A DNA stretch of 64,000 bases from a virus (Duplodnaviria > Caudoviricetes): positions 34,639 to 98,638 of the IMG/VR virus record IMGVR_UViG_3300032306_000439, one strand, 5' to 3'. This document shows positions 1-64,000 of the stretch, piece by piece (the stretch's first letter is position 1; each line of letters starts with the position of its first letter). The notes beneath the pieces were generated by a model. That model had not been told where the DNA came from and did not search any database. It was given only the letters and a program-made list of their open reading frames with translations. The translations under genes and the position numbers were made by a program.

Positions 1-2
1 TA

Positions 3-146
3 TGGCGTAAGGACTATAGCTTAGGTGGGGATAACCCTACCGTAGCCCTCCTCAACAAGGCCGCTGAAGAGGCTGCGTTAGAGGAGTACAGAGAAGGCAA
101 GCACTGTAGTTGGTGCTCTTACCGCCTGATATGTCCGAGGAGCTAG
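3..146 (+). CDS. 3' end of a Cas4/RecB-like PD-(D/E)XK nuclease (truncated by window start)
   Basis: Frame 3 is open from the window edge and reads ...EEYREGKHCSWCSYRLICPRS*. C-x2-C-x5-C is the C-terminal Fe-S motif of Cas4/AddB-like nucleases. Not in the ORF track. Confidence 0.6.
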   Translation, partial: WRKDYSLGGDNPTVALLNKAAEEAALEEYREGKHCSWCSYRLICPRS

Positions 147-161
147 TAGATTTGGAGGGTT

Positions 162-3100
162 ATGTCGACCTCGGCAAAGACGCGCTCTTTCACGGGAAAG
201 CAGTTCAAAGAGGTATGGAGAGACATCAGCCTTGCTGACTGGCTGGTGGTTGTTTCTGAAGCGCGCCCTGACGGCGGTTGGAAGATCAAGGGAGATAGCA
301 TAGAGGGGCGTTGCCCCTTCCCAAATCACCAGGACTCTAGCCCCTCATTCAACATGAGGCCGGCTAAGGGTATAGCCAAGTGCTACGGCTGCCAGAAGGG
401 CAGCACAAATCCGGTCCACTTCGTTGCCGACATGCGGGGAACGAGCTGGTCAGACGCGCTCCTGTATCTAAGGAGGAAGTTCAACCTTAAGTCTCTCAGT
501 GCTAAGATGACTGACGAGCTTCAGGAACAAGAGCGTCACCTGATTATCAAGTCCTCTCTGGCCGACATGTTCGCCCGGGCGCTGGAGTTCTCTATCCAGG
601 CCTTAGAGAGTGACCCTAACGACCCTGCCTTCCAGTACGCCACTGCGTGCGTCAAGTACTTGGAGGCCCGCAAGATCCCCATGGACTTGACGGTCATAAA
701 GGCTCTGCCTATCGGCATCCTGCCTCCGTTGACCATTATGAAGGCGATGCTGGGCAGCAAGTACTCTATGTGCATGCCTGCCATAGAGAAGTACATAACT
801 GCTGACTATATAGGCAGCTTGGTCTTCGTCTACCACAACACGCCTTTCTCGGTCGGCGGTTTCAAGATAAGGGCAGACTTCCTGCGTAGCGAAGGGCGCA
901 GGGACATTATCTACGTCAAGAACCTAGACGAATCCCCCATCGGGCTCTTCGGGCTTGGTCACTACAAGGCTCTGCTTAGACCTTCTGGTGGTAGCGGCTC
1001 CGACGTGGTCATTGTTGAGGGCGAGTTTGACGCTCTCTCCAACATGGCTAACCAGGTAAAGAGCGGCGGGTCCTACGACGTGGTATTGGCTACTGGCGGT
1101 TCGTCAGAGCAGTACCTTGACCCTCTTCAGGACTTCGGTATCAGCAGGGCTCTGCTTGTTCCCGACGCGCCTGAGCATGGTGGAGACACCATTGCCAAAG
1201 GGTGGCTTACGTCCAACACCCTTCCGATGAAGCTCTTTACTTGGCCCGAAACCGTAAAGGCCAAGGACCCAGACGACGCCATCAAGACGTATGGGTTCGA
1301 TGTATGGAGCCAGCACCTTAACGAGATTGACCCGCAGTCAGGCGACAGGAAGCACTTTTGCTTCCCGCACATCTGGGCCATAGCTGCCCTCAAAGACCGT
1401 CTATCCAAGGTGGACCCTGACGACGTTCGTCGCATCAAGCAGGAGTGCGGAGAGGTTGGCCTGGCCCTAAGAGAGGCCACGGAGCAGAGAGCTTACATAA
1501 GCGCTGCTACTCTAGCTACAGGCCTCATGCCGTCAGACATCCTGTCCATGATTATTGGCAGGGACTCTACAGAGCAGGGGTTTGTCCAGAAGATAATCTT
1601 CGCGCTCAAGCAGGAGTACTCGTTCATAGGCAGCGAGCCGTCGAAGATGGGCGGCACTCGGGTGCAGTTCTGGCACAAAGAGAAGCGCATGATACGTAGC
1701 TGCAACGTAGCCAAGCCTTCGGATATGTTCAGCACGTTCAACGTAGACCTGGGCAACTTCATTGACTGGGTTAGGGACAACGTAGGTACGCCTGACTGGG
1801 CTCAGTACAAGCGGATTGGTAAGGCCACCATCCCGATGAGCCTCATTGAGCAGGAGGCGCTTCTAAAGAAGTACGTTGAGTTTGCTGTCACCGCGCTGCT
1901 TAAAGAGCTTCCTACACTCGACAACCTGACAGAGCTAAAGGCTGGCAGCCACTACTTGGAGCACCGAGTAAATGGAAAGAGCCACAGGCGCTGGGTTGTA
2001 GTTAACGGCAACGACGTCTACCTAGGTATACCTGGCCAGGGTCTAGTGGAGTGGCGCAGGCTTGATGGCCCGAAGTTTGGAGACTACTTCATCAATCTTT
2101 CTCGGCCCAGATGGTCTAACGAAATAAACGAGGCCAAGGACCTGATTGACGGTAACTCCATGGATATCAAGGATGCCTACAACTTCCTTGAGGACATCCT
2201 TAATCGAGGCTGGAAGTTCCAGAACCAGATCGAGGACTGCCAGTACCTGTCCGCCGCCATGATGCTCAACTCGGTGTGCGCCGCTCTGCCCCGGCAGCTA
2301 TACACTATTATTAACGGCACTCGAGGCTCAGGTAAGTCGAGCTTCTTGTCCCTGCTGACTAGCACTAACTACGAGATGAGAGTGCTTGAGGCGTCCTTCG
2401 GTATGGACAGCTACACCGAGGCAGGTTTCCGTAAGGAGATGAACAACTGCTCTCTCGGCGCGGTACTGGACGAGTTTGAGGACACTGGCGGAGACTCCCA
2501 CAGCAGGAACGTGCGGGAGATCCTCAAGGACATTAGAGGCCTTACGTCTAACCCGGAGTGCCGAATCCTCCGTGGCAACGCGGACAACAAGGAGTCCACG
2601 TCGTATACTCTGAAGTGCCAGATATGGGCAGCAGCCATCCAGTACCTGAGAGATGAGGCTGACATAAGCCGCTTCGTTCAGGTGCATACTGTCCTGGCAG
2701 AGGGGCACCCGCCGCCGCGCATCACGCTTGGGCAGAGGTACACGGAAGAAGACTTTACCAGGGCTCGCCGCACAATAACACTTGGGCTGTTCAGGCACGT
2801 CCCCGCCCTGCTAGACGAGGTTAAGAGCCTGCGTGACAAGTACTCGAACCCTGCAGTGATGCAGGAGCTGGCCAAGCTGGCGGGGACCGAGGTGCCCTCT
2901 AGATACCTGGACGGCGTAATCATACCCGCTGCCCTCATGTCTCTCTGTGGGCGTGACCCAGTAGAGTTCATTAACAGGTTTGTAGTCGCTAAGTCGGAAG
3001 GCCTTAAGAGAGTTGTTCAGTCAACCCACACTCACTCTCTGTTCGACCACCTCATGTCGGCACAGTTTGAGTTTAAGCCTACTTCTGACGCGGATGTCAG

Positions 3101-3476
3101 GTACACCAACCTGAGAAACTTGCTGAGCTCGTCTACCGACAGGCCCTTGATAAACAACACTAACACTGGGGCTAGGTACGCTGAGTTCATGTCTCCCGTC
3201 ACTGGAGAGCCTTGCCGGTGGCTTATAATCGTGTGGTCTGACGCAATGCTGAACCTGCTCAAGGGAGTAGGCAGCTACAGGTACGAGACTCCGTTGAGAC
3301 TTAAGCAGATGTCAGACTCAGACTCTTCCATGACTGTGCCTAACAGAGCGCTGAATCTAATACCTGGAGGCATAAAGAATTACCTGAGGATAGGCGTAAA
3401 TCTAAACGACGTGACGGTCTATGACCTCACCAGCTACATCGCACAGTGGGATAATCCAAAAACGGAACTAGTATGA
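162..3476 (+). CDS. DNA primase-helicase fusion (CHC2 Zn finger, TOPRIM, C-terminal P-loop ATPase)
   Basis: CPFPNH...CYGC zinc finger; VEGEFD and DPDD TOPRIM motifs; GTRGSGKS Walker A and VLDEFE Walker B; GGAGG RBS. Confidence 0.88.
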   Translation: MSTSAKTRSFTGKQFKEVWRDISLADWLVVVSEARPDGGWKIKGDSIEGRCPFPNHQDSSPSFNMRPAKGIAKCYGCQKGSTNPVHFVADMRGTSWSDALLYLRRKFNLKSLSAKMTDELQEQERHLIIKSSLADMFARALEFSIQALESDPNDPAFQYATACVKYLEARKIPMDLTVIKALPIGILPPLTIMKAMLGSKYSMCMPAIEKYITADYIGSLVFVYHNTPFSVGGFKIRADFLRSEGRRDIIYVKNLDESPIGLFGLGHYKALLRPSGGSGSDVVIVEGEFDALSNMANQVKSGGSYDVVLATGGSSEQYLDPLQDFGISRALLVPDAPEHGGDTIAKGWLTSNTLPMKLFTWPETVKAKDPDDAIKTYGFDVWSQHLNEIDPQSGDRKHFCFPHIWAIAALKDRLSKVDPDDVRRIKQECGEVGLALREATEQRAYISAATLATGLMPSDILSMIIGRDSTEQGFVQKIIFALKQEYSFIGSEPSKMGGTRVQFWHKEKRMIRSCNVAKPSDMFSTFNVDLGNFIDWVRDNVGTPDWAQYKRIGKATIPMSLIEQEALLKKYVEFAVTALLKELPTLDNLTELKAGSHYLEHRVNGKSHRRWVVVNGNDVYLGIPGQGLVEWRRLDGPKFGDYFINLSRPRWSNEINEAKDLIDGNSMDIKDAYNFLEDILNRGWKFQNQIEDCQYLSAAMMLNSVCAALPRQLYTIINGTRGSGKSSFLSLLTSTNYEMRVLEASFGMDSYTEAGFRKEMNNCSLGAVLDEFEDTGGDSHSRNVREILKDIRGLTSNPECRILRGNADNKESTSYTLKCQIWAAAIQYLRDEADISRFVQVHTVLAEGHPPPRITLGQRYTEEDFTRARRTITLGLFRHVPALLDEVKSLRDKYSNPAVMQELAKLAGTEVPSRYLDGVIIPAALMSLCGRDPVEFINRFVVAKSEGLKRVVQSTHTHSLFDHLMSAQFEFKPTSDADVRYTNLRNLLSSSTDRPLINNTNTGARYAEFMSPVTGEPCRWLIIVWSDAMLNLLKGVGSYRYETPLRLKQMSDSDSSMTVPNRALNLIPGGIKNYLRIGVNLNDVTVYDLTSYIAQWDNPKTELV

Positions 3477-6400
3477 AACCAGCCGCGTGCGCGACCTGTC
3501 CGCTGTATGGCAATGCGATGGCTGCCACAGTTAGCTCAGCTAACGTGTCTGTCTTGTTTCTCCTTGGGTCTCCGTATGAGTCGATGGGTACCAATAGAGC
3601 GTCCTTGACGTTCTCTGACAGGGCCAGCGACATTATCAAGAGGGCCGTAAGAGACCTGGCTACTGAGGAGCAGGCGTCGCTTCCTTTGTCACTCGTGCAT
3701 CCTATGGCAGAGCTGAGGAGAAGCATGAGCTTCTTGTATGCTGTGCAGTGCCTTGGGTGCGACAACACTAACAAGATAATCGAGACTTGCGCCGAGAAGT
3801 TCACCCATCACACTATCTACACCAGAAAGCCCTCTGTGATAGTGGCCATGGGCTCAGTGGCTCTTAAGAGCCTTGGGCTGCACGGAGGCATAAAGAACCT
3901 GCGTGGGTGCGTGGTCAAGGCTAAGATCTGCGGCGAAGAGTTCACCGTAGTGCCTACGATTAGCCCTCTCAATCTTCTTGGAGACGACGCAGGTCTATAC
4001 TCCATTATGAAGAATGACATAGCTAGAGCGGCTAAGGTAGCCTTCGAGACTGGGTACAGAGAGACCGATATCCCAGAGCTGACAAAGGGATACTCGTACC
4101 CTAACACTATCCCGGAGCTGGCTAAGCTTGCAGATGAGTACGCTAACTACTCATTCAATGGGCAGCCTCCTGAAAACTCAATGATGTCGCTCGACACGGA
4201 GACCAATACACTAAAGCCTTGGTCTTCCACCGCTCGAGTGATCATGCTGTCCGCTGCTGTGGCCCCAGGTAAATCCACGGCCATATTCCTAGAGCACGTA
4301 AAGGCGCCTTATGATTGGCGCAAAGCTCTGCCCTACGCTCTCAAGATCACCATGTCAGACAACCCGAAGGCATGGTGGAACTACAAGTTTGACTATCAGA
4401 TGTTCAAGTTCTGTCTCATGCCCAAGCTAAGTCAGCTGTGCAGCAGCCAGAAGTACAAGACAGACTTGGAGAGGATAGTAGGCAAGAGCCTAGAGGACAT
4501 ACTCAAAGTCAGCGGCATCAACAATACCAAGTGGGACGGACTCCTAGGTGAGCACATGCTAGACGAGGACAAGAAGGGCTACTACAGCTTGAAGACTGTG
4601 GTGTCCGACTACGTCCCAGAGTTCTCTGGCTATGAGGACAAGCTAAAAGAAGAGTTCAAGAAGGCGCAGGAGAACAAGCTCCTTAGCTCGGTCACGGAGT
4701 TCAAAGACCCCGTTGTCGTGCCAGTGTTTGGCATAGATGAAGAGGAACTTCCCTTCAAGATGCCGGCAGCGCCCAAGACCTGCTCGGAGTTGCTTGCTTA
4801 CGCAGAGGACAAGGTCGAGAAGATAGCTGAGCTGAGGAAGGCACAGGTAAAGAAGAACTACCCTAACCTTACCTCGGCTGAGATAGCCGCCAAGAAGCTT
4901 ATCCTAAAGACCAAAGAGAATAGGCTAGCCGAGTGGATAAAGAGGGAGAAGGCGGAGGTCAAGCACTACGAGAGGTTCCTGCAGGACTACGTCTCTGACG
5001 GTCGGCTCAGCTATGAGGAGAGCTCCGACAAGGAAGACGTTGTTACCTACGAGGACTTGGACCCCAACGTCCTTCAGCAGTACGCTGCAATCGACGCAGA
5101 CGTAACCTTCCAGATCTGCCGCAGACAGAGAATCAACGCCAACAAAGAGGACAAGAAGACCTCAGACCTTGGCGTCCAGAAGCTGCTAACCCTCATGGGC
5201 AGACACTACCTGCCGCTAACCGAGGCACTGTCTAACATGCAGTCCGAGGGCGTGTGGGTAGACAAGCAGTACCTGGAAGGCCTTCACGTAAGTATCAAGG
5301 AAAGCTCAGACAAGATAGAGCAGGAGATAAGAGAGACTCTTGCCCTAGACCTTGGCATAGACTCCTCCAAGGAGTCCTTGGTACTCAACAATCCAAAGAC
5401 GCTGGCTAATATCTTTGTGGCCTACTATGGCCTGCCTGTCATCAAGAAGACAGACAAGGGTTTCTCGTCAGTAGATGAGGACACTCTACAGGCCTATGCC
5501 GATATGGGCAACGATATAGCCAAGAAGGTTCTCGTATGGAGAAAGCTAGGAAAGGCTAAGTCGACATACGTGGATAGCTTCTTGGAGCTAAGCTCTGAGG
5601 ACGGAAAGATACACGGCAACATCCACATCAATGGCACGTCCACCGGACGCTGCAGCTCCTCTAATCCAAACCTGCAGAACACTCCTCACACGCTGGGCGA
5701 CACCAACATCAAGAAGTCGTTCATACCTACTCCCATTCATGAGGATTCTTGGTGGGAGTCGGAGAGCAACAGAGCTCAGGCGGAGGAGTTCGGCTGGATA
5801 AAGGGAGACCGCCTAGTATGGGCTGACCTAGACTTCTCTGGGGCTGAGGTCCGAGTTCTTACCAGGTATGCCCCTGACCAAAGCTTGATAGAGGCCCTAG
5901 TAGAAGGCCTGGATGTTCACTCGTGGATGACTTCAGAGATCCACGGCTTGGACTATGCCAAGGTAAACACAGAGAGGGCCGTAAAAGGCTCCACTATGGA
6001 GTCTCTTAGGTCGGACACTAAGAAGGTAGTGTTCGGCACTCTGTACGGAATCACTGCGCACGGCCTAAATGCTCGCATGGGGTTCACTGAGGAGAGAGCT
6101 CAGGAAATCATTGATAAGCTGATGCAGCGCTTTCCTGATATCCAAACCTACATCGAGAACACCAAGAGAGAAATCAGCGCCAAGGGATTTGTAGTTACTC
6201 CATACGGGAGGTTCAGGCGATTCCCCATGGCAAAGGTCGGCAGGTGGATGGAGGGTAGGAACCACCGTCAGGGTGTAAACTTCCTAATCCAGTCCTACTG
6301 CAGTGACATTGTGATGAGCTGCCTAAAGAACATAGCAGCTACCCGCAAAGAGGTAAGCCTAAGACTACTGCTGACGGTGCATGACTCGATCTGCTTCGAG

Positions 6401-6571
6401 ATGCCACTAAGGCTTGTTAAGGACTTGCCGGATTACTTGAGCAAGGCAGTAGAAGGGCACATCAAAACAGTGTTCCCTGATATGCCTGTAACCATGCCTT
6501 ACGACGTTACTGTCGGGTTCTCCTACGGAGAGACAAAGGACATTAAAAAGTTCGTCCAAAATATGGTATGA
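3473..6571 (+). CDS. polA: Family A DNA polymerase with N-terminal UDG-like domain and 3'-5' exonuclease
   Basis: SLDTET ExoI, YAAIDAD ExoIII, TGRCSSSNPNLQN, motif A DFSGAEVR, motif B RSDTKKVVFGTLYG, motif C TVHDS. N-terminal CATCPL and KPSVIVAMGSVA resemble family-4 UDG. Confidence 0.93.
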   Translation: MKPAACATCPLYGNAMAATVSSANVSVLFLLGSPYESMGTNRASLTFSDRASDIIKRAVRDLATEEQASLPLSLVHPMAELRRSMSFLYAVQCLGCDNTNKIIETCAEKFTHHTIYTRKPSVIVAMGSVALKSLGLHGGIKNLRGCVVKAKICGEEFTVVPTISPLNLLGDDAGLYSIMKNDIARAAKVAFETGYRETDIPELTKGYSYPNTIPELAKLADEYANYSFNGQPPENSMMSLDTETNTLKPWSSTARVIMLSAAVAPGKSTAIFLEHVKAPYDWRKALPYALKITMSDNPKAWWNYKFDYQMFKFCLMPKLSQLCSSQKYKTDLERIVGKSLEDILKVSGINNTKWDGLLGEHMLDEDKKGYYSLKTVVSDYVPEFSGYEDKLKEEFKKAQENKLLSSVTEFKDPVVVPVFGIDEEELPFKMPAAPKTCSELLAYAEDKVEKIAELRKAQVKKNYPNLTSAEIAAKKLILKTKENRLAEWIKREKAEVKHYERFLQDYVSDGRLSYEESSDKEDVVTYEDLDPNVLQQYAAIDADVTFQICRRQRINANKEDKKTSDLGVQKLLTLMGRHYLPLTEALSNMQSEGVWVDKQYLEGLHVSIKESSDKIEQEIRETLALDLGIDSSKESLVLNNPKTLANIFVAYYGLPVIKKTDKGFSSVDEDTLQAYADMGNDIAKKVLVWRKLGKAKSTYVDSFLELSSEDGKIHGNIHINGTSTGRCSSSNPNLQNTPHTLGDTNIKKSFIPTPIHEDSWWESESNRAQAEEFGWIKGDRLVWADLDFSGAEVRVLTRYAPDQSLIEALVEGLDVHSWMTSEIHGLDYAKVNTERAVKGSTMESLRSDTKKVVFGTLYGITAHGLNARMGFTEERAQEIIDKLMQRFPDIQTYIENTKREISAKGFVVTPYGRFRRFPMAKVGRWMEGRNHRQGVNFLIQSYCSDIVMSCLKNIAATRKEVSLRLLLTVHDSICFEMPLRLVKDLPDYLSKAVEGHIKTVFPDMPVTMPYDVTVGFSYGETKDIKKFVQNMV

Positions 6572-6579
6572 GTAAGCAC

Positions 6580-6723
6580 GCTGACATTTAGCAGATGAAC
6601 TAATTAGTTCAGAAGCAGTTACTGCTTCAGAGTAACGAACACCCCTAGCCGTCCTTCGGACGCCTAGGAGGTGAGCAACTTCTTCCACGAGACCGCCAGG
6701 CAGAGAAATTCGTGCTAGTCAGC
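6580..6723 (+). ncRNA. Retron msr-msd-like RNA, array unit 1
   Basis: GCTGAC(att)TAGCA 6580-6593 pairs with TGCTAGTCAGC 6713-6723; unpaired G6594 opposite G6712; hairpins 6612-6628 (G-TTA-C loop) and 6640-6673; AAATTCG 6706-6712. Confidence 0.65.
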
Positions 6724-6834
6724 AAACAAGAGTCGAATGCGGAGAAACTCCGCAGTGGTACTTTCGGCGCTACGCGCCGTAGCAACAAGCCCGTCCGCCG
6801 GAGGAGCTCGGACATGGGAAAATACGTGACTAGC
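6714..6834 (+). ncRNA. Retron msr-msd-like RNA, array unit 2
   Basis: GCTAGTCA 6714-6721 / TGACTAGC 6827-6834; G6722 opposite G6826; hairpins 6738-6754 (G-AAA-C), 6765-6779, 6790-6818; AAATACG 6820-6826. Confidence 0.72.
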
Positions 6835-6948
6835 TAGCATATAAGTTTAGGCTGGCGATACGCCAGCAACGTTATTGACTGACCGGGCTGCGCCCGTTCA
6901 GCCTCGAGATGACCAGGACATCCGGTCAAATATAAATTCGTAGCTAGT
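6829..6948 (+). ncRNA. Retron msr-msd-like RNA, array unit 3
   Basis: ACTAGCTA 6829-6836 / TAGCTAGT 6941-6948; G6837 opposite G6940; hairpins 6851-6867 (G-ATA-C), 6879-6901, 6910-6928; AAATTCG 6934-6940. Confidence 0.72.
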
Positions 6949-6952
6949 AGTT

Positions 6953-7102
6953 AGTGAAGACAGCAGATAAAAGTTAAAGGGCAAGCTACTTGCTCTACGT
7001 ACTTAACTACTCAGCAGGCCCTCGGGCCTTCGGCCCTCGGCTGAGTAGAATTAGGCGCTCACCAATCATCAGCTAATGTGGAATAAAATTCGTGCTGTCA
7101 CT
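6953..7102 (+). ncRNA. Retron msr-msd-like RNA, array unit 4
   Basis: GACAGCA 6959-6965 / TGCTGTC 7093-7099 (extendable by AGT/ACT); G6966 opposite G7092; hairpins 6978-6996 (G-CTA-C) and 7007-7048; AAATTCG 7086-7092. Confidence 0.65.
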
Positions 7103-8687
7103 TACCGTAGAACGTCAGGTTGTTAGACTTTATCCTACCAGCTATCCAAGCAAAGACTTGGGCATGTAGGGCATCGTCTGGGCAAGAGGGTTCATGCCTC
7201 CACACTCTCTTTCCCATGGCAGTTACTTCTTCGTAGACGTTCATAACGTCGTCGAAGGCAGGCATGGATATCTTCTGGGTTGGATACTCCATCTGGCCAT
7301 GCTTAACCTCCATGAGGAAGTTGTCTATCATGGTGGTTCTGTCAACTAAATAACGGTCCCGACCATTCCATCTAAACGGAGGAGCGTCTCCCTCGGAAGA
7401 CCCGTACTGCACGGCCCACACTCGGTTGTCGCCGTAAAGCTGGCGTAGCTGAGCGTTTGCCATGTGACCCTCTCCAGCATCGCAGACTATGAGAGATACT
7501 GAGTGCAAGGCCATCACTCGGGCTATCTCCTTGACCGTTACGATTGGGTTCTCTTGCTGGAATATTCGGTACCACAAGCATCTATACCTACCCCCAGCAT
7601 TGACACCCCAGATCCAAGCGGCTGTTCTGCTGTGCCCTGACGTACCACCTCCTGACCAGTCAACTCCTCCAACAACATGAACAGAGGAGTGCTTAATGGC
7701 CCCAGAAGGCTTCTCGTCAAAGGAGTAGTCAGCGCAGGATGACAACAGCTCGTCTAGTGCTATAAACCTAGCGCCTACAGAGTCAGAGATGCCGAGAACC
7801 TCGTTCTTAAACTGCGAGTCTCCGTACTTCTCTAGCTTGGTTCTTATTCTTCCCCAGCGCTCTGGATTGTCATTGTTCTGGGGTAAGATAATCTGTGGGA
7901 TATGGAATGACTTGATACGCTGATTTGCTGGGTCAGCGGGGTCAAGGTTCTCGGGTATAGGGTTCATGTCCACCCATACTCCGTTACGTGGATCCACATT
8001 CTTTTTACACTTCAGGCATACAGGTCCAGTGTTGCCTATGCCTGCATCAGAAATGTAAAAAGAATAGGAGTTACATCCAGAGCATTTGATGCACCACTCT
8101 CCCTGAGTAGACTGTCTCCAAAGAAACTCTATGGTGTTCTCCATGGTCTTTGGGGTGCCAGTGTAGGACATAAATCCGTAAGGAGAGTTAGCTGAGCATT
8201 CGGCAATGACAGGAATGACTTCGTCGTATAGAATGTCCTGTATCTCGTCGAAGTTAATCCTGTCTGCCGTATAGCCGCGAGCTCTGTCAGGATTGTCAGA
8301 GGCGTAGCTGAAGATAAGCTCAGAGCCATTCTTCAGGATCTTCAAGAATACGTTGTCCGGGGCTGACGGAGACAAGAAGTTGTCTCTGATCAACGGACTG
8401 TGCTGAATCATCTTAGCTATTCTCGTATTGGAGAAAGCGCTGGTCTGCTTCAGGGTCGGAGATATGTACATGGTCTTGAAGAAAGGAGTTGAAACAACAT
8501 CTGCTAGGGTAAAGGCCGCAGCAGATATAGACTTTCCGACCTGACGACCGCACTTCAGTAAGGTGTTCTTCCACATGCCCCTGTAGTAAGCATCGTACAT
8601 AGGGTAGTCGTGTAGGGAGAACTGGTTTCCGTCAAGAAATAGGACGCTCTCAGCGAGCGAGCGTCTGTCTGTAGAGATCAGGGTCAT
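7098..8687 (-). CDS. terL: Terminase large subunit (gpA-like, with Zn finger)
   Basis: CGRQVGKS Walker A, INFDEIQD Walker B, CSGC..CLKC, GVDW and PDDALHA nuclease motifs. Start reassigned to MTLISTD (8687) because the ORF-track extension to 9407 is the antisense of the AAA gene. Confidence 0.9.
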   Translation of the reverse strand: MTLISTDRRSLAESVLFLDGNQFSLHDYPMYDAYYRGMWKNTLLKCGRQVGKSISAAAFTLADVVSTPFFKTMYISPTLKQTSAFSNTRIAKMIQHSPLIRDNFLSPSAPDNVFLKILKNGSELIFSYASDNPDRARGYTADRINFDEIQDILYDEVIPVIAECSANSPYGFMSYTGTPKTMENTIEFLWRQSTQGEWCIKCSGCNSYSFYISDAGIGNTGPVCLKCKKNVDPRNGVWVDMNPIPENLDPADPANQRIKSFHIPQIILPQNNDNPERWGRIRTKLEKYGDSQFKNEVLGISDSVGARFIALDELLSSCADYSFDEKPSGAIKHSSVHVVGGVDWSGGGTSGHSRTAAWIWGVNAGGRYRCLWYRIFQQENPIVTVKEIARVMALHSVSLIVCDAGEGHMANAQLRQLYGDNRVWAVQYGSSEGDAPPFRWNGRDRYLVDRTTMIDNFLMEVKHGQMEYPTQKISMPAFDDVMNVYEEVTAMGKRVWRHEPSCPDDALHAQVFAWIAGRIKSNNLTFYGK

Positions 8688-8810
8688 ATGAGATCCGGAT
8701 GTTTGTGGCTGAGTATTCTTTTCATAATCATAGGCGTGGCTTTTCCAAAAGTTACGGCTGTGATTCTTGCCGGCGCATGGTACACCGTCATGCGCCTTTT
8801 GGGGTAGATA

Positions 8811-9983
8811 ATGTCTGAGAAGTTTTGGGAAGAGATCGGCGTGCCCTTGAGCAGCATCGGCCAGGCCCGGAAGATCGTGGAGCTGGCGTTCGCCAGCGGC
8901 ACGGTCCCCTGCTTGGTCGGCCACGCCGGCATCGGCAAGACCGAGACCTACAAGCAGATCGCCCGCGACCGGGGCTGGGGCTACGTGGCGCTCTACGCCC
9001 AGTTGTCCATGCCCGAGGACATCGCGGGCCTGCCCTTCCGAGCGGAGGACGGCAAGTCGTACGACTGCCTCATCGACAAGAGACTGCGGGAGAAGGTCGA
9101 GGCCAACCCGCAGGGCGGCATCCTGGTCTTCGAGGAGGTGAACCGCGCCTCCCGTGACACGGCCAGCGCCGTCTTCGCCTTCATGGACAACCGTGGAGCC
9201 GGCTCGTGGCGCCTGCCGGACACCTGGCACATCGCCATCGCGCAGAACCCTGCCGGTGGCGAATATGCGGTCAACGACCTCAACTCCGATCACGCCTTCA
9301 GGCGGCGTGTGACCTGGGTTGCGGTGCGTGAGGACGCCCGTGGCTGGATCGAGTACGGCGAGAAAACGGGCTTCGATAGCCGTGTGATCGAGTACGTCAA
9401 GGCCCACCCGGCCATGCTGCTCGACGCCACCACACGCACCTCCGGAAAGACCTACGCCAATCCGGCGGCGTGGGAGAAGGTGTCGAAGACCCTCACGGCT
9501 ATGAAGTCCCTGGGGATCAACGACCTTGAGCTGGCTCGGGCCAAGCTCAGCGGCGACATTGGCGAGGTTGCTGCGGACGGCTTCATCGAGTACGTCAAGA
9601 ACAGCGACAGCGTGATGTCCCCGCAGGAGGTCCTGTCCTACTACGCGGACAAGAACTCCGACATTCGTCGGAGGGTCAAGGGGAAGATCAGCGAAGGCGC
9701 ACTCGACAGGGTCAGCGCCCTGGCGTCCAGCGTTGTGCAGGAGCTTGTCCGTGGCAAGCCGGAGGCGTGCAAGGAGCTGGCCGCCAACATTGGCGAGTTC
9801 CTTCTCGACTTGCCGAAGGAGCTTACGGCAGCATTCTTCAGCGAGATGTCCTCGAGCAAGACGCCCGAGGACGCGCCGTACTTGGCCCGTGTCAACAAGT
9901 ACTGCGGTCTCAACGGCAGCTACCAGAAGGCCATCAAGGGCCTGTCGAAGTCCATCGAGGCTGTCGAGGACGAGATCAGCTGA
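8811..9983 (+). CDS. MoxR-family AAA+ ATPase
   Basis: GHAGIGKT Walker A, PEDIAGLP, VFEEVNRA Walker B, IAQNP sensor 1, AFRRR arginine finger; strongly GC3-rich. Confidence 0.88.
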   Translation: MSEKFWEEIGVPLSSIGQARKIVELAFASGTVPCLVGHAGIGKTETYKQIARDRGWGYVALYAQLSMPEDIAGLPFRAEDGKSYDCLIDKRLREKVEANPQGGILVFEEVNRASRDTASAVFAFMDNRGAGSWRLPDTWHIAIAQNPAGGEYAVNDLNSDHAFRRRVTWVAVREDARGWIEYGEKTGFDSRVIEYVKAHPAMLLDATTRTSGKTYANPAAWEKVSKTLTAMKSLGINDLELARAKLSGDIGEVAADGFIEYVKNSDSVMSPQEVLSYYADKNSDIRRRVKGKISEGALDRVSALASSVVQELVRGKPEACKELAANIGEFLLDLPKELTAAFFSEMSSSKTPEDAPYLARVNKYCGLNGSYQKAIKGLSKSIEAVEDEIS

Positions 9984-9996
9984 TAGCTAAAGGGCT

Positions 9997-10025
9997 ACGG
10001 GACCCTATCCAAATCCCGTTTTTTT
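9997..10025 (+). terminator. Intrinsic terminator after the AAA+ gene
   Basis: ACGGGA-loop-TCCCGT followed by a T-run. Confidence 0.6.
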
Positions 10026-10046
10026 AAATCCTAGCTAGAGGACCAA

Positions 10047-11855
10047 TTGTTAAAAGATCACTTTCCATTTAGCTCTCCTCCGTACAAGCATCAGCTAAAG
10101 GTGTTTAGTGCCATAGAGGAGTGTAGGAGGACTGGGCTAGGAAAGAAGTTCGTCCTCCTGCGAGGCCCAACGGGGTGCGGCAAGTCTGCCATCGCCATTA
10201 CCCTTGCTCTAGAGGCAGCCTCTCAGGGCAAGTCAACTCACGTACTAGCGTCTCATAGGTTCCTGCAGTCACAATACCTGAATGACTTTGAGCAGTTTGG
10301 GCTGAGGAATCTGTGGGGTAAGAGGAACTATAACTGCAGGCTAGCCGAGGTACACGGAGTAACCCTAAACGGAAGGACTCCTGACTGCGGCGAGTGCATG
10401 GCCTACAGGAGAGATCTGTCCAGAAAGATATCTAAGCTCTCCGGCAAGGACTTCATAGCCTCGCACTGCTCTTCAAAAGAGCCGGGGGATCTGTGCCACT
10501 ACACCAAGGCTCGGATGTCTGCGTCTACCTCCAGGATAGCCCTAACTAATTACAACAGCTTTCTGGCCCACACCTTCTACACGGAGACGCTCGGTAAGAG
10601 AGACCTGCTGATAGTAGACGAGGCCCATCTTCTGGCAGACCGTTTAGCAGGCTTCCTTACCACAGAGGTACCCCTGCTGGACGAGTGGGTGGAGGGACAC
10701 AGCAACTCCAAGAACCCCAAGGATCACTTGGCCTGGCTTAACACTGTAGTTAAGAACCAGCTACTGGCTACTGTTGAAGGAATGGCTAAGGCTATTAATC
10801 ATGGCATATCCATACACATGGATGACATGTTTAACTCCTTAGTAGATAACAACCCCATGTATGCAGAGATAGCTGCATCAGTACCCAATGGCAAAGACTC
10901 AGAAGAGGTAGACTTTGTAAAGCTGTACCAGCTCTACAAAAAGATAGAGAAGCTGCTGGAATCAGCCACCCTTAACCCAAATTACTGGGTAGTAGACATC
11001 GTAGACAAGAACGTTCCGGGCGTAGGGGTAGAAAAAGTACTGGAGTATAAGCCTGTTAAGGTAGGAAAGATGGCTGAGACCTACCTGTTCAAGTACGCTG
11101 ACGAGGTAGTCCTCATGTCAGCGACTATGAACACGGGACCTTTCCTATCTGATCTAGGCATTGAGTCGGATGACATAAAGGCATTCATAGACCTGCCTTC
11201 TGTGTTTCCTCTGTCAACTAGACCGATAATAAACATACCAGTTGGCAGTATGGCTAGGTCTAACAGAGATGAGACTATCGTAAAGATAGCTCGTCAGCTA
11301 GAGGACTTGATACTAAACAAGCACCCAGGTGAGAAGGGAGTTATCCATCTCCACAGCTTCAAGAACGGTCATGACCTGTACAAGCTTCTTAGTTACAAGG
11401 CCCGAAGCAAGATCATCTGGCACTTAACAAGCGACAACGTTCGTATAGAAGACCTAACGGAGAAGTTCTTCAAGTCAAAGGACAGCTGGCTAGCCAGCCC
11501 GTCTATCGTTGAGGGCTTAGATGGCAAAGATGACAGAGTAAGAGTTCAGGCTCTTATAAAGGCGCCCTACCCCAACATAGGTAGCGCTCAGGTCAGTGCC
11601 AGAAGAAACCTCAAGGACGGCCATGAGTGGTACCTAGCACAAGCGGCCAACAGCCTAGTGCAGGCGTACGGTAGAGGTACACGTCACGCTAACGACTATA
11701 GCGTCATGTACGTCCTGGACTCTGAGGTGTCCAAGGCCGTAGCTAGCGCGGCAGGCGTAATACCTAAGTGGTTTATGGACGCCTGGAATATATCGCAGCC
11801 AAGTAACTGGACTCTACAGGACGGTAGATACGTCAATAGTCCAGCGACACGTTAG
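10047..11855 (+). CDS. DinG/XPD-like SF2 DNA helicase
   Basis: GPTGCGKS, GKRNYNC plus further Cys (Fe-S-like), IVDEAH, MSAT, EGLD, QAYGRGTRHANDY. Confidence 0.88.
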   Translation: MLKDHFPFSSPPYKHQLKVFSAIEECRRTGLGKKFVLLRGPTGCGKSAIAITLALEAASQGKSTHVLASHRFLQSQYLNDFEQFGLRNLWGKRNYNCRLAEVHGVTLNGRTPDCGECMAYRRDLSRKISKLSGKDFIASHCSSKEPGDLCHYTKARMSASTSRIALTNYNSFLAHTFYTETLGKRDLLIVDEAHLLADRLAGFLTTEVPLLDEWVEGHSNSKNPKDHLAWLNTVVKNQLLATVEGMAKAINHGISIHMDDMFNSLVDNNPMYAEIAASVPNGKDSEEVDFVKLYQLYKKIEKLLESATLNPNYWVVDIVDKNVPGVGVEKVLEYKPVKVGKMAETYLFKYADEVVLMSATMNTGPFLSDLGIESDDIKAFIDLPSVFPLSTRPIINIPVGSMARSNRDETIVKIARQLEDLILNKHPGEKGVIHLHSFKNGHDLYKLLSYKARSKIIWHLTSDNVRIEDLTEKFFKSKDSWLASPSIVEGLDGKDDRVRVQALIKAPYPNIGSAQVSARRNLKDGHEWYLAQAANSLVQAYGRGTRHANDYSVMYVLDSEVSKAVASAAGVIPKWFMDAWNISQPSNWTLQDGRYVNSPATR

Positions 11856-12513
11856 ATCCCTCAAGCTGGGACTTGAGAAGGTCCTTACGTGTCTTAAGGT
11901 AGAGCGCGGCCTCCCTAAGTATGCGGGCCTGCACAGACGCTGCGTCGTCTTCGTCGTAGTAGTCTACCTTAGTAGACGTAAGGACCTTGACCAAGTCTTC
12001 CTTGAGCTTGGTAAAGTCATGCGTCTTGGACGTTATCATGTCCAAGTGCTTTGACGCAAAGGTCAGCTCTGGTGGCACCATGACCAGTCCGTTGTGCGCT
12101 AGAACGCAAGCAACGTACATAGCCGTGTCGTCTCCGTATTCCTCTGGGCCTGGGCGACCGTCGTAGTGATTAGCTACGTACCTAGCCTCAGTCGTACCCC
12201 ACACAAGCTCGCCAACAGAGCACTCATTGACACTCTCTGGTAGAGCTATGCGCCCGTTGAGGGACTCCATTAGGTTGTTGTAAACCTTGTAGTCCCACAG
12301 GTGGCTGGGGCACAAGCGTATAGCCGTGACTGCTAGCAGTCTGTCTCTAGCTTCTTCGTCTGGTAGACATCCTATCTCATCCAGATACGTAAGAAGAGTG
12401 TCAAACTCCCAGGCTGCGTGCGCTCCGTTGGTGAGCGCATCACACGCTAGGGACAAAGAGATTCCAAAAGACTCTGGGTCTTTTAGTATCGCTATGGCTT
12501 TGTCACGCAGCAC
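11833..12513 (-). CDS. Hypothetical protein (probably late/virion)
   Basis: 226-aa ORF directly abutting the upstream minus-strand gene; no recognisable motif. Confidence 0.6.
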   Translation of the reverse strand: MLRDKAIAILKDPESFGISLSLACDALTNGAHAAWEFDTLLTYLDEIGCLPDEEARDRLLAVTAIRLCPSHLWDYKVYNNLMESLNGRIALPESVNECSVGELVWGTTEARYVANHYDGRPGPEEYGDDTAMYVACVLAHNGLVMVPPELTFASKHLDMITSKTHDFTKLKEDLVKVLTSTKVDYYDEDDAASVQARILREAALYLKTRKDLLKSQLEGSNVSLDY

Positions 12514-13497
12514 TTAGACCCCCAGCTGATTTACCAGCGCCTTCTGCATGTCTAGAGGTAGGGTGGGCAGTACCTCTGAGAGCTTCTGCTCGTCGATATC
12601 TCCGCCCTCACTTATCTCGGTTACTATATCAGGTCCGAGAACATCGCCATAGAAATTTACGTCTCTGGCCATGAGGGTGGACATAGGCACGCTTCTGCCT
12701 GCTAGGGTCATAGTCTCCTGCATAGCAGTCTTGGTATTGAAGACCGTCTCCTGGGGGTTGGGCAGCTTCTTACCGTAGAGACGTGCAAGGCCGAACTCTT
12801 CGTCAAGCTTAGCTATAGCGTTAGCAACCTTGATTAATTCGGACCTTTCTGTGTTATAAGAAAGTGTTCTGATTCCCTCTGCTAGCTTGCAGAATATTTT
12901 CTCTGCCTTAGGGCAGGCATGTCCACGAGCCTCTACCCACTCAGCGGCCTTTTCTAGGTCGCACTGGGCCAGCCCAGCGTAGGCTAGAGTCTCTGTCTCA
13001 ACTGACAGCCCCTTGTCGGCAGCTACCTTAACAAGAGTCGTAGCTGCCGTGGCAAGGCTAGTGGGGCTTAGCTTTCTGGCGTTCTTAATGATGGCCAGCT
13101 CAGCCTGCTTAATAGTGTCAGCGTCGATGGAGTCTAGGGGAGGCAGAGGGAACTGCTTAGTGGCCGGCAGCAAGTAAGTAACTTCAGCTGCGGCAACCTT
13201 CTGCCTGACTGGCGGAGGCATTGAGATGTCATAGATGCTTAGGGCGTTGTCAATACGCCCACCGATCTCGGGATCGACACCTGCCTGCTTTGAGAAGTAG
13301 GCCTTTGAAAGGAGGGCATGCTCAGGGGTGTGTATTGGGAACAGTCTGTTGTAGGGGTCTGCGAAAGATGACTGAGGAAGAGAGCCCCTCACGTCCTCTC
13401 CTACAGAGGCTGTCTTAACTAGGAATGAGAAGCCTGGTCTCTCGTCCACGATGGACTTGAGTACAGAAAAAGTGGGATCAGTGTTCTGGTCTCGCAT
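12514..13497 (-). CDS. Putative head-associated protein with K-x-A motifs
   Basis: Start at MRDQNTDP with AGGAG RBS; VKTAS, SKQAG, QKVAA, TKTAM motifs; function inferred. Confidence 0.55.
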   Translation of the reverse strand: MRDQNTDPTFSVLKSIVDERPGFSFLVKTASVGEDVRGSLPQSSFADPYNRLFPIHTPEHALLSKAYFSKQAGVDPEIGGRIDNALSIYDISMPPPVRQKVAAAEVTYLLPATKQFPLPPLDSIDADTIKQAELAIIKNARKLSPTSLATAATTLVKVAADKGLSVETETLAYAGLAQCDLEKAAEWVEARGHACPKAEKIFCKLAEGIRTLSYNTERSELIKVANAIAKLDEEFGLARLYGKKLPNPQETVFNTKTAMQETMTLAGRSVPMSTLMARDVNFYGDVLGPDIVTEISEGGDIDEQKLSEVLPTLPLDMQKALVNQLGV

Positions 13498-13526
13498 GGG
13501 TTCTCCTACGGGGAAAGGATAGTAAG

Positions 13527-14933
13527 ATGAAGTCCACATTGCCAGAAATTCTGGCGTTCCTGCAGACTGGGCGCGGAGGGGGTAACCCGTTCTTCCCCAC
13601 CATCATCAACGCGCTCAAGAAGATTGAGACGCCGGGGATGGGGACGGCTGGCGTTTCGGTTACGCCCGAGGGAAAGATGGTGCTGCGGTACGACCCGCAG
13701 CTGGTCGAGGACCTGGAGTTCCGTGAGCTCCAGTTGGTGATGATTCACGAGGTTTACCACCTCGCTCTGAACCACATCCCCCGACTGATGCGACTGATCG
13801 AGGGTCATGAGGGACTGGAGCTCAAGCGCATCATGCGCGTGGCTAACATCGCCATGGACTACGCCGTGAATTCTCTCATGGTCCAGGCCAAAGAGGCCAC
13901 GGTTCAGGACTTCAAGACCCTTGGTCCTGACATGGGAGACGGTAAGCACAAGTACGCTGGCGTCTACCCCACGGATGCCGACTTGCCTCCTTTCCAGACG
14001 TTCGAGTGGTACTTCCTGCGCATCATGGAGAATCTTCCCCAGTTCGTGAAGGTGATCGGTGTTGTGGGAAAGGGGGAAGGAGAAGGGTCCGGAGGCGGCG
14101 GGTGCGGAGAGAATGAGGGAGAGAATGGTGAGGGCAGCGGAGACAAGACCCTCAGGGCCCTTGAAGACTACATCAAGAGGAACAGCCCCACGTCAAACCT
14201 TGACGACCTCGAAGAGGCCCTCAAGGAGATGACTGCCGACCAGATCTCCGACCTGGCTAACCAGGTGGAGCGAGAGGCAAAGAAGGCTGTTGGCAAGGCT
14301 GTTGAGGCTGCCAGGAAGAGCCGTGGTACCGTCCCAGGCAATCTGCAGCAGTCCGTCGACGAGCTCCTCAAGGACAAGGAGATCCCCTGGCAGCGCCTGT
14401 TGTCGGCCTGGATCAGCAACGCTCTTCGCAAGGATCGAGAGCGAAGCAAGAGGCGTCCGAAGCGCCGCTCCATGGACGACGCTCGGATGTCTGCCTACCC
14501 AGGTAAGATCGGCCACGACCAGTACACTCTGGTCTACGCCATCGACACCTCGGGCTCCATGGGAGGAGAGGAGTTGGCGGAGGTCATGTCGGAGCTCCAG
14601 AACCTGCAGAAGGCGCAGCGCGGGATCAAGATCCACGTCCTGGAGGCGGACACGGAGATCCACCACGAGTACGAGGTTGGGTTCTCCGACAAGCCCAGCT
14701 TCGACATCCACGGTCGAGGCGGCACGGACTTCAACTGCGTGTTCCGCAGGCTGAAGGACGGTCTGAAGGCTGACGCCTTGATCTACGCTACGGACGGCTA
14801 CGCCCCGATGCCTGATCTCTCCCTCCGGCTCAACATTCCGGTCATCTGGGCAATCACGAGCCGTGGTCGTAGCCCCTGCACCGACACCGACCAATATGGC
14901 CGTACCCTGCTGATCAAGGGCAAGGACCAGTGA
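13527..14933 (+). CDS. Metallopeptidase-vWA protein (DUF2201-like), MoxR partner
   Basis: HEVYH zincin, ANIAMDYAVN, Gly/Glu linker, IDTSGSM MIDAS, GRGGTDF, YATDGY. Confidence 0.88.
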   Translation: MKSTLPEILAFLQTGRGGGNPFFPTIINALKKIETPGMGTAGVSVTPEGKMVLRYDPQLVEDLEFRELQLVMIHEVYHLALNHIPRLMRLIEGHEGLELKRIMRVANIAMDYAVNSLMVQAKEATVQDFKTLGPDMGDGKHKYAGVYPTDADLPPFQTFEWYFLRIMENLPQFVKVIGVVGKGEGEGSGGGGCGENEGENGEGSGDKTLRALEDYIKRNSPTSNLDDLEEALKEMTADQISDLANQVEREAKKAVGKAVEAARKSRGTVPGNLQQSVDELLKDKEIPWQRLLSAWISNALRKDRERSKRRPKRRSMDDARMSAYPGKIGHDQYTLVYAIDTSGSMGGEELAEVMSELQNLQKAQRGIKIHVLEADTEIHHEYEVGFSDKPSFDIHGRGGTDFNCVFRRLKDGLKADALIYATDGYAPMPDLSLRLNIPVIWAITSRGRSPCTDTDQYGRTLLIKGKDQ

Positions 14934-15616
14934 AGGTACTCAGCCTAAAGGCGGCGTTCTCGTTCACCCGTGGCTACATCTTCGACAAGATGTACTTTGT
15001 TAAGAAAGGAGACGAGGAAGTCATCCCTAGGATGTTCAGTACATGCCTGCAGATGAGAATCTCTGGGCCGAACATGGACTCTCTTAGGGCGATGATGGTC
15101 AACGAGATTCTCAATGAGAGGGGAGAGGTAGTAGCGCAAGAGTTCAAAGTGACGAGGGATCAGGCCCCCGAGTCACTGCCCCTTGTCCAAGAGTTCAAGA
15201 AAGATCTCACGGACAGGAACATGAACGACTGGTGGTGCGTAGTACCGATCCTCCTCAGGAGTGTAGCGTCGTCCCCCGACGAAGAAGGAGAGGAGGACGA
15301 GCTGAAGACTAGGTCCCGGCTGATGTACTTGAGAAACAAGAGCTGGGATCGAGTCCGTACATCTGAGATGCGAAGAAAGTCTCTGGGCAAGCCGGACATC
15401 CCGGACACGGCTATTCTGCATGTGGCCGGAGATCAGATCTCTCCCCCGTGCTTGGCGTGTCCTCACCTCGACAGGCACGTAGCTGGGGGATGCACTCTAG
15501 GCATGACTTCGTGCCTCACGTCCATCGGCATCGTCCATAAGAGCCAGTTCGTGAAGAACTTGGAGAAGTACGGGAAGGAGGTTGCCGGTGCCGGGATTCA
15601 AGAAGACAACCCTTAG
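14930..15616 (+). CDS. Cys-motif hypothetical protein upstream of the RT
   Basis: GTGA coupling to the vWA gene; PCLACPH...GGCTLGMTSC. Confidence 0.7.
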   Translation: MKVLSLKAAFSFTRGYIFDKMYFVKKGDEEVIPRMFSTCLQMRISGPNMDSLRAMMVNEILNERGEVVAQEFKVTRDQAPESLPLVQEFKKDLTDRNMNDWWCVVPILLRSVASSPDEEGEEDELKTRSRLMYLRNKSWDRVRTSEMRRKSLGKPDIPDTAILHVAGDQISPPCLACPHLDRHVAGGCTLGMTSCLTSIGIVHKSQFVKNLEKYGKEVAGAGIQEDNP

Positions 15617-16688
15617 CGTAATGGAGGTCGGCCAGGTACCGGACGGAATGCCACTGGCGTTTGACGACAACACGCTGGCGTTCCATATCGGCATCAAGAC
15701 CCGGACCCTGTGGCTTATGGTTATGGGCTCGGGGTTGCAGGCAGGCCAGAAAGGGTCGGCCTACCGTTTGGGTGAAATACCCAAAAGAGGCAGGGCTGGG
15801 CAGAGGGGCGAAAAGCGTAAGCTACACATACCCTCTGACCGTCTAAAGGCGGTGCAAAGAGCTCTGTGCGCCGCGTTCGTTCAGCCACTGCCGGTGGGAC
15901 CACAGGTCAAGGCGTACGAGCCGGGCTCGTCCGTTGTGGGAACCGCACAGGACATGTCTGGAGGGGGCGTGCTCATCTCCATGGACCTGAAGAACTTCTT
16001 CGGGTCCATACGAATGAGCTGGGTCAGGTCCTTCTTCATGTCCAAGGGATACAACAGGCAAGTAGCGAGCCTCTTGGCTCGCCTTTGCTGTTGCCGAGAT
16101 GAGGGAGTTAACTTCCTCCCGCAGGGTACTCCTGTAAGCCCCGGGCTTGCTAATCGCATTGCCCAAGACAGAGTCGACGGGGCTGTACTGGACATCTGCA
16201 AGGAGTATGGATGGTCTTACGTCCGCTATTCCGACAACGTCTACTTCAGCCACCCTGAGGTCGTACCAGTCGACAAGACTAACGAGTTCAAGGATAAGGT
16301 TGCGGCAGCGTTCAGGAGGGGCGGCTGGGCGACACACAAGATCCTAGTGTTGCCCAAGTGGCGCAGGCAAAAGGTCCTGGGCCTGACTGTGAACGACAAG
16401 CCCAACGTTCAGAGGGAGCAGTACGCAGCGCTTCGGGCGCTGATACACAACTGCATGGTGGAGGGCTTTGAGTCTCAGGTGGAGATGTCTAAAGCCAAGA
16501 TCAACCCGAGTATAAATTGCGCTGAAGACTTGATAGCGCACATCCGTGGCAAGCTCAGCTACTTCGGTCAAGTGCTGGAGGCTAGCCGTCAAGAAAGGCT
16601 GTCCCAGGAGTTTGAGACAGCCTTGGAAACTGAAAGGCTCTCCCTTAGACAGAAATGGGAAGAGCAGGACAAGGAGGACTCCCTTTGA
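15582..16688 (+). CDS. Retron-type reverse transcriptase (likely start GTG 15588)
   Basis: IPK..R.L..P..RLK.VQ, MDLKNFFGSI, LPQGTPVSPGLAN, YVRYSDN catalytic loop, QKVLGLTVN (retron VTG/region Y), LRALIHNC thumb; AAGGAGG RBS before 15588. Confidence 0.9.
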   Translation: MPVPGFKKTTLSVMEVGQVPDGMPLAFDDNTLAFHIGIKTRTLWLMVMGSGLQAGQKGSAYRLGEIPKRGRAGQRGEKRKLHIPSDRLKAVQRALCAAFVQPLPVGPQVKAYEPGSSVVGTAQDMSGGGVLISMDLKNFFGSIRMSWVRSFFMSKGYNRQVASLLARLCCCRDEGVNFLPQGTPVSPGLANRIAQDRVDGAVLDICKEYGWSYVRYSDNVYFSHPEVVPVDKTNEFKDKVAAAFRRGGWATHKILVLPKWRRQKVLGLTVNDKPNVQREQYAALRALIHNCMVEGFESQVEMSKAKINPSINCAEDLIAHIRGKLSYFGQVLEASRQERLSQEFETALETERLSLRQKWEEQDKEDSL

Positions 16689-18100
16689 TGAGGGCGGTAT
16701 TAGCACAGGCAATGGGCGGTATCTGGTCCCACTTTCCTAGGTGGAGGGGGAACAGCTCAACCCTGCTTCCCGGTATCCTGATTCAGATGCCGGACGAGAA
16801 CATCAAGAATCACGAGCAGGTCTTTGTCTCCCTGAGGAACAAGATCGAAGCGGACCTTTTTGTAATCCACCGTTGGGCTAAGGTCTTCATGACCCCCTTT
16901 GCCATCCCAGGCCCAGGGGCGTGGCTGAAGCACAGCTACGACTACGTGGTTACTGGAGAAGGCTTGGTAACAGAGCCTCTAGCAGATGTGTATCGCAACT
17001 GCATGCAGTTCGAGAAGTTCGCTAGCCCTCCGTGTCTGTCCTGTAAGTGGGACACCTGCCTACAAGAATCAGGCAGCCCACTGGTAGTCAAGGACATGGG
17101 TATGTCATTGACGCTAGGGTGGGGGGACAACTCTAAGTACGAGTTCGGTCCCTACGACTCGTACAACACCTGGGTAGCAGGCGCAACAGCTAGAACAGCT
17201 CACGTACCGGTACCGAGAAGCCCGATGCAGCTGGCTGTTAGCGAGGAGGCCAGCGCCCAGATGGTTAGCAAGTTGAAGGAAGCCATCCAGGGTACGGAAG
17301 GCCTAAGCCTCGTCCCAAACAAGTGGGCGCTGTCGGACAAGGTTGGGGTGTCGGAGAATAAGATCTACCCAATCCAGGATATCTCGCTCGAGGAAAGTGA
17401 CCTGAAGAAGCGCAAGGCTGAGCTCAGTGCTAACAGCAGTAGGGCAGCGGCCACGAGAAAGGTCCGCAAGGATGTGTGCTCCCAATGCGTCATCTCGGGT
17501 ACCTGCAATAAGTACCAACCCACAAAATGCTCCGGAGCTCTGACCCTAGAAGACCTACAGGACAGGGTCAAAGACAGGGTAAAGAAAACTTTCGGGGAGG
17601 TTCCCACAAAGGATACGCCCTGGATAAAGGCGACTCTGGCGGCGTCCGGGCATTACATAGAGGGCCGAATCGGTACACGGAAAGGCAGGGCAACCACGTA
17701 TACAATCTGCGGCGTGTTCCCGACTCTGGCTATGGGGGGTCCAGGGGACCTGGTTGTCAGGCTGAGGAGGAAGCGCTATGCGCTCCATCAGTTCATCCAC
17801 GTAGACCTCAAGAAAGACTGGTCAACGTGGAAGCCTGAGGAGCTCCAGAAGATCTTGGATCTGCCTCACAAGGAGATCACGGACGACCAGGCAGTCTGGC
17901 TGGCGTACCTAATGTCCCTTAGCGGATGGCGTAGACCCTATGGATCCTGGGACGAGCCGTGGAGGTTCTGGGTCAAGGATGGCAAGGTGATTATGCGCAC
18001 CCACCATTATCGGCACTACGAAATAGAGAACTGGGAGGACTGCAACATTCCTGGAGTCCGGCAGTTCCGTACTAACAAAACCACATGGGGGAAGGAGTAG
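16688..18100 (+). CDS. Cys-rich hypothetical protein downstream of the RT (candidate partner/effector)
   Basis: TGATG overlap with the RT stop; PCLSCKWDTC and CSQCVISGTC..C clusters. Confidence 0.7.
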   Translation: MRAVLAQAMGGIWSHFPRWRGNSSTLLPGILIQMPDENIKNHEQVFVSLRNKIEADLFVIHRWAKVFMTPFAIPGPGAWLKHSYDYVVTGEGLVTEPLADVYRNCMQFEKFASPPCLSCKWDTCLQESGSPLVVKDMGMSLTLGWGDNSKYEFGPYDSYNTWVAGATARTAHVPVPRSPMQLAVSEEASAQMVSKLKEAIQGTEGLSLVPNKWALSDKVGVSENKIYPIQDISLEESDLKKRKAELSANSSRAAATRKVRKDVCSQCVISGTCNKYQPTKCSGALTLEDLQDRVKDRVKKTFGEVPTKDTPWIKATLAASGHYIEGRIGTRKGRATTYTICGVFPTLAMGGPGDLVVRLRRKRYALHQFIHVDLKKDWSTWKPEELQKILDLPHKEITDDQAVWLAYLMSLSGWRRPYGSWDEPWRFWVKDGKVIMRTHHYRHYEIENWEDCNIPGVRQFRTNKTTWGKE

Positions 18101-18104
18101 TGAC

Positions 18105-18539
18105 GTGAAGATCAGCGGAAAAGACCTTAAGGACCTGATCCCTGACGGGATCGTGTTTGAGGTAGGCGGTATCGGCCTGCACTCTAGGGACCAGAGCCTG
18201 GCGGTCCTTAACCTAGAGTGCTCTGAAGGCAGCATGTCTGTGGTTGTCTACAAGAAGGCTGTAGGCAAGCTGCTCATGAAGGTCCCGACTCCGGCGGCAG
18301 AGCCCGTTAAGCCGGTCGTCGAGGACGCTCCGGCTAGGTCGGAAGAAGAGGCCCCTGCTCAGGCTGCGGCATCCGACGACGGTGGCCGGCGCATCGGCAT
18401 GACCCGCAAGAAGGACGGCAAGACCGAGACGCTCAAGGGCTTCACGGCGACCGGCAGCATCCGAGAGAAGCCGGCCAACGCAGAGCGGCGCGTCAAGCAC
18501 CCGGACACGGGCGAGCTGGTGTGGCCCCTATGGGAATGA
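18105..18539 (+). CDS. Hypothetical protein
   Basis: AAGGAG RBS, GC3-rich, operonic position. Confidence 0.65.
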   Translation: MKISGKDLKDLIPDGIVFEVGGIGLHSRDQSLAVLNLECSEGSMSVVVYKKAVGKLLMKVPTPAAEPVKPVVEDAPARSEEEAPAQAAASDDGGRRIGMTRKKDGKTETLKGFTATGSIREKPANAERRVKHPDTGELVWPLWE

Positions 18540-19846
18540 CGGCATGGGTGCCAAACGACATGGTCGTAACAAGGGCCATAGCGCTTCCGTCGAGGAAGGA
18601 CCTGACCAAGGAGGTATCAATCCAGGCGGATATCTCTGGAGGCTCGGTTACCTTCGATCACGAATTAGTGCTACTTGGCCTGGCTCCTCGCCTATACGGG
18701 GGAAGAACTAGCAACAGCACTAACTTCCTGGTGTACGCTGGCCCATGGCGGGAAGAGTATGACGGTTGGGTAAAGTCGAGCTACCTAGTCAACAAGAGGC
18801 TTGGTTTCGCCAGCTTGACTATGCTCGATGTCATACACGATCACCTGCATCGTATAACTCACCGCCTAGGAATACAGCCTCCTCCTCATGCGTACGTATC
18901 TGACCCATCAGCGACAGGGTACATAAGAGGACTGACGGAGGACGACGACCTGCCCGCTGAGGCTGTGCAGCTTGACCAGCAGTTGTACATTAGAGGCCTG
19001 ATAGGGCTAAGCACTGGCAGGGGGGCGTCGGACGAGGCCATAGACCTGATTCCTATGGAAGAGTACCTACTGGGTAGGGCGGTCAAAGAGGTCCTAAGCG
19101 ACTGCGTATCCACAAATTCCTTCCTAGACAAGAGCGCAGTAGCGACAGCCACCAGCACCTACCAGGTAATTGCCTCAACTCTGGAGAACCCGGAGCGCAT
19201 GCGAATCCTGGACAAGGACAAGTTAAGAGAAGGCGCCCTGGAGCTGTACGAGATTCCATTTGACCGCATCTTCTCAGTGATCAAGAAGTTCGCGGAGCCT
19301 CACAAGACCAAGTACGCTAAGGCCAGGAAAAAATACGAGAAGGACTACCACTACCACATAAATGCCATACTAGAGACTCCACTAAAGACATACCTTGGCA
19401 AAGTAAGGCCGACCGCAAGAGCGGTTGCAGCCTCCCTTGTGTGGCTGTCAGACACTGACTTGCCTGACAACTACGCCGAGGAAGTTCTAGAGGACATTAT
19501 CCGGGGCTCTAAGTACGTAGGGGAGATACCCCGGGAATTGATCCTGTCTAGCAGATCCAAGGACAGGGCGATTCTGTATCTAAAGGAGCGCAGCAAGGAG
19601 TCTCTTGCAGAGGCCATCAAGTCTCTTGGGGACACCAGCCGAAGCGACTACTATGCTAGAGCGGCCACCCTCAAGGATGTCTTGGCTAATCTAGAACACA
19701 TAGGCCCTGCGCATAGGGTGATCCTCAGAGAGAAACTCGAGGCCATAGCAGAAGCCAACATCTCTGGGGAACCGAATCCTCTGTATGTACCCAACATAGG
19801 TACCCTCAAGAAGGTTACACGTCTACTACTGAGCGAGAGCCTCTAG
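18536..19846 (+). CDS. Hypothetical protein
   Basis: ATGA overlap with the previous stop; long ORF ending the plus-strand operon. Confidence 0.65.
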   Translation: MTAWVPNDMVVTRAIALPSRKDLTKEVSIQADISGGSVTFDHELVLLGLAPRLYGGRTSNSTNFLVYAGPWREEYDGWVKSSYLVNKRLGFASLTMLDVIHDHLHRITHRLGIQPPPHAYVSDPSATGYIRGLTEDDDLPAEAVQLDQQLYIRGLIGLSTGRGASDEAIDLIPMEEYLLGRAVKEVLSDCVSTNSFLDKSAVATATSTYQVIASTLENPERMRILDKDKLREGALELYEIPFDRIFSVIKKFAEPHKTKYAKARKKYEKDYHYHINAILETPLKTYLGKVRPTARAVAASLVWLSDTDLPDNYAEEVLEDIIRGSKYVGEIPRELILSSRSKDRAILYLKERSKESLAEAIKSLGDTSRSDYYARAATLKDVLANLEHIGPAHRVILREKLEAIAEANISGEPNPLYVPNIGTLKKVTRLLLSESL

Positions 19847-21082
19847 GTCTGCATCTGGGCAGACTTCCAAGAGCTCTGACGCGGCCCTGTTGGCAACAGC
19901 TTGTGCCGCGTCTTTTTTAGCTTTGGCAGTTTCTAGCGACGACAACTTAGATGCCTCAGAAGCCAGGTCAGTGTCGTACAGCGAGCCATAGTTAACGCAG
20001 TTAGATTCTGCCTCAGATTTTAGCGAAGCAAGAGCCGTAACATACCCACCAGAGCCCACCAATGAATCAAGAGCGGCCTGCACCTTAGTTGCAGCGCTAG
20101 CCGCAGCCCCAAAGTCGTCCACAGGCAGGTAGTCAGATAGGAACCTAACCTCCCACTTGTCCCCTTCAGCCGGAGATTCTGTGAAGGGCTGTAGTAGGTT
20201 AAGAGTCGTGGTTCCGGTTATGCTCCCGATAGTTCTGACTTCCTTGTGGCCGTCAGAAAAGGTTACCACTAACAAATGGCCAGAATAGGTAGCGCTTGAG
20301 CCAGCTGGAAAAGACCCGCTAGGCGTATAAGCCTGGCTAGCTGTAGACCCGGCCTCCAGGGACCCCTTCTTACCATTGGCTACTCTAGTACACCTGCTTA
20401 GCTGATCAGATGCTTGGTTTAGAGCATTTACTGCTATGCCCAGGGCGTAGGAAGGGCTAGCGGGAGTAGTCTCGTCCGAAGTAAGCCCGTACAGGTTAGC
20501 GAGCTTGTCACTGTAGTAACAGTGTATGTCCCTGATATCCTTATTTTTAGCTGCCTCATCTATGGCAGTCTCGTACTCAGCCTGAGCCGCATCCTGCGCG
20601 GTCTCGGCTACCTTTCTTGCGTCTACTGCGTCCGTGTAAGCTTTTTTGTACGTGTCCTGTACTGACAAAGACCCGCTACCTAGTGGCAGGTCAGTGACCT
20701 CGCTGTCAGTGATGAAGTCCAGGCGTGCTCTTTGCCACACTCCGACAAGAGAATTTATTCTGTCCTTGATTACAGGTACCGCAGCAATAGCAGTGTCAAT
20801 ATCATCGAAACTAAGAGTAGACTTACTGGTTCGATACTCAGAATGGCCTCTCTCTACAGCTACGCTTCTTAGCGTGTGGATAAGATCCAAGTCCGCCAAG
20901 GTAGCTATGCGAGCAAAAGTGTCGCTTGACTCATTTGCTCCTATAGTCATTACGAATACGTGATTGGGCATCCCCGTGGAACCTATTCCAGGGGATACTG
21001 AAAGCTCTATCTTGTACTTAGGAACTCCTGAGACGATCAGCGAGTACCTTCTCTGTGCTAAGACAAGCTCTAGGTCAGACAT
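19826..21082 (-). CDS. Putative virion protein (paralogous domain plus coiled coil)
   Basis: Last gene of the minus-strand triad; N-terminal domain resembles the two upstream genes. Confidence 0.55.
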   Translation of the reverse strand: MSDLELVLAQRRYSLIVSGVPKYKIELSVSPGIGSTGMPNHVFVMTIGANESSDTFARIATLADLDLIHTLRSVAVERGHSEYRTSKSTLSFDDIDTAIAAVPVIKDRINSLVGVWQRARLDFITDSEVTDLPLGSGSLSVQDTYKKAYTDAVDARKVAETAQDAAQAEYETAIDEAAKNKDIRDIHCYYSDKLANLYGLTSDETTPASPSYALGIAVNALNQASDQLSRCTRVANGKKGSLEAGSTASQAYTPSGSFPAGSSATYSGHLLVVTFSDGHKEVRTIGSITGTTTLNLLQPFTESPAEGDKWEVRFLSDYLPVDDFGAAASAATKVQAALDSLVGSGGYVTALASLKSEAESNCVNYGSLYDTDLASEASKLSSLETAKAKKDAAQAVANRAASELLEVCPDADLEALAQ

Positions 21083-21761
21083 TGAAAACCTCTAAAGACG
21101 TGGGAGACGACGGCTCCACTATGGTCACATTTATAGTGGCCCTACCGTTGGCAGAGTCCTGGACCACTATCTCACAGTTGCCAGAGTTGTTGGCTACAAA
21201 CAGCCCTGTTGAACCTTCTATTATGCTCCCTGTGTAGTCCTCTCCTATTGAGTAGGAGTAAGGAGGGGAACCTCCAGAACCGGCAAACTTATGCGAGTCC
21301 AGTGGGTACATAGTATACGCCGTCCCTGTCTGACGGTAGGGAACTGGCCCAACTATTCCTATGCTAAGAGGCGAAGTCAGGGTGGTCTCGGCGTCGAATC
21401 CTATCAAGGACTTTATTCTGGCCCTAGCATGGCGGTATGCGTAGTGAGCGTCGTCCCAAGAAGAGTAGGGAGACACTACACTGCTAGTCAGATAGAGGTG
21501 GTAGCCGCTTGAGTAGGTAATGCCAGTTGTCTCCGGGTCGTTAAAGCTGTATTTTTTTAGCTCCGACCTGCTCGCCACTCTTAGGTACGAAGGTTCTCCC
21601 CATGAAGAGCCGAAGTACTTCTTCTCTACTAAGAAGACCTTCTTAGCCAAGTTGACCGCCTGAGCAACGCTCATGGTCAGCTCCCAATACCCGGAGACTG
21701 GCTCGGGGTCACCTGGGGCACGGTAGTTTATACCGGCTGTGAGGACCAGTCTTCCCGACAT
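21075..21761 (-). CDS. Putative virion protein with C-terminal Ig-like segment
   Basis: GSGGSPPYSYSI...VQDSANGRATINVTI Ig-like pattern. Confidence 0.55.
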   Translation of the reverse strand: MSGRLVLTAGINYRAPGDPEPVSGYWELTMSVAQAVNLAKKVFLVEKKYFGSSWGEPSYLRVASRSELKKYSFNDPETTGITYSSGYHLYLTSSVVSPYSSWDDAHYAYRHARARIKSLIGFDAETTLTSPLSIGIVGPVPYRQTGTAYTMYPLDSHKFAGSGGSPPYSYSIGEDYTGSIIEGSTGLFVANNSGNCEIVVQDSANGRATINVTIVEPSSPTSLEVFNV

Positions 21762-22141
21762 TAGACTGACTCCAGCTCAGTTACCGTAACTCCCTCAAAG
21801 CCTGCTATATCAGCGTAAGCCTGCACTCTCTCTAGCATTATTGACGACAGCTCGTCCTTGGCTATTTTAGCGCTGCTGACGCTGTCAAAAGTAAGGGTGC
21901 CGGAAGATTTCCTGTAGAAAGACGTAGCCTCATTCCTAGAAGTAGGATACGTAGATATCTCCCAAGGGGTGGCCACTCCGACGTAGTAGTCCTCGACCAG
22001 CACCTTGGTCTTTTTGAAGACCAATATCTCGCTGGGTATGTCCGTAGAGTCTATGATTTCTGCAAGGATGGACGCGCCGCCGTTTTCTAAAATGGAGCAC
22101 GTCGTTCTTAGTGTAACTGAAGCCATGCGGAGATAATACAC
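21761..22141 (-). CDS. Putative virion protein
   Basis: Shares the VF..(R/G)(V/I)A(T/S)..(D/E)...Y pattern with its neighbours. Confidence 0.55.
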   Translation of the reverse strand: MYYLRMASVTLRTTCSILENGGASILAEIIDSTDIPSEILVFKKTKVLVEDYYVGVATPWEISTYPTSRNEATSFYRKSSGTLTFDSVSSAKIAKDELSSIMLERVQAYADIAGFEGVTVTELESV

Positions 22142-22144
22142 TCT

Positions 22145-22684
22145 ATGAGCGAGGCACCCAAAGCATTTCTGGGCATTGACGCCAGCGTCAGGTCCTCGGG
22201 GGTTGTTGTGCTCAGGAGCGGATTCGCTCCGCTGCAGGTAAGGATAGCCCCTCCTGCGTCCCTTGGCGAGAAGAGCTTTGCCTATATCTACGATAACTTC
22301 GAGGCGACCATAAAACTTCTAGGTAAAGTCGACATGGCGGCTATAGAAGGCCCCTCGTTTAATTCTTTGAACCGGCCTTTCGACATGGGCGCTGCCTACG
22401 GGGTGTTCAAAGTCCTAATGGCTAAGAACAAGATACCGTTCGTAACAGTCCCTCCAAAGAGCTTGAAGAAGTACATGACCGGCAACGGGGCCGCTAGCAA
22501 AGAAACAATGGTTCTGTACGCCAACAGCCTTGGGCTAGATAGCAAGCAAGAGGACATAGCTGACGCCTTCGCTCTGGCCCTAGTAGCTAAAGATTGCTAT
22601 CATGGCAAAGCTGAGGTAAGAACTAGGGCAAGAGAGGAAGTAGTGCAGCAAAGCCTCACTACTCTAGTGTCCTATGCCGCTTAG
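22145..22684 (+). CDS. ruvC: RuvC-like Holliday junction resolvase
   Basis: FLGIDAS, AIEG, PKSLKKYMTGNGAASKE, DIADAFAL. Confidence 0.9.
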   Translation: MSEAPKAFLGIDASVRSSGVVVLRSGFAPLQVRIAPPASLGEKSFAYIYDNFEATIKLLGKVDMAAIEGPSFNSLNRPFDMGAAYGVFKVLMAKNKIPFVTVPPKSLKKYMTGNGAASKETMVLYANSLGLDSKQEDIADAFALALVAKDCYHGKAEVRTRAREEVVQQSLTTLVSYAA

Positions 22685-23126
22685 CAGCTCTGTGCTCCAC
22701 TTGGGGCTTAGTCAGGTAAGTCCGAGCAGGCTTCAGCCAGAGTGCGGCCCTGAGTGGGTAAGGGCCTTTACTCCATACATACAAGCCTCGGTTCCAGGGG
22801 CAGCAAGCCCAGGTCTTGTAGAGAGTAATCTCTACTCTACCCTAGGCTCCGCCATGGCGTCACTGCCGCCGGGTACTTTCCCTAATACCTTGCAAACGGC
22901 GCTCATAGGCTTCTGGACTACGTTCATACCCATAGGCGTTCCGGGCATGACAGTCGTAGCGGCTACGCCTACCTTGGTAGGACCTCTTAGGGTGGCCATG
23001 GCGCGCGCCTCTGGCTGCTTGGACCGGCCTTCTGCTATGCTGCCTATAGCCCAAGCTATAGACGCCTGGACCAGGACCATAATGTACGGAACCCCAGGCA
23101 CGGGCCCGACTACGCCCCTATTATAA
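22674..23126 (+). CDS. Hypothetical protein
   Basis: 150-aa ORF overlapping the ruvC end and filling the gap. Confidence 0.5.
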   Translation: MPLSSSVLHLGLSQVSPSRLQPECGPEWVRAFTPYIQASVPGAASPGLVESNLYSTLGSAMASLPPGTFPNTLQTALIGFWTTFIPIGVPGMTVVAATPTLVGPLRVAMARASGCLDRPSAMLPIAQAIDAWTRTIMYGTPGTGPTTPLL

Positions 23127-23549
23127 AGCCCAGCCAGCAGCGAACGCTCCAGCTACAAGAAGGCTGGAGACTATAACAACCGGCCACTTGGCGCCGTCCC
23201 TTAGAGACCACCCCCTCTCTTCTTTCAGAGAGGCGTTTAGGTCGTTTATTAGGATAGAATCCTTGGCCACGCGGTCTTTTAAAGCCCAGCTCTGGCCATT
23301 TACAATATCAATAGCTGCTAGCAGATCGTTTATCCTCTGCTCTTGATACTCGGACTTCTCCTGTAGCAGGAGGCTCTTGTCCCTGTCACCTAAGCACTGA
23401 GCCTCGAAGACCTTTAGCTTCTTGGCTCCGTCTAAATCGTAGCAGGCCCCTAGGTTAGTCTCAGTCCACCTAGGAAGAGTGAAAGTATCAGCTCTGCAGA
23501 TCCTTAAAGGAACGAGCAGCATTAATCCTACTAATAGCCCTCTTAACAT
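23121..23549 (-). CDS. Exported/membrane coiled-coil protein (spanin-like)
   Basis: N-terminal signal-like hydrophobic stretch, coiled coil, C-terminal TM; overlaps the upstream gene. Confidence 0.45.
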   Translation of the reverse strand: MLRGLLVGLMLLVPLRICRADTFTLPRWTETNLGACYDLDGAKKLKVFEAQCLGDRDKSLLLQEKSEYQEQRINDLLAAIDIVNGQSWALKDRVAKDSILINDLNASLKEERGWSLRDGAKWPVVIVSSLLVAGAFAAGWAL

Positions 23550-23826
23550 TGTTGTCTACCTCAGAGATCTTGTCGTCGATGGAGTTTATCTTCACAGAAG
23601 CCTGCCTGACCCTCTCAAGGGCTTTAGCCGCCTCTTTGTCGCCTTGGGCGTTTCTGAACTCCATCTCGCTAGTCTCTTTGTTTCTGTCCTGTACCTTCTT
23701 CTCGAGCTGAAGGGCGTTGGACTTAAGCTTCAGAACGGCCACTAGAATAGTGACCGCTATGACCAGCAGGTAGACCCACCAGGGTGACTTAGCCTTGCCT
23801 AGCTTCTCTAGAAGAAGATCGGTCAC
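23488..23826 (-). CDS. Inner-membrane coiled-coil protein (Rz/i-spanin-like)
   Basis: Start reassigned to GTG 23826 (GTGA coupling); WWVYLLVIAVTILVAVL TM followed by coiled coil. Confidence 0.5.
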   Translation of the reverse strand: MTDLLLEKLGKAKSPWWVYLLVIAVTILVAVLKLKSNALQLEKKVQDRNKETSEMEFRNAQGDKEAAKALERVRQASVKINSIDDKISEVDNNVKRAISRINAARSFKDLQS

Positions 23827-25475
23827 GGTATCTCTCGTACCTCTACGTATATCTGTATGCCCCCAGCTACTACGGTGCCTCCCGTCATAGTTGGGGTACA
23901 AACAAACGTGGTGGTTATCTTGGTGCCAGTCGACCCAAGATCAGGCGGTGAAAGAGAGTACAGAGTCTCCGAGACAGGAACTTCGTACTTGCCTTCTAAT
24001 GGAGCGTTGAATTCACCGAACAGTTCAAACAGGGGTAGAATGTCTGTTTCTCCTACCACCACCTCAAAGGTCAATGACTTATCAACGGCGTTTAGAGAGA
24101 ATTGCTCGTCAATTACGAACCAGACCTTCGTAATCCTGTCCTTAGTGGACAGTCTAGCGTGACCATCATAATTGAGGTCGAAGGTGATAGAGGTGCCGCT
24201 CGTTAGGTCGGAGGCGGACACTCTCTTGCTAAGGCACCTAGTTCTGCGGGCAGCCTGCTTCACCAGCCTGTCTAGCTGGGAAGATAGAGTTCCCGACGCT
24301 AGGTTAACTCCGCCATAGCTGTCTATCTCAGAGTTGCTATCCACGTTGCCGGAAGAGCTCCGTAGAATAGACCCTATAGCAGCTGCTCCCTCGCTGCTCT
24401 CCTCCGTAGAGGCCAGTTCAGCATATGGAGACACCGGCAAGCTGAACGACAGTATGCGCGCAGGTATGTTTGGGATGTACCCTGCGCCGTGATGGAATAT
24501 AAAGCCGTCACCGTCGTAGGTCACTATTGGTACTATGTTGTACCCAGAATAGTCCTTCTCGGTTATGTACCCGCCGGTCCCGGTCTTTACTGACGTGTAG
24601 TCAGCCCCAGACTTGGTGTACAAAGCCCAGCTTAGGGGAAGGTCGGTGCTCTCCCAGAGTATTCTAAAGGGCGTAGTGCCTACTACCTCTATGAAGGTCT
24701 CCCCCACATTGGACACCTCTAGATAGTCGACATCCGCCCCAAGGGTGCCTCCTCGTCCTCCCTTTGCGAACCAACTATCCGCAGCCTCAGAAAACACGCT
24801 AGTAATGGCTACGTAAAGAGTGTTGTCTGATACAGGCACCCCGTCAGCGTCGACCAATTCCAGCCCGTCAGGGCCTAGGTCAGTCAGCAGAGTGACAGCC
24901 TCGTCTTTTATTACAGTCCTCAGGGGCAGCTTCACCAGCTGAGCCTCTGGAGACAAGTTTCCTATGGCTACATTTGGAAATTGGTAGTCATTGCCCCAAG
25001 AAAACTCCGTCCTGGAGTCAACGCCCAGATGGGGCACCTTAAGGGCGATAGTGTCGCCCTTCTTGATCATGTGGTTGTCGTTCTTGTCGGAGTTGGTGTA
25101 GAAGGTATTGAAATCCGACTCGCGGATAACAACCTTGCCTCCGGCAATAGCCGAGCTGGCCAGGACTAGCGGCGTAGCAGCGTAAGGGCTGAACTTCCAT
25201 GCCGAGACCGTGGCGGGTATAGCTCCTATGGCTACGTGAGACTGCTCGGTGACGTAGCAAACTCCGCCAAGAGAAGTTATGTAAGAGCCGGTCTCTTCGC
25301 GGTACTTCTGGTCTAGATCCAGAACGGAGGTCTTAAGAACCTCAGTTCTATTCCTAAGATTCTCGTCAGGCCTTCTAAGAGTGACCTGATTTACAGGCTC
25401 GCCATTGCTTATGGGCTGGATAGAATTTACGTTATCCTCGCCCGTGTCCCCACCCTGTTTAAAATCTACCGGCAC
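23823..25475 (-). CDS. Tail/baseplate structural protein
   Basis: NGEPVNQVTLRRPDENLRNRTEVLK resembles fibre-attachment N-termini; operon context. Confidence 0.55.
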   Translation of the reverse strand: MPVDFKQGGDTGEDNVNSIQPISNGEPVNQVTLRRPDENLRNRTEVLKTSVLDLDQKYREETGSYITSLGGVCYVTEQSHVAIGAIPATVSAWKFSPYAATPLVLASSAIAGGKVVIRESDFNTFYTNSDKNDNHMIKKGDTIALKVPHLGVDSRTEFSWGNDYQFPNVAIGNLSPEAQLVKLPLRTVIKDEAVTLLTDLGPDGLELVDADGVPVSDNTLYVAITSVFSEAADSWFAKGGRGGTLGADVDYLEVSNVGETFIEVVGTTPFRILWESTDLPLSWALYTKSGADYTSVKTGTGGYITEKDYSGYNIVPIVTYDGDGFIFHHGAGYIPNIPARILSFSLPVSPYAELASTEESSEGAAAIGSILRSSSGNVDSNSEIDSYGGVNLASGTLSSQLDRLVKQAARRTRCLSKRVSASDLTSGTSITFDLNYDGHARLSTKDRITKVWFVIDEQFSLNAVDKSLTFEVVVGETDILPLFELFGEFNAPLEGKYEVPVSETLYSLSPPDLGSTGTKITTTFVCTPTMTGGTVVAGGIQIYVEVREIP

Positions 25476-25483
25476 GGCTCACC

Positions 25484-26083
25484 TCAAGTAAGGAAGATAG
25501 TCCAGCTGTACTCTAGCATAATGGCTTCAGTCTTCGTGACTGGAGGATGGGCCTGTCGAGCAAACATCCTAGAATCAGAAGTACCAACTGGGTCTAAAGA
25601 TAAGGCACTGCCACGGGTCCACAAAGAAACTTCGGCTATAGGGTCGTCGGCGTTAGCCTTGTCGGCAGCGAACGTAGCCACGAACTTTATAGAAGAGTTA
25701 GTGGGGAAGGTTATAGAGGATATAAGGGCTGTGGCGCTCTCCTGATCATCAAGAGGAGCCACTAAGTCAGTATCGGCCCTAGCTGCCGGAGAGTCCCCGG
25801 TGCCTACCCTCATGTACCTGACCACGTTCTTCTGAGGATCAGACACTACAGTCTGAGCTACAGCAAAGCCCCTGTCTGTATCAGCAGGATGTGAACCTTC
25901 TATGTTTATGGCCGTGCCATCATCATCAAAGTCCGATTGCACCATTAGATCCATGAGAACTAGAGGGGCAAGGTAGGTTATGGAGTTTTTGTCATGGTGC
26001 CTGTACAAGCACCTCCCATTCTTGTCCAAAACCCTAAGAAGAACTTCTCCCCTAAGGGGGACCATGGAATCTTTAAGCAACAT
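25484..26083 (-). CDS. Baseplate/tail-collar protein
   Basis: MRVGTGDSPA..DT.L, IAEVSLW, MFAR..P.TKT....YSWTI pattern typical of fibre-proximal baseplate proteins. Confidence 0.6.
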   Translation of the reverse strand: MLLKDSMVPLRGEVLLRVLDKNGRCLYRHHDKNSITYLAPLVLMDLMVQSDFDDDGTAINIEGSHPADTDRGFAVAQTVVSDPQKNVVRYMRVGTGDSPAARADTDLVAPLDDQESATALISSITFPTNSSIKFVATFAADKANADDPIAEVSLWTRGSALSLDPVGTSDSRMFARQAHPPVTKTEAIMLEYSWTIFLT

Positions 26084-29024
26084 TGATAGCCCTCACTGAA
26101 CAGGGAGTGTCTGATATGTAGAAAGGCGTAGAATCTACCTCAATGGTACCGCTGTAAGCCGTGTTAGTCACTGAAATTCCATTTACAAAGTGCTTACGTA
26201 CGGCTAGCTCCTCAAGAGCCAACGGCATGCCCATAGAAGATGGGGGAGTAGTTACTCTGGTAGTGTCTAGCTCGTGCCTGTCAATTAGGGGGTCCATTCC
26301 ACCAACAAAGGCATTCCTGTAGGACCCGACTCCACCTAGCAGGTCACCAACGCTCGCTACTGAAGTGTAGTAGACAATTCCTCCGTTTGAGAGCTGGTAG
26401 CTGAACCCATGCCCGTAGTAGGGAGTGCCAGAAAGTAGACTGATACGAGCTCTGTTAGAATACCCAGCCGTGGTAGACCCAGTAATCCCTGACTGAGTAG
26501 GCAATAGCCAGTTAGAGTCTATGTAGAAAGAGGTCTGGGTGATGTCGTAGCCAAGAGCGGGGTCGAGAACCCGGAACGTCTCACCTGCTATAACTACTTG
26601 CTGTCCTACTCTAAGCTCATCAATAAACCTAGTCCCTACCCCGACTACAAAGTTAGAGCCGTTGAACAGGAAGAGGGTGCCGGTTAGGTCATAAGACCCC
26701 TCGGCTATTACAGAGAACTTCTCTATCTCAAACTCGCAGTCAAGAACGTGGAGAGTGTCACCGTCCTGAACTCCTAGAGCTTCCCAAGAGTCCCCGCTTG
26801 TTGCGTCTTCAAAGTCATTGAAGTCGCGAGCTCCTACGTATACGGCGTTCTCAATGCCTATGGAGAAGTCTTCCAGGGGCAGGATTACCTTTATACCAAG
26901 ATCCTCATCGTCAAAAACTTCGTAGTTATCACGAAGCTCTGACCCGGACCTAACATATGGATAGCAGTGAGCGGGCTTGGATTGCAGTATCAAGTCCAGG
27001 ACAAAGGACTGCGAGCGAGGGAAGGTAGCCGTGGCAGTGTCAAATGTCACAGCGAACATGTTCCACTTAAGGAACCTGTTCATTAATAGCCAAGCAGGCT
27101 GATGATAGTCCCCTGGGTACTCTGACAGGGTTCCCAGTGGCAGAGTACCTGTCTTACCTTGGATTGCAAAATCTACATAGGTAGGATCTGCTATATCAGC
27201 AGCTGGTATTACGGTATCCAGCTTTATCCAGTACTTGCCTACTTCTTCTATACTGCACAGTATAGGAGAGGTGCCTGTTATAAGCAGGTCGTCTCCAACT
27301 GCGGCCCCGAGCGAATAGAACCCTTCGGGGGCGTAAGAGTAGTGCAGGTATTGGTACCCAGCGGTGGACACATCTCCGTCTTCATCGGCTCCAACAAAGT
27401 GGCCTAGGTCTCCTACTCTGGATATGTCTCCTCCAGCATTTAAGAAGTTGCCAAGCACCGCAGAGCTTACAGTCCTTCGGTGAGGGGGTAGTCCAGGAGC
27501 AAGGGCATATGGAACTACGGAATCCTCCCACCATAGGGGGTCTTCTACGTAATCAGTAACTCTGAACACCGACGTCAGCGTATCGAAGGACTCAAACTGC
27601 TGTCCGCTGGGCAGATTCTGGGCAAAGAACCCGGCAGTTCCAGATAGCAACGGGACTCCAGGCGAGTTCTCCAAAGACCAGGCCAGGCCTGAGCCTTCCT
27701 CCGCGTCAGCTAGCTCTACCTGTATATGAGTGTTGAATACGAACTGTATGGACTTTCTAGTGGCCCCAATAACAAGCTCTGTTACCCCAGCCTCGAGCCC
27801 GTCTAGGTCTAGGAAAGACCCTATGTCTTCCAGAGAGGCCAGGTCGGAGAAGATGGTATACGATCCATCTCTCTCAACGGAGTCGTACACCTTTGCTGCC
27901 GCTATTACCTCTGGCAGTAGTGGCGTGCCTGAGTTGAACAGGTACTCCTCGGTAAAGTCAGCGTTTGATACCGAGGTGGTTATAGTTACGTCGCCGGCAC
28001 CGTTGAAACTTATGTCTTCTATAGTTTCGTAGGTGTTCCTCACTACTGGCAGTCCGGACACTACGTTTAGGGCGGACTCTATCCTGGATAGAGAGGGACC
28101 ACCAAGGTACAGATTCCATATTCCCCTAATGAAAGCCCGATACTCTTCTGTAGAGGGCTCTTTGTTAGAAGAAATTGCAGTGCCATACATCTCATATAGA
28201 GTGTAGTAGTCCTTCTTTACATCTGGAGACCATAAAGAAAGGACTCTGACTCTAGTAGCAAAAGAAGTAGACAGACATGTCAGAGCCTCGAACTTATCGA
28301 AGAAGTTCGGTGAATCGGCTCCTATATTGCAGGTTATTGTGCCCTCAGGTGGTAGAGGCGTCCTGTTTTTTACGGTTATGTACCCTGGAGATATGCCTGA
28401 TACCTCAGAGTAGTAAATCCTGCCGCTGCTGGTTACTGAGCGAACAGTATCCCCAACAGCTACAGACGTAGCCGTCCAATCAGGGACTCGCACAGACTTT
28501 AGCCTGACCGTGGAGTCAAACACGGCGGTCGTGAGGGCGAACCCAGGTATTGGGTTACCAAGCCCGTCCCAGTTAAATGGATCGGAATAGAACAGTAAGA
28601 ACCACCCTGTCGTGGGCACGGAGGGATTTAACTGCGCCAACTCCCGCAGCCTTCTAGAGTCATTCTGTATGACATCAAAATCGTAGCTCTTCTCCAGCAC
28701 CCTAGTAGGAGAAAGAACTACGTTGTGCAGTAGGTCTACATCCCTAACATCGTCAGGAAGTGCGTACAGAAAGTACGATACCCCAGGCTCCCCAGTAGGT
28801 ATCTCTAGTACTCGATCCTCGTACATTACTAGATTGTACCAAGGGAAGCTCTCCTCCAGTGGTACGTCCCTCAGAGACAGCCTTGTCAATGACAGCAGCA
28901 TGTCTTGGTAGGCTTTTCCGGCGGCCTCTAATGAAGCCTCATGGGCCCTGACTATTACGTCCGAGTCCTTGAAGAATCTAAGCCAGAAGTCGCTAATGCC
29001 TTCTAGTAGGATCTTGCCGTTCAC
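26073..29024 (-). CDS. Baseplate wedge protein
   Basis: Follows baseplate J; YRAFIRGIW..GPS...IE.AL and SKPAHC motifs. Confidence 0.6.
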   Translation of the reverse strand: MNGKILLEGISDFWLRFFKDSDVIVRAHEASLEAAGKAYQDMLLSLTRLSLRDVPLEESFPWYNLVMYEDRVLEIPTGEPGVSYFLYALPDDVRDVDLLHNVVLSPTRVLEKSYDFDVIQNDSRRLRELAQLNPSVPTTGWFLLFYSDPFNWDGLGNPIPGFALTTAVFDSTVRLKSVRVPDWTATSVAVGDTVRSVTSSGRIYYSEVSGISPGYITVKNRTPLPPEGTITCNIGADSPNFFDKFEALTCLSTSFATRVRVLSLWSPDVKKDYYTLYEMYGTAISSNKEPSTEEYRAFIRGIWNLYLGGPSLSRIESALNVVSGLPVVRNTYETIEDISFNGAGDVTITTSVSNADFTEEYLFNSGTPLLPEVIAAAKVYDSVERDGSYTIFSDLASLEDIGSFLDLDGLEAGVTELVIGATRKSIQFVFNTHIQVELADAEEGSGLAWSLENSPGVPLLSGTAGFFAQNLPSGQQFESFDTLTSVFRVTDYVEDPLWWEDSVVPYALAPGLPPHRRTVSSAVLGNFLNAGGDISRVGDLGHFVGADEDGDVSTAGYQYLHYSYAPEGFYSLGAAVGDDLLITGTSPILCSIEEVGKYWIKLDTVIPAADIADPTYVDFAIQGKTGTLPLGTLSEYPGDYHQPAWLLMNRFLKWNMFAVTFDTATATFPRSQSFVLDLILQSKPAHCYPYVRSGSELRDNYEVFDDEDLGIKVILPLEDFSIGIENAVYVGARDFNDFEDATSGDSWEALGVQDGDTLHVLDCEFEIEKFSVIAEGSYDLTGTLFLFNGSNFVVGVGTRFIDELRVGQQVVIAGETFRVLDPALGYDITQTSFYIDSNWLLPTQSGITGSTTAGYSNRARISLLSGTPYYGHGFSYQLSNGGIVYYTSVASVGDLLGGVGSYRNAFVGGMDPLIDRHELDTTRVTTPPSSMGMPLALEELAVRKHFVNGISVTNTAYSGTIEVDSTPFYISDTPCSVRAINVA

Positions 29025-30733
29025 ACAAGCTCCGTAAGAGTGATCAGGTCCTCAAACGAAACGAATCTGACGGTGTTATCGCTGACCTGCTCATTGAGTC
29101 TAGTGGTACCGTCATAGGCAGTGGAGTCTGCCAGTAGCGTCATGTCCTCAACTGTGATCTTGTTCTGAGTAACGTACTTTATCTCCCTCCCAGAAGGAGA
29201 CTGCAGGTACATGCTTACTGTTATAGGCAGGGCGACTCCCTGGACATACAGATCAAAGTTGCCCATCAGGAACACTACAATGTCAGATACCTTGAGGCCT
29301 TCTGGGAACAGATTGTTATTCAGGTACGAGCATATAGCAGCCTTGGCCTCCTGCTCAGGTAGAGCTCCTGGAGCGCTAGACTTCCTGTAGTAAGAGATGG
29401 ACATCTTAACTACTGCGGGTATGAAGGAGTACCCTAGAGCGTTGGCGGCGGCTACTCTTCTGTTCCTGTCCTGTACGATAAGGTCCACAGAAGACAGGCT
29501 TCTAGTACCGTCATACTCTAAGTACAGATTGCGCGCCCCGGCAGTGCTGCCTACTTTGACAGACAAACCTTGCTGCATTGAGCTAAACAAAGAGGTGTCT
29601 GACACAGACAGAGAATATTCGTCCGCCTGCAGAGCGCTGGTAGCTCTTACGGCATACGCATCTGTATCTGACCTGTAAACTTTGTACTTAGTAGCGCCAT
29701 TGTCATCAAAGCTATGTATGCTAGCTCTGACTAGGTTAGTGAAGGGGCCGCCGTTAGATAACGCTACGGATTTTACCCTTAAGAAAGGAAAATTAGTGAC
29801 AGCCGTAGTGTCTATTGTCTTAGTAGACTCTCCGTCAGCAAAAGAAACGTACGTACCGTCGTACGGGTATCTGGCGTTCCTGACTACGGGCAATAGACAG
29901 TAAACGTTAACATGTCCTAAGACATGGATGTTTAGATTGTAAGCGACGTCCTTTATTAGGTCTCGCTGCATCTCTTCAGCGCCGGCGCCAACTACATAGA
30001 CGTCCTGTACGTCGACCACCTCTTCTCTTAGAACAGCGCTGAGAGACCTCTGAGTTATGAGACCCCTCTCCGATAGAGAAGACTTAGCTCTCTCTATAAG
30101 ATCGGAATTAATCTCATTAGCTACTGCAGTGGTGATTCCAGTCTCTAACTCGACGTAATTTAGATACGGAGAGAAGGTGCTGAACGTCTGGAATATACCA
30201 GCGGGTACGTTACCAGCCCCGCCTATTGAGGTAGAGATTATAGGTACATACAATAGGTACTCAGAAACGCTGCCGTCAGAGGCCAATACAGGGCGCATCT
30301 GATCATCCCTGTTAATGACCAGCGCGTTCTGCGAGTCAAGTACGAACTCTACTCCGGTAGAGTACGTAAACTGCGCGTCTGTAGGTATCTCAACAATCTC
30401 GCCTACAGAAGAAGAAAAGTGCAAGGTAGCAATGCCAGTAGACCTAGTTCCCTCTTTGCGAGTAACAAACCAGTTGGATACTAGATCCTCTAGGGCCCCG
30501 TCTACATCTTCGGGGGACAGAGAAGATATTGAGTTAAGGCTCTGCCTAGCCCTTATCTGAGCGGCTTCTTTTTCTACAAGAGCCGGTATTACGGCCATGG
30601 CCCTGACGACCACGTCGTTTAGGAGGGTTCCCTCGCGGAAGTTGCCTGATGGCACATACTGAGATAGAGCGCTTCTGATTAGCCTCTCTACCCTGGCCAG
30701 GTCTTCTGTGTTTATGTCGATAGACAGAGCCAT
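29021..30733 (-). CDS. Baseplate J-like wedge subunit
   Basis: EGTLLNDVV, WFVTRKEGTRSTG, GGAGNVPAG, E..SDLIERA, GHVNVY. Confidence 0.8.
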   Translation of the reverse strand: MALSIDINTEDLARVERLIRSALSQYVPSGNFREGTLLNDVVVRAMAVIPALVEKEAAQIRARQSLNSISSLSPEDVDGALEDLVSNWFVTRKEGTRSTGIATLHFSSSVGEIVEIPTDAQFTYSTGVEFVLDSQNALVINRDDQMRPVLASDGSVSEYLLYVPIISTSIGGAGNVPAGIFQTFSTFSPYLNYVELETGITTAVANEINSDLIERAKSSLSERGLITQRSLSAVLREEVVDVQDVYVVGAGAEEMQRDLIKDVAYNLNIHVLGHVNVYCLLPVVRNARYPYDGTYVSFADGESTKTIDTTAVTNFPFLRVKSVALSNGGPFTNLVRASIHSFDDNGATKYKVYRSDTDAYAVRATSALQADEYSLSVSDTSLFSSMQQGLSVKVGSTAGARNLYLEYDGTRSLSSVDLIVQDRNRRVAAANALGYSFIPAVVKMSISYYRKSSAPGALPEQEAKAAICSYLNNNLFPEGLKVSDIVVFLMGNFDLYVQGVALPITVSMYLQSPSGREIKYVTQNKITVEDMTLLADSTAYDGTTRLNEQVSDNTVRFVSFEDLITLTELV

Positions 30734-31152
30734 TATACAGTGACCTCCAAGGGTATTACAGCGTCAGAGGCGCTGTATACCAATATCCTCACCACTAAAC
30801 CAGGGCCCTGCCTGACTAGGATGTTGTTTATAACTAGCCTAGAAAGGGTCTCGTCCCTAGAGACGGGGGACCTAAGCTGCATCTTCTTTATGTACGACTC
30901 GGCATCTGCGATAGCCGATATGGCCGTAGCCTTAGCGTGCTCTACGTCTGTGACGTTACCCACTAGATTAGGTAGGTAGGTACCCTCTGACCTAGCGGTT
31001 GGAATGCTGCCCTTGGTCGTAAACAAGATGCGCATTACCATATTTGATAGTGTGTACGACCCAGTGCTGCTTGCCAGTATGCCCTGGCCGTCGTCAAGCC
31101 AGCGGGGACCGTCAGGGCCTGTTGATCTAGCAAAGATGTCGTATAAAGCCAA
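30733..31152 (-). CDS. gp25-like baseplate/sheath initiator
   Basis: RILFTTKGSIP...GT.L motif; position upstream of baseplate J. Confidence 0.7.
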   Translation of the reverse strand: MALYDIFARSTGPDGPRWLDDGQGILASSTGSYTLSNMVMRILFTTKGSIPTARSEGTYLPNLVGNVTDVEHAKATAISAIADAESYIKKMQLRSPVSRDETLSRLVINNILVRQGPGLVVRILVYSASDAVIPLEVTV

Positions 31153-31154
31153 GG

Positions 31155-31607
31155 TTATACTACTACGGTAGAGGGACTTGCTTCTCCGGTCTCTGGGTTG
31201 ATAGAGAAGCTTTCAGCAATGCTTACTTCGTCCGGTGCATTTGTTATATCTCTGTGTAGAGATAGGTCCGTAGCAGCTCTGCCGGCATAAAAAACTTCAT
31301 CTTTTTCGGCCGCCTTCAAAGCGCTGTCCCAGTAATCTAGGCGGCTCCTGGACCTCATTTCCAGTGATCTGTTTACCGCTTGAGTCCTGGAGTAGGCCCT
31401 AGAGGCTGTGGCGCTCTCTGCCACCGAGGAAGCGTTTACTACATGCTCCCCTTGAAAGCTGGAGTTCTTTGAGCACGCCTTTAGGATGTCCATGTCGGAC
31501 TCACTGAACGAGTACCCTCCATCTAAGTACTCCAAGTACTTCTTCTTGGCATAAGAAGCCATGGCCACGTAGATGTTCTGGGACTCATAGGAGAAGCTCT
31601 CGGCCAT
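31155..31607 (-). CDS. Hypothetical protein
   Basis: TAATG-coupled to the sigma gene. Confidence 0.6.
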   Translation of the reverse strand: MAESFSYESQNIYVAMASYAKKKYLEYLDGGYSFSESDMDILKACSKNSSFQGEHVVNASSVAESATASRAYSRTQAVNRSLEMRSRSRLDYWDSALKAAEKDEVFYAGRAATDLSLHRDITNAPDEVSIAESFSINPETGEASPSTVVV

Positions 31608-32302
31608 TACTGCACCACTCCAGAGATTATGGATTTCAACCTTCTCTTGGCGTGAGATATCTGCCCTGAAGTAAGTCCTGACTTATTCATCAGCTCCTTA
31701 GTACTCAAGAGGGGAGCTCCGCCATAGCCGGTGGTGTGCTCAAATACTACTTTGTCTGACGGATTTAAGTCGTGGTAGACGAAAGACACTATGCTGTCGT
31801 CATCGTCGTCCAAGCTAAACCCATGGGATATTGGAAGAGAGTCTGACAATTCCCTGCGCTGCTCTTTTCTAAACCTAGCTACCTCGGCAGGGCTCCAGGA
31901 CAGGTCGTCCGCCAGCTCTTCAACGCTAGGCTCTCGTGCTAGGTCGTCTCTTAGCCTCTCTATGGAGTCGTTGAACGTCTTCATCTTTATCTTGCGATGC
32001 TCAGGCATTCTGGCAGGGCCAGAATACGTATAGATATCTCGAGACAAAGACTTCAGCTGATTAGTAAGGTGAGTGTTAAGCGCTGCTTTGCTAGGGTCAA
32101 AGGTCTCAAACGACTTAACAGCCAACTGCCTCGCTTGGGCCCTTAAAGCTGGTAAGGCCACGGGGCCTCCCATCCAACGAGAGACCTCTTTGTTTATGAC
32201 GGGGTCCACCTGTTTGAGAAGTGGCGTGAGAGTGGCCTTGTTTGGATTGTTGCTCCAGGCAGACCAGAGCTCCACGTCTTTTGACTTTTTGTCTTCGTTC
32301 AA
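31607..32302 (-). CDS. Sigma-70-family sigma factor (FliA/SigB-like architecture)
   Basis: AVKSFETFDPSKAALNTH (region 2), ARMPE, LAREPSVEELADDL (region 3), C-terminal HTH-like region 4. Confidence 0.78.
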   Translation of the reverse strand: MNEDKKSKDVELWSAWSNNPNKATLTPLLKQVDPVINKEVSRWMGGPVALPALRAQARQLAVKSFETFDPSKAALNTHLTNQLKSLSRDIYTYSGPARMPEHRKIKMKTFNDSIERLRDDLAREPSVEELADDLSWSPAEVARFRKEQRRELSDSLPISHGFSLDDDDDSIVSFVYHDLNPSDKVVFEHTTGYGGAPLLSTKELMNKSGLTSGQISHAKRRLKSIISGVVQ

Positions 32303-35247
32303 GATCCGGCTCTCCTGATAAGGACGTCAGGGTTTGATGAGTGGCTACCCTGGGGGCTAAGGGACTCTATCTCTGCTGTGTAGTCTAAGAGTAGAGCCTG
32401 CCAGTCCTTGATGCTATCAGGAAGATCGGCAAAAGTGGCCACGTCTCCGACTGGAAGGATGACGGCGTCCTGCAGCTCTCCGTCCGCCCCTATCACCTTA
32501 ATCCTAAGAGTCTCTTGAGTCGACCCTGTGTCAGTAGTGGTGGAGATTTTAGCCCCTGGCTCCACTCCAGGTCCTCCTATAAACTGCCTGATTACAGAGT
32601 AGTAAGTGGGCACTGTCCTACCCTGGTCAGAAGGGCCTACTCGAACTCCCCTGCCTCTTCCTACTGGATCTAGGTTGGTCTTGCCCCTACCTGCTACAGC
32701 GTAGAAGTCTATATAGTCTTCTAGAGTACAAACTGGTCTGGATACATAATCCATGGCCAGATCGTTGTTGTCGAATAGGTCCTTGACCTCATTCTTGGGC
32801 TTCAAAGGAGTATTTGTGTATATAGCAGGCTTAACTCCATCTGGGACATCCTCAAAGGCCGGAAGGGCTCTCTCTTCTTCGGTTAGGGGTCGGGTAACTA
32901 TCAACTGAGACTCTGCTGAGGGCCTATCCCACTGCATAAGAGTCCTGTAGTCCATTACCCCGGAGCCTTGCACGTTAGCAGCCATAAGGGAGTCCAAAGG
33001 CACTAGACCTACTTTCTTATCTCCCTTGCCTGCTTCTGCCTTAGCGGGTACCTCTGACCTCCTAAACAGGATTGAGTAGTACATATTGGCCGCTGGTATG
33101 TACTGAAACAGGTCCTGCAGCTCACCAATTGGGTCGTGAGGGCCGGCGTCAAGATAGCCACCGTCCGCCTTCATCGTGGCCATCATGTCTTCAAAGGTGC
33201 GTGTAAAGGTGAAGTCTACAGAGGTGTAGAACCCCTTGTCAGTTAGGGTATGTCTAACCTGTTGCGCCACTGCTAGTAAGTGCATGCCGGAAGAGTTGTT
33301 GTCGAAGACGGCCATCGGGAAGCCAGTAACTATGTACGGATTAAAAGAGCCGCTTACCTGGCCCTGGCGGGCAGTGTACTTCTGCTTGTAGAACTCATGC
33401 TCTGCAAGCATGTAAAGAAGGGCGTGAGTAGAGTGCCCTTGGGCTTTTCTATTCTCAGAAGCTCTTATGTCCTTACTTATTAAATCAGACTGTATGGGAG
33501 CGTCTCTATACAGCTCTCCGGCCTTCCTTTGAATCTCCAGGTCTTCTTTCTCAAGCCCGAACCGGCGGCTGTTGGCTACCTTGTTTAGCTCCGTAAACAT
33601 GTCAGGGAGCTGCCTTATCATAGGCTTAGGGCCGATGTAGTACTCCTCTGGGAATATCAGGAACTCAGTGTCGGAGGTTCCAGTGCTAGTCGCCCTATCC
33701 ATATGGCCGTCTACAGTAGCAGGGAACCCTATTCTAGTAGCGCTGGCTGAGTAGCCCGTTAGCTTAGCACCTGAGGTGAGCTTGTTTATAGCGGAGGACT
33801 TGCTGAAATAAGCTCTAGTAGGAGTTCTGGAGTAGTCCTCTGATAGCTGAAGGCTGCTCCACATGGAAGGGAAGATGGCGTTGCAGGCGGGGGGCAAAGA
33901 GAAGGTAGTCTGAGGCTTTGTTAAGAACGACCCTATCCCAAGCCGTCTCTTAACCGCCGCCAGATTAGAAGCCCAGACAGCGGGGAGCTCCGAAGCGACA
34001 CCAACTTCTCGGAACGGTCCATAGGGTAGACCATATTTGTCTAGAGTGTAGCTAGGAGGAGCCATCACCTCAACGATCTCATAGTAAAGATTACTGAAGA
34101 GAGTTGTGAGGAACCCCCACAGGCTGGAGTTTTCACCAAATCTTGCGCCGGACTGATTAACTAAAGCCTTTATGAGTCTCTTTGCGTTGACAGCTTTTAA
34201 TAGGGGGAACACTCCACCGCCAAGCTTACCGTTGACAGGGTCTTCCTCTCCAGGGCGACCCTCCACGTACGGAGAGGCTACCCAGTGCTCCAGGAACCTT
34301 GTAAGGCGCATATGCCGGGCGTAGAAGCCGGTGTGGGTAACGCTCTTTGATGTAGCAGACCTGTACTTCAGAGTCTGCATTGCTTGCAGTCTAAAGGCGT
34401 AAGTTTGGAGCTCAACGGATGTCTTGTCGGATATATTTTTATCGCTGGCCTTAACGGCGTAGGTCTGAACTATACCCACTAAGGCTTCTCTACTTCTCTT
34501 ATCTACCGAGTCAGTAATGGCCTGCTGCAGCTCTTCCTTCTTCTTAGAAAGGGACTCGGTTGTTATAGCCTCTCCCTCCAGTGCTTTCCTGGCCTCCGCC
34601 TCTATTAGTCTTTCAGTGTCAGCGGACACCTTCAGATCCCAAAGAGACTTAAGCCTGTCTACCTCCTCTTTTATGGCTTTCTCAGATACCTTAACAGAGG
34701 GTACAGACTCCTGGTATTCTCCGGTCACTGCAGCTACTATGTTTTCGACAATGTCGAATGGGCGTGCAATAGGCTGCTTCTTGTGAACTCCCTGCGTAAA
34801 GAAAGATCCTGGGAATTTAGATTTGATATTGAGCTGGTTGGGGAATTCCCTGTCAGGCCTAGACATTGACCCAGTGCTCGAAGCCTTACCGGACAAAAAG
34901 AAGAAAAATAGCTGCGATAGAAGTGTAAGGTGGCTAGCTACGCTTAGGCTTAGCGACCTTGAGGTTCCCTGGTTGGTGTAGGAAAACCCTACAACCTCTC
35001 CCTCAAACAGTAGGGCCCACTGCGGGTTGTCAGCGTAATACCAACAGTCTAGGTAGAACACGGCAACTTGTAGCCGGTCGTCAGCCCCTATTCTTGACAG
35101 TAAGCGGTGTGGAGGAACTTCTATAGTAGCGCTTACTGGGGAGAATATTCCGCTACTCACTGAGCAGCTATAAGCGGGCACCCTAACGCCGTTAATATAT
35201 ACTAAAAACTTGTTGGGCTTTTGAGATTGGTGGAGTGACTGGCTCAC
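32299..35247 (-). CDS. Large baseplate hub/tail protein
   Basis: VYINGVRVP, LFEGEVVG, FNPYIVTGFP...V.HTL hub-like beta motifs; lies between tape measure and wedge genes. Confidence 0.6.
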   Translation of the reverse strand: MSQSLHQSQKPNKFLVYINGVRVPAYSCSVSSGIFSPVSATIEVPPHRLLSRIGADDRLQVAVFYLDCWYYADNPQWALLFEGEVVGFSYTNQGTSRSLSLSVASHLTLLSQLFFFFLSGKASSTGSMSRPDREFPNQLNIKSKFPGSFFTQGVHKKQPIARPFDIVENIVAAVTGEYQESVPSVKVSEKAIKEEVDRLKSLWDLKVSADTERLIEAEARKALEGEAITTESLSKKKEELQQAITDSVDKRSREALVGIVQTYAVKASDKNISDKTSVELQTYAFRLQAMQTLKYRSATSKSVTHTGFYARHMRLTRFLEHWVASPYVEGRPGEEDPVNGKLGGGVFPLLKAVNAKRLIKALVNQSGARFGENSSLWGFLTTLFSNLYYEIVEVMAPPSYTLDKYGLPYGPFREVGVASELPAVWASNLAAVKRRLGIGSFLTKPQTTFSLPPACNAIFPSMWSSLQLSEDYSRTPTRAYFSKSSAINKLTSGAKLTGYSASATRIGFPATVDGHMDRATSTGTSDTEFLIFPEEYYIGPKPMIRQLPDMFTELNKVANSRRFGLEKEDLEIQRKAGELYRDAPIQSDLISKDIRASENRKAQGHSTHALLYMLAEHEFYKQKYTARQGQVSGSFNPYIVTGFPMAVFDNNSSGMHLLAVAQQVRHTLTDKGFYTSVDFTFTRTFEDMMATMKADGGYLDAGPHDPIGELQDLFQYIPAANMYYSILFRRSEVPAKAEAGKGDKKVGLVPLDSLMAANVQGSGVMDYRTLMQWDRPSAESQLIVTRPLTEEERALPAFEDVPDGVKPAIYTNTPLKPKNEVKDLFDNNDLAMDYVSRPVCTLEDYIDFYAVAGRGKTNLDPVGRGRGVRVGPSDQGRTVPTYYSVIRQFIGGPGVEPGAKISTTTDTGSTQETLRIKVIGADGELQDAVILPVGDVATFADLPDSIKDWQALLLDYTAEIESLSPQGSHSSNPDVLIRRAGS

Positions 35248-36101
35248 TTAATATCCGATCCTATGTCGCGCTGCTTACATAATATAGCCAACAGGCAAAG
35301 ACTGGCGGCTACTGGCTGGGTAGGGAGCAGGCCCTCAACGTATGATCTTAGGCCAGAGTCTATCTTCCTACCTAAGAAAGACAGAGCCTGCCGGGAGGCC
35401 TCGCTGAATTGACCAGCTATGCCCTCAAGAGACGATAGACTACGGGAGCCTACTATCTTTACATCACTATAGCCTGCCTCAGAAGACCAGTACTGGGCTA
35501 CAAACGGTGCCTGGCCGTACCTAGCTAACAACTGAACCGCTCTTCTGCAGGAAGCTACCTCTTCGGAGGTACCTACTGTAGCTCCTGGCAGTATCCCATA
35601 TAGGATTCTGGACCTGAATTTTTCGGCACTTGGGTCGCTAAAAGGGGATAGAAAAGACGCCTCTAGCTCAGACAGATCTGAGATAGAAGTGCCGTCATAC
35701 TCTTTTGATTTCTCTACTGTGTATACCAAAGTGCGGGAGCTTGAGTTATCCGAGTTGTCAGACAGAACTACAGTAACAGTGATCTCCTCCTCGTAGGAGT
35801 GAGCTATATTGCGAGACAGAAATATGTCCAACAGAGACGTCTCCCCATCGCTCCAGGGGGTGATCTTTGAGGAGTCCCACTCAGTATCTGGTACTACCTC
35901 TCCGGAAGATATTACGGGGGAGCCATTAATACTGACCTCTACTGTATCAAGGTCGATAAAAGACCCGCCCCTATCCTCAGCCCTAATGACGAATGCAGAG
36001 CGCACCCCTACTTTATCGTATCCGTTAGGGGGCGACACCGTCTTTATGTAAGGAGGAATGGCGTCTGTAGAAATTACAATAGCTCCCATTGGCGTACCCA
36101 C
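35244..36101 (-). CDS. Structural protein with Ig-like N-terminal domain
   Basis: D.IPPYI..VSP...ED.GG..IDLDTVEVSING pattern. Confidence 0.55.
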   Translation of the reverse strand: MGTPMGAIVISTDAIPPYIKTVSPPNGYDKVGVRSAFVIRAEDRGGSFIDLDTVEVSINGSPVISSGEVVPDTEWDSSKITPWSDGETSLLDIFLSRNIAHSYEEEITVTVVLSDNSDNSSSRTLVYTVEKSKEYDGTSISDLSELEASFLSPFSDPSAEKFRSRILYGILPGATVGTSEEVASCRRAVQLLARYGQAPFVAQYWSSEAGYSDVKIVGSRSLSSLEGIAGQFSEASRQALSFLGRKIDSGLRSYVEGLLPTQPVAASLCLLAILCKQRDIGSDIK

Positions 36102-36127
36102 CTAGAGTTTGTTGCTCGCACAATAAG

Positions 36128-37252
36128 TTAAGGAAGGGAAGCGTTGTCATCCACGAACGACCCGGGGCCGGTTGTTGCTTCTGAAGACGTGGTCTGCTCT
36201 TCCTTTATCTGGCTGATTTGCGCCTCTGCGGCCTTCCTTGCTTCCTCTATGGCCTTATTTCTAGTCTCTATCCCAGTACTTATAGTGTTCGAACTTCTAA
36301 TTAGCCTGGCTCTCTCTTCTTGAAGCGTTTTCTTTTTCTGGTCATCCTTAGCTTCTGCTATTTTCTTATCTACTACAGAAATCTCGTTCTTGATACTAGA
36401 AAGAGTCTCACTCGTGTAGCAGCTCTCCGGAATGCCGGGCTTATTTCCTGCTACAGCCTCCCCAGAGAGTCCGCGGGTTACAACCCCAGCGTCACAAGAA
36501 ACCTTCTTTTTACCTCCTCCTCCTCCTTTTCTAGTCTTAGGCGGTAGGGCGCAAAAAGCCGTGTTAGTGTACGACTTTAGGGAGCTCTTCTTAGGGGCCA
36601 TGGGCACATTAGGGAATATAGTGGTATCCCCTAAGAACGCAGACCAGGTCTCGTCAAACTGCCTCTCGTCCTTCATCCAGGTGTCGTATACAGAGGCGAC
36701 TAAAAGATCAAAAGTAAACCTAGTAGAAGTCTCGTCAGGAGATGTGGACAGTACCTGGTTTAGGTTCATCATAGAGCCTGTTACGACTTTGTCGTCATAG
36801 GCTACCTGAACCATCCTACTAAGGCCCGTTATCTTAGAACCTCTTAAAAGATTGTCGTACAGATACGTAAAAGTGGACCTCCATTGGTCCTGCCTCGTAT
36901 TTAGCAATATACCAGAGAATGAGTAGACTGACGGCTCTTTACCAGAGAAGTAAGCGGCGTAGCCGTCTCCATTGAGGGGGCTTATCTGCGACTTCTCTGA
37001 GTTTCTTTCTGTTACTTCCTGCAGAAAGAAGCCTATGAAACTTCCTATAGAGAAATTCTTGGCGGGACCTGGCAGTAGATCAAAGTCCCTATCTCCGGTT
37101 ATATACAGGCGGGCAACAGTGAGGCCTTGGACACGACCGCTCCGGCCTTCATCCGGGCGGTACTTTGGGGTGGCAGAGGGCCTGTCTGAGTAGGCCCCTG
37201 CCATGTCTCCATCCGTGACGGACGGCAATCTTTTTGTGTAGTTCCTAGACAT
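36128..37252 (-). CDS. Tail tube initiator/baseplate protein (putative)
   Basis: Just downstream of the tape measure gene; FFLQ.V.E..SEK.Q...YFSG..P..YSFSG.LLN. Confidence 0.5.
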   Translation of the reverse strand: MSRNYTKRLPSVTDGDMAGAYSDRPSATPKYRPDEGRSGRVQGLTVARLYITGDRDFDLLPGPAKNFSIGSFIGFFLQEVTERNSEKSQISPLNGDGYAAYFSGKEPSVYSFSGILLNTRQDQWRSTFTYLYDNLLRGSKITGLSRMVQVAYDDKVVTGSMMNLNQVLSTSPDETSTRFTFDLLVASVYDTWMKDERQFDETWSAFLGDTTIFPNVPMAPKKSSLKSYTNTAFCALPPKTRKGGGGGKKKVSCDAGVVTRGLSGEAVAGNKPGIPESCYTSETLSSIKNEISVVDKKIAEAKDDQKKKTLQEERARLIRSSNTISTGIETRNKAIEEARKAAEAQISQIKEEQTTSSEATTGPGSFVDDNASLP

Positions 37253-37253
37253 G

Positions 37254-37433
37254 TCAGTCCCCCTGGTGAACTATGAAGCCTTTTTGCAGGGCTACAGAGT
37301 AGGCCACTAGGTACCAGTCAGGCATGTTTAGCCTTACCTTGTCGGACCCAGAAGTAAGAGTTTTGTTTATTCGGTCTACGTTGGCTGCTAGCAGCTCTGA
37401 CCCCTTGGGCAGGACTATCTTAGTTTGTTTCAT
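37254..37433 (-). CDS. Small tail-associated protein
   Basis: ATGA coupling to the tape measure stop. Confidence 0.5.
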   Translation of the reverse strand: MKQTKIVLPKGSELLAANVDRINKTLTSGSDKVRLNMPDWYLVAYSVALQKGFIVHQGD

Positions 37434-40400
37434 GACCAGGGCCACGAGCCTCTGCTATTGTCCTGCAGCTTCTGGACTGCCGCTGTCAAGTTCTGGACAG
37501 TGCCGTTGTCCCCTACCAATTTAGCTAGGGTGTCAGCCGTCTTCTTGTTCATGTCTGCTATCTCCTCCAGGGAGTTGATCTGAGCCTCTATGGCATCCTT
37601 GGCGTCAGAGCTAGGGCCGGCCCCCTTGCCTTCAGACTCTGTAAGACCAGCCTCTAGTATCTGAGACTGTAGCTTACTGACAAGCTCCTCCCGCTTTTTC
37701 TTAGCGTCCTTGTCCCCTGCTCCAGCCCCCCCGGCCATGTAGTACCGCAGCTCCTCTGCAGTGGCATCTAGGCCTTGTGAGAAGCTGGGGGATGAGAGCA
37801 GGGCAGTAGCATCTCCACCTGCCCCCTGAACCAGCTTTTGTATCAGGTCCTCAGAAGACGTAACGGGGCCTAGGCTCTCAGCAGTCTTTCCAAGGCCTTC
37901 TATGAACTGCTGAGCCAGGGCGGTCTTGCCCCCTATGGAGGTGTCCACAGAGGTGGTGGTTATTAGCCCTAGCTTTGACAAGCCTTCAGCTATAACGTCC
38001 GAGTTCTGTAGGGCCTCGAGTGTTTTTAGAGACTCTGAGTCTGACAGCCTACTGGTTATGCGGCTTAGCTCAGCTGGAGAAGCGTCAGCAGATATCTTTC
38101 CCCTAAGGCCCTTGACAGCCCCGACAAGCTTAGCTCCCTTGTCCCTGTTACCCTCTATCTTACTAAGCACTTCTCGCGCTGCTTTTTGCCTAGGGCCTGA
38201 TCCGCCCCTAGCCATGTTCTTAAGCTGCTCCTCGTCTCCCCCTGTTTCAAGAAGTATGTCGAAGTGGTCCTGGCTAGTCAGCCCTAGGGACATAGCCGTC
38301 TCTTGGACGTCGCTCATCGCCCCACGGTTTTCCTCCGTGTTCTCAAACACGGTGAAATCCGTCATTCGCTTAAGAGTCAGGCCGAAGGCGCTGTCATTGC
38401 GTTTTCCTGTAACAGATACATCGCTACCAAACCTAGCCAGAGCGGCCTGTGCTGGACTGGATCCCAAGCTAAAGCCCGAAAGCTGGGCTAGGTTTCCGCC
38501 TATACCCTTTATCATTATGTCTTTGGCTGAATTGTTATTAGACTCTGCCAACACAGCCCCTAGCATCCTAGGGGCTAAAGTAAGCGCATTTTTAAACTCA
38601 GCGCTGTCTGGGCTTATATTGCCCATTTCTTTCCTGATAGCGTCCTGTATGGCCGAGTTAGTTAAACCGGTTGCGTCTCCTGACTCAGCTAGAGTCTTAT
38701 CCACAGCGCCCTTTACGGCTCTATATACAGCTCTGGAAGCGTCATCGGTAGTTACATTGTCTAGGTACTGCCTAGCGGATCCCTGCCTGCTGTTGAATCT
38801 TCCCATCTCAGTAAAGCCCGAGGAAGCTGTAGACAGGCTGTTTCTCAAGTCCATAAACTGGGCAAGCTGGGCCTTGGCCCGGCCCATGCCTCCACCTATC
38901 ATCATACTTCTTGAGGTGCCTCCAAACTCGTCTAGGTCGAAGCCTAGCCTCTCGAATGTGTCTATCAACCCGCTGGCATTCTTAAGATTGCCGAACATGG
39001 TGACGTCTTCGTCCCTAACAGAGGGAGAGAACGTGCTGCCGGCGCTCAGGGCTCCGTATCTAAGCGTTGCCGCAGTGGGCCCAGTCAGCTTAGACATGGC
39101 TACGTCTCGAGAACCGAATCCCATAGCGTAGGCATTAGACGCTTTAAGTATGTCGGACGCGGACTCTCCCTTACGTAACCGCTCTATTATCCTCTCCCTG
39201 GCTGAGTCTAGGCCTATAAATCTCCTCTTTCTTCCTTCTACATCGTAACCCGCCGCACGAGCAGCCTGATCAGCGTCCTCTTGCGAGGCGTAGTCTACAG
39301 CCGCGTTTACTCCCGCAGCTCCTTCTGCTGATTGGGTTACGCCCGCTACAAACCTAGTGCCTCTGGAGAATATTCCCTTGTACTCTTCTAGCTCAGATAT
39401 AGAGCGCAGCCTGGCCTCTCGGTCTACCGTATCTATCTGCTTAAACGCCGCTTTGAGGGAGGAGGGGTCCTGGGACAGCTTGAGTAGGGCCCTGGCCCCC
39501 TCTTCGCTACCTGTTACCTGCTTAAAAGCGGTAAAGGCGGTCATTGGCTTCTTGGAGGAGCCCATTAGTGACTTAGCCTGATTGATCATCATCAGCTGCA
39601 TTCTCTCAGGAGACATGTTCTCCTGCATTTCAGACAAGGCCTCAGGAGCCATCTCCTCAAACAGCTGGTAAAATACGTCCCTCTGCTGATTAGTAACTCC
39701 CCTGCCAGACAGCAGCTTCTGCATCTGCTGGGCTGCAGATCCTATGCCAGTAGCGCCAGTTACCATGGACTGCAGAGAGTTAGGTCCTAGAAGAGACCCG
39801 AGCAGCATATTGGTAGAGTTGCGGGCTTGGAAGTTAGCGACGTTCTTAGTTAGAATATTGCCTAGCCCAGACTCCCCGCCAAACATTGATATCTCTCGTT
39901 CAGATAGCCTACCTGAATTTATCATTCCGGCGGCTATGGCTGACGAAGTTATGCCCGTCATCATGCCTGCCCCAGCATTCATACCGAGCTGGGCAAACAG
40001 GCTGGCTCCTTCAGAGCCGGCTCCAGACATTATGCCGCCCATAGTCTGTCCAGATAGGCGGGCGCTAGCCAATATCTTGTTAGCTATACCTTGGGAAGAG
40101 AATTTACCTGTAGATATACCCATGTTCTGGGCTAGCATCTGCATGTCCAGGGCATCTTTCTGGGTGATGCCTTCTCCAAGATCCATTATTACCTTACTGA
40201 TCTTAGCTAGCTCTTTTACTCTCCCAACTATGTCATTTACAGAGTTAGTCCTGCCACGCATTAGACCTATGTCTTGAGCCTGAGACAGAGTTCCTATGTA
40301 ATCTTCCGAGGTAAAAGTGTCGTATCCTGGCTTGCTAGTCAGACCTCTCTGTATTTGCCTTGCAACAGATTGATCTACGCCCGTGCCCAGAGGCCCGGCT

Positions 40401-41218
40401 AGGGGTCCAGAGGACAGGCCAGACATTATCTGCTGAACTTGCCTTACTTGATCCCTCTTCTCATTATAGGAGTTAGCTACGGCAGAGGCGGCTAATAAAG
40501 GCAGCGTCACAGCTCCTGCAGCCGCCGCTATCGGGGCCATAGCGAGTCCGCCTATTCCAAGGGCGGCGGCGCCCCCTATAAGGCCAGCTCCCATAGATGC
40601 TACATTAAGCGCCGTGCCTGCGTACCCAGAGGCTCTATCTACCAACCTAGAACCGGCCTCGTACCTCTGCCTCATTATATTAATGCCGGTACCAGGTGCG
40701 TCTAGCTGCATACCTCTAGGTACATAACCAGCCAGAACTAAATCAGAGCTGAGAGTGTTTCCTGATAGAAAGCCGCCTTGCTGAGGTACTCCTGAGGTGG
40801 GCTGAGTAAAAGCCCTTGTGAATGCCGGAGGGGCTATTGGCATGCCTCCAGGGTACCCGGCAAACATGGGGGAGGCAGCAAACGTAGGCATCTGAGGCGG
40901 CGTAGGAGCAAACGCCGGAGTCATACCTGGCACAAACGAGGGCTGGCCTGCCTGAAACATTGGCGGCATCGGTGCGGGGGGAGGCACAGGGGCCGCTCCA
41001 GCAAACTGTGGCACCGAAGAAGGGAAAGGAAGCGTAGTGGACGCTACAGTTGCGAACCTCGGGGGAGGCATCGTTGGCAACTGTGGAGCTGCACCGCCCT
41101 TGTCCGAAGGCAGGAAAGATCCGGGTACAAATCCGAATCTAGCTAGCGTCTGCTGAGCGCCGCCGTAGCCCTCGGCTATGCTGCTAAATGTTTGGCCTAC
41201 TAAGCTATCTTCCGCCAT
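37430..41218 (-). CDS. Tail tape measure protein
   Basis: 1262 aa, Ala/Gly/Ser-rich helical composition, hydrophobic segment, preceded by a frameshifted chaperone pair. Confidence 0.75.
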   Translation of the reverse strand: MAEDSLVGQTFSSIAEGYGGAQQTLARFGFVPGSFLPSDKGGAAPQLPTMPPPRFATVASTTLPFPSSVPQFAGAAPVPPPAPMPPMFQAGQPSFVPGMTPAFAPTPPQMPTFAASPMFAGYPGGMPIAPPAFTRAFTQPTSGVPQQGGFLSGNTLSSDLVLAGYVPRGMQLDAPGTGINIMRQRYEAGSRLVDRASGYAGTALNVASMGAGLIGGAAALGIGGLAMAPIAAAAGAVTLPLLAASAVANSYNEKRDQVRQVQQIMSGLSSGPLAGPLGTGVDQSVARQIQRGLTSKPGYDTFTSEDYIGTLSQAQDIGLMRGRTNSVNDIVGRVKELAKISKVIMDLGEGITQKDALDMQMLAQNMGISTGKFSSQGIANKILASARLSGQTMGGIMSGAGSEGASLFAQLGMNAGAGMMTGITSSAIAAGMINSGRLSEREISMFGGESGLGNILTKNVANFQARNSTNMLLGSLLGPNSLQSMVTGATGIGSAAQQMQKLLSGRGVTNQQRDVFYQLFEEMAPEALSEMQENMSPERMQLMMINQAKSLMGSSKKPMTAFTAFKQVTGSEEGARALLKLSQDPSSLKAAFKQIDTVDREARLRSISELEEYKGIFSRGTRFVAGVTQSAEGAAGVNAAVDYASQEDADQAARAAGYDVEGRKRRFIGLDSARERIIERLRKGESASDILKASNAYAMGFGSRDVAMSKLTGPTAATLRYGALSAGSTFSPSVRDEDVTMFGNLKNASGLIDTFERLGFDLDEFGGTSRSMMIGGGMGRAKAQLAQFMDLRNSLSTASSGFTEMGRFNSRQGSARQYLDNVTTDDASRAVYRAVKGAVDKTLAESGDATGLTNSAIQDAIRKEMGNISPDSAEFKNALTLAPRMLGAVLAESNNNSAKDIMIKGIGGNLAQLSGFSLGSSPAQAALARFGSDVSVTGKRNDSAFGLTLKRMTDFTVFENTEENRGAMSDVQETAMSLGLTSQDHFDILLETGGDEEQLKNMARGGSGPRQKAAREVLSKIEGNRDKGAKLVGAVKGLRGKISADASPAELSRITSRLSDSESLKTLEALQNSDVIAEGLSKLGLITTTSVDTSIGGKTALAQQFIEGLGKTAESLGPVTSSEDLIQKLVQGAGGDATALLSSPSFSQGLDATAEELRYYMAGGAGAGDKDAKKKREELVSKLQSQILEAGLTESEGKGAGPSSDAKDAIEAQINSLEEIADMNKKTADTLAKLVGDNGTVQNLTAAVQKLQDNSRGSWPWS

Positions 41219-41570
41219 TGAACTCCGGGATCTTATCTAAGAGTTCGAGAATCTCCCTATCCGTCTTAGGGGCTGGTTCCTCGCTCTGTAAAGATTCCCT
41301 CTCCTTCAGGTCATAAGCTCCCTCTAAGTGTAGGGCCATGCGCATGAAGGTTGACCGAAGATTAGTTATATCATCCAGAGTTTTTTGGCTTGGGTTGGCT
41401 GAGAAGGCCTCCTCTAGCAACTTGATCTCTTGAGTCTTCCACAGACGTAGTCTTTCTCTGTGGATCATCTCTTCCAAAAGAGCGCTCTGGATACTGCCAC
41501 GGGGAGGCAGGGCTATGCCCCTAGCATATAGCTCTGCCCTAGCGCTGCCCCATGGAGTTCTTAGAAATTT
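41205..41570 (-). CDS. Tail assembly chaperone GT extension (reached by -1 frameshift)
   Basis: The -1 frame is open from the slippery site A AAT TTC (41564-41570) through LRTPWGSARAELY... into the 90-aa ORF. Confidence 0.75.
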   Translation of the reverse strand, partial: KFLRTPWGSARAELYARGIALPPRGSIQSALLEEMIHRERLRLWKTQEIKLLEEAFSANPSQKTLDDITNLRSTFMRMALHLEGAYDLKERESLQSEEPAPKTDREILELLDKIPEFNGGR

Positions 41571-42148
41571 TCAATACTCCTGGCGTCTCCAGCCAGTGCT
41601 ACCTTTTGATCGAACTTTTGTAGCACCTGGGAGAGTAGGTAGAAGATAGGCGCCGGCAAAGAGGTGATAAAACGGTATCTCTCACGCCACTCCTTGTCCA
41701 GAATGTCTCGGTTGTTTGAAGCCGGGGCAGTGTGTGGGAACGTGCTGCTACCAAACTTAACCAAGCTAGAAGCAAGGTTGATTCGGGACACCAGATGAGA
41801 GTAGTGCGCCGTCGAAGAAGGCTTCTGCTCGTGCAGAATCTCCATGGCTCTGTCGGCATCAGCGGTCGAGCGGGTGCGTAGCGCGAACATGGTCTTGTTG
41901 ACCTTGTAAGCCTCCTCGTAGTGCCCCTTGCTTAGAATGGAATCTACTATACGAGCAGCCTCAGCCTTGGTTAGCTTAATCTCCTCTATCTCCTCAAGCC
42001 ACTCCTCGTGCGGAGTCTTGGCTAGAGTCGGTACCGCCACTTCCTCTGGCTTAACCTCGGCAGCCGTAGTATTGGCCTCCTCAGGAGGCGTCTCCTCCTC
42101 ACCGATTTTAGAGAGACGTGACTTGGGCTCGAGATCTGAAAGGTCCAC
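41561..42148 (-). CDS. Tail assembly chaperone G
   Basis: Upstream of the tape measure gene; ends GAA AAT TTC TAA; GAGGAG RBS. Confidence 0.75.
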   Translation of the reverse strand: MDLSDLEPKSRLSKIGEEETPPEEANTTAAEVKPEEVAVPTLAKTPHEEWLEEIEEIKLTKAEAARIVDSILSKGHYEEAYKVNKTMFALRTRSTADADRAMEILHEQKPSSTAHYSHLVSRINLASSLVKFGSSTFPHTAPASNNRDILDKEWRERYRFITSLPAPIFYLLSQVLQKFDQKVALAGDARSIENF

Positions 42149-42253
42149 TTGTACTCCTCACAAAAAGACAGGTTACTTTGGTATAAGAAAATGCACGACC
42201 GGTGTTTACATTACTACATGCCTCCTAGTATTCCTAAGAAAAAAGGAGCCGTC

Positions 42254-42418
42254 ATGGTAAAAGACTGTAGACACGAGAACTTAGATTTTGATACTGGTGG
42301 TGACACAGCGGTTTGTGAGGACTGCCACGCCATTCTCCGTTGCATGGACGGGGATGACTGCGAAGAGCGCGGTGAGTGGGCTCCTCTAGACGACGTTCCA
42401 CTGAGGGATCTAAATTGA
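42254..42418 (+). CDS. Small Cys/His-rich protein
   Basis: AAGGAG RBS; CRH...CEDCH...C...C. Confidence 0.55.
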   Translation: MVKDCRHENLDFDTGGDTAVCEDCHAILRCMDGDDCEERGEWAPLDDVPLRDLN

Positions 42419-42606
42419 AGGACGTGCTAGTAAAGATAAAGGAATCTGGATCTAAGATAGGCACCGCCAACGTGGTGGCAGAGTGCTACAGGAGAAGCAT
42501 CTCGTTCAGAGATGCTCTTAAAGAAGTAGAAGAGGCCTTGGACTCTGGTGTCTTATCGCAAGACGACCTAAAAGAGTCCCTATTGCATCAGCTATCTAGA
42601 AAGTAA
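42415..42606 (+). CDS. Small hypothetical protein
   Basis: TTGA coupling to the previous gene; directly precedes the solo ncRNA. Confidence 0.5.
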   Translation: MKDVLVKIKESGSKIGTANVVAECYRRSISFRDALKEVEEALDSGVLSQDDLKESLLHQLSRK

Positions 42607-42623
42607 TATCTACCGGCTCGCTT

Positions 42624-42798
42624 AGGGCGCTAGTGGTAGCTAAAAGAAAAATGGCGGAGATACTTCGCCATAGTGCAAGAACCGGAGCACGCCAGACCGC
42701 TCCTACCCGTAGTCCGTCTCGATATTCTGCCGTCTACGCCGTCAGAACTTCTAGCCGGACAACTGTCGGGACGTCCGTACCACTAGCGCCCTTTTTTT
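42624..42798 (+). ncRNA. Solo retron msr-msd-like RNA (unit 5)
   Basis: Perfect 15-bp inverted repeat AGGGCGCTAGTGGTA 42624-42638 / TACCACTAGCGCCCT 42778-42792; TAGC context with G42639 opposite G42777; hairpin 42651-42671 with G-ATA-C loop, hairpin 42684-42703, long imperfect stem 42706-42770; T7 tail. Confidence 0.78.
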
Positions 42799-42803
42799 AG
42801 GTA

Positions 42804-43508
42804 TCAGAGAACTGGCTTTATGGACTCCCAGTCTGAGGGATCCCAGGCCTTTTCTATTATCTTGGACCCTACCTTCTGAGTCATTCTAGTGACTGGATCC
42901 AAGTAGCTGTGTGGGTACACAGCCTTACTGCCAATCATATCAGACACTTCCTTGATAGTCTTGTGTAGGGCTGACAACTGCTCAGTAGTCCACGTCTGCT
43001 TGTAGGGACGAGCCAGAAGGTCTATGCTGATACTGCCCTTGTTTGGGGACGAAGCTCCTGCGGGCAAAAGTGCGGCAGGTGATTTTGTGCCCGGAAACAG
43101 GGACTTCCATAGAGAGTAGTTACCCTCTGGGGCCTTCTGCTCAAGCACGCCGTTAACAGGGCGGGACCACTTTTGCCACTCGCTGGACTTGTACAGCTCG
43201 CGCAGCTTTGGGTCCCAGCCTGAGTGCCATCCGTCTACTGTCAAAGGCAGTATCTGCCAGACTTTGCCTTCCCAGTCTACGAGAAGGTGGGTGCTTACAT
43301 TGTTGCCGCTTCGGGCGTAGAACTCGCAGGCAAAGCGGGCTATGTCTTCCGGCTTGGTCTTGCCGGCATTCTGGGCCTGGGCGATGACGCCTGACCCAGT
43401 GGTATGTACAACTATAAAGCTGGCAGGTATGGTCCTAGTCGAGAAGTCCTTAGACTCCTTTACTATTCTTCCTGCGGGCACGCTAGGTAGCCAGTCGCAT
43501 ATGGGCAT
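42804..43508 (-). CDS. N-acetylmuramoyl-L-alanine amidase (Amidase_2) endolysin
   Basis: IVVHTT, STHLLV..G.V.Q, WHSG, N..SISID, HSY..P....DP. Confidence 0.8.
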   Translation of the reverse strand: MPICDWLPSVPAGRIVKESKDFSTRTIPASFIVVHTTGSGVIAQAQNAGKTKPEDIARFACEFYARSGNNVSTHLLVDWEGKVWQILPLTVDGWHSGWDPKLRELYKSSEWQKWSRPVNGVLEQKAPEGNYSLWKSLFPGTKSPAALLPAGASSPNKGSISIDLLARPYKQTWTTEQLSALHKTIKEVSDMIGSKAVYPHSYLDPVTRMTQKVGSKIIEKAWDPSDWESIKPVL

Positions 43509-43510
43509 TG

Positions 43511-43540
43511 TTAAGTCCTACTGTGGGTTGTAGGACTTAA
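43511..43540 (-). promoter_or_regulatory. Hairpin sequestering the endolysin ribosome-binding site
   Basis: Perfect 11-bp stem TTAAGTCCTAC/GTAGGACTTAA whose 3' arm holds AGGA 7 nt before the ATG. Confidence 0.6.
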
Positions 43541-43569
43541 TAATACTGCACTACTGCAAGCTGTTCACA

Positions 43570-44463
43570 TCAATCAAAAGGGTTGAGCTTGCTTCGTATT
43601 TCGTCGTTAGCCAGACCAAGAGCCAGGGCGGTGCCAAGGACGCTCCCGGCCGCTCCACCAGCGTAGGTCTTGTAAGCAGTCCTAAGCAGGTCCTTGCTCT
43701 CGTCCACCGCACTACTAGACATACGGCCAAGTGCTTTTAGATTGTCTAGGGCATCAAAGGCTTTTCTAGAGGCTATGAATTCCTCAGCAAGTACTGGCGC
43801 ATGTAACAAGCTCTGCACACCTAACGCCGCAGCTATTTCTGACTTGTCGTTAGGGTCTACAAATGCTGCGCCTAGCGGCGAAAACCCAGAAAGAATTTTC
43901 GAGGGCAGCATTGTCTTCTTAAGAAACCTTCTGCCAAGAGAGGCAGTAGGAAGATTAGCAGTAGCGTGACCCAGCTCATGCAGGGCCACGGCTTTACTTA
44001 CAGCTCGATCAGAGAATCCTGGCCTGTCACTGCCAGCCGAGGTGCTGAGATTGACATAGCCCCGGGGATCGTAGTCCCTTCCTTGTAGGGGGCCATACAA
44101 CGTGGGACCTGAGTGGTCTGTGAGAATATCGGGGCTAACACGAACTTTTACGTCCGTCCCCATGATTTTTTGCAGGTCTTTCAGCTCTACGTTGTCAGCG
44201 AGATCAAGATCGTTAAAAGGAGCCACCTGCAAAAGCGCTGTCGCAATGTGACGTGGGTTGTAGTATTCCTCTTTGGGCCGAATATCACCCCGATTAATTT
44301 TAACTAGGCTCTCATTGGATAGGTTACCGTAGTCATCCCTTAGCTTCACGGCTACGGGAGCAGTCAGCGTTCCTTGGGAAACCAGGCCTAGGGCTGCCGC
44401 CGTAGCGGCGTTAGTTAGCCTCTCCATGCCAGTGGGCTCGTCTTCAAAAAATCCAAAAGGCAT
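43570..44463 (-). CDS. Zincin metallopeptidase-domain protein
   Basis: ALHELGHA with downstream EEFIASRKA; Gly/Ala hydrophobic helices. Confidence 0.65.
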   Translation of the reverse strand: MPFGFFEDEPTGMERLTNAATAAALGLVSQGTLTAPVAVKLRDDYGNLSNESLVKINRGDIRPKEEYYNPRHIATALLQVAPFNDLDLADNVELKDLQKIMGTDVKVRVSPDILTDHSGPTLYGPLQGRDYDPRGYVNLSTSAGSDRPGFSDRAVSKAVALHELGHATANLPTASLGRRFLKKTMLPSKILSGFSPLGAAFVDPNDKSEIAAALGVQSLLHAPVLAEEFIASRKAFDALDNLKALGRMSSSAVDESKDLLRTAYKTYAGGAAGSVLGTALALGLANDEIRSKLNPFD

Positions 44464-44480
44464 TGTTCTTGCTCCCCTTT

Positions 44481-46163
44481 TTACTCGCCTAGACCTAGGT
44501 AGCTAAGTAGACCCGAGTCCTTTTTTGATTCATCTTCCTTGGACAGCTCGTAACCAAGACCTGCCAGACCAGCAGTCCCTAGAATAGCCCCAGGAACTTT
44601 AAGGTGCTTTAGGACGTCAGCTACGTAAGTAGTGTATGGGACAACGTTCCTCTTGGCTAGTGACATTGCAGACCCCAGGCCTTCGCTCTTTAGCAGGTGC
44701 CTAAAAGCGTTTCTATTGGCTACCGTCTCGTCTCTTAGAATTCCAAGGGAGGAACGTATGCCAGGCGCTCTTGTGCGATCCACGCTATCCAAGAAATCCT
44801 CAGCGTGTCCTAGCTCATGCAGTAGCATGTTTTTATCGGCGGTGCTGGATATTCTTCGGTGTCTTGGGCCGAAATCAAAAGACGGCGACTCAGTGCCACG
44901 ATAAAATGCGTGCGACGGATCTGTAGTTACAGATATATCCTCCAATTTAATATTGGTAGGGTTTTCATTTATGTATTTCTTGGCGGCGTCCAGGACTCTG
45001 GTCTTCAATGTCTCTCTGGCTTGTGGCTCCGTAAGACCGGTGTCCATTAGTTCCTTAACAGAGTTTCTCAGGTCCTCATTAGCAGTTCGTAGGTACTTGC
45101 CTCTGGCCCAATCTGATATTGATCCGCTCATAAACGGAGAAGCTCCTAGGCCAACGGCGCCTAGTCCCAGGGCGGCCTCACCTGCGGATAAGTCCGACCC
45201 AGGTACCTTGCTTGCCCCGTATATTAGGCCAGCGCCTGCTGCCCCTAGACCAAGCCTGGCTATGTTTCTAGAATTGCCTATTAGCTTGTTTAGTCTGTTA
45301 TTTTTGGCCAATTGCACGTTGGCCATCTCTATCAGTTTTTGCTGTGGTAGGTCAGGGTGCTTATCTGCAAGCTCCCGGAATATCTTACCCACTCTGACTT
45401 CGTCAGTTGGGCGATACTCCAGAACCGTGTCGAACATATCTGACCTAAGAATATCGTTAGGTAGTATGTCCTCTACGTTCTTGTTAAACTTCTCTGGGAA
45501 TGCGGCTCCTATGGTGTTGGAGCAGGTACCTCCCTCGCATCTAAGCCTCTCAGCGAGTCTTCTATAGGACTCTTGCTTACTCACCAGGTCGCCGGGGTCC
45601 CTAGCAGGTCCCGACCTCAAAAATTTGGGTACTAAGAGCTCTTTTAGCCCTGCCTTTAGCCCTCGTGTCTTAGAGTAGTCCACATTGGCATCTAAGACAT
45701 GCACCATTTGCTGGCTCAAGGCCTCTATGTCATTAGGGTTTTTGAGCCTCAAAACCCTTAGGTTCCTATCTTTCTCTATGCCTCCAGCTGACCCTGTGCC
45801 GAACATCTTTCCCGCAGCAGTATCAGCTGTGTTTATACTGTCGTCTCTATTTTTGCCGAGGTAGGCTGATACGTGATGAAAGTCGGGCTCGCCCGTAACA
45901 GACGCGATCTGGGCTTTTAGCGACCCAGGCTCTGATCCACCGGATATAACAATGTCACCCGGCTTCAGTGACTTAGTTACATCAGAGAAGTCCCCAGTGC
46001 GAAGTCCCGCATCTGGTAGGACCGCGTCTCTGTTTATAAGGCCTACAGCCATAGGGTATGCGGCAGCTGCCGCCATGGCTGAGTTTCTAGCTAGGTTACT
46101 CTCTTCTTCTTCGGCCTGCTTTATAGCTAAAGAAGCTCCTATTCTGTAGGCTCTATCCAGCAT
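44481..46163 (-). CDS. Permuted NlpC/P60-like amidase plus zincin metallopeptidase protein
   Basis: LKPGDIV, FHHVSAYLG, TCSNTI, ILPNDI (His before Cys); LLHELGHA...E..AN. Confidence 0.65.
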   Translation of the reverse strand: MLDRAYRIGASLAIKQAEEEESNLARNSAMAAAAAYPMAVGLINRDAVLPDAGLRTGDFSDVTKSLKPGDIVISGGSEPGSLKAQIASVTGEPDFHHVSAYLGKNRDDSINTADTAAGKMFGTGSAGGIEKDRNLRVLRLKNPNDIEALSQQMVHVLDANVDYSKTRGLKAGLKELLVPKFLRSGPARDPGDLVSKQESYRRLAERLRCEGGTCSNTIGAAFPEKFNKNVEDILPNDILRSDMFDTVLEYRPTDEVRVGKIFRELADKHPDLPQQKLIEMANVQLAKNNRLNKLIGNSRNIARLGLGAAGAGLIYGASKVPGSDLSAGEAALGLGAVGLGASPFMSGSISDWARGKYLRTANEDLRNSVKELMDTGLTEPQARETLKTRVLDAAKKYINENPTNIKLEDISVTTDPSHAFYRGTESPSFDFGPRHRRISSTADKNMLLHELGHAEDFLDSVDRTRAPGIRSSLGILRDETVANRNAFRHLLKSEGLGSAMSLAKRNVVPYTTYVADVLKHLKVPGAILGTAGLAGLGYELSKEDESKKDSGLLSYLGLGE

Positions 46164-46166
46164 GTA

Positions 46167-47591
46167 TCACCCGCAGTAGAGGAATCCGTATACGCCAGAG
46201 GCCTTGCCATCTGCGTCGAATACGGGGGTCTCTAGAGCCTTGCCTACAGTGTAAGACCGTATGAGGTCGTCGTCTTGCTTCATCAGGTAGCCTGGAGTGC
46301 TAGACGTGCATAGCAAGTCTCCGACCTCTACTGGGCCGTTCTCGTTGCAGACTAGGAAGCCGGCCAGTCCAGAGGTTCTGTTATCACCGACTGCGGCTAC
46401 TTGTACTTTTAGGCCATTATCACTAGAGCCGAGACTGTCGACGTTTAAAGACTTGCACTGTATAGCTACCCCTACGCAATTCTTTGCCCTAGGGCTAGAG
46501 GATACCTCTGCAACTCCATTGTTTAGGACCACGGCCGAACCCGAAGGTATGCCAGTTGCAACTTTGTATACGTGGGATCCGGTAAATGGGTAAGGGGAAC
46601 CCTCAAGTTCAACTGGAGCTGTTAAGTAACTACCCCCAGTAGCTACTAATGGTACGGGTATGCTAACAGTGCTGGCGTATAAAGAAAGTACTGTGACTGG
46701 GTCTGAGGCAAGGTCCGAGGCTACGTTTATATCAAGCCTAGTGTCCCTGCTAGCCACGCCCCACGAGGATTGGTCTGAGTAAGCTACTATAGAGGCGGCG
46801 GTCTGTATGGCAGAAACTCCCCTCTTCCCAGAGAACCTGACTTCCCCTAATACGTCTTCGTCATTAATTCCCGAGTCAAACCTAGTTAAGGATACTAGGC
46901 CACCAGTAGCATCAATAGAGGTTAGTTCCTCACCGCTTATTTCACCGCTGCTAATTATGTCTCCATAAGACTCCAGGCCTGACGTCTTTGTAAGACCCTG
47001 GACCTCTAGCTTATAGGGAACTCCTGTGGTAGATGAAGACGCAGATAGAGTCTCTTCATTATCCCCGATTACTAAAGCCCCGCTAGCAGCTCCCGGAGAG
47101 CTGTCATTAGATGCGTATACGAACCTATCCAGCTTTAGCAGATTGCTAAGGTCCGGAGCAGGAACCCCTGTAAGAAGTAGCTCTATGGTACATACACCGG
47201 AGTTTACCGACAGGACCTTGGCTACAGGCTGTAAAAAGTTGCCATCTACGTCTGTCAGCTCAGTAGTGGATTCCCCCGCCGTACCCGAGCTTAAGTAAAG
47301 TATTGCTCCAGCAGACACTCCTGACTTTGTCAGGGTTGTAATACCGCTGGTCATTACTTCACATCTAGTGTTAGACAGAAGCTTAGTTACTATGCCATAT
47401 GCCAGGGTAGTAGAGTTGTTGGCCTGTGCCTTCTGTACTCTTCTTGTGAGAGTGTTTACGGAGACAAAGCTCCCCACTGAAACGGCTGATCCAGTGGAGT
47501 TAAACTCTTCTATACAAGCGCTAAGAGACTCCGCCGGGCCTATTACGCCTGTATTAGTATCGAGCCTTTGGACTATAGTTCTCTTTGCCAT
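46167..47591 (-). CDS. Fibre/spike protein with C-terminal chaperone-like domain
   Basis: ENGPVEVGDLLCTSSTPGYLMKQDDD...TVGKA C-terminal motif common in phage fibre proteins. Confidence 0.65.
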   Translation of the reverse strand: MAKRTIVQRLDTNTGVIGPAESLSACIEEFNSTGSAVSVGSFVSVNTLTRRVQKAQANNSTTLAYGIVTKLLSNTRCEVMTSGITTLTKSGVSAGAILYLSSGTAGESTTELTDVDGNFLQPVAKVLSVNSGVCTIELLLTGVPAPDLSNLLKLDRFVYASNDSSPGAASGALVIGDNEETLSASSSTTGVPYKLEVQGLTKTSGLESYGDIISSGEISGEELTSIDATGGLVSLTRFDSGINDEDVLGEVRFSGKRGVSAIQTAASIVAYSDQSSWGVASRDTRLDINVASDLASDPVTVLSLYASTVSIPVPLVATGGSYLTAPVELEGSPYPFTGSHVYKVATGIPSGSAVVLNNGVAEVSSSPRAKNCVGVAIQCKSLNVDSLGSSDNGLKVQVAAVGDNRTSGLAGFLVCNENGPVEVGDLLCTSSTPGYLMKQDDDLIRSYTVGKALETPVFDADGKASGVYGFLYCG

Positions 47592-47593
47592 GA

Positions 47594-48475
47594 TTAGTAC
47601 TGTCCACCCATGTCAACAGGCATCTGCTCTGGGTACAGGCCAACAGAAGCGTCTGCGGGAGTCGCCCCTAGGTAAGAGCCTATGCCGCCACCACCCCTGT
47701 TCTTAAGTAGGGCTGCTGCGCCAAGGGCGGCTCCTAGGCCTCCTAGGATCTTAAAGGGCATGCCCTTAGCCTTGGTTAGCTTAGAGGCCAGCTCCTGCTC
47801 TAAGTTTTTGGCTCTGTTTAGTATCCTGCCTTCTGTGCGGAGGAGCATGCCACCGGGATCTCTTAGGCCATGCTCCCTAGCAGCATCTCTTAGGGCCTCA
47901 AGAGCTCTGCCTTTCTGGGCGTAGCCTCCTCCTGACTCCCTCATAATCTTCAGAAGGTCATCCCCATCTTTCCCTATCATCGGCCCCAGGGCCTCTTGGG
48001 CCATCCACCTGGACCCCATGGGAGCCAGCCTGTGCCCTGCCGCAGTTCCGGCAAGGCCGGACAAACCTATAGCAGCCGCCTCCTCTAGAGAGGGCCTACC
48101 ATCGTCAGCCAAGGAAGCGAACTTCCTCATTAGCATTCTCTCAAACGGATTATTAGGCTGCGCGGCGGCTACTCGTACTGACATGTCTTTGTTCTCCATA
48201 TTAAGGGGCTCTAACTTAGCGTTTATTGGTTTTGGCATGGCTACTTGATTCAGCGGCTCAGGCTGGGGCGCCACGGGGGCTGCAGCTAGCCCTGAAGTGC
48301 TGGGCGCCACTGTCTGAGGAGCCACGGTCTGTTCTAACTTCTTCATGGCTATCTCCTCCTCAAGTTCAGCCTGGCGTCTCAAGCGCATCTTTTTTAGTAG
48401 CTTCATCAGGCGAGAGAACTTAGAGTACTCCTCTAGTTCTTCTGGCAGTAGGTGTACTTCTGGTAGCTCTTCCAT
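47594..48475 (-). CDS. Putative virion protein (K-x-A motif, Gly-zipper helices)
   Basis: MRKFAS then GLSGLAGTAAG and GGLGAALGAAA. Confidence 0.5.
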   Translation of the reverse strand: MEELPEVHLLPEELEEYSKFSRLMKLLKKMRLRRQAELEEEIAMKKLEQTVAPQTVAPSTSGLAAAPVAPQPEPLNQVAMPKPINAKLEPLNMENKDMSVRVAAAQPNNPFERMLMRKFASLADDGRPSLEEAAAIGLSGLAGTAAGHRLAPMGSRWMAQEALGPMIGKDGDDLLKIMRESGGGYAQKGRALEALRDAAREHGLRDPGGMLLRTEGRILNRAKNLEQELASKLTKAKGMPFKILGGLGAALGAAALLKNRGGGGIGSYLGATPADASVGLYPEQMPVDMGGQY

Positions 48476-48553
48476 CGTGCGTAAGTATAGCCTCAGTTTT
48501 GTGCCGCAGAAAACCTTTCATTTATGGTATAAGATTTAAGCTTCGGAGTCTAA

Positions 48554-49033
48554 ATGATAACTAAGAGCCAAGCAGCTAGCCTTTGTCGCACTATACGTAA
48601 GGACTTCCCAGGGGAAGATCTTTTAGACGTAAAGGTGTCGCCCTGCGGCATAGTATCAGCCGGTGAAGATCCTGGCTGTTTCTGTAAGGAAACGTGGGAA
48701 GAGAAGCTGCCTAAAGCTGCCTACGAAGCAGTAGTGCTGCCCATCCCAGCTTTGTTTCACGGTATGCCTGAGTCAGTAAAGGCGGCCACGGTATTCCCCT
48801 ACTGGAAAGCCATGTTGTCCAAGGATGGCGAGAGTTCCTTGGACTTGATCGAATCCGAGAGCCTGAGGGCTTTTGCTCATGCAATGTCGGTCCTTTCAAA
48901 GGAGGAGCAAGACCCATACATCGCTGTGAAGAGAGCTGTGAAGATTGTTAGGGCGTGTGGTGGCCTGAGAGTGTTTGAGTCTCTCTTTGGCCTTTCTTAC
49001 AACAAGGCCCCAATTGGCGGGGTCATTAATTAA
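48554..49033 (+). CDS. Hypothetical protein
   Basis: Preceded by TGGTATAAG and GGAG. Confidence 0.6.
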   Translation: MITKSQAASLCRTIRKDFPGEDLLDVKVSPCGIVSAGEDPGCFCKETWEEKLPKAAYEAVVLPIPALFHGMPESVKAATVFPYWKAMLSKDGESSLDLIESESLRAFAHAMSVLSKEEQDPYIAVKRAVKIVRACGGLRVFESLFGLSYNKAPIGGVIN

Positions 49034-49041
49034 AGGTCGTT

Positions 49042-49896
49042 ATGTCGATCAAGAACGCGTTAGAGATTGAGATCGCAGAACTCGAGAAGGCTGTTGAGGC
49101 TACTGCTCAACGCCTGGAGCCTCTCCGCAAGGAACTGGCCTTCCAGGAGAACGAGCTGGCCAGTATGCTAGAGATCGTCGAGGAGCAAAAGGCCAAGGTC
49201 AGTCGGGCGAAGGAGTCGCTCAAGGTTCTTTCTGGCGCTGGTGCTGAGCACCTGAAGAAGGTGCGGTTCTTCGAGACAATCGTAGTGAGCGGTCTAGACG
49301 TCCTGGGCCTGTCCGACCCCGAGGGGGTGTGTGAGCGCTTGGACCGCCTCTCCGGCCTGCTGACGGAAGGCACCGTAAAGGCCAAGGAGGAGGAGAAGGT
49401 AGAGCCGGCTCCCCCCGTTATCGTCGTGGAGGCGCCGCCAGCCCCAGCCCCCGTGGTCCAGCCCCCGAGAATGCGGAGATACGTCGAGAAGCCCCAGTCA
49501 GAGACGGCGACGGAATGGGTGGTACGAATGGCCAACATGGTGGCCAAAGGGAGTCTGGCCTGCCTGGACACTGGCCACAGCCCCTTGCAGCTCTTGGCGG
49601 CCTGGTCCGTCAAGGAGCTGACAATGCAGGGCAGGAGCAACAACTACCACGTCGTCGGTAGTTATATGATGGCGGAGGAAATTTGCAAGACCCTCAAGGA
49701 CGGCGGGGTTGCCAGGGTCGACCTGGCCTACTGGCGGGAGAAGATGAAGAGCGCGGCCAGCCGGGCGTGCGTGTCTGGCCTGCCCATCCGGCAGATCGAC
49801 TACACCAAGGCAAACGTGCCCCGTCACATCGGCAAGACGGGCAGCACCAAGGGGTTTGAGTGGGCTCCAGGCAAGTCCACTACGATCATCCCGTGA
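49042..49896 (+). CDS. Coiled-coil hypothetical protein
   Basis: N-terminal heptads, Pro-rich linker, GC3-rich. Confidence 0.65.
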   Translation: MSIKNALEIEIAELEKAVEATAQRLEPLRKELAFQENELASMLEIVEEQKAKVSRAKESLKVLSGAGAEHLKKVRFFETIVVSGLDVLGLSDPEGVCERLDRLSGLLTEGTVKAKEEEKVEPAPPVIVVEAPPAPAPVVQPPRMRRYVEKPQSETATEWVVRMANMVAKGSLACLDTGHSPLQLLAAWSVKELTMQGRSNNYHVVGSYMMAEEICKTLKDGGVARVDLAYWREKMKSAASRACVSGLPIRQIDYTKANVPRHIGKTGSTKGFEWAPGKSTTIIP

Positions 49897-50147
49897 GCTG
49901 CGGCTGCAGGAGGCAACCTCCTATTGACCTGTCCAAGGTCATAAAAGAGATTGGAGAGGTGCCTGGTGTTAGTGAAGTAAGTAGGACCACTGAATGCAAC
50001 GCTGATCTAAAATTAGTAGTTGACAACAAAGTGGTTTTACTAAAACTTAGACCAGGTAAACCCTCCTGCAGCAAAGTGATCAGAGTAATGCCGTCCTCTG
50101 ATCCAATGATATTAGTAAGAAGGCTGGTGAATGAGGCGCGACGATAA
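49893..50147 (+). CDS. Hypothetical protein
   Basis: GTGA coupling to the previous gene. Confidence 0.5.
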   Translation: MSCGCRRQPPIDLSKVIKEIGEVPGVSEVSRTTECNADLKLVVDNKVVLLKLRPGKPSCSKVIRVMPSSDPMILVRRLVNEARR

Positions 50148-50388
50148 GACTGGGTTAGAAGTCGAAACCCTGACCCACTACCTGATTATGGCTCTTGATA
50201 ACTTAGACCTCTACGGAAGGGTGGTAAGTTACGACCCTGTCCAGATAGAAGTAGAAGAGGGAGAGAAGCCTCTCGGTTATGTCTTGATCATGGAAGACGG
50301 CAGCCGAGTATATCCGCCAGACTTTCACCGAGTCGACAAGGCGGAGAAGATGATGCTTGAATACCTAAAAGAAGATCGTCTTCTCTAG
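50131..50388 (+). CDS. Hypothetical protein
   Basis: Operonic 85-aa ORF. Confidence 0.55.
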   Translation: MRRDDKTGLEVETLTHYLIMALDNLDLYGRVVSYDPVQIEVEEGEKPLGYVLIMEDGSRVYPPDFHRVDKAEKMMLEYLKEDRLL

Positions 50389-50439
50389 CGCAAAAGTCTG
50401 GACATATCTGTTAAAAGATATTATCTAGACCGTGTAGCT

Positions 50440-50521
50440 GCCCGGATGGTGGAACGGTAGACACAGGGGACTTAAAATCCCTCGCCTAGTAAGCGTGCGG
50501 GTTCGAGTCCCGCTCCGGGTA
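50440..50521 (+). tRNA. tRNA-Leu(TAA)
   Basis: Cloverleaf, GGGGA-CT-TAA-AA-TCCCT, long variable arm, GTTCGAG T-loop. Confidence 0.93.
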
Positions 50522-50547
50522 CTTCATTGAAAATGAATAGCGTCTCT

Positions 50548-50635
50548 GGAGGGGTGGCCGAGTGGTTTAAGGCACCGGTCTTGAAAACCGTCGTGGGGAG
50601 ACCCACCGTGAGTTCGAATCTCACCCCCTCCGCCA
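50548..50635 (+). tRNA. tRNA-Ser(TGA)
   Basis: Cloverleaf with long variable arm, encoded CCA. Confidence 0.95.
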
Positions 50636-50640
50636 TCGGC

Positions 50641-50865
50641 GTGCGACCGTCGATACGTTCTGGTGTGCGATTCACATCAGCGAATCCAGCAGCGATAATG
50701 CGGCGTGACCTGTCTACGACAAGGACAGGCCATTTTGCAGTTGTTGGATAACCCAACTGCACGTCGCAGGATACGTATTCCTGACGCAGCCCTACGTTAT
50801 TGGGTTCCTGTTGCCCAGCAGGGAGTAGGAGTTGAGGACGCTCAACTAATACTAGAGGGTCGCAC
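50641..50865 (+). ncRNA. Unidentified multi-helix structured RNA
   Basis: Closing stem GTGCGACC/GGTCGCAC enclosing about six hairpins and a TGCGGCGTG/CACGTCGCA three-way junction; sits between two tRNAs. Confidence 0.65.
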
Positions 50866-50878
50866 CTCATGGGTTTAT

Positions 50879-50952
50879 GTCTTCGTAGCTCAGTTGGATA
50901 GAGCACAGCTTTCCTAAAGCTGGGGTCGCAGGTTCAAATCCTGCCGGGGACG
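50879..50952 (+). tRNA. tRNA-Arg(CCT)
   Basis: CAGCT-TT-CCT-AA-AGCTG anticodon arm. Confidence 0.93.
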
Positions 50953-50955
50953 TTT

Positions 50956-51028
50956 GCGGGAGTAACTCAGTTGGTAGAGTGTCAGCCTTCCAAGCTGATT
51001 GTCGCGGGTTCGAACCCCGTCTCCCGCT
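50956..51028 (+). tRNA. tRNA-Gly(TCC)
   Basis: TCAGC-CT-TCC-AA-GCTGA. Confidence 0.95.
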
Positions 51029-51033
51029 CAAAT

Positions 51034-51117
51034 GCGAAGTTGGTGGAACTGGCAGACACACAGGATTTAGGTTCCTGCGGCCGAGAGGCCATGAGGGTTC
51101 GACCCCCTCACTTCGCA
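51034..51117 (+). tRNA. tRNA-Leu(TAG)
   Basis: CAGGA-TT-TAG-GT-TCCTG, long variable arm. Confidence 0.93.
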
Positions 51118-51123
51118 CTACTA

Positions 51124-51197
51124 GCGTCCGTAGCTCAGCCGGATAGAGCACCGTCCTTCTAAGTCGGGGGTCGCAGGTTCGAGTCCTGCCGGACGCG
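51124..51197 (+). tRNA. tRNA-Arg(TCT)
   Basis: CCGTC-CT-TCT-AA-GTCGG (one stem mismatch). Confidence 0.9.
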
Positions 51198-51203
51198 CAA
51201 TTA

Positions 51204-51276
51204 GGGTCCTTAGCTCAACTGGGAGAGCGCCTGCTTTGCACGCAGGAGGTTAGCGGTTCGATCCCGCTAGGATCCA
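51204..51276 (+). tRNA. tRNA-Ala(TGC)
   Basis: CCTGC-TT-TGC-AC-GCAGG; G3-U70 pair. Confidence 0.95.
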
Positions 51277-51282
51277 CAATAT

Positions 51283-51355
51283 GGCAGCATAGCTCAGTTG
51301 GTAGAGCGTCGCTTTTACATAGCGAATGCCGGGGGTTCGAGTCCCTCTGCTGCTA
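51283..51355 (+). tRNA. tRNA-Val(TAC)
   Basis: TCGCT-TT-TAC-AT-AGCGA. Confidence 0.92.
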
Positions 51356-51362
51356 CAATAAA

Positions 51363-51434
51363 GGGCTGCTAGCGCAATGGTAGCGCAGCGGACTTTTAAT
51401 CCGTTGGTTCTGGGTTCGAGTCCCAGGCGGCCCA
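51363..51434 (+). tRNA. tRNA-Lys(TTT)
   Basis: GCGGA-CT-TTT-AA-TCCGT. Confidence 0.93.
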
Positions 51435-51537
51435 CAATGCGTGACTCCTCCTAACGCAGTATGAAACGTTTGAGCGCGGTTCAAGAAAAGCCTGCTTGCT
51501 CTGGTAATTCTTCCAGGGGAGTGGTCTTAGGAGGTAT

Positions 51538-51614
51538 CGGGGTGTAGCGCAGCCTGGTAGCGCACCAGTTTTGGGTACTGGCAGTCGGAGGTTCAAATCC
51601 TCTCACCCCGACCA
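51538..51614 (+). tRNA. tRNA-Pro(TGG)
   Basis: CCAGT-TT-TGG-GT-ACTGG; encoded CCA. Confidence 0.95.
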
Positions 51615-51616
51615 TT

Positions 51617-51857
51617 AGCGGTGACTCGTCCTATCCGCTTTACAATAAAGGACGCTGAGCCTCATTCCGTGATGAGGGTATTGCTCAGTTTACACGGATA
51701 TAGTGGCCATGGCTCTATGCCACCGAATTGAATACCAGCCTGGCTTACCGCTGGGCGTGGGAGAGCTTTGTGCCTTGAGGGTGATAGGCCCTTATACTCC
51801 GCGCTGGGCACTGATAGAGTGATCCCGTCTATCGAGTAGAAAACGGGGTATTTTTTT
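51617..51857 (+). ncRNA. Unidentified RNA made of consecutive H-type pseudoknots
   Basis: Up to five stem-loops whose loops are complementary to the sequence just downstream; ends in a T-run. Confidence 0.55.
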
Positions 51858-51882
51858 CTTTGACATCTTCCGGGGGTATGGT

Positions 51883-52101
51883 ATGTACGTGTTGGTCAAC
51901 GGGACTAAGATCCCGTGCGGCTATGAAGGCGTGGTAACCCACCTGGAGAGTAAGTACTTCGGGTGGTATTTGGTCACAATGCCTGACGAGCAGTTTAGAG
52001 CTGCCTCTGAGGGCAAAGTCACTGGAGTCGGACTGGGTCTGGAGAAAAGGGATGACAAAATCCGGGCGCTGATCCGGCCAGCCTTCATCGAAGTCGAGTA
52101 A
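51883..52101 (+). CDS. Hypothetical protein
   Basis: 72-aa ORF; TTGACA and TGGTATGT promoter-like elements overlap its start. Confidence 0.55.
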   Translation: MYVLVNGTKIPCGYEGVVTHLESKYFGWYLVTMPDEQFRAASEGKVTGVGLGLEKRDDKIRALIRPAFIEVE

Positions 52102-52140
52102 TTATGTGGGCCTCTAGCTCAATCGGTTAGAGCAGACGAC

Positions 52141-52500
52141 TTAAGGCAGGTGGTGATGTTCGGAATGACAGTTTGCACAGAGAAGAATGCACTTTCGAGA
52201 TTCTGCCAGTAAGAGGGCAGGTGAACGATTAGAGCAACTCCGCATATCAAGCTGAAATAGTTTGGTCTGTGGATCGGTGTGATGGAAGTGTAGGGACCCT
52301 AGGTACTTTGAGTAACCACATACACAGCATTTTCCGCCAAGTAACGTAATCAACTCAGATCTACGTGCTAGGCCCCGACTGTGTTGTGCTGGATAACTTG
52401 AATTATTTCGGCCCTTACACCTTTTAGAGCACCACTTCTTCTTACGACCTGTTAAAAATTCGCCACAAATGCATTGGGTGGCATGGTTGGAAACTCCCAT
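52141..52500 (-). CDS. HNH endonuclease encoded antisense inside the intron
   Basis: CICG...CSKRC, GGKCCVCGY, LHFHH, KCILLCANCHSEHH. Confidence 0.88.
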   Translation of the reverse strand: MGVSNHATQCICGEFLTGRKKKWCSKRCKGRNNSSYPAQHSRGLARRSELITLLGGKCCVCGYSKYLGSLHFHHTDPQTKLFQLDMRSCSNRSPALLLAESRKCILLCANCHSEHHHLP

Positions 52501-52694
52501 GTACTAACTCCGTAAACTCGGGGAAAACTAAGGGTTATGATGAGAATCATAAGCTAGGTCAATCCCGAGCCAAGCCCTGTAAAGGGAAGGTGTAGAGACT
52601 AGACACGGAGAACCTAAACCGAAAGGCAAGGTTAAGAGATAGTCCAGACCACAAACAGGACCGAACTCCTGGTAGTGAAAACTATAGTGGTAAG
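52142..52694 (+). mobile_element. Group I intron with homing endonuclease
   Basis: Inserted after U33 and ends in G; core elements AAACTCGGGGAA, AATCCCGAGCCAAG, GTAGAGACTA, GATAGTCC (P7 GACTA/TAGTC). Confidence 0.9.
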
Positions 52695-52738
52695 CATAAT
52701 CGTCCGGTTCTCGGTTCAAGCCCGAGGGGGCCCACAGT

Positions 52739-52781
52739 AACGCCCGTCAGGTGTAAAAGCCTGGCGGGCGTTTATTTTTTT
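52739..52781 (+). terminator. Intrinsic terminator after tRNA-Ile2
   Basis: AACGCCCGTCAGG/CCTGGCGGGCGTT stem plus T-run. Confidence 0.85.
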
Positions 52782-52795
52782 AACTTAGAGGTCCA

Positions 52796-53374
52796 ATGAT
52801 CAGAGTACACAATCTGCCCTTAAATGCTTGGGTGGCAGTCAGCGGGGGAGTTGACTCCATGGCTGTCTTGGACTTTCTGACCAATGGTAAGTCCAGAATA
52901 GATGGCGCTATCTACATAAACCATGGGACGGAGTTCTCTAACGAAGCTGAGAAGCTCGTAGAAGAGTTCTGCGCTAAGAAGTCTATAAAGCTAGACAAGC
53001 ACAAGATAGCCTTAGACTCCGAGGCCAAATGGAGATTCCAGAGGCGCTGGATCTACGGAAAATACAGCTCGGTTATAACTGCCCACCACCTGGACGACGT
53101 TGCCGAGTGGTGGATAATGACCTCACTGAGAGGGCAGCCCCGGCTTATCCCTTGGGTATCAGGCAATGTCCATCATCCCTTTTTGGCCTCGAGAAAAGAG
53201 GCTTTTAGGGAGTGGGCAAAACAAAAGGGGGTGCCGTTTCTAGACGATCCTACAAATGTAGGTAACTACAATGATAGAGCTAAGATCCGGGCTATAATGC
53301 CGTCGTTGCTAGACGTGTACCCAGGCATTCACCAGACTCTCTTTGGCAAGCTTCACGCTGTCCTAAGCGAGTAG
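52796..53374 (+). CDS. tilS: tRNA(Ile)-lysidine synthase, minimal catalytic domain
   Basis: AVSGGVDSM PP-loop, INHG, TAHHLDDVAE, DPTN...R..IR. Confidence 0.9.
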   Translation: MIRVHNLPLNAWVAVSGGVDSMAVLDFLTNGKSRIDGAIYINHGTEFSNEAEKLVEEFCAKKSIKLDKHKIALDSEAKWRFQRRWIYGKYSSVITAHHLDDVAEWWIMTSLRGQPRLIPWVSGNVHHPFLASRKEAFREWAKQKGVPFLDDPTNVGNYNDRAKIRAIMPSLLDVYPGIHQTLFGKLHAVLSE

Positions 53375-53379
53375 TTTTT

Positions 53380-53586
53380 TTAGCTGTCAGAGTTCTTGTC
53401 AGCCGGCCTGTCTTGGTCTCTCTCGGCCATGGACCTGCCCGCTAGAACTCCTATTATGCCCGCTATCTGTGCAATGGCTCCGTCCGTGGACCCTTCGCCG
53501 TTTAGCGCTAGGATGGTTATGGCTACTATACCAACTACTCCAGCTATTAGGGTTCTGTAGCCTTTTAGGCCTGCTCTTAGGCTCAT
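53380..53586 (-). CDS. Small two-TM membrane protein (holin-like)
   Basis: LKGYRT followed by two hydrophobic helices and a charged tail. Confidence 0.5.
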   Translation of the reverse strand: MSLRAGLKGYRTLIAGVVGIVAITILALNGEGSTDGAIAQIAGIIGVLAGRSMAERDQDRPADKNSDS

Positions 53587-53594
53587 AAGTAACC

Positions 53595-53759
53595 CTACTC
53601 CGGTATAGTAACATCAATAGTCGGATGGACCTCTACGGAGGTTAGATTGCTGTCGCGCCAGAAGTAGCGAGCTCGGGCGTCTACGTCCTCGACGGACCAC
53701 CCAGCAAAGAGCCGGATATGCTGCACGCCGTCGATAATAGCGATGACTAAGTAGAGCAT
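53595..53759 (-). CDS. 54-aa protein coupled to the tail fibre gene (not in ORF track)
   Basis: TGATG overlap; [54 protein letters not shown]. Confidence 0.55.
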   Translation of the reverse strand: MLYLVIAIIDGVQHIRLFAGWSVEDVDARARYFWRDSNLTSVEVHPTIDVTIPE

Positions 53760-56700
53760 CAGGGCCTCCCGAAGTAGGTCGTACGGAACGTATAGTCAGG
53801 CGGAGCGTCATTAACCGAGCCGAACTTGACCCACCACCCGCGAATCTGAGTTGTGCGAGTAGCGCTGGTAGACGTGCCGATACGGACGTTGCCGGAGAGC
53901 GAGGTGTCGGCAGTTAAGCCGGCGTAACTGTACGAGTACAGCATGCGCGGTCCGCTCCAGAAGTAGACCCGGGTGCCACTGCGCCTGATTGTCCAGATAC
54001 ACCAGTCGTTTACCGTGTGTGGCATCAGCAGTTCCATTAGTCCCGCCTCAAGGATTAGGCCAGACGTAGACGGATAGATACTGATGCGCTTGGTACCGTC
54101 ACGGATTACGAGAGAGCTCTCGTTGACCGTGCCGACCTGCGACGCTCGAATCTCGACGCGAGCCTCCCAGACCGTGTTTGTGCTGAACTCAGAGTAAGTC
54201 TTGGTCAGTCTAGCTGGGTTCGTAGTGCTAACTAACTGGATGGCCGTGCCGCTGCCTACCACCGGGTAAGTTATTACTGGAGACGTCTCAGCCGTCCAGC
54301 CAGTGGGCACCGCCCCGCTCGGGTCAGAGAACGAGTCGCCCCAAGAGTCGGCTGAATATGCTGACCCACCAGACACCGTCGTCCACGTTGGAGCGCCACC
54401 CCCCGAGCTGGTCAGCACCTGCCCGCTGGTCCCGCTCGTACTTGTAGCTAGAATTTCTCTGCCTGCCGCAGTAATGTCTGTAAGACTGGCAGATTCTACA
54501 TCCGTGAAATAGGCCAACTTATTTGACGTTGGGGCCAGTGGCTGCAATGCCGTAATTGTCGATGCGCCATTTCGCGCTCTTACGGGGCCAGCCCCGCCAG
54601 TCAAAGTAGACGCTAGTATGGTCCCAGAGTAACCATTCGGTGTAACGCCAATTGCGGGAGGCGAGCAAATAAATAAACCCGCACCTTGTACTACTGTAGT
54701 AGTGCTTGGAGTAGAAGAACTAACTCCGTACTGACCTAGTATGAAGTTCCCAGAGCCATTATGAGTGATGGCTGCTCCACCAGCGGTATTTTGAACTAGT
54801 GAGACTATTGACAGTAAGCCAGAGCTAGCTGCTGTGATTAATCCCGTCACATACAGCAATCCTGATGATGTGTACGTAACCGCGCTTCCTGTCCATGAAA
54901 TAGCAGTAGCATTACCACTGGCAGCACTGACCTCCATTCCATCTCTAATCTCTAGTAGGCCCGCAGAGTGCTGTAATGGAGTGGTGGTGCCTACGGTCTG
55001 TAGCTTTACTCCAGCGACTGTGACTATAGATAGTAAGCCGGATCCGTCTACGGCTCCGTTCGATATTGTCATGGCAGTAGCGGAACTACTTGCATAAACA
55101 AATACATCCCGCAAGCGTAGTTCTTGCGGGTTTGAGCCGGATACCGCAATACCCGTACCGCTGCTCACAGAAACAAGTACATCGGCTAGACCTGTAAGTG
55201 CCTGGGTGCGTGTTCCTCCAGAAGTTCCTATATTAACAGTGACCGTTCCTACAATCGTAGTACCTCGGTCAAACCTGCCAGCACCCTGTACCCATACGCC
55301 ACTCTTTAGAGATATGCTTTCTGCGTAGCCGCCAGGAAGAATACTTACTACACCACCACCATCGGCAAATGCTGCGTCGATAGCATCCTGTATGAGTGTG
55401 TAAGCTGCGCCTGAGCCGGAAGGACCGACGCTATACGGAAGGGCATCCGCGCCGTCAGCGCCGTCGGCACCGGGAGCGCCATCAGCACCGTCAGCCCCCG
55501 CTGGACCAACCAACGTGGCAAGCCACGCGGCCTCGGTACCAACGAACCCGTTGGCGACAGCCACCTCGTAGGCTGAAGCACCATCGGCGCCGTCAGCTCC
55601 GGGGGCTCCGTCTGCACCATCAGCGCCGTCAGCTCCGGGGGCTCCGTCGGCACCATCAGCGCCGTCAGCTCCGGGGGCTCCGTCGGCACCATCGGCGCCG
55701 TCAGCTCCGGGGGCTCCGTCTGCACCCTTCTGAGCCAGCAACGTCCAGTAAGGGCTGACGGCCGAAGGCGTGTCGCCAACATTGCCGCCATGCGCATCCG
55801 TCCGGTACCAGGTCTCGCCATCGTAGGTGGCAACATCGCCAATAGCGTAGGGGTCTCCGCCTCCATAAGCGCCACGGAAGTTCCAGAGGGCGTCAGCGCC
55901 GTCTGCTCCGTCTGCTCCTGGAGCGCCGGGTGCGCCAACGAGTGAAGCAAGCCACGCTGCCTCGTCTCCAACGAAACCGTTGGCAACAGCAACCTCGTAA
56001 GCCGATGCCCCATCGGCCCCGTCAGCGCCAGGAGAGACCGAAGTCCAAGTCGGGGTAAGGCCCGCGCCTTGCGAGACTAAGTATTGGCCGGACGTCCCAT
56101 AGTCGAAGCCCGGACGAACGGCTAATGGCCCTGCACCAGCATTCAAAGTAGCCGCGAGCAAAACACCGTTGTAATTAATCGCGGACAAAGACGCAGGCGC
56201 ATAAAGAAAAGCACCTGCGCCCTGTATCATGGTCGTCACGGATGCAGCGGAAGCGGAAATACCGACTGTGCCGAGCGTCATCACGCCCGAACCGTTTTGC
56301 GTAATCGCTGCCCCACCACCCGTTGAAATCGTAGCCAAGAGAAGGGCGATGAGGCCCGTCGAACTCGCCGTGATTAAACCCGTCACGAAGAAGTTTGGCG
56401 AAGCCATGTACGCGATGGCACTACCCGACCAAGCGATAGCGACCGTGTTGCCCGTCGCGGCACTGACTTCAAATCGACCGCGAACGGCTAAGTTGCCCGA
56501 TGATTGCACGAAAGGGGTCGCGGTATTCGTGCCCGTGTTTAGCAACAGAACGCTATCTGCCAAAACGATTGAAACTAAACCCGAACCGTCTACGCCCGTA
56601 TTGTTCATACGAAGCGCGCCCGCCGAGCCCGTCGCACCGCCAGCCAAATAACAGTTCGTGATACGAAGTTCTTGCGGGTTAGAACCCGTGAAATCAACCG

Positions 56701-58153
56701 CGTAAGTGCCGCCCGTCGCGTCAATATAAAGATTGACGAGAGCCGAGATTCTTTGGGGGCGGGACACACCGACAGAGCCGATATTGCACGTCACCGAACC
56801 GTTGATCGTAATCCCACGATCAACGCCAGAATTGCCGAACAACGTAATGCCCTGAGCAAGCGTTACATTTTCGGTGTAACTGCCAGGCATGATGTAAACG
56901 GTGGCACTCACCCCATCCGTCACAGCCTGATTTATCGCCGTCTGAATCGAAGTGAATCGAGCTCCTGAACCAAGGGGTCCGACTGAATAGGCATAATCCG
57001 GAGAGGGTATGCCTTGGTTGCCTTGGTTGCCTTGGTTGCCTTGGTTGCCTTGGTTGCCTTGGATACCCTGCAGGCCCTGTATACCCTGCTCTCCTTGTAT
57101 GCCCTGTATACCCTGCTCTCCTTGTATGCCCTGCGGCCCGACGATCTGGCCGGCGTCGACCCACTCCAACGCCTCAGAGTAGACCCAGAGGTGCCCGCCG
57201 TTCTCCGTCACAACCCAAGCGTCACCAATCTCTTGGCCGGACGTCGGAAGGTCGGAGATGAGCGCCTTGGTTCCCTTGAGGTCGAAAGAGTTGCCGGCAG
57301 GGCCTTGTGTGCCCTGTATGCCCTGCTCGCCTTGGATACCTTGCGAACCCTGCTCGCCTTGGATACCTTGGATACCTTGCAGACCTTGCTCGCCTTGAAT
57401 GCCTTGAATGCCTTGGACGCCCTGTATACCCTGCTCACCCTTCTGAGCTACCAGCTCCCAGTAGGCAGATCCAGTAGTAGGTGTGTCTCCTAGTGCCCCA
57501 CCGTGATCATCCGTGCGGTACCAGGACTCGCCTAGGTACGTGGCTACGTCACCAACAGCGTAAGACGTAGACGCGCTGTACGCTCCCGTGAAGTTCCATA
57601 CACCTCCGCCCCCTGTGAGGTCTGCGAGAGTGGCGAAGGGGTTTAACTGGGTAGGAGCGTTAGAAAACTCAATTGCGTTTAGAGCGTCATTACTAATATC
57701 TACAGTGCTGCCTACAAAAGGCGTAAACCTAAGCCCGGTTACGCCTATTTGTATTTCACCCTCTACGGTTAGCTGCAGTCCAGCAGAGCTGTTAACTACT
57801 CCCTCTGTTACTACTATGGCCTCCCGGCTGGTTAGCTCGTTAGAGGTGTCCATGTCCGGAGCCCTAACAAGAATAAACGGCGTGGAGGGGGACCCTGTGT
57901 CGGATACTACGTAAATGCCGTTGTAGGCTCTGTTGTCCTGGTTCTTAATCAGGACTCTGTTGCTTACGGCTACTTCTATCCCGTCCAAGGCTAGCAGGCC
58001 ATTTGCAGTTCCCGTAAGGCTATGGTCCAGTGAGCTGTAAGTAGCCCCCAGATTTATAGTGCTGGCCAGTCTAACAAAGTTTATAGGCAGCAGTCCTCCT
58101 ATTGAGGCTACTTCCCTAAAACCGCCTATAAGCCCGTCGTATATGATGGCCAT
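53759..58153 (-). CDS. Long tail/head fibre with collagen-like repeats and duplicated beta-helix modules
   Basis: RVLIKNQ...NGIY N-terminal domain; G-x-Q and GAD triplets; two WNF.GAY...YA.GDVATY.GE.WYRTD modules; two YSVGP.GSGA..T.IQ.AI..A domains. Confidence 0.85.
55590..55728 (-). repeat. 36-nt tandem repeat (about 4 copies) encoding [12 protein letters not shown]
   Basis: Repeated GCCGTCAGCTCCGGGGGCTCCGTC on the plus strand. Confidence 0.85.
57011..57060 (-). repeat. 9-nt tandem repeat encoding (GNQ)n
   Basis: GCCTTGGTT x5. Confidence 0.9.
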
Positions 58154-58165
58154 TTTTGTTCCTGA

Positions 58166-58711
58166 TTAATTAAATAGTGACTTTATTACTGGACTAGCTA
58201 CAGTGTATGTATCGCTGGTTAAGCCCTTCACGCCTTTGTACGCTTTTAGTGCGGCATCGCTAGGGCCCTTTAATCCTCTAGCTCTAAGAGCATCTGACAG
58301 TGAGGATAGCCCCGCCTTTCCAGCTACGGCTCCAGCGGCCGACAGCGGGGTACCCCCTAGTGCGTTATATACAGCAGGGTTGGAGTAGTGGGCAGCCATC
58401 TCAGGGGCTCTTATAACAGCTCCAGTGTAAACGTCCTTGGCCAGCCTGCCGCCTTTTCTAGCGGCGTCTGCTGTTACCGAGGCTCCCCTGCGGGCGGCGT
58501 CTGCTGTTACCGAGGCTCCTCTGCGGGCGGCGTCTGCTGTTACCGAGGCTCCCCTGCGGGCGGCTCCAATACCCTTTATTCCAAACCTCTGGAGAAGGGG
58601 AGACTGGGATAACATACCAAGGCCTTGCATAACTGAAAAGGCCTCTTTGTCCATGGCCATCTTAAGCTGTCCATGGTTGTACAGGGCTCTTCTTAGTCTT
58701 TCGTGCTTCAT
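58166..58711 (-). CDS. Putative virion protein with a 33-nt tandem repeat (RRGASVTADAA x3)
   Basis: Repeat at about 58461-58563; RLRRALYNHG...DKEAF leader also seen twice in the upstream gene. Confidence 0.6.
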   Translation of the reverse strand: MKHERLRRALYNHGQLKMAMDKEAFSVMQGLGMLSQSPLLQRFGIKGIGAARRGASVTADAARRGASVTADAARRGASVTADAARKGGRLAKDVYTGAVIRAPEMAAHYSNPAVYNALGGTPLSAAGAVAGKAGLSSLSDALRARGLKGPSDAALKAYKGVKGLTSDTYTVASPVIKSLFN

Positions 58712-59784
58712 TATAATATTGCTCCAGCAAGGTCAGTTAAATCTGATGTTCTAGTAACGCCCTTTGAATCTAGCTTGGCTAAATTTCGCGTCACCCAGCT
58801 TGGCTGCTCTATTCTTGGGGGCGCAACCCCTGTAGATGGGACTCGTACTCTAGACGTACTAACTACAGTTGGGGAATTGGGGTATCTAGCAGCGACGTTA
58901 CTAGGAGCATTGCCTGGTCTGAACCCGGGTACTGCCTGTGTAGTATTTACCCTTGTAACTGTCTTTGTGACGGGCCTGGCAGTTCTCTGCGCTGTATTAT
59001 ACGCCGCTGTATTTGCGGCGTTTCTAGCCTCAATTGCCGCCATTCTTCCTCGAGCTGCTCTAGCGGTGACGCCTAAGGCCGCATTAGTAGCCCCAGAAGT
59101 CAGAGCTCCAGCGGGCCCGGCTACCACTCCGCCTTTCAGGGCGCCTTTCCCAAAGTCTCTAACTATAGGGTTTTGAACAAATTTTTTGGCAGTGTTAAAG
59201 GCCGTAGAAAAAAAGTCGGAGGTCTTAGTGCCGTGCCTGTTATAGAGGGCTATCTTAAGTCGGTTAAGGCTATCCTCGTCGTAACTCGCTGACTTGGCGG
59301 GGCCATGGTTTAGAAGAGCTGCTCTAAGCCTGTCTAGGCTGGCCTTCTTGTCATAGTAGTCCGCATCAGACTTGACCTTAGCGGCTCTAGTATTAGATAC
59401 GTACTGCTCGTCCGACTTGAGCTTCTTCTTGTCAGTGGCTACCTGTTCGCTCTTTGAGAGCGACTCCCACTTCTCTTTTGGCAGGTATCTAGAAGTAGAC
59501 CCGTCTTTTCTCTCCGCTTTTTCAGGGGTGCCAGGCCTGGTCTGCCACTCCTGCTTGGTCCACTTCTTTAGAGAGTTATCTGAGCTAGAGGGCTTCTTGC
59601 CCTTGTACTCACCGCCACGCTCTTTGTAGAGTCTGACGGCTTGCTGCATAGCCCTAGCTGAGTGCTTGCCACCCATTGAGGCTACTGCGTCTCTCTTGGC
59701 CTGCTCCCACTTCTCTGGGTCAGCCTTCGTAGCTGTCTCAGCTGCGAACTTACGGAGACTATGTAGTAAAGCTAGCTGGTCCAC
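58711..59784 (-). CDS. Basic protein with DUF5872-like domain plus K-x-A modules
   Basis: SARAMQ.AV..YK..GG.Y, SLKKWTKQEWQT, RYLPK..W..LS; family name recalled, not searched. Confidence 0.55.
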   Translation of the reverse strand: MDQLALLHSLRKFAAETATKADPEKWEQAKRDAVASMGGKHSARAMQQAVRLYKERGGEYKGKKPSSSDNSLKKWTKQEWQTRPGTPEKAERKDGSTSRYLPKEKWESLSKSEQVATDKKKLKSDEQYVSNTRAAKVKSDADYYDKKASLDRLRAALLNHGPAKSASYDEDSLNRLKIALYNRHGTKTSDFFSTAFNTAKKFVQNPIVRDFGKGALKGGVVAGPAGALTSGATNAALGVTARAARGRMAAIEARNAANTAAYNTAQRTARPVTKTVTRVNTTQAVPGFRPGNAPSNVAARYPNSPTVVSTSRVRVPSTGVAPPRIEQPSWVTRNLAKLDSKGVTRTSDLTDLAGAIL

Positions 59785-59868
59785 TCAGAGCCCCGACCCC
59801 GGTAAAAGTACTACAGAATAGTAGTTACTATTAGCCGGGGTCGGTAGTTTTATGCTCAGCTAGCCTGG

Positions 59869-60156
59869 CTATATAACGTCGGGGATGGCGTCGATGACGT
59901 CGCCTATTATCTCACGCGCTTTTTCCCCGCTCCTTATTCGATGGGCAATTACTCCTGCCCCAACTCCGGCACCTGCTCCGTACAATAGGCCTTTTAGCCT
60001 ATTTCCTTCTCCAGAGGCTGCAGACCCAATAGCCCCTCCTGCCAGGGCACCGACCGCCGGACGGAACAATGCAGGGGATATCCCAGCGGCCTTCTCAAGG
60101 TCTTCTACAGCTCTCTGGCAGCCGTAGTCGTAGGCTATCTTTAGCATTGGGTTCAT
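59869..60156 (-). CDS. MNPMLKIAYDYGC-leader family, Gly-zipper protein
   Basis: Shared leader ending EKAAG; GxxxG helices. Confidence 0.75.
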   Translation of the reverse strand: MNPMLKIAYDYGCQRAVEDLEKAAGISPALFRPAVGALAGGAIGSAASGEGNRLKGLLYGAGAGVGAGVIAHRIRSGEKAREIIGDVIDAIPDVI

Positions 60157-60167
60157 AATAGGTACTC

Positions 60168-60749
60168 TCAGCCGAAGGGGTTCATGCGCTGGTACCAGGG
60201 CTTGTCGTTAGCTCCTGATAGGGCTCCTGCTCCTAGACCTCCTGCGACTCCGGCGGTCAGAGCGGCTCCAGCCCCTAATCCGTAGGTTTTAAGCGCATTG
60301 ACCTGGTCTTGCCTGGTTTTGAAAATATTACTCATACGGTCGTCAAAGTTTTCCATCCGTACTCCAGGCGGACCACCTGTAGATGATCTAACTGGTACCG
60401 CTTTGAGTCCCCCCTTACCAGACATCTCATTCCTGGCCACCTGAGCGGCTCGTCGCATTTTTGAAAGGGACTTAGGGTCCATAAATCTCTGGGAGAGCTT
60501 TCCACCAGCCGCGCCCAGCAAGGATCCTCCAGCTGCTCCGGCTAGAAAGCCCCTAAGACCATGCCCTTCTTCGGCGTTCATGGCCCCAGCAATACCTCCA
60601 CCCAATCCTCCGTACGAGGCCCCGGTGACTGCGAAGGGATTTTTATATACAAATTTACCTAGGCTGCTCTTCCAGTCGGCGCTCTTCTCAAAGTCTTCTA
60701 CAGCCATCTGGCAGCCATAGTCGTAGGCTATCTTTAGCATTGGGTTCAT
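60168..60749 (-). CDS. MNPMLKIAYDYGC-leader family, Gly-zipper protein
   Basis: Shared leader ending EKSAD. Confidence 0.75.
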   Translation of the reverse strand: MNPMLKIAYDYGCQMAVEDFEKSADWKSSLGKFVYKNPFAVTGASYGGLGGGIAGAMNAEEGHGLRGFLAGAAGGSLLGAAGGKLSQRFMDPKSLSKMRRAAQVARNEMSGKGGLKAVPVRSSTGGPPGVRMENFDDRMSNIFKTRQDQVNALKTYGLGAGAALTAGVAGGLGAGALSGANDKPWYQRMNPFG

Positions 60750-61661
60750 TTAGTTATTCTCCATATAGTCTGCTGCTTCAGAGCCGCCCAGTCCGCCAAG
60801 TACTCCGCTTAAAACGGGAGCGTACCCTGCTGCGGCTGCTCTTAGGGGGTTTCTAGACATGGCTTCAGCGAGCTCATACCTGCTGGGCTCCTGGAGGAAC
60901 TTAGAGTACTCCTTGTCAGACATGCCGGTAAGATCCCTTAGTGGGATGGCGTCGCCAAGTACGGCATCAGGGTCTCTTAGCCTGTTTGATAGCGACGGCG
61001 AGACTATTCCTGGCCTAGTCCTAATGTGCTCCAAAACGGGCTTATTTACTATCCTAGAAAAGGCGTCAGGGTCTCTCAGGATATTGTCCAGGTCAGGAGA
61101 GTTTAGGGCGTCGTCTACAGAATCTGAGAGTTCTGTGTTACGTCTTCTAGTGTCATCTAGAAGAGTGCGGTGCCAGTCTTCTCTATGAGCTAAAGCTTTG
61201 TTTCTTCTGGCGTTAGCCATTTCTCTAAGATGATGTTGGCTAGTAGCCTGGTTAGCCACGTACAAAGACGCTTGCAGGTCTCGTAGGTGGGCCTTCCTCT
61301 TATCTATTATGCTCTGTATCTCATTGTCTTTTAGAGTACCGGCAGGCAATGCTTTGGACGCCCTTAGATCATCTAGTTTTGAGGACATATCCGGGCCCAT
61401 AACGGCCTTTTGTCCTAGTCTAGATAGAGACCCAAGAGCCGCTCCTCCGGCCGCGCCTGACAGTAGGCCGCTTAGTCTGCTGTCTTCATCGGAATTTAAT
61501 AAGCCGGCAACTCCTCCGCCAACTCCGCCTACCACGCCGGCGCCTAAGGAGTCCGTCAAAAAGTCCAGGGCCTTGGTCTCTAGCCTAGAGGCCTGCTTGG
61601 TCATCTCTTCGACAGCCAGCCTGCAACCGTAGTCGTAGGCTATCTTTAGCATTGGGTTCAT
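60750..61661 (-). CDS. MNPMLKIAYDYGC-leader family, Gly-zipper protein
   Basis: Start reassigned to 61661 (TAATG coupling); leader ending TKQAS. Confidence 0.75.
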   Translation of the reverse strand: MNPMLKIAYDYGCRLAVEEMTKQASRLETKALDFLTDSLGAGVVGGVGGGVAGLLNSDEDSRLSGLLSGAAGGAALGSLSRLGQKAVMGPDMSSKLDDLRASKALPAGTLKDNEIQSIIDKRKAHLRDLQASLYVANQATSQHHLREMANARRNKALAHREDWHRTLLDDTRRRNTELSDSVDDALNSPDLDNILRDPDAFSRIVNKPVLEHIRTRPGIVSPSLSNRLRDPDAVLGDAIPLRDLTGMSDKEYSKFLQEPSRYELAEAMSRNPLRAAAAGYAPVLSGVLGGLGGSEAADYMENN

Positions 61662-61942
61662 TATAGGGCCCATATTGGTATGTCTGGGATAGAATTCATA
61701 AAATCTAAAGCATCCTCAGGTCTGTTTCCAATGGCCCCTCCCAACAGGGCTCCTCCAGCAGCTCCAATAAGCAGTCTTTTTAGACGGTCTTCTCTTTCTG
61801 CAGTTAATCCCGCGCCAATGGCGCCTATGGTTCCTCCTTTGAGAGCTCCCGCAATCAGGCCTGAGGTTCCGGCACTCTTCTCAAAGTCTTCTACGGCTTT
61901 ATGGCAGCCGTAGTCGTAGGCTATCTTTAGCATTGGGTTCAT
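61661..61942 (-). CDS. MNPMLKIAYDYGC-leader family, Gly-zipper protein
   Basis: Shared leader ending EKSAG. Confidence 0.75.
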   Translation of the reverse strand: MNPMLKIAYDYGCHKAVEDFEKSAGTSGLIAGALKGGTIGAIGAGLTAEREDRLKRLLIGAAGGALLGGAIGNRPEDALDFMNSIPDIPIWAL

Positions 61943-61954
61943 ACCAGCGTTCCT

Positions 61955-62614
61955 TTATTCCTCGACTAACTCATTCAAGCCATACCCACCAAGAGATCCT
62001 AGCCCTCCCGGTAGTAGGACCGAGGCTAGGGCTCTAGTCTTGTTGTTTGAGATATCGCTGGACAGCGTGCTCTCAGCATTGTTGAACTTGTTAGCCCCAA
62101 ACACGCTAGTAGGCTCGTTCTTTATGGCATCTATATTAGATAGAATTGCGTTTCTTTTGAACGCTCTTGCTGCGCCAGGGGGTTGTCTACGCAGAAGCGC
62201 AAGCTCGTCCTGCAGATCTCTAACAGTAGAGGCTATGTGCGCAGCGTGGGCTCTATCTAGTGCCCTTCTATTATTTAACAAGGACGCAGCTTGATCATAC
62301 TCAACTAGACTGTCGTCTATGTCGGCCCCTCGCAGTCTCTTCTGTAAGGCTGTACCAAGTGATCCAGTAACAGCTCCGCCGCCTGCTCCGATTAGCATGC
62401 TCCTTAGCAGATCATCTCCGTCTAGGGACGGGTCATTAAGGGCGGCACTTAGCGCTCCTCCGGATGCTCCTGACAGAGCTCCAGTTATACCCGCTCCTGC
62501 GGCACCTGATAGGTCTGAGAACACGCGGTTCAATGTAGATCCTGCAGTCTTCTCAAAGTCTGCTACAGCCATCTGGCAGCCGTAGTCGTAGGCTATCTTT
62601 AGCATTGGGTTCAT
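61955..62614 (-). CDS. MNPMLKIAYDYGC-leader family, Gly-zipper protein
   Basis: Shared leader ending EKTAG. Confidence 0.75.
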   Translation of the reverse strand: MNPMLKIAYDYGCQMAVADFEKTAGSTLNRVFSDLSGAAGAGITGALSGASGGALSAALNDPSLDGDDLLRSMLIGAGGGAVTGSLGTALQKRLRGADIDDSLVEYDQAASLLNNRRALDRAHAAHIASTVRDLQDELALLRRQPPGAARAFKRNAILSNIDAIKNEPTSVFGANKFNNAESTLSSDISNNKTRALASVLLPGGLGSLGGYGLNELVEE

Positions 62615-62671
62615 TGGACAGTCCTAGATAAGAGCTACGGAAATAGTAAGGGTATTTAAGGCGTAGGGCAA

Positions 62672-64000
62672 TTAGGCTAGCCCTGCTACAATATTCTTAA
62701 CTGGGTTATTGGGATTCTTCAGGAACCACTCAGGGGCATTCTTTGTGACCAACGGTGCTAGAGACGAAGCGGCTCCTAGAATATCACCAGGGTGCTTGCT
62801 CATGGCCTTGGCCCCCTCGGCCAACGTGCCTAGGCCACCGTACTGCGATACGCCAGATACCATCTGGGCTGGGCTAAGTATCTTGTCGGTTATCTGACGG
62901 CTATCCACAAGCTTCTGTATGGCTGGTCCTCTGGAGCTAGCGGCTGCTAGCATAGCTGATCCCCCCATATTCCGAAAGAAATCTCTTCTGGAAACTACTT
63001 CGTCCATTTTGTTGCCCGCCACAGACGCCACTTGACCGAGGGCGCTGCCTGGCTTCTGTCCTGCTAGGCCCACAGGTAGCTGCCGTGACTTTTGATATAA
63101 CCCGAGTCTTATAGCTAAGTCCCCTATAGCGTCTCGTCGCGTAATCTTCATCGGGGAGTCTGCCCCAGTGAATATGGACAAAGCTTTGCCCAAGACGCTG
63201 GGCCTGCGACCACCAGTAACAGCCTGTCCAGTAGTTGCGGCAGTCATACCAGCATTAGTTAAGGCGTCGCCTATAAATTCACGTCTGGTAGTAAGAGCCT
63301 TGCCGCTGGCCATTCTCTTAGTTAAGAAAGAAAAGGGGTTAAACCCTGCTTCTTTGGTATTGGATCCACGTACGGACAGGTCGTAGACGCCCGCAGTCTT
63401 GCGCAGGTCTTTAGCCACCGAAATCAGGCTAAAATCAGCTGCGGTTTTTTTGCCCGCTAATTCCTGCTCGAGATTCTTGAGGTGCTTTAGGGTGTCGCGG
63501 CTAAAAACAGCGAACCCAGGTATGACTTCGCCGGTATTAGTGACTATATCGTCATGGTCAGGAGATACTCTCTTCTCTCCGTCCCTTATAAGCTTCTTCA
63601 AGGGCACAAACTTGAGCTTGGTCAGAGCGTCTCCCTCTGACCCGTAGAGCTTGTTGTCCTTTTTGCCGACCTGAGCGACTATGGCGTGGGTCTTCTGGCC
63701 CTCGTACTGCCCTCTGCCCTTGCTCCGTGCTACTTCTTTGTACCATTCGGGCCAAGGAACCATTGAAGCCTCGTTGCCGAGGGTCTTGGGGCCCTTTATT
63801 TTGTATCCGGCCTCTTCTAGAGCCTCCCTTCGGGCTGCCTCGAAGATGTCTTGGCCTTCTTCTATGCCGCCGCCGGGGAACTGCCAGCCTTTGTCGGACC
63901 TGTTAGCTAGAACGTTGCCTTTGCCATCGTGTATAAACAGCTCTACACGAGGTCTGTACGTCTCTGAGGCCTTCTTGGCTCTCTTGCCAGTGAACGTACC
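62672..64000 (-). CDS. Nudix hydrolase-containing multi-module protein (5'-truncated by window end)
   Basis: Frame is open from 64000 and reads ...KKASETYRPRVELFIHDGKGNVL...WQFPGGGIEEGQDIFEAARREALEEAG (Nudix box), in frame with the 363-aa ORF. Confidence 0.82.
   Translation of the reverse strand, partial: GTFTGKRAKKASETYRPRVELFIHDGKGNVLANRSDKGWQFPGGGIEEGQDIFEAARREALEEAGYKIKGPKTLGNEASMVPWPEWYKEVARSKGRGQYEGQKTHAIVAQVGKKDNKLYGSEGDALTKLKFVPLKKLIRDGEKRVSPDHDDIVTNTGEVIPGFAVFSRDTLKHLKNLEQELAGKKTAADFSLISVAKDLRKTAGVYDLSVRGSNTKEAGFNPFSFLTKRMASGKALTTRREFIGDALTNAGMTAATTGQAVTGGRRPSVLGKALSIFTGADSPMKITRRDAIGDLAIRLGLYQKSRQLPVGLAGQKPGSALGQVASVAGNKMDEVVSRRDFFRNMGGSAMLAAASSRGPAIQKLVDSRQITDKILSPAQMVSGVSQYGGLGTLAEGAKAMSKHPGDILGAASSLAPLVTKNAPEWFLKNPNNPVKNIVAGLA

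Follow-up and report, generated by a model that had tools for sequence, protein, structure and literature searches.

Shared closing arms in a tandem array of candidate reverse transcriptase templates between the DNA polymerase and terminase genes of an uncultured phage

Four tandem RNA units occupy the 526-nt gap (6572-7097) between the converging DNA polymerase and terminase genes of an uncultured phage, and at two of their junctions neighboring units draw on the same bases for their closing arms. Most likely, the retron-type reverse transcriptase that the phage itself encodes uses the four units as templates, and it would do so in trans. The sharing of arms we read, with moderate confidence, as competition among tightly packed units that arose by duplication across palindromic arms.

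Organization of the Array

The window, by which we mean the whole stretch of 64,000 nucleotides that was analyzed, is part of a 98.6-kb virus record and contains ten tRNA genes. A primase-helicase gene (162-3476) is followed by the gene for a family A DNA polymerase (3473-6571), on which the gene for the large terminase (7098-9407, minus strand) converges. A gathering-threshold search of the whole window against Rfam returned the tRNA array alone, and a permissive search of 6000-7700 also matched only the tRNA array, with neither msr nor any other family at the units described here; blastn of the array region against 50,697 phage records gave zero matches.

All four units follow the same layout, which consists, in order, of a 5' arm, a G, a C or A, a triloop hairpin, more hairpins, the motif AAAT(T/A)C-G and a 3' arm. 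The closing stems are 7-11 bp long, with the G directly after the 5' arm and AAATWC-G directly before the 3' arm, and the first hairpin of each unit (7-8 bp, with a G-NNA-C triloop) begins 12-18 nt past the arm G. Unit 1 (6580-6723, plus strand) has a divided 5' arm (6580-6585 and 6589-6593) followed by G6594, hairpins at 6596-6611, 6612-6628 (G-UUA-C triloop) and 6644-6668, AAATTC-G at 6706-6712 and a 3' arm (6713-6723) that pairs with both segments of the 5' arm, giving a stem of 6 + 5 bp with a 3-nt bulge. Unit 2 (6714-6834, plus strand) runs from the 5' arm GCTAGTCA (6714-6721) and G6722 through hairpins at 6738-6754 (G-AAA-C), 6765-6779 and ∼6790-6818 to AAATAC-G (6820-6826) and the 3' arm TGACTAGC (6827-6834). 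Unit 3 (6829-6948, plus strand) has the 5' arm ACTAGCTA (6829-6836), G6837, hairpins at 6851-6867 (G-AUA-C), 6879-6901 and 6911-6927, AAATTC-G (6934-6940) and the 3' arm TAGCTAGT (6941-6948). A repeat finder gave 8/8 complementarity for the arms of unit 2 and for those of unit 3. Unit 4, as redefined here (6959-7099, plus strand), has the 5' arm GACAGCA (6959-6965), G6966, a hairpin at 6978-6996 (G-CUA-C), a long hairpin at 7007-7048, AAATTC-G (7086-7092) and the 3' arm TGCTGTC (7093-7099), which overlaps the terminase stop codon.

Two other assignments in the unit 4 region were rejected. Placing the unit at 6946-7011, on the inverted repeat 6946-6953/7004-7011, gave a modeled probability of 0.006, against 0.84 for 6959-7099, which has the AAATTC-G signature. 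The hairpin at 7007-7048 was considered as an intrinsic terminator; it lacks a U run and belongs to unit 4 as its long internal hairpin. Both AAATTCGTGCT and AGCAGAT(G/A)AA are present in unit 1 and again in unit 4, which is its paralogue. The second hairpin of every unit carries a C-UNC-G triloop (UUC in 6644-6668, UAC in 6765-6779, UGC in 6879-6901 and UUC in 7024-7036), the complement of which is the very stable DNA triloop C-GNA-G, and this would fit a cDNA hairpin product.

Just upstream of unit 1, a promoter-like extended -10 element, TGGTATGAG (6564-6572, plus strand), assigned from the consensus, overlaps the DNA polymerase stop codon and would place the start of the array transcript at ∼6578-6581. 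Of 21 related loci, 14 have the motif TG(G/T)TAT(A/G)AG at the equivalent position and another 6 have a variant, TGTG(T/G)CANAAG, so that one or the other is found just 5' of the first unit in 20/21 loci, at or just past the polymerase stop codon. Many of the loci also have a conserved (C)GCAAA(A/T)A ∼20 nt 5' of this motif. The repeated AAATTCGTGCTAG was tried as a general phage promoter and ruled out, as it is not enriched elsewhere in the window. Within the array hairpins G-U pairs outnumber A-C appositions by 7 to 1, compared with 2 to 3 in the upstream coding DNA, and it is from this bias and from the upstream promoter-like motif that we assign the array to the plus strand. Separate internal promoters, which the sequence-only reading had named as the circumstance under which its proposal would fail, are unlikely for units 2 and 3, because their arms overlap and only a single conserved promoter-like motif stands before each array.

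A fifth, solitary unit lies at 42624-42792 (plus strand). It has a 15-bp closing stem (AGGGCGCTAGTGGTA/TACCACTAGCGCCCT), TA-G-CTA after the 5' arm and the hairpin GGCGGAG-ATA-CTTCGCC, with a G-AUA-C triloop. With a promoter-like TTGCAT...TAATAT upstream and a terminator-like run of seven T residues directly after it, this unit looks like an independently transcribed one, 36 kb from the array. When the signature detector was run on both strands of the whole 98.6-kb record, the array and the solitary unit were the only clean matches, with about nine weak matches besides. Nested inverted repeats are also present at 11878-11988, where 13 bp (AAGGTCCTTACGT/ACGTAAGGACCTT) surround 9 bp (TAAGGTAGA/TCTACCTTA); they sit where the helicase ORF (10047-11855) and a minus-strand ORF (11833-12513) end, and they do not have the hairpin signature of the units.

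The gap might instead hold a DNA-level element unrelated to the reverse transcriptase, such as a replication origin, a packaging site or a recombination hotspot made of hairpins or cruciforms. Such an element would suit the position between replication and packaging genes, the dense triloop hairpins and the folding of the gap, which is much better than that of shuffled sequence on both strands (z of -4.2 and -5.7). However, closing stems that covary over 100-140 nt fit an RNA or single-strand fold and not sites in duplex DNA, and the plus strand bias toward G-U over A-C, the conserved promoter-like motif upstream, the occurrence elsewhere of a solitary unit with promoter-like and terminator-like flanks of its own, and an arm-G...G-arm layout like that of retron Ec86 all argue in the same direction, making a DNA-level element very improbable.

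Shared Arms at the Junctions

Junction 1 (6713-6723, plus strand) is the 3' arm of unit 1 and wholly encloses the 5' arm of unit 2 (6714-6721) together with G6722. At junction 2 (6827-6837, plus strand), the 5' arm of unit 3 (6829-6836, followed by G6837) begins within the 3' arm of unit 2 (6827-6834), and the two have the 6 nt of 6829-6834 in common. These overlaps had been claimed by the sequence-only reading, and all of the complementarities that it described are present where it placed them, as are the self-complementary junction cores, CTAG, CTAGCTAG and TAGCTAGT. It had further held that unit 4 is free of overlap with unit 3, which remains true of unit 4 as redefined, because this unit starts 10 nt past unit 3 and has no bases in common with it. 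One arm is able to serve two units because the arms are built on CTAG palindromes, and since the same bases are needed by both stems, neighbors that share an arm cannot both close on one RNA molecule, as had been supposed.

In dinucleotide shuffles, perfect 8-mer pairs at such spacing occurred 0.95 times on average, with two or more in 24% of shuffles, and two perfect 8-mers by themselves are not unusual. A pair with overlapping arms appeared in only 0.7% of 5000 shuffles. Three of the four AAATWCG sites directly precede a 7-mer that has its reverse complement, with a G added, 60-200 nt upstream (chance of ∼0.002 per site); the fourth site pairs with a bulge. Given that the bases flanking CTAG also match between partners (TCA/TGA and CTA/TAG), and that the 5' arm of unit 1 has no CTAG yet pairs over 11 bp, the pairing is more than a repeated palindrome.

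Related Arrays

Searches with the polymerase and the reverse transcriptase yielded ∼40 related loci on viral and metagenome contigs from IMG/VR and JGI. Every one of these loci has a terminase gene converging on that of the polymerase, and the gap between the two holds from one to nine or more units. The polymerases are only 27-62% identical. In a curated set of 69 units, the arms have 46 different 7-mers, all of them matched by a partner; the arms of the units thus covary across the whole family. The 69 units have a common signature, in which the 5' arm and its G are followed after 8-19 nt by a hairpin with a G-NNA-C triloop, and the 3' arm is preceded by a motif specific to the clade and a G. 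These units were chosen for pairing, and the real control is therefore the specificity of the detector over the whole record. An alignment of 13 units with MAFFT brought the 5' arm with its G and the first hairpin into register, but not the 3' halves.

The most distant relative (L017:8794-10229), with a polymerase 27% identical and a reverse transcriptase with YSDD, has arms of 8-12 bp, the G/G layout and G-AAA-C hairpins; its units are widely spaced, and part of its gap may be coding. In a related 117-kb phage (L026, G011:C1:40768-43830, minus strand), the polymerase homologue is read through one in-frame TAG, which may stem from an error in sequencing, from a gene that is broken or from reassignment of the stop codon. 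L049 carries two arrays (L049:5560-6640 and L049:340-970), the second ∼3.4 kb upstream of the L049 reverse transcriptase. For some 5' arms in this locus (e.g. 6017-6024 and 6377-6385), there is a choice of two or three complementary 3' arms downstream, which, as far as the pairing indicates, would be another form of mutually exclusive closure.

We surveyed 41 adjacent junctions from 11 non-redundant arrays. The arms are shared at 7, abut at a distance of 0-2 nt at 12, are 3-10 nt apart at 16 and more than 10 nt apart at the remaining 6. All seven shared junctions lie on CTAG-type arms, for example TACTAGTA in L012/L033/L034/L050 and the offset cores in the present array, and sharing is seen in at least three clades (the present one, L012/L033/L034/L050 and L007-L009/L041). 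Shared junctions that are non-palindromic occur in L033 and L050. In L033 the junction AACTAGTA has the partners GCTAGTT upstream and TACTAGTT downstream, and in L050 the junction TGCTAGTA has TACTAGTA upstream and TACTAGC downstream; because these junctions match their partners on either side, both pairings seem to be maintained. The nearest multi-unit relative (L043, ∼62% identical in the C terminus of the polymerase and in the terminase) has non-CTAG arms that lie 1 and 3 nt apart, none of them shared. The arrays of L012 and L033 each mix shared, abutting and spaced junctions. Relatives with a single unit also exist (L003, L023, L028, L029 and L046), which shows that the present clade expanded from one unit.

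The prominence of CTAG raises an alternative in which the junctions are chiefly a motif read by a protein, and the stems, rather than being helices that form, are a side effect of the repetition of a palindromic site. The protein would be the reverse transcriptase complex, a nuclease dividing the array into units or a DNA-binding protein that acts as a dimer. In the L007-L009/L041 clade each internal junction is a single shared G-(A/G)CTAG(T/G)-G hexamer, nearly invariant and of only 5-6 bp, which is more like a motif than a covarying stem, and there is an over-representation of TA-G-CT around the G that follows the 5' arm. However, many arms that are free of CTAG have perfect complements (GCTTAATA, TTGGGATA, TTGAATCA, GCACAAAC and TCCACTTC), arms can be as long as 14-15 bp, as in L004 and in the solitary unit, and G-U pairs are present within arms, none of which favors a protein-read motif, and the same is true of the matching CTAG flanks and the CTAG-free 5' arm of unit 1 in the window. 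We consider this alternative quite unlikely.

The Reverse Transcriptase

The retron-type reverse transcriptase gene (15582-16688, plus strand) lies in a conserved operon (13527-18100), and its start is 8.5 kb from the end of the array at 7099. A phmmer search of the PDB matched the protein to the reverse transcriptases of retrons Ec86 (E = 2.9e-24) and Ec67 (E = 8e-19), and the top 25 matches in PADLOC were all retron reverse transcriptase models, the best being RT_XIII (E = 5e-52). The active-site box, as read in homologues, is YSDN and not YxDD. We found no close reverse transcriptase in cultured phages.

The enzyme is present in 7/7 related virus records that are long enough to reach the gene, each of which also has an array, and 18 loci seeded with the reverse transcriptase show the same gene order. 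Because this co-occurrence lies within a single syntenic phage family, in which no phage without the enzyme or without the array turned up as a control, it suggests rather than establishes the link between enzyme and array. Units beside the reverse transcriptase were detected neither in the window nor in most relatives. The operon neighbors of the reverse transcriptase are conserved with it in relatives: the 228-aa ORF upstream is found in three relatives and the 481-aa ORF downstream in two, both weakly, and a 468-aa protein upstream is more widely conserved than either. PADLOC gave no match for the five operon neighbors tested and no recognized effector. Upstream of the window the phage has a gene with an RNase H domain (G000:C1:29514-29741), whose product could mature cDNA products; RNase H is an ordinary and common gene of phage replication.

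Folding of the Array Transcript

The transcript was folded over 6576-7105, and the values given are mean pair probabilities from equilibrium nearest-neighbor estimates without proteins, to be read as tendencies. In the full transcript, the closing stem of unit 1 has a probability of 0.71, that of unit 2 0.05, that of unit 3 as annotated 0.02 and that of unit 4 0.84; when unit 2 is folded alone, its closing stem reaches 0.51. In the model, unit 3 closes mostly through a longer pairing of ∼17 bp that is shifted by 4 nt (6827-6849 with 6933-6953), a change of register that the tandem CTAGs permit. This longer pairing was not adopted as the stem of unit 3: one substitution in L001 breaks it, and it does not have the family signature. 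The ensembles in which unit 1 is closed and those in which unit 2 is closed are only ∼1.7 kcal/mol apart, and the predicted populations are therefore soft.

According to the sequence-only reading, one transcript could close either units 1 and 3 or unit 2. The two states do exclude each other, but the equilibrium model does not treat them evenly, favoring closure of units 1 and 3 (with unit 4) and leaving unit 2 closed in only ∼5%. Folding of the growing transcript, the check that had been suggested, inclines the same way: while unit 2 is still incomplete, unit 1 has reached a closure of 0.95, and the closure of unit 2 stays at or below 0.19 throughout. The further expectation that disrupting the 5' arm of unit 1 should raise the product of unit 2 was not borne out by the model, as the modeled closure of unit 2 was 0.017 when that arm was blocked, because the junction of units 2 and 3 stays paired with the unit 3/4 side. 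Blocking 6938-6956 instead gave a modeled closure of 0.40 for unit 2.

These results bear on whether the sharing is a designed switch or a sequential relay, as had been proposed, selected to order or apportion the use of the units. Units 1 and 3 would then be copied first, removal of the template by RNase H would turn their stems into short intermolecular duplexes that dissociate, and unit 2, with both junctions released, would close and be copied later. The exclusion itself is physically certain, the early closure of unit 1 in the growing transcript, with unit 2 at 0.19 at most, would give such an order, and an RNase H domain is encoded in the genome. The presence of sharing in at least three clades could reflect selection for it and not mere tolerance, and the partners matched on both sides of the non-palindromic shared junctions are consistent with this. 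However, most related junctions have separate arms and L043 shares none, showing that the family works without sharing and that exclusion is not a conserved design; the mixture of junction types within L012 and L033 resembles drift in packing more than a fixed circuit, and RNase H is commonplace in phage replication. A switch or relay is, on balance, unlikely.

We therefore return to competition among tightly packed units as the preferred explanation. One plus strand transcript (6572-7099) would carry four tandem template-type non-coding RNA units of the retron/UG27 kind, diverse in sequence and conserved in structure, each closed by a basal helix with a G on either side of the helix end. As a palindromic arm is at once a direct and an inverted repeat, duplicating a unit across arms that are CTAG palindromes would leave a single shared copy, and an origin by duplication fits the mix of shared, abutting and spaced junctions in single arrays. 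On any one RNA, units 1, 3 and 4 would close and unit 2 would stay mostly open, to be used less, or only once its neighbors have been opened or processed. Three steps in this account we infer: that transcription starts from the promoter-like motif, that the reverse transcriptase uses the units and that the sharing came about through packing and duplication.

Discussion

The copying of small-RNA arrays into DNA hairpins by phage reverse transcriptases has been described only recently (UG27). The related arrangement in the present phage differs in that the enzyme is of the retron type, that the units have the arm-G...G-arm organization of retrons and that the array, placed between the genes for polymerase and terminase, is at a distance from the enzyme. 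Shared arms predict unequal or ordered yields from neighboring units, which would amount to a design rule for compact template arrays, and the array may be regarded as a naturally occurring parallel to the retron arrays that have been engineered for multiplex genome editing. Were the relay true, one transcript would give rise in the course of infection to different cDNA hairpins, one after another in a set order; if the sharing reflects only tight packing, it still shows how an array can grow by duplication across palindromic arms. In the literature searched, which included parts of the UG27 preprint, we found no description of shared basal arms.

Retron non-coding RNAs are predicted from the a1/a2 repeat, from a priming G close to the start and from the presence of several hairpins (bioRxiv 10.1101/2024.01.25.577267). 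With the msr-msd of Ec86 as a control (L060:1502-1670), our detector returned TGCGCACCCTTA-G-CGA ... TTCTGAC-G-TAAGGGTGCGCA. Like the phage units, retron Ec86/Eco1 ends in an a1/a2 inverted repeat, with a G right after a1 (the priming G in retrons) and a G right before a2, and the two are also alike in the A-U pair at the stem end, the A-G-C and C-G-U contexts and the several inner hairpins. The phage reverse transcriptase, as in retrons, is of the retron type. The arms of the array units are shorter (7-11 bp) than the 12 bp of Ec86, and a rule of thumb asks for more than 8 bp, a length exceeded only in unit 1, with its bulged stem of 11 bp, and in the solitary unit, with 15 bp; units 2 and 3 have 8 bp and unit 4 has 7 bp. 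Known retrons, which serve in bacterial defense, consist of one msr-msd adjoining the reverse transcriptase (within ∼500 bp of it) and an effector that completes a tripartite defense or toxin-antitoxin system, and they produce branched msDNA, with a 2'-5' link at the priming G. The phage has four tandem units and one solitary unit, at least 8.5 kb from the reverse transcriptase, and no effector recognized by PADLOC among the operon neighbors tested.

In multitrons, tandem msr-msd units on one transcript provide one reverse transcriptase with several independent templates (bioRxiv 10.1101/2023.07.17.549397). Given that these engineered arrays work, a retron reverse transcriptase can use arrayed units. 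Multitrons are synthetic, were built for genome editing and have complete arms for each unit, whereas the phage array occurs in nature and has shared arms at two junctions.

The closest published system is that of the UG27 (class 2 UG/Abi) reverse transcriptases of phages, with their variable non-coding RNA arrays and two conserved accessory proteins, a small and a large one. UG27 was defined in 2022 (Mestre et al. 2022, bioRxiv 10.1101/2021.12.02.470933 / PMC9226505), and the sections of a later preprint on which we draw here describe a phage reverse transcriptase with a variable array, in which the hairpin at the center of every unit gives rise to a 50-100-nt cDNA hairpin from a conserved AUC (Minerva preprint, bioRxiv 10.64898/2026.09.22.753630). 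Most published UG27 systems come from gut phages. The published UG27 motif, AUCNNNNNNNUANAG (AUCN7UANAG), was absent from 22/22 arrays searched. Three gut-phage contigs found by tblastn (H1, H5 and H6) were tried as a UG27 reference and set aside, since two of them carry YADD reverse transcriptase fusions and none has the motif. The cDNA of UG27 is described in those sections as starting at AUC; the present phage clade has AAAU(U/A)C-G or AAAUC-G directly before the 3' arm. Whereas UG27 arrays lie inside the reverse transcriptase locus, the array is found between polA and terL in every relative examined here, and the phage enzyme scores as retron-type in PADLOC and against the PDB. The two systems are alike in having a phage-encoded YSD(D/N) reverse transcriptase flanked by conserved, putatively accessory genes, tandem units of ∼100-170 nt that keep their structure while diverging in sequence, a number of units that varies among relatives and extra units that may be placed in other intergenic regions. 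Combining these traits with a retron-type enzyme and retron-like unit ends, the array family would tie retrons and UG27-like arrays together.
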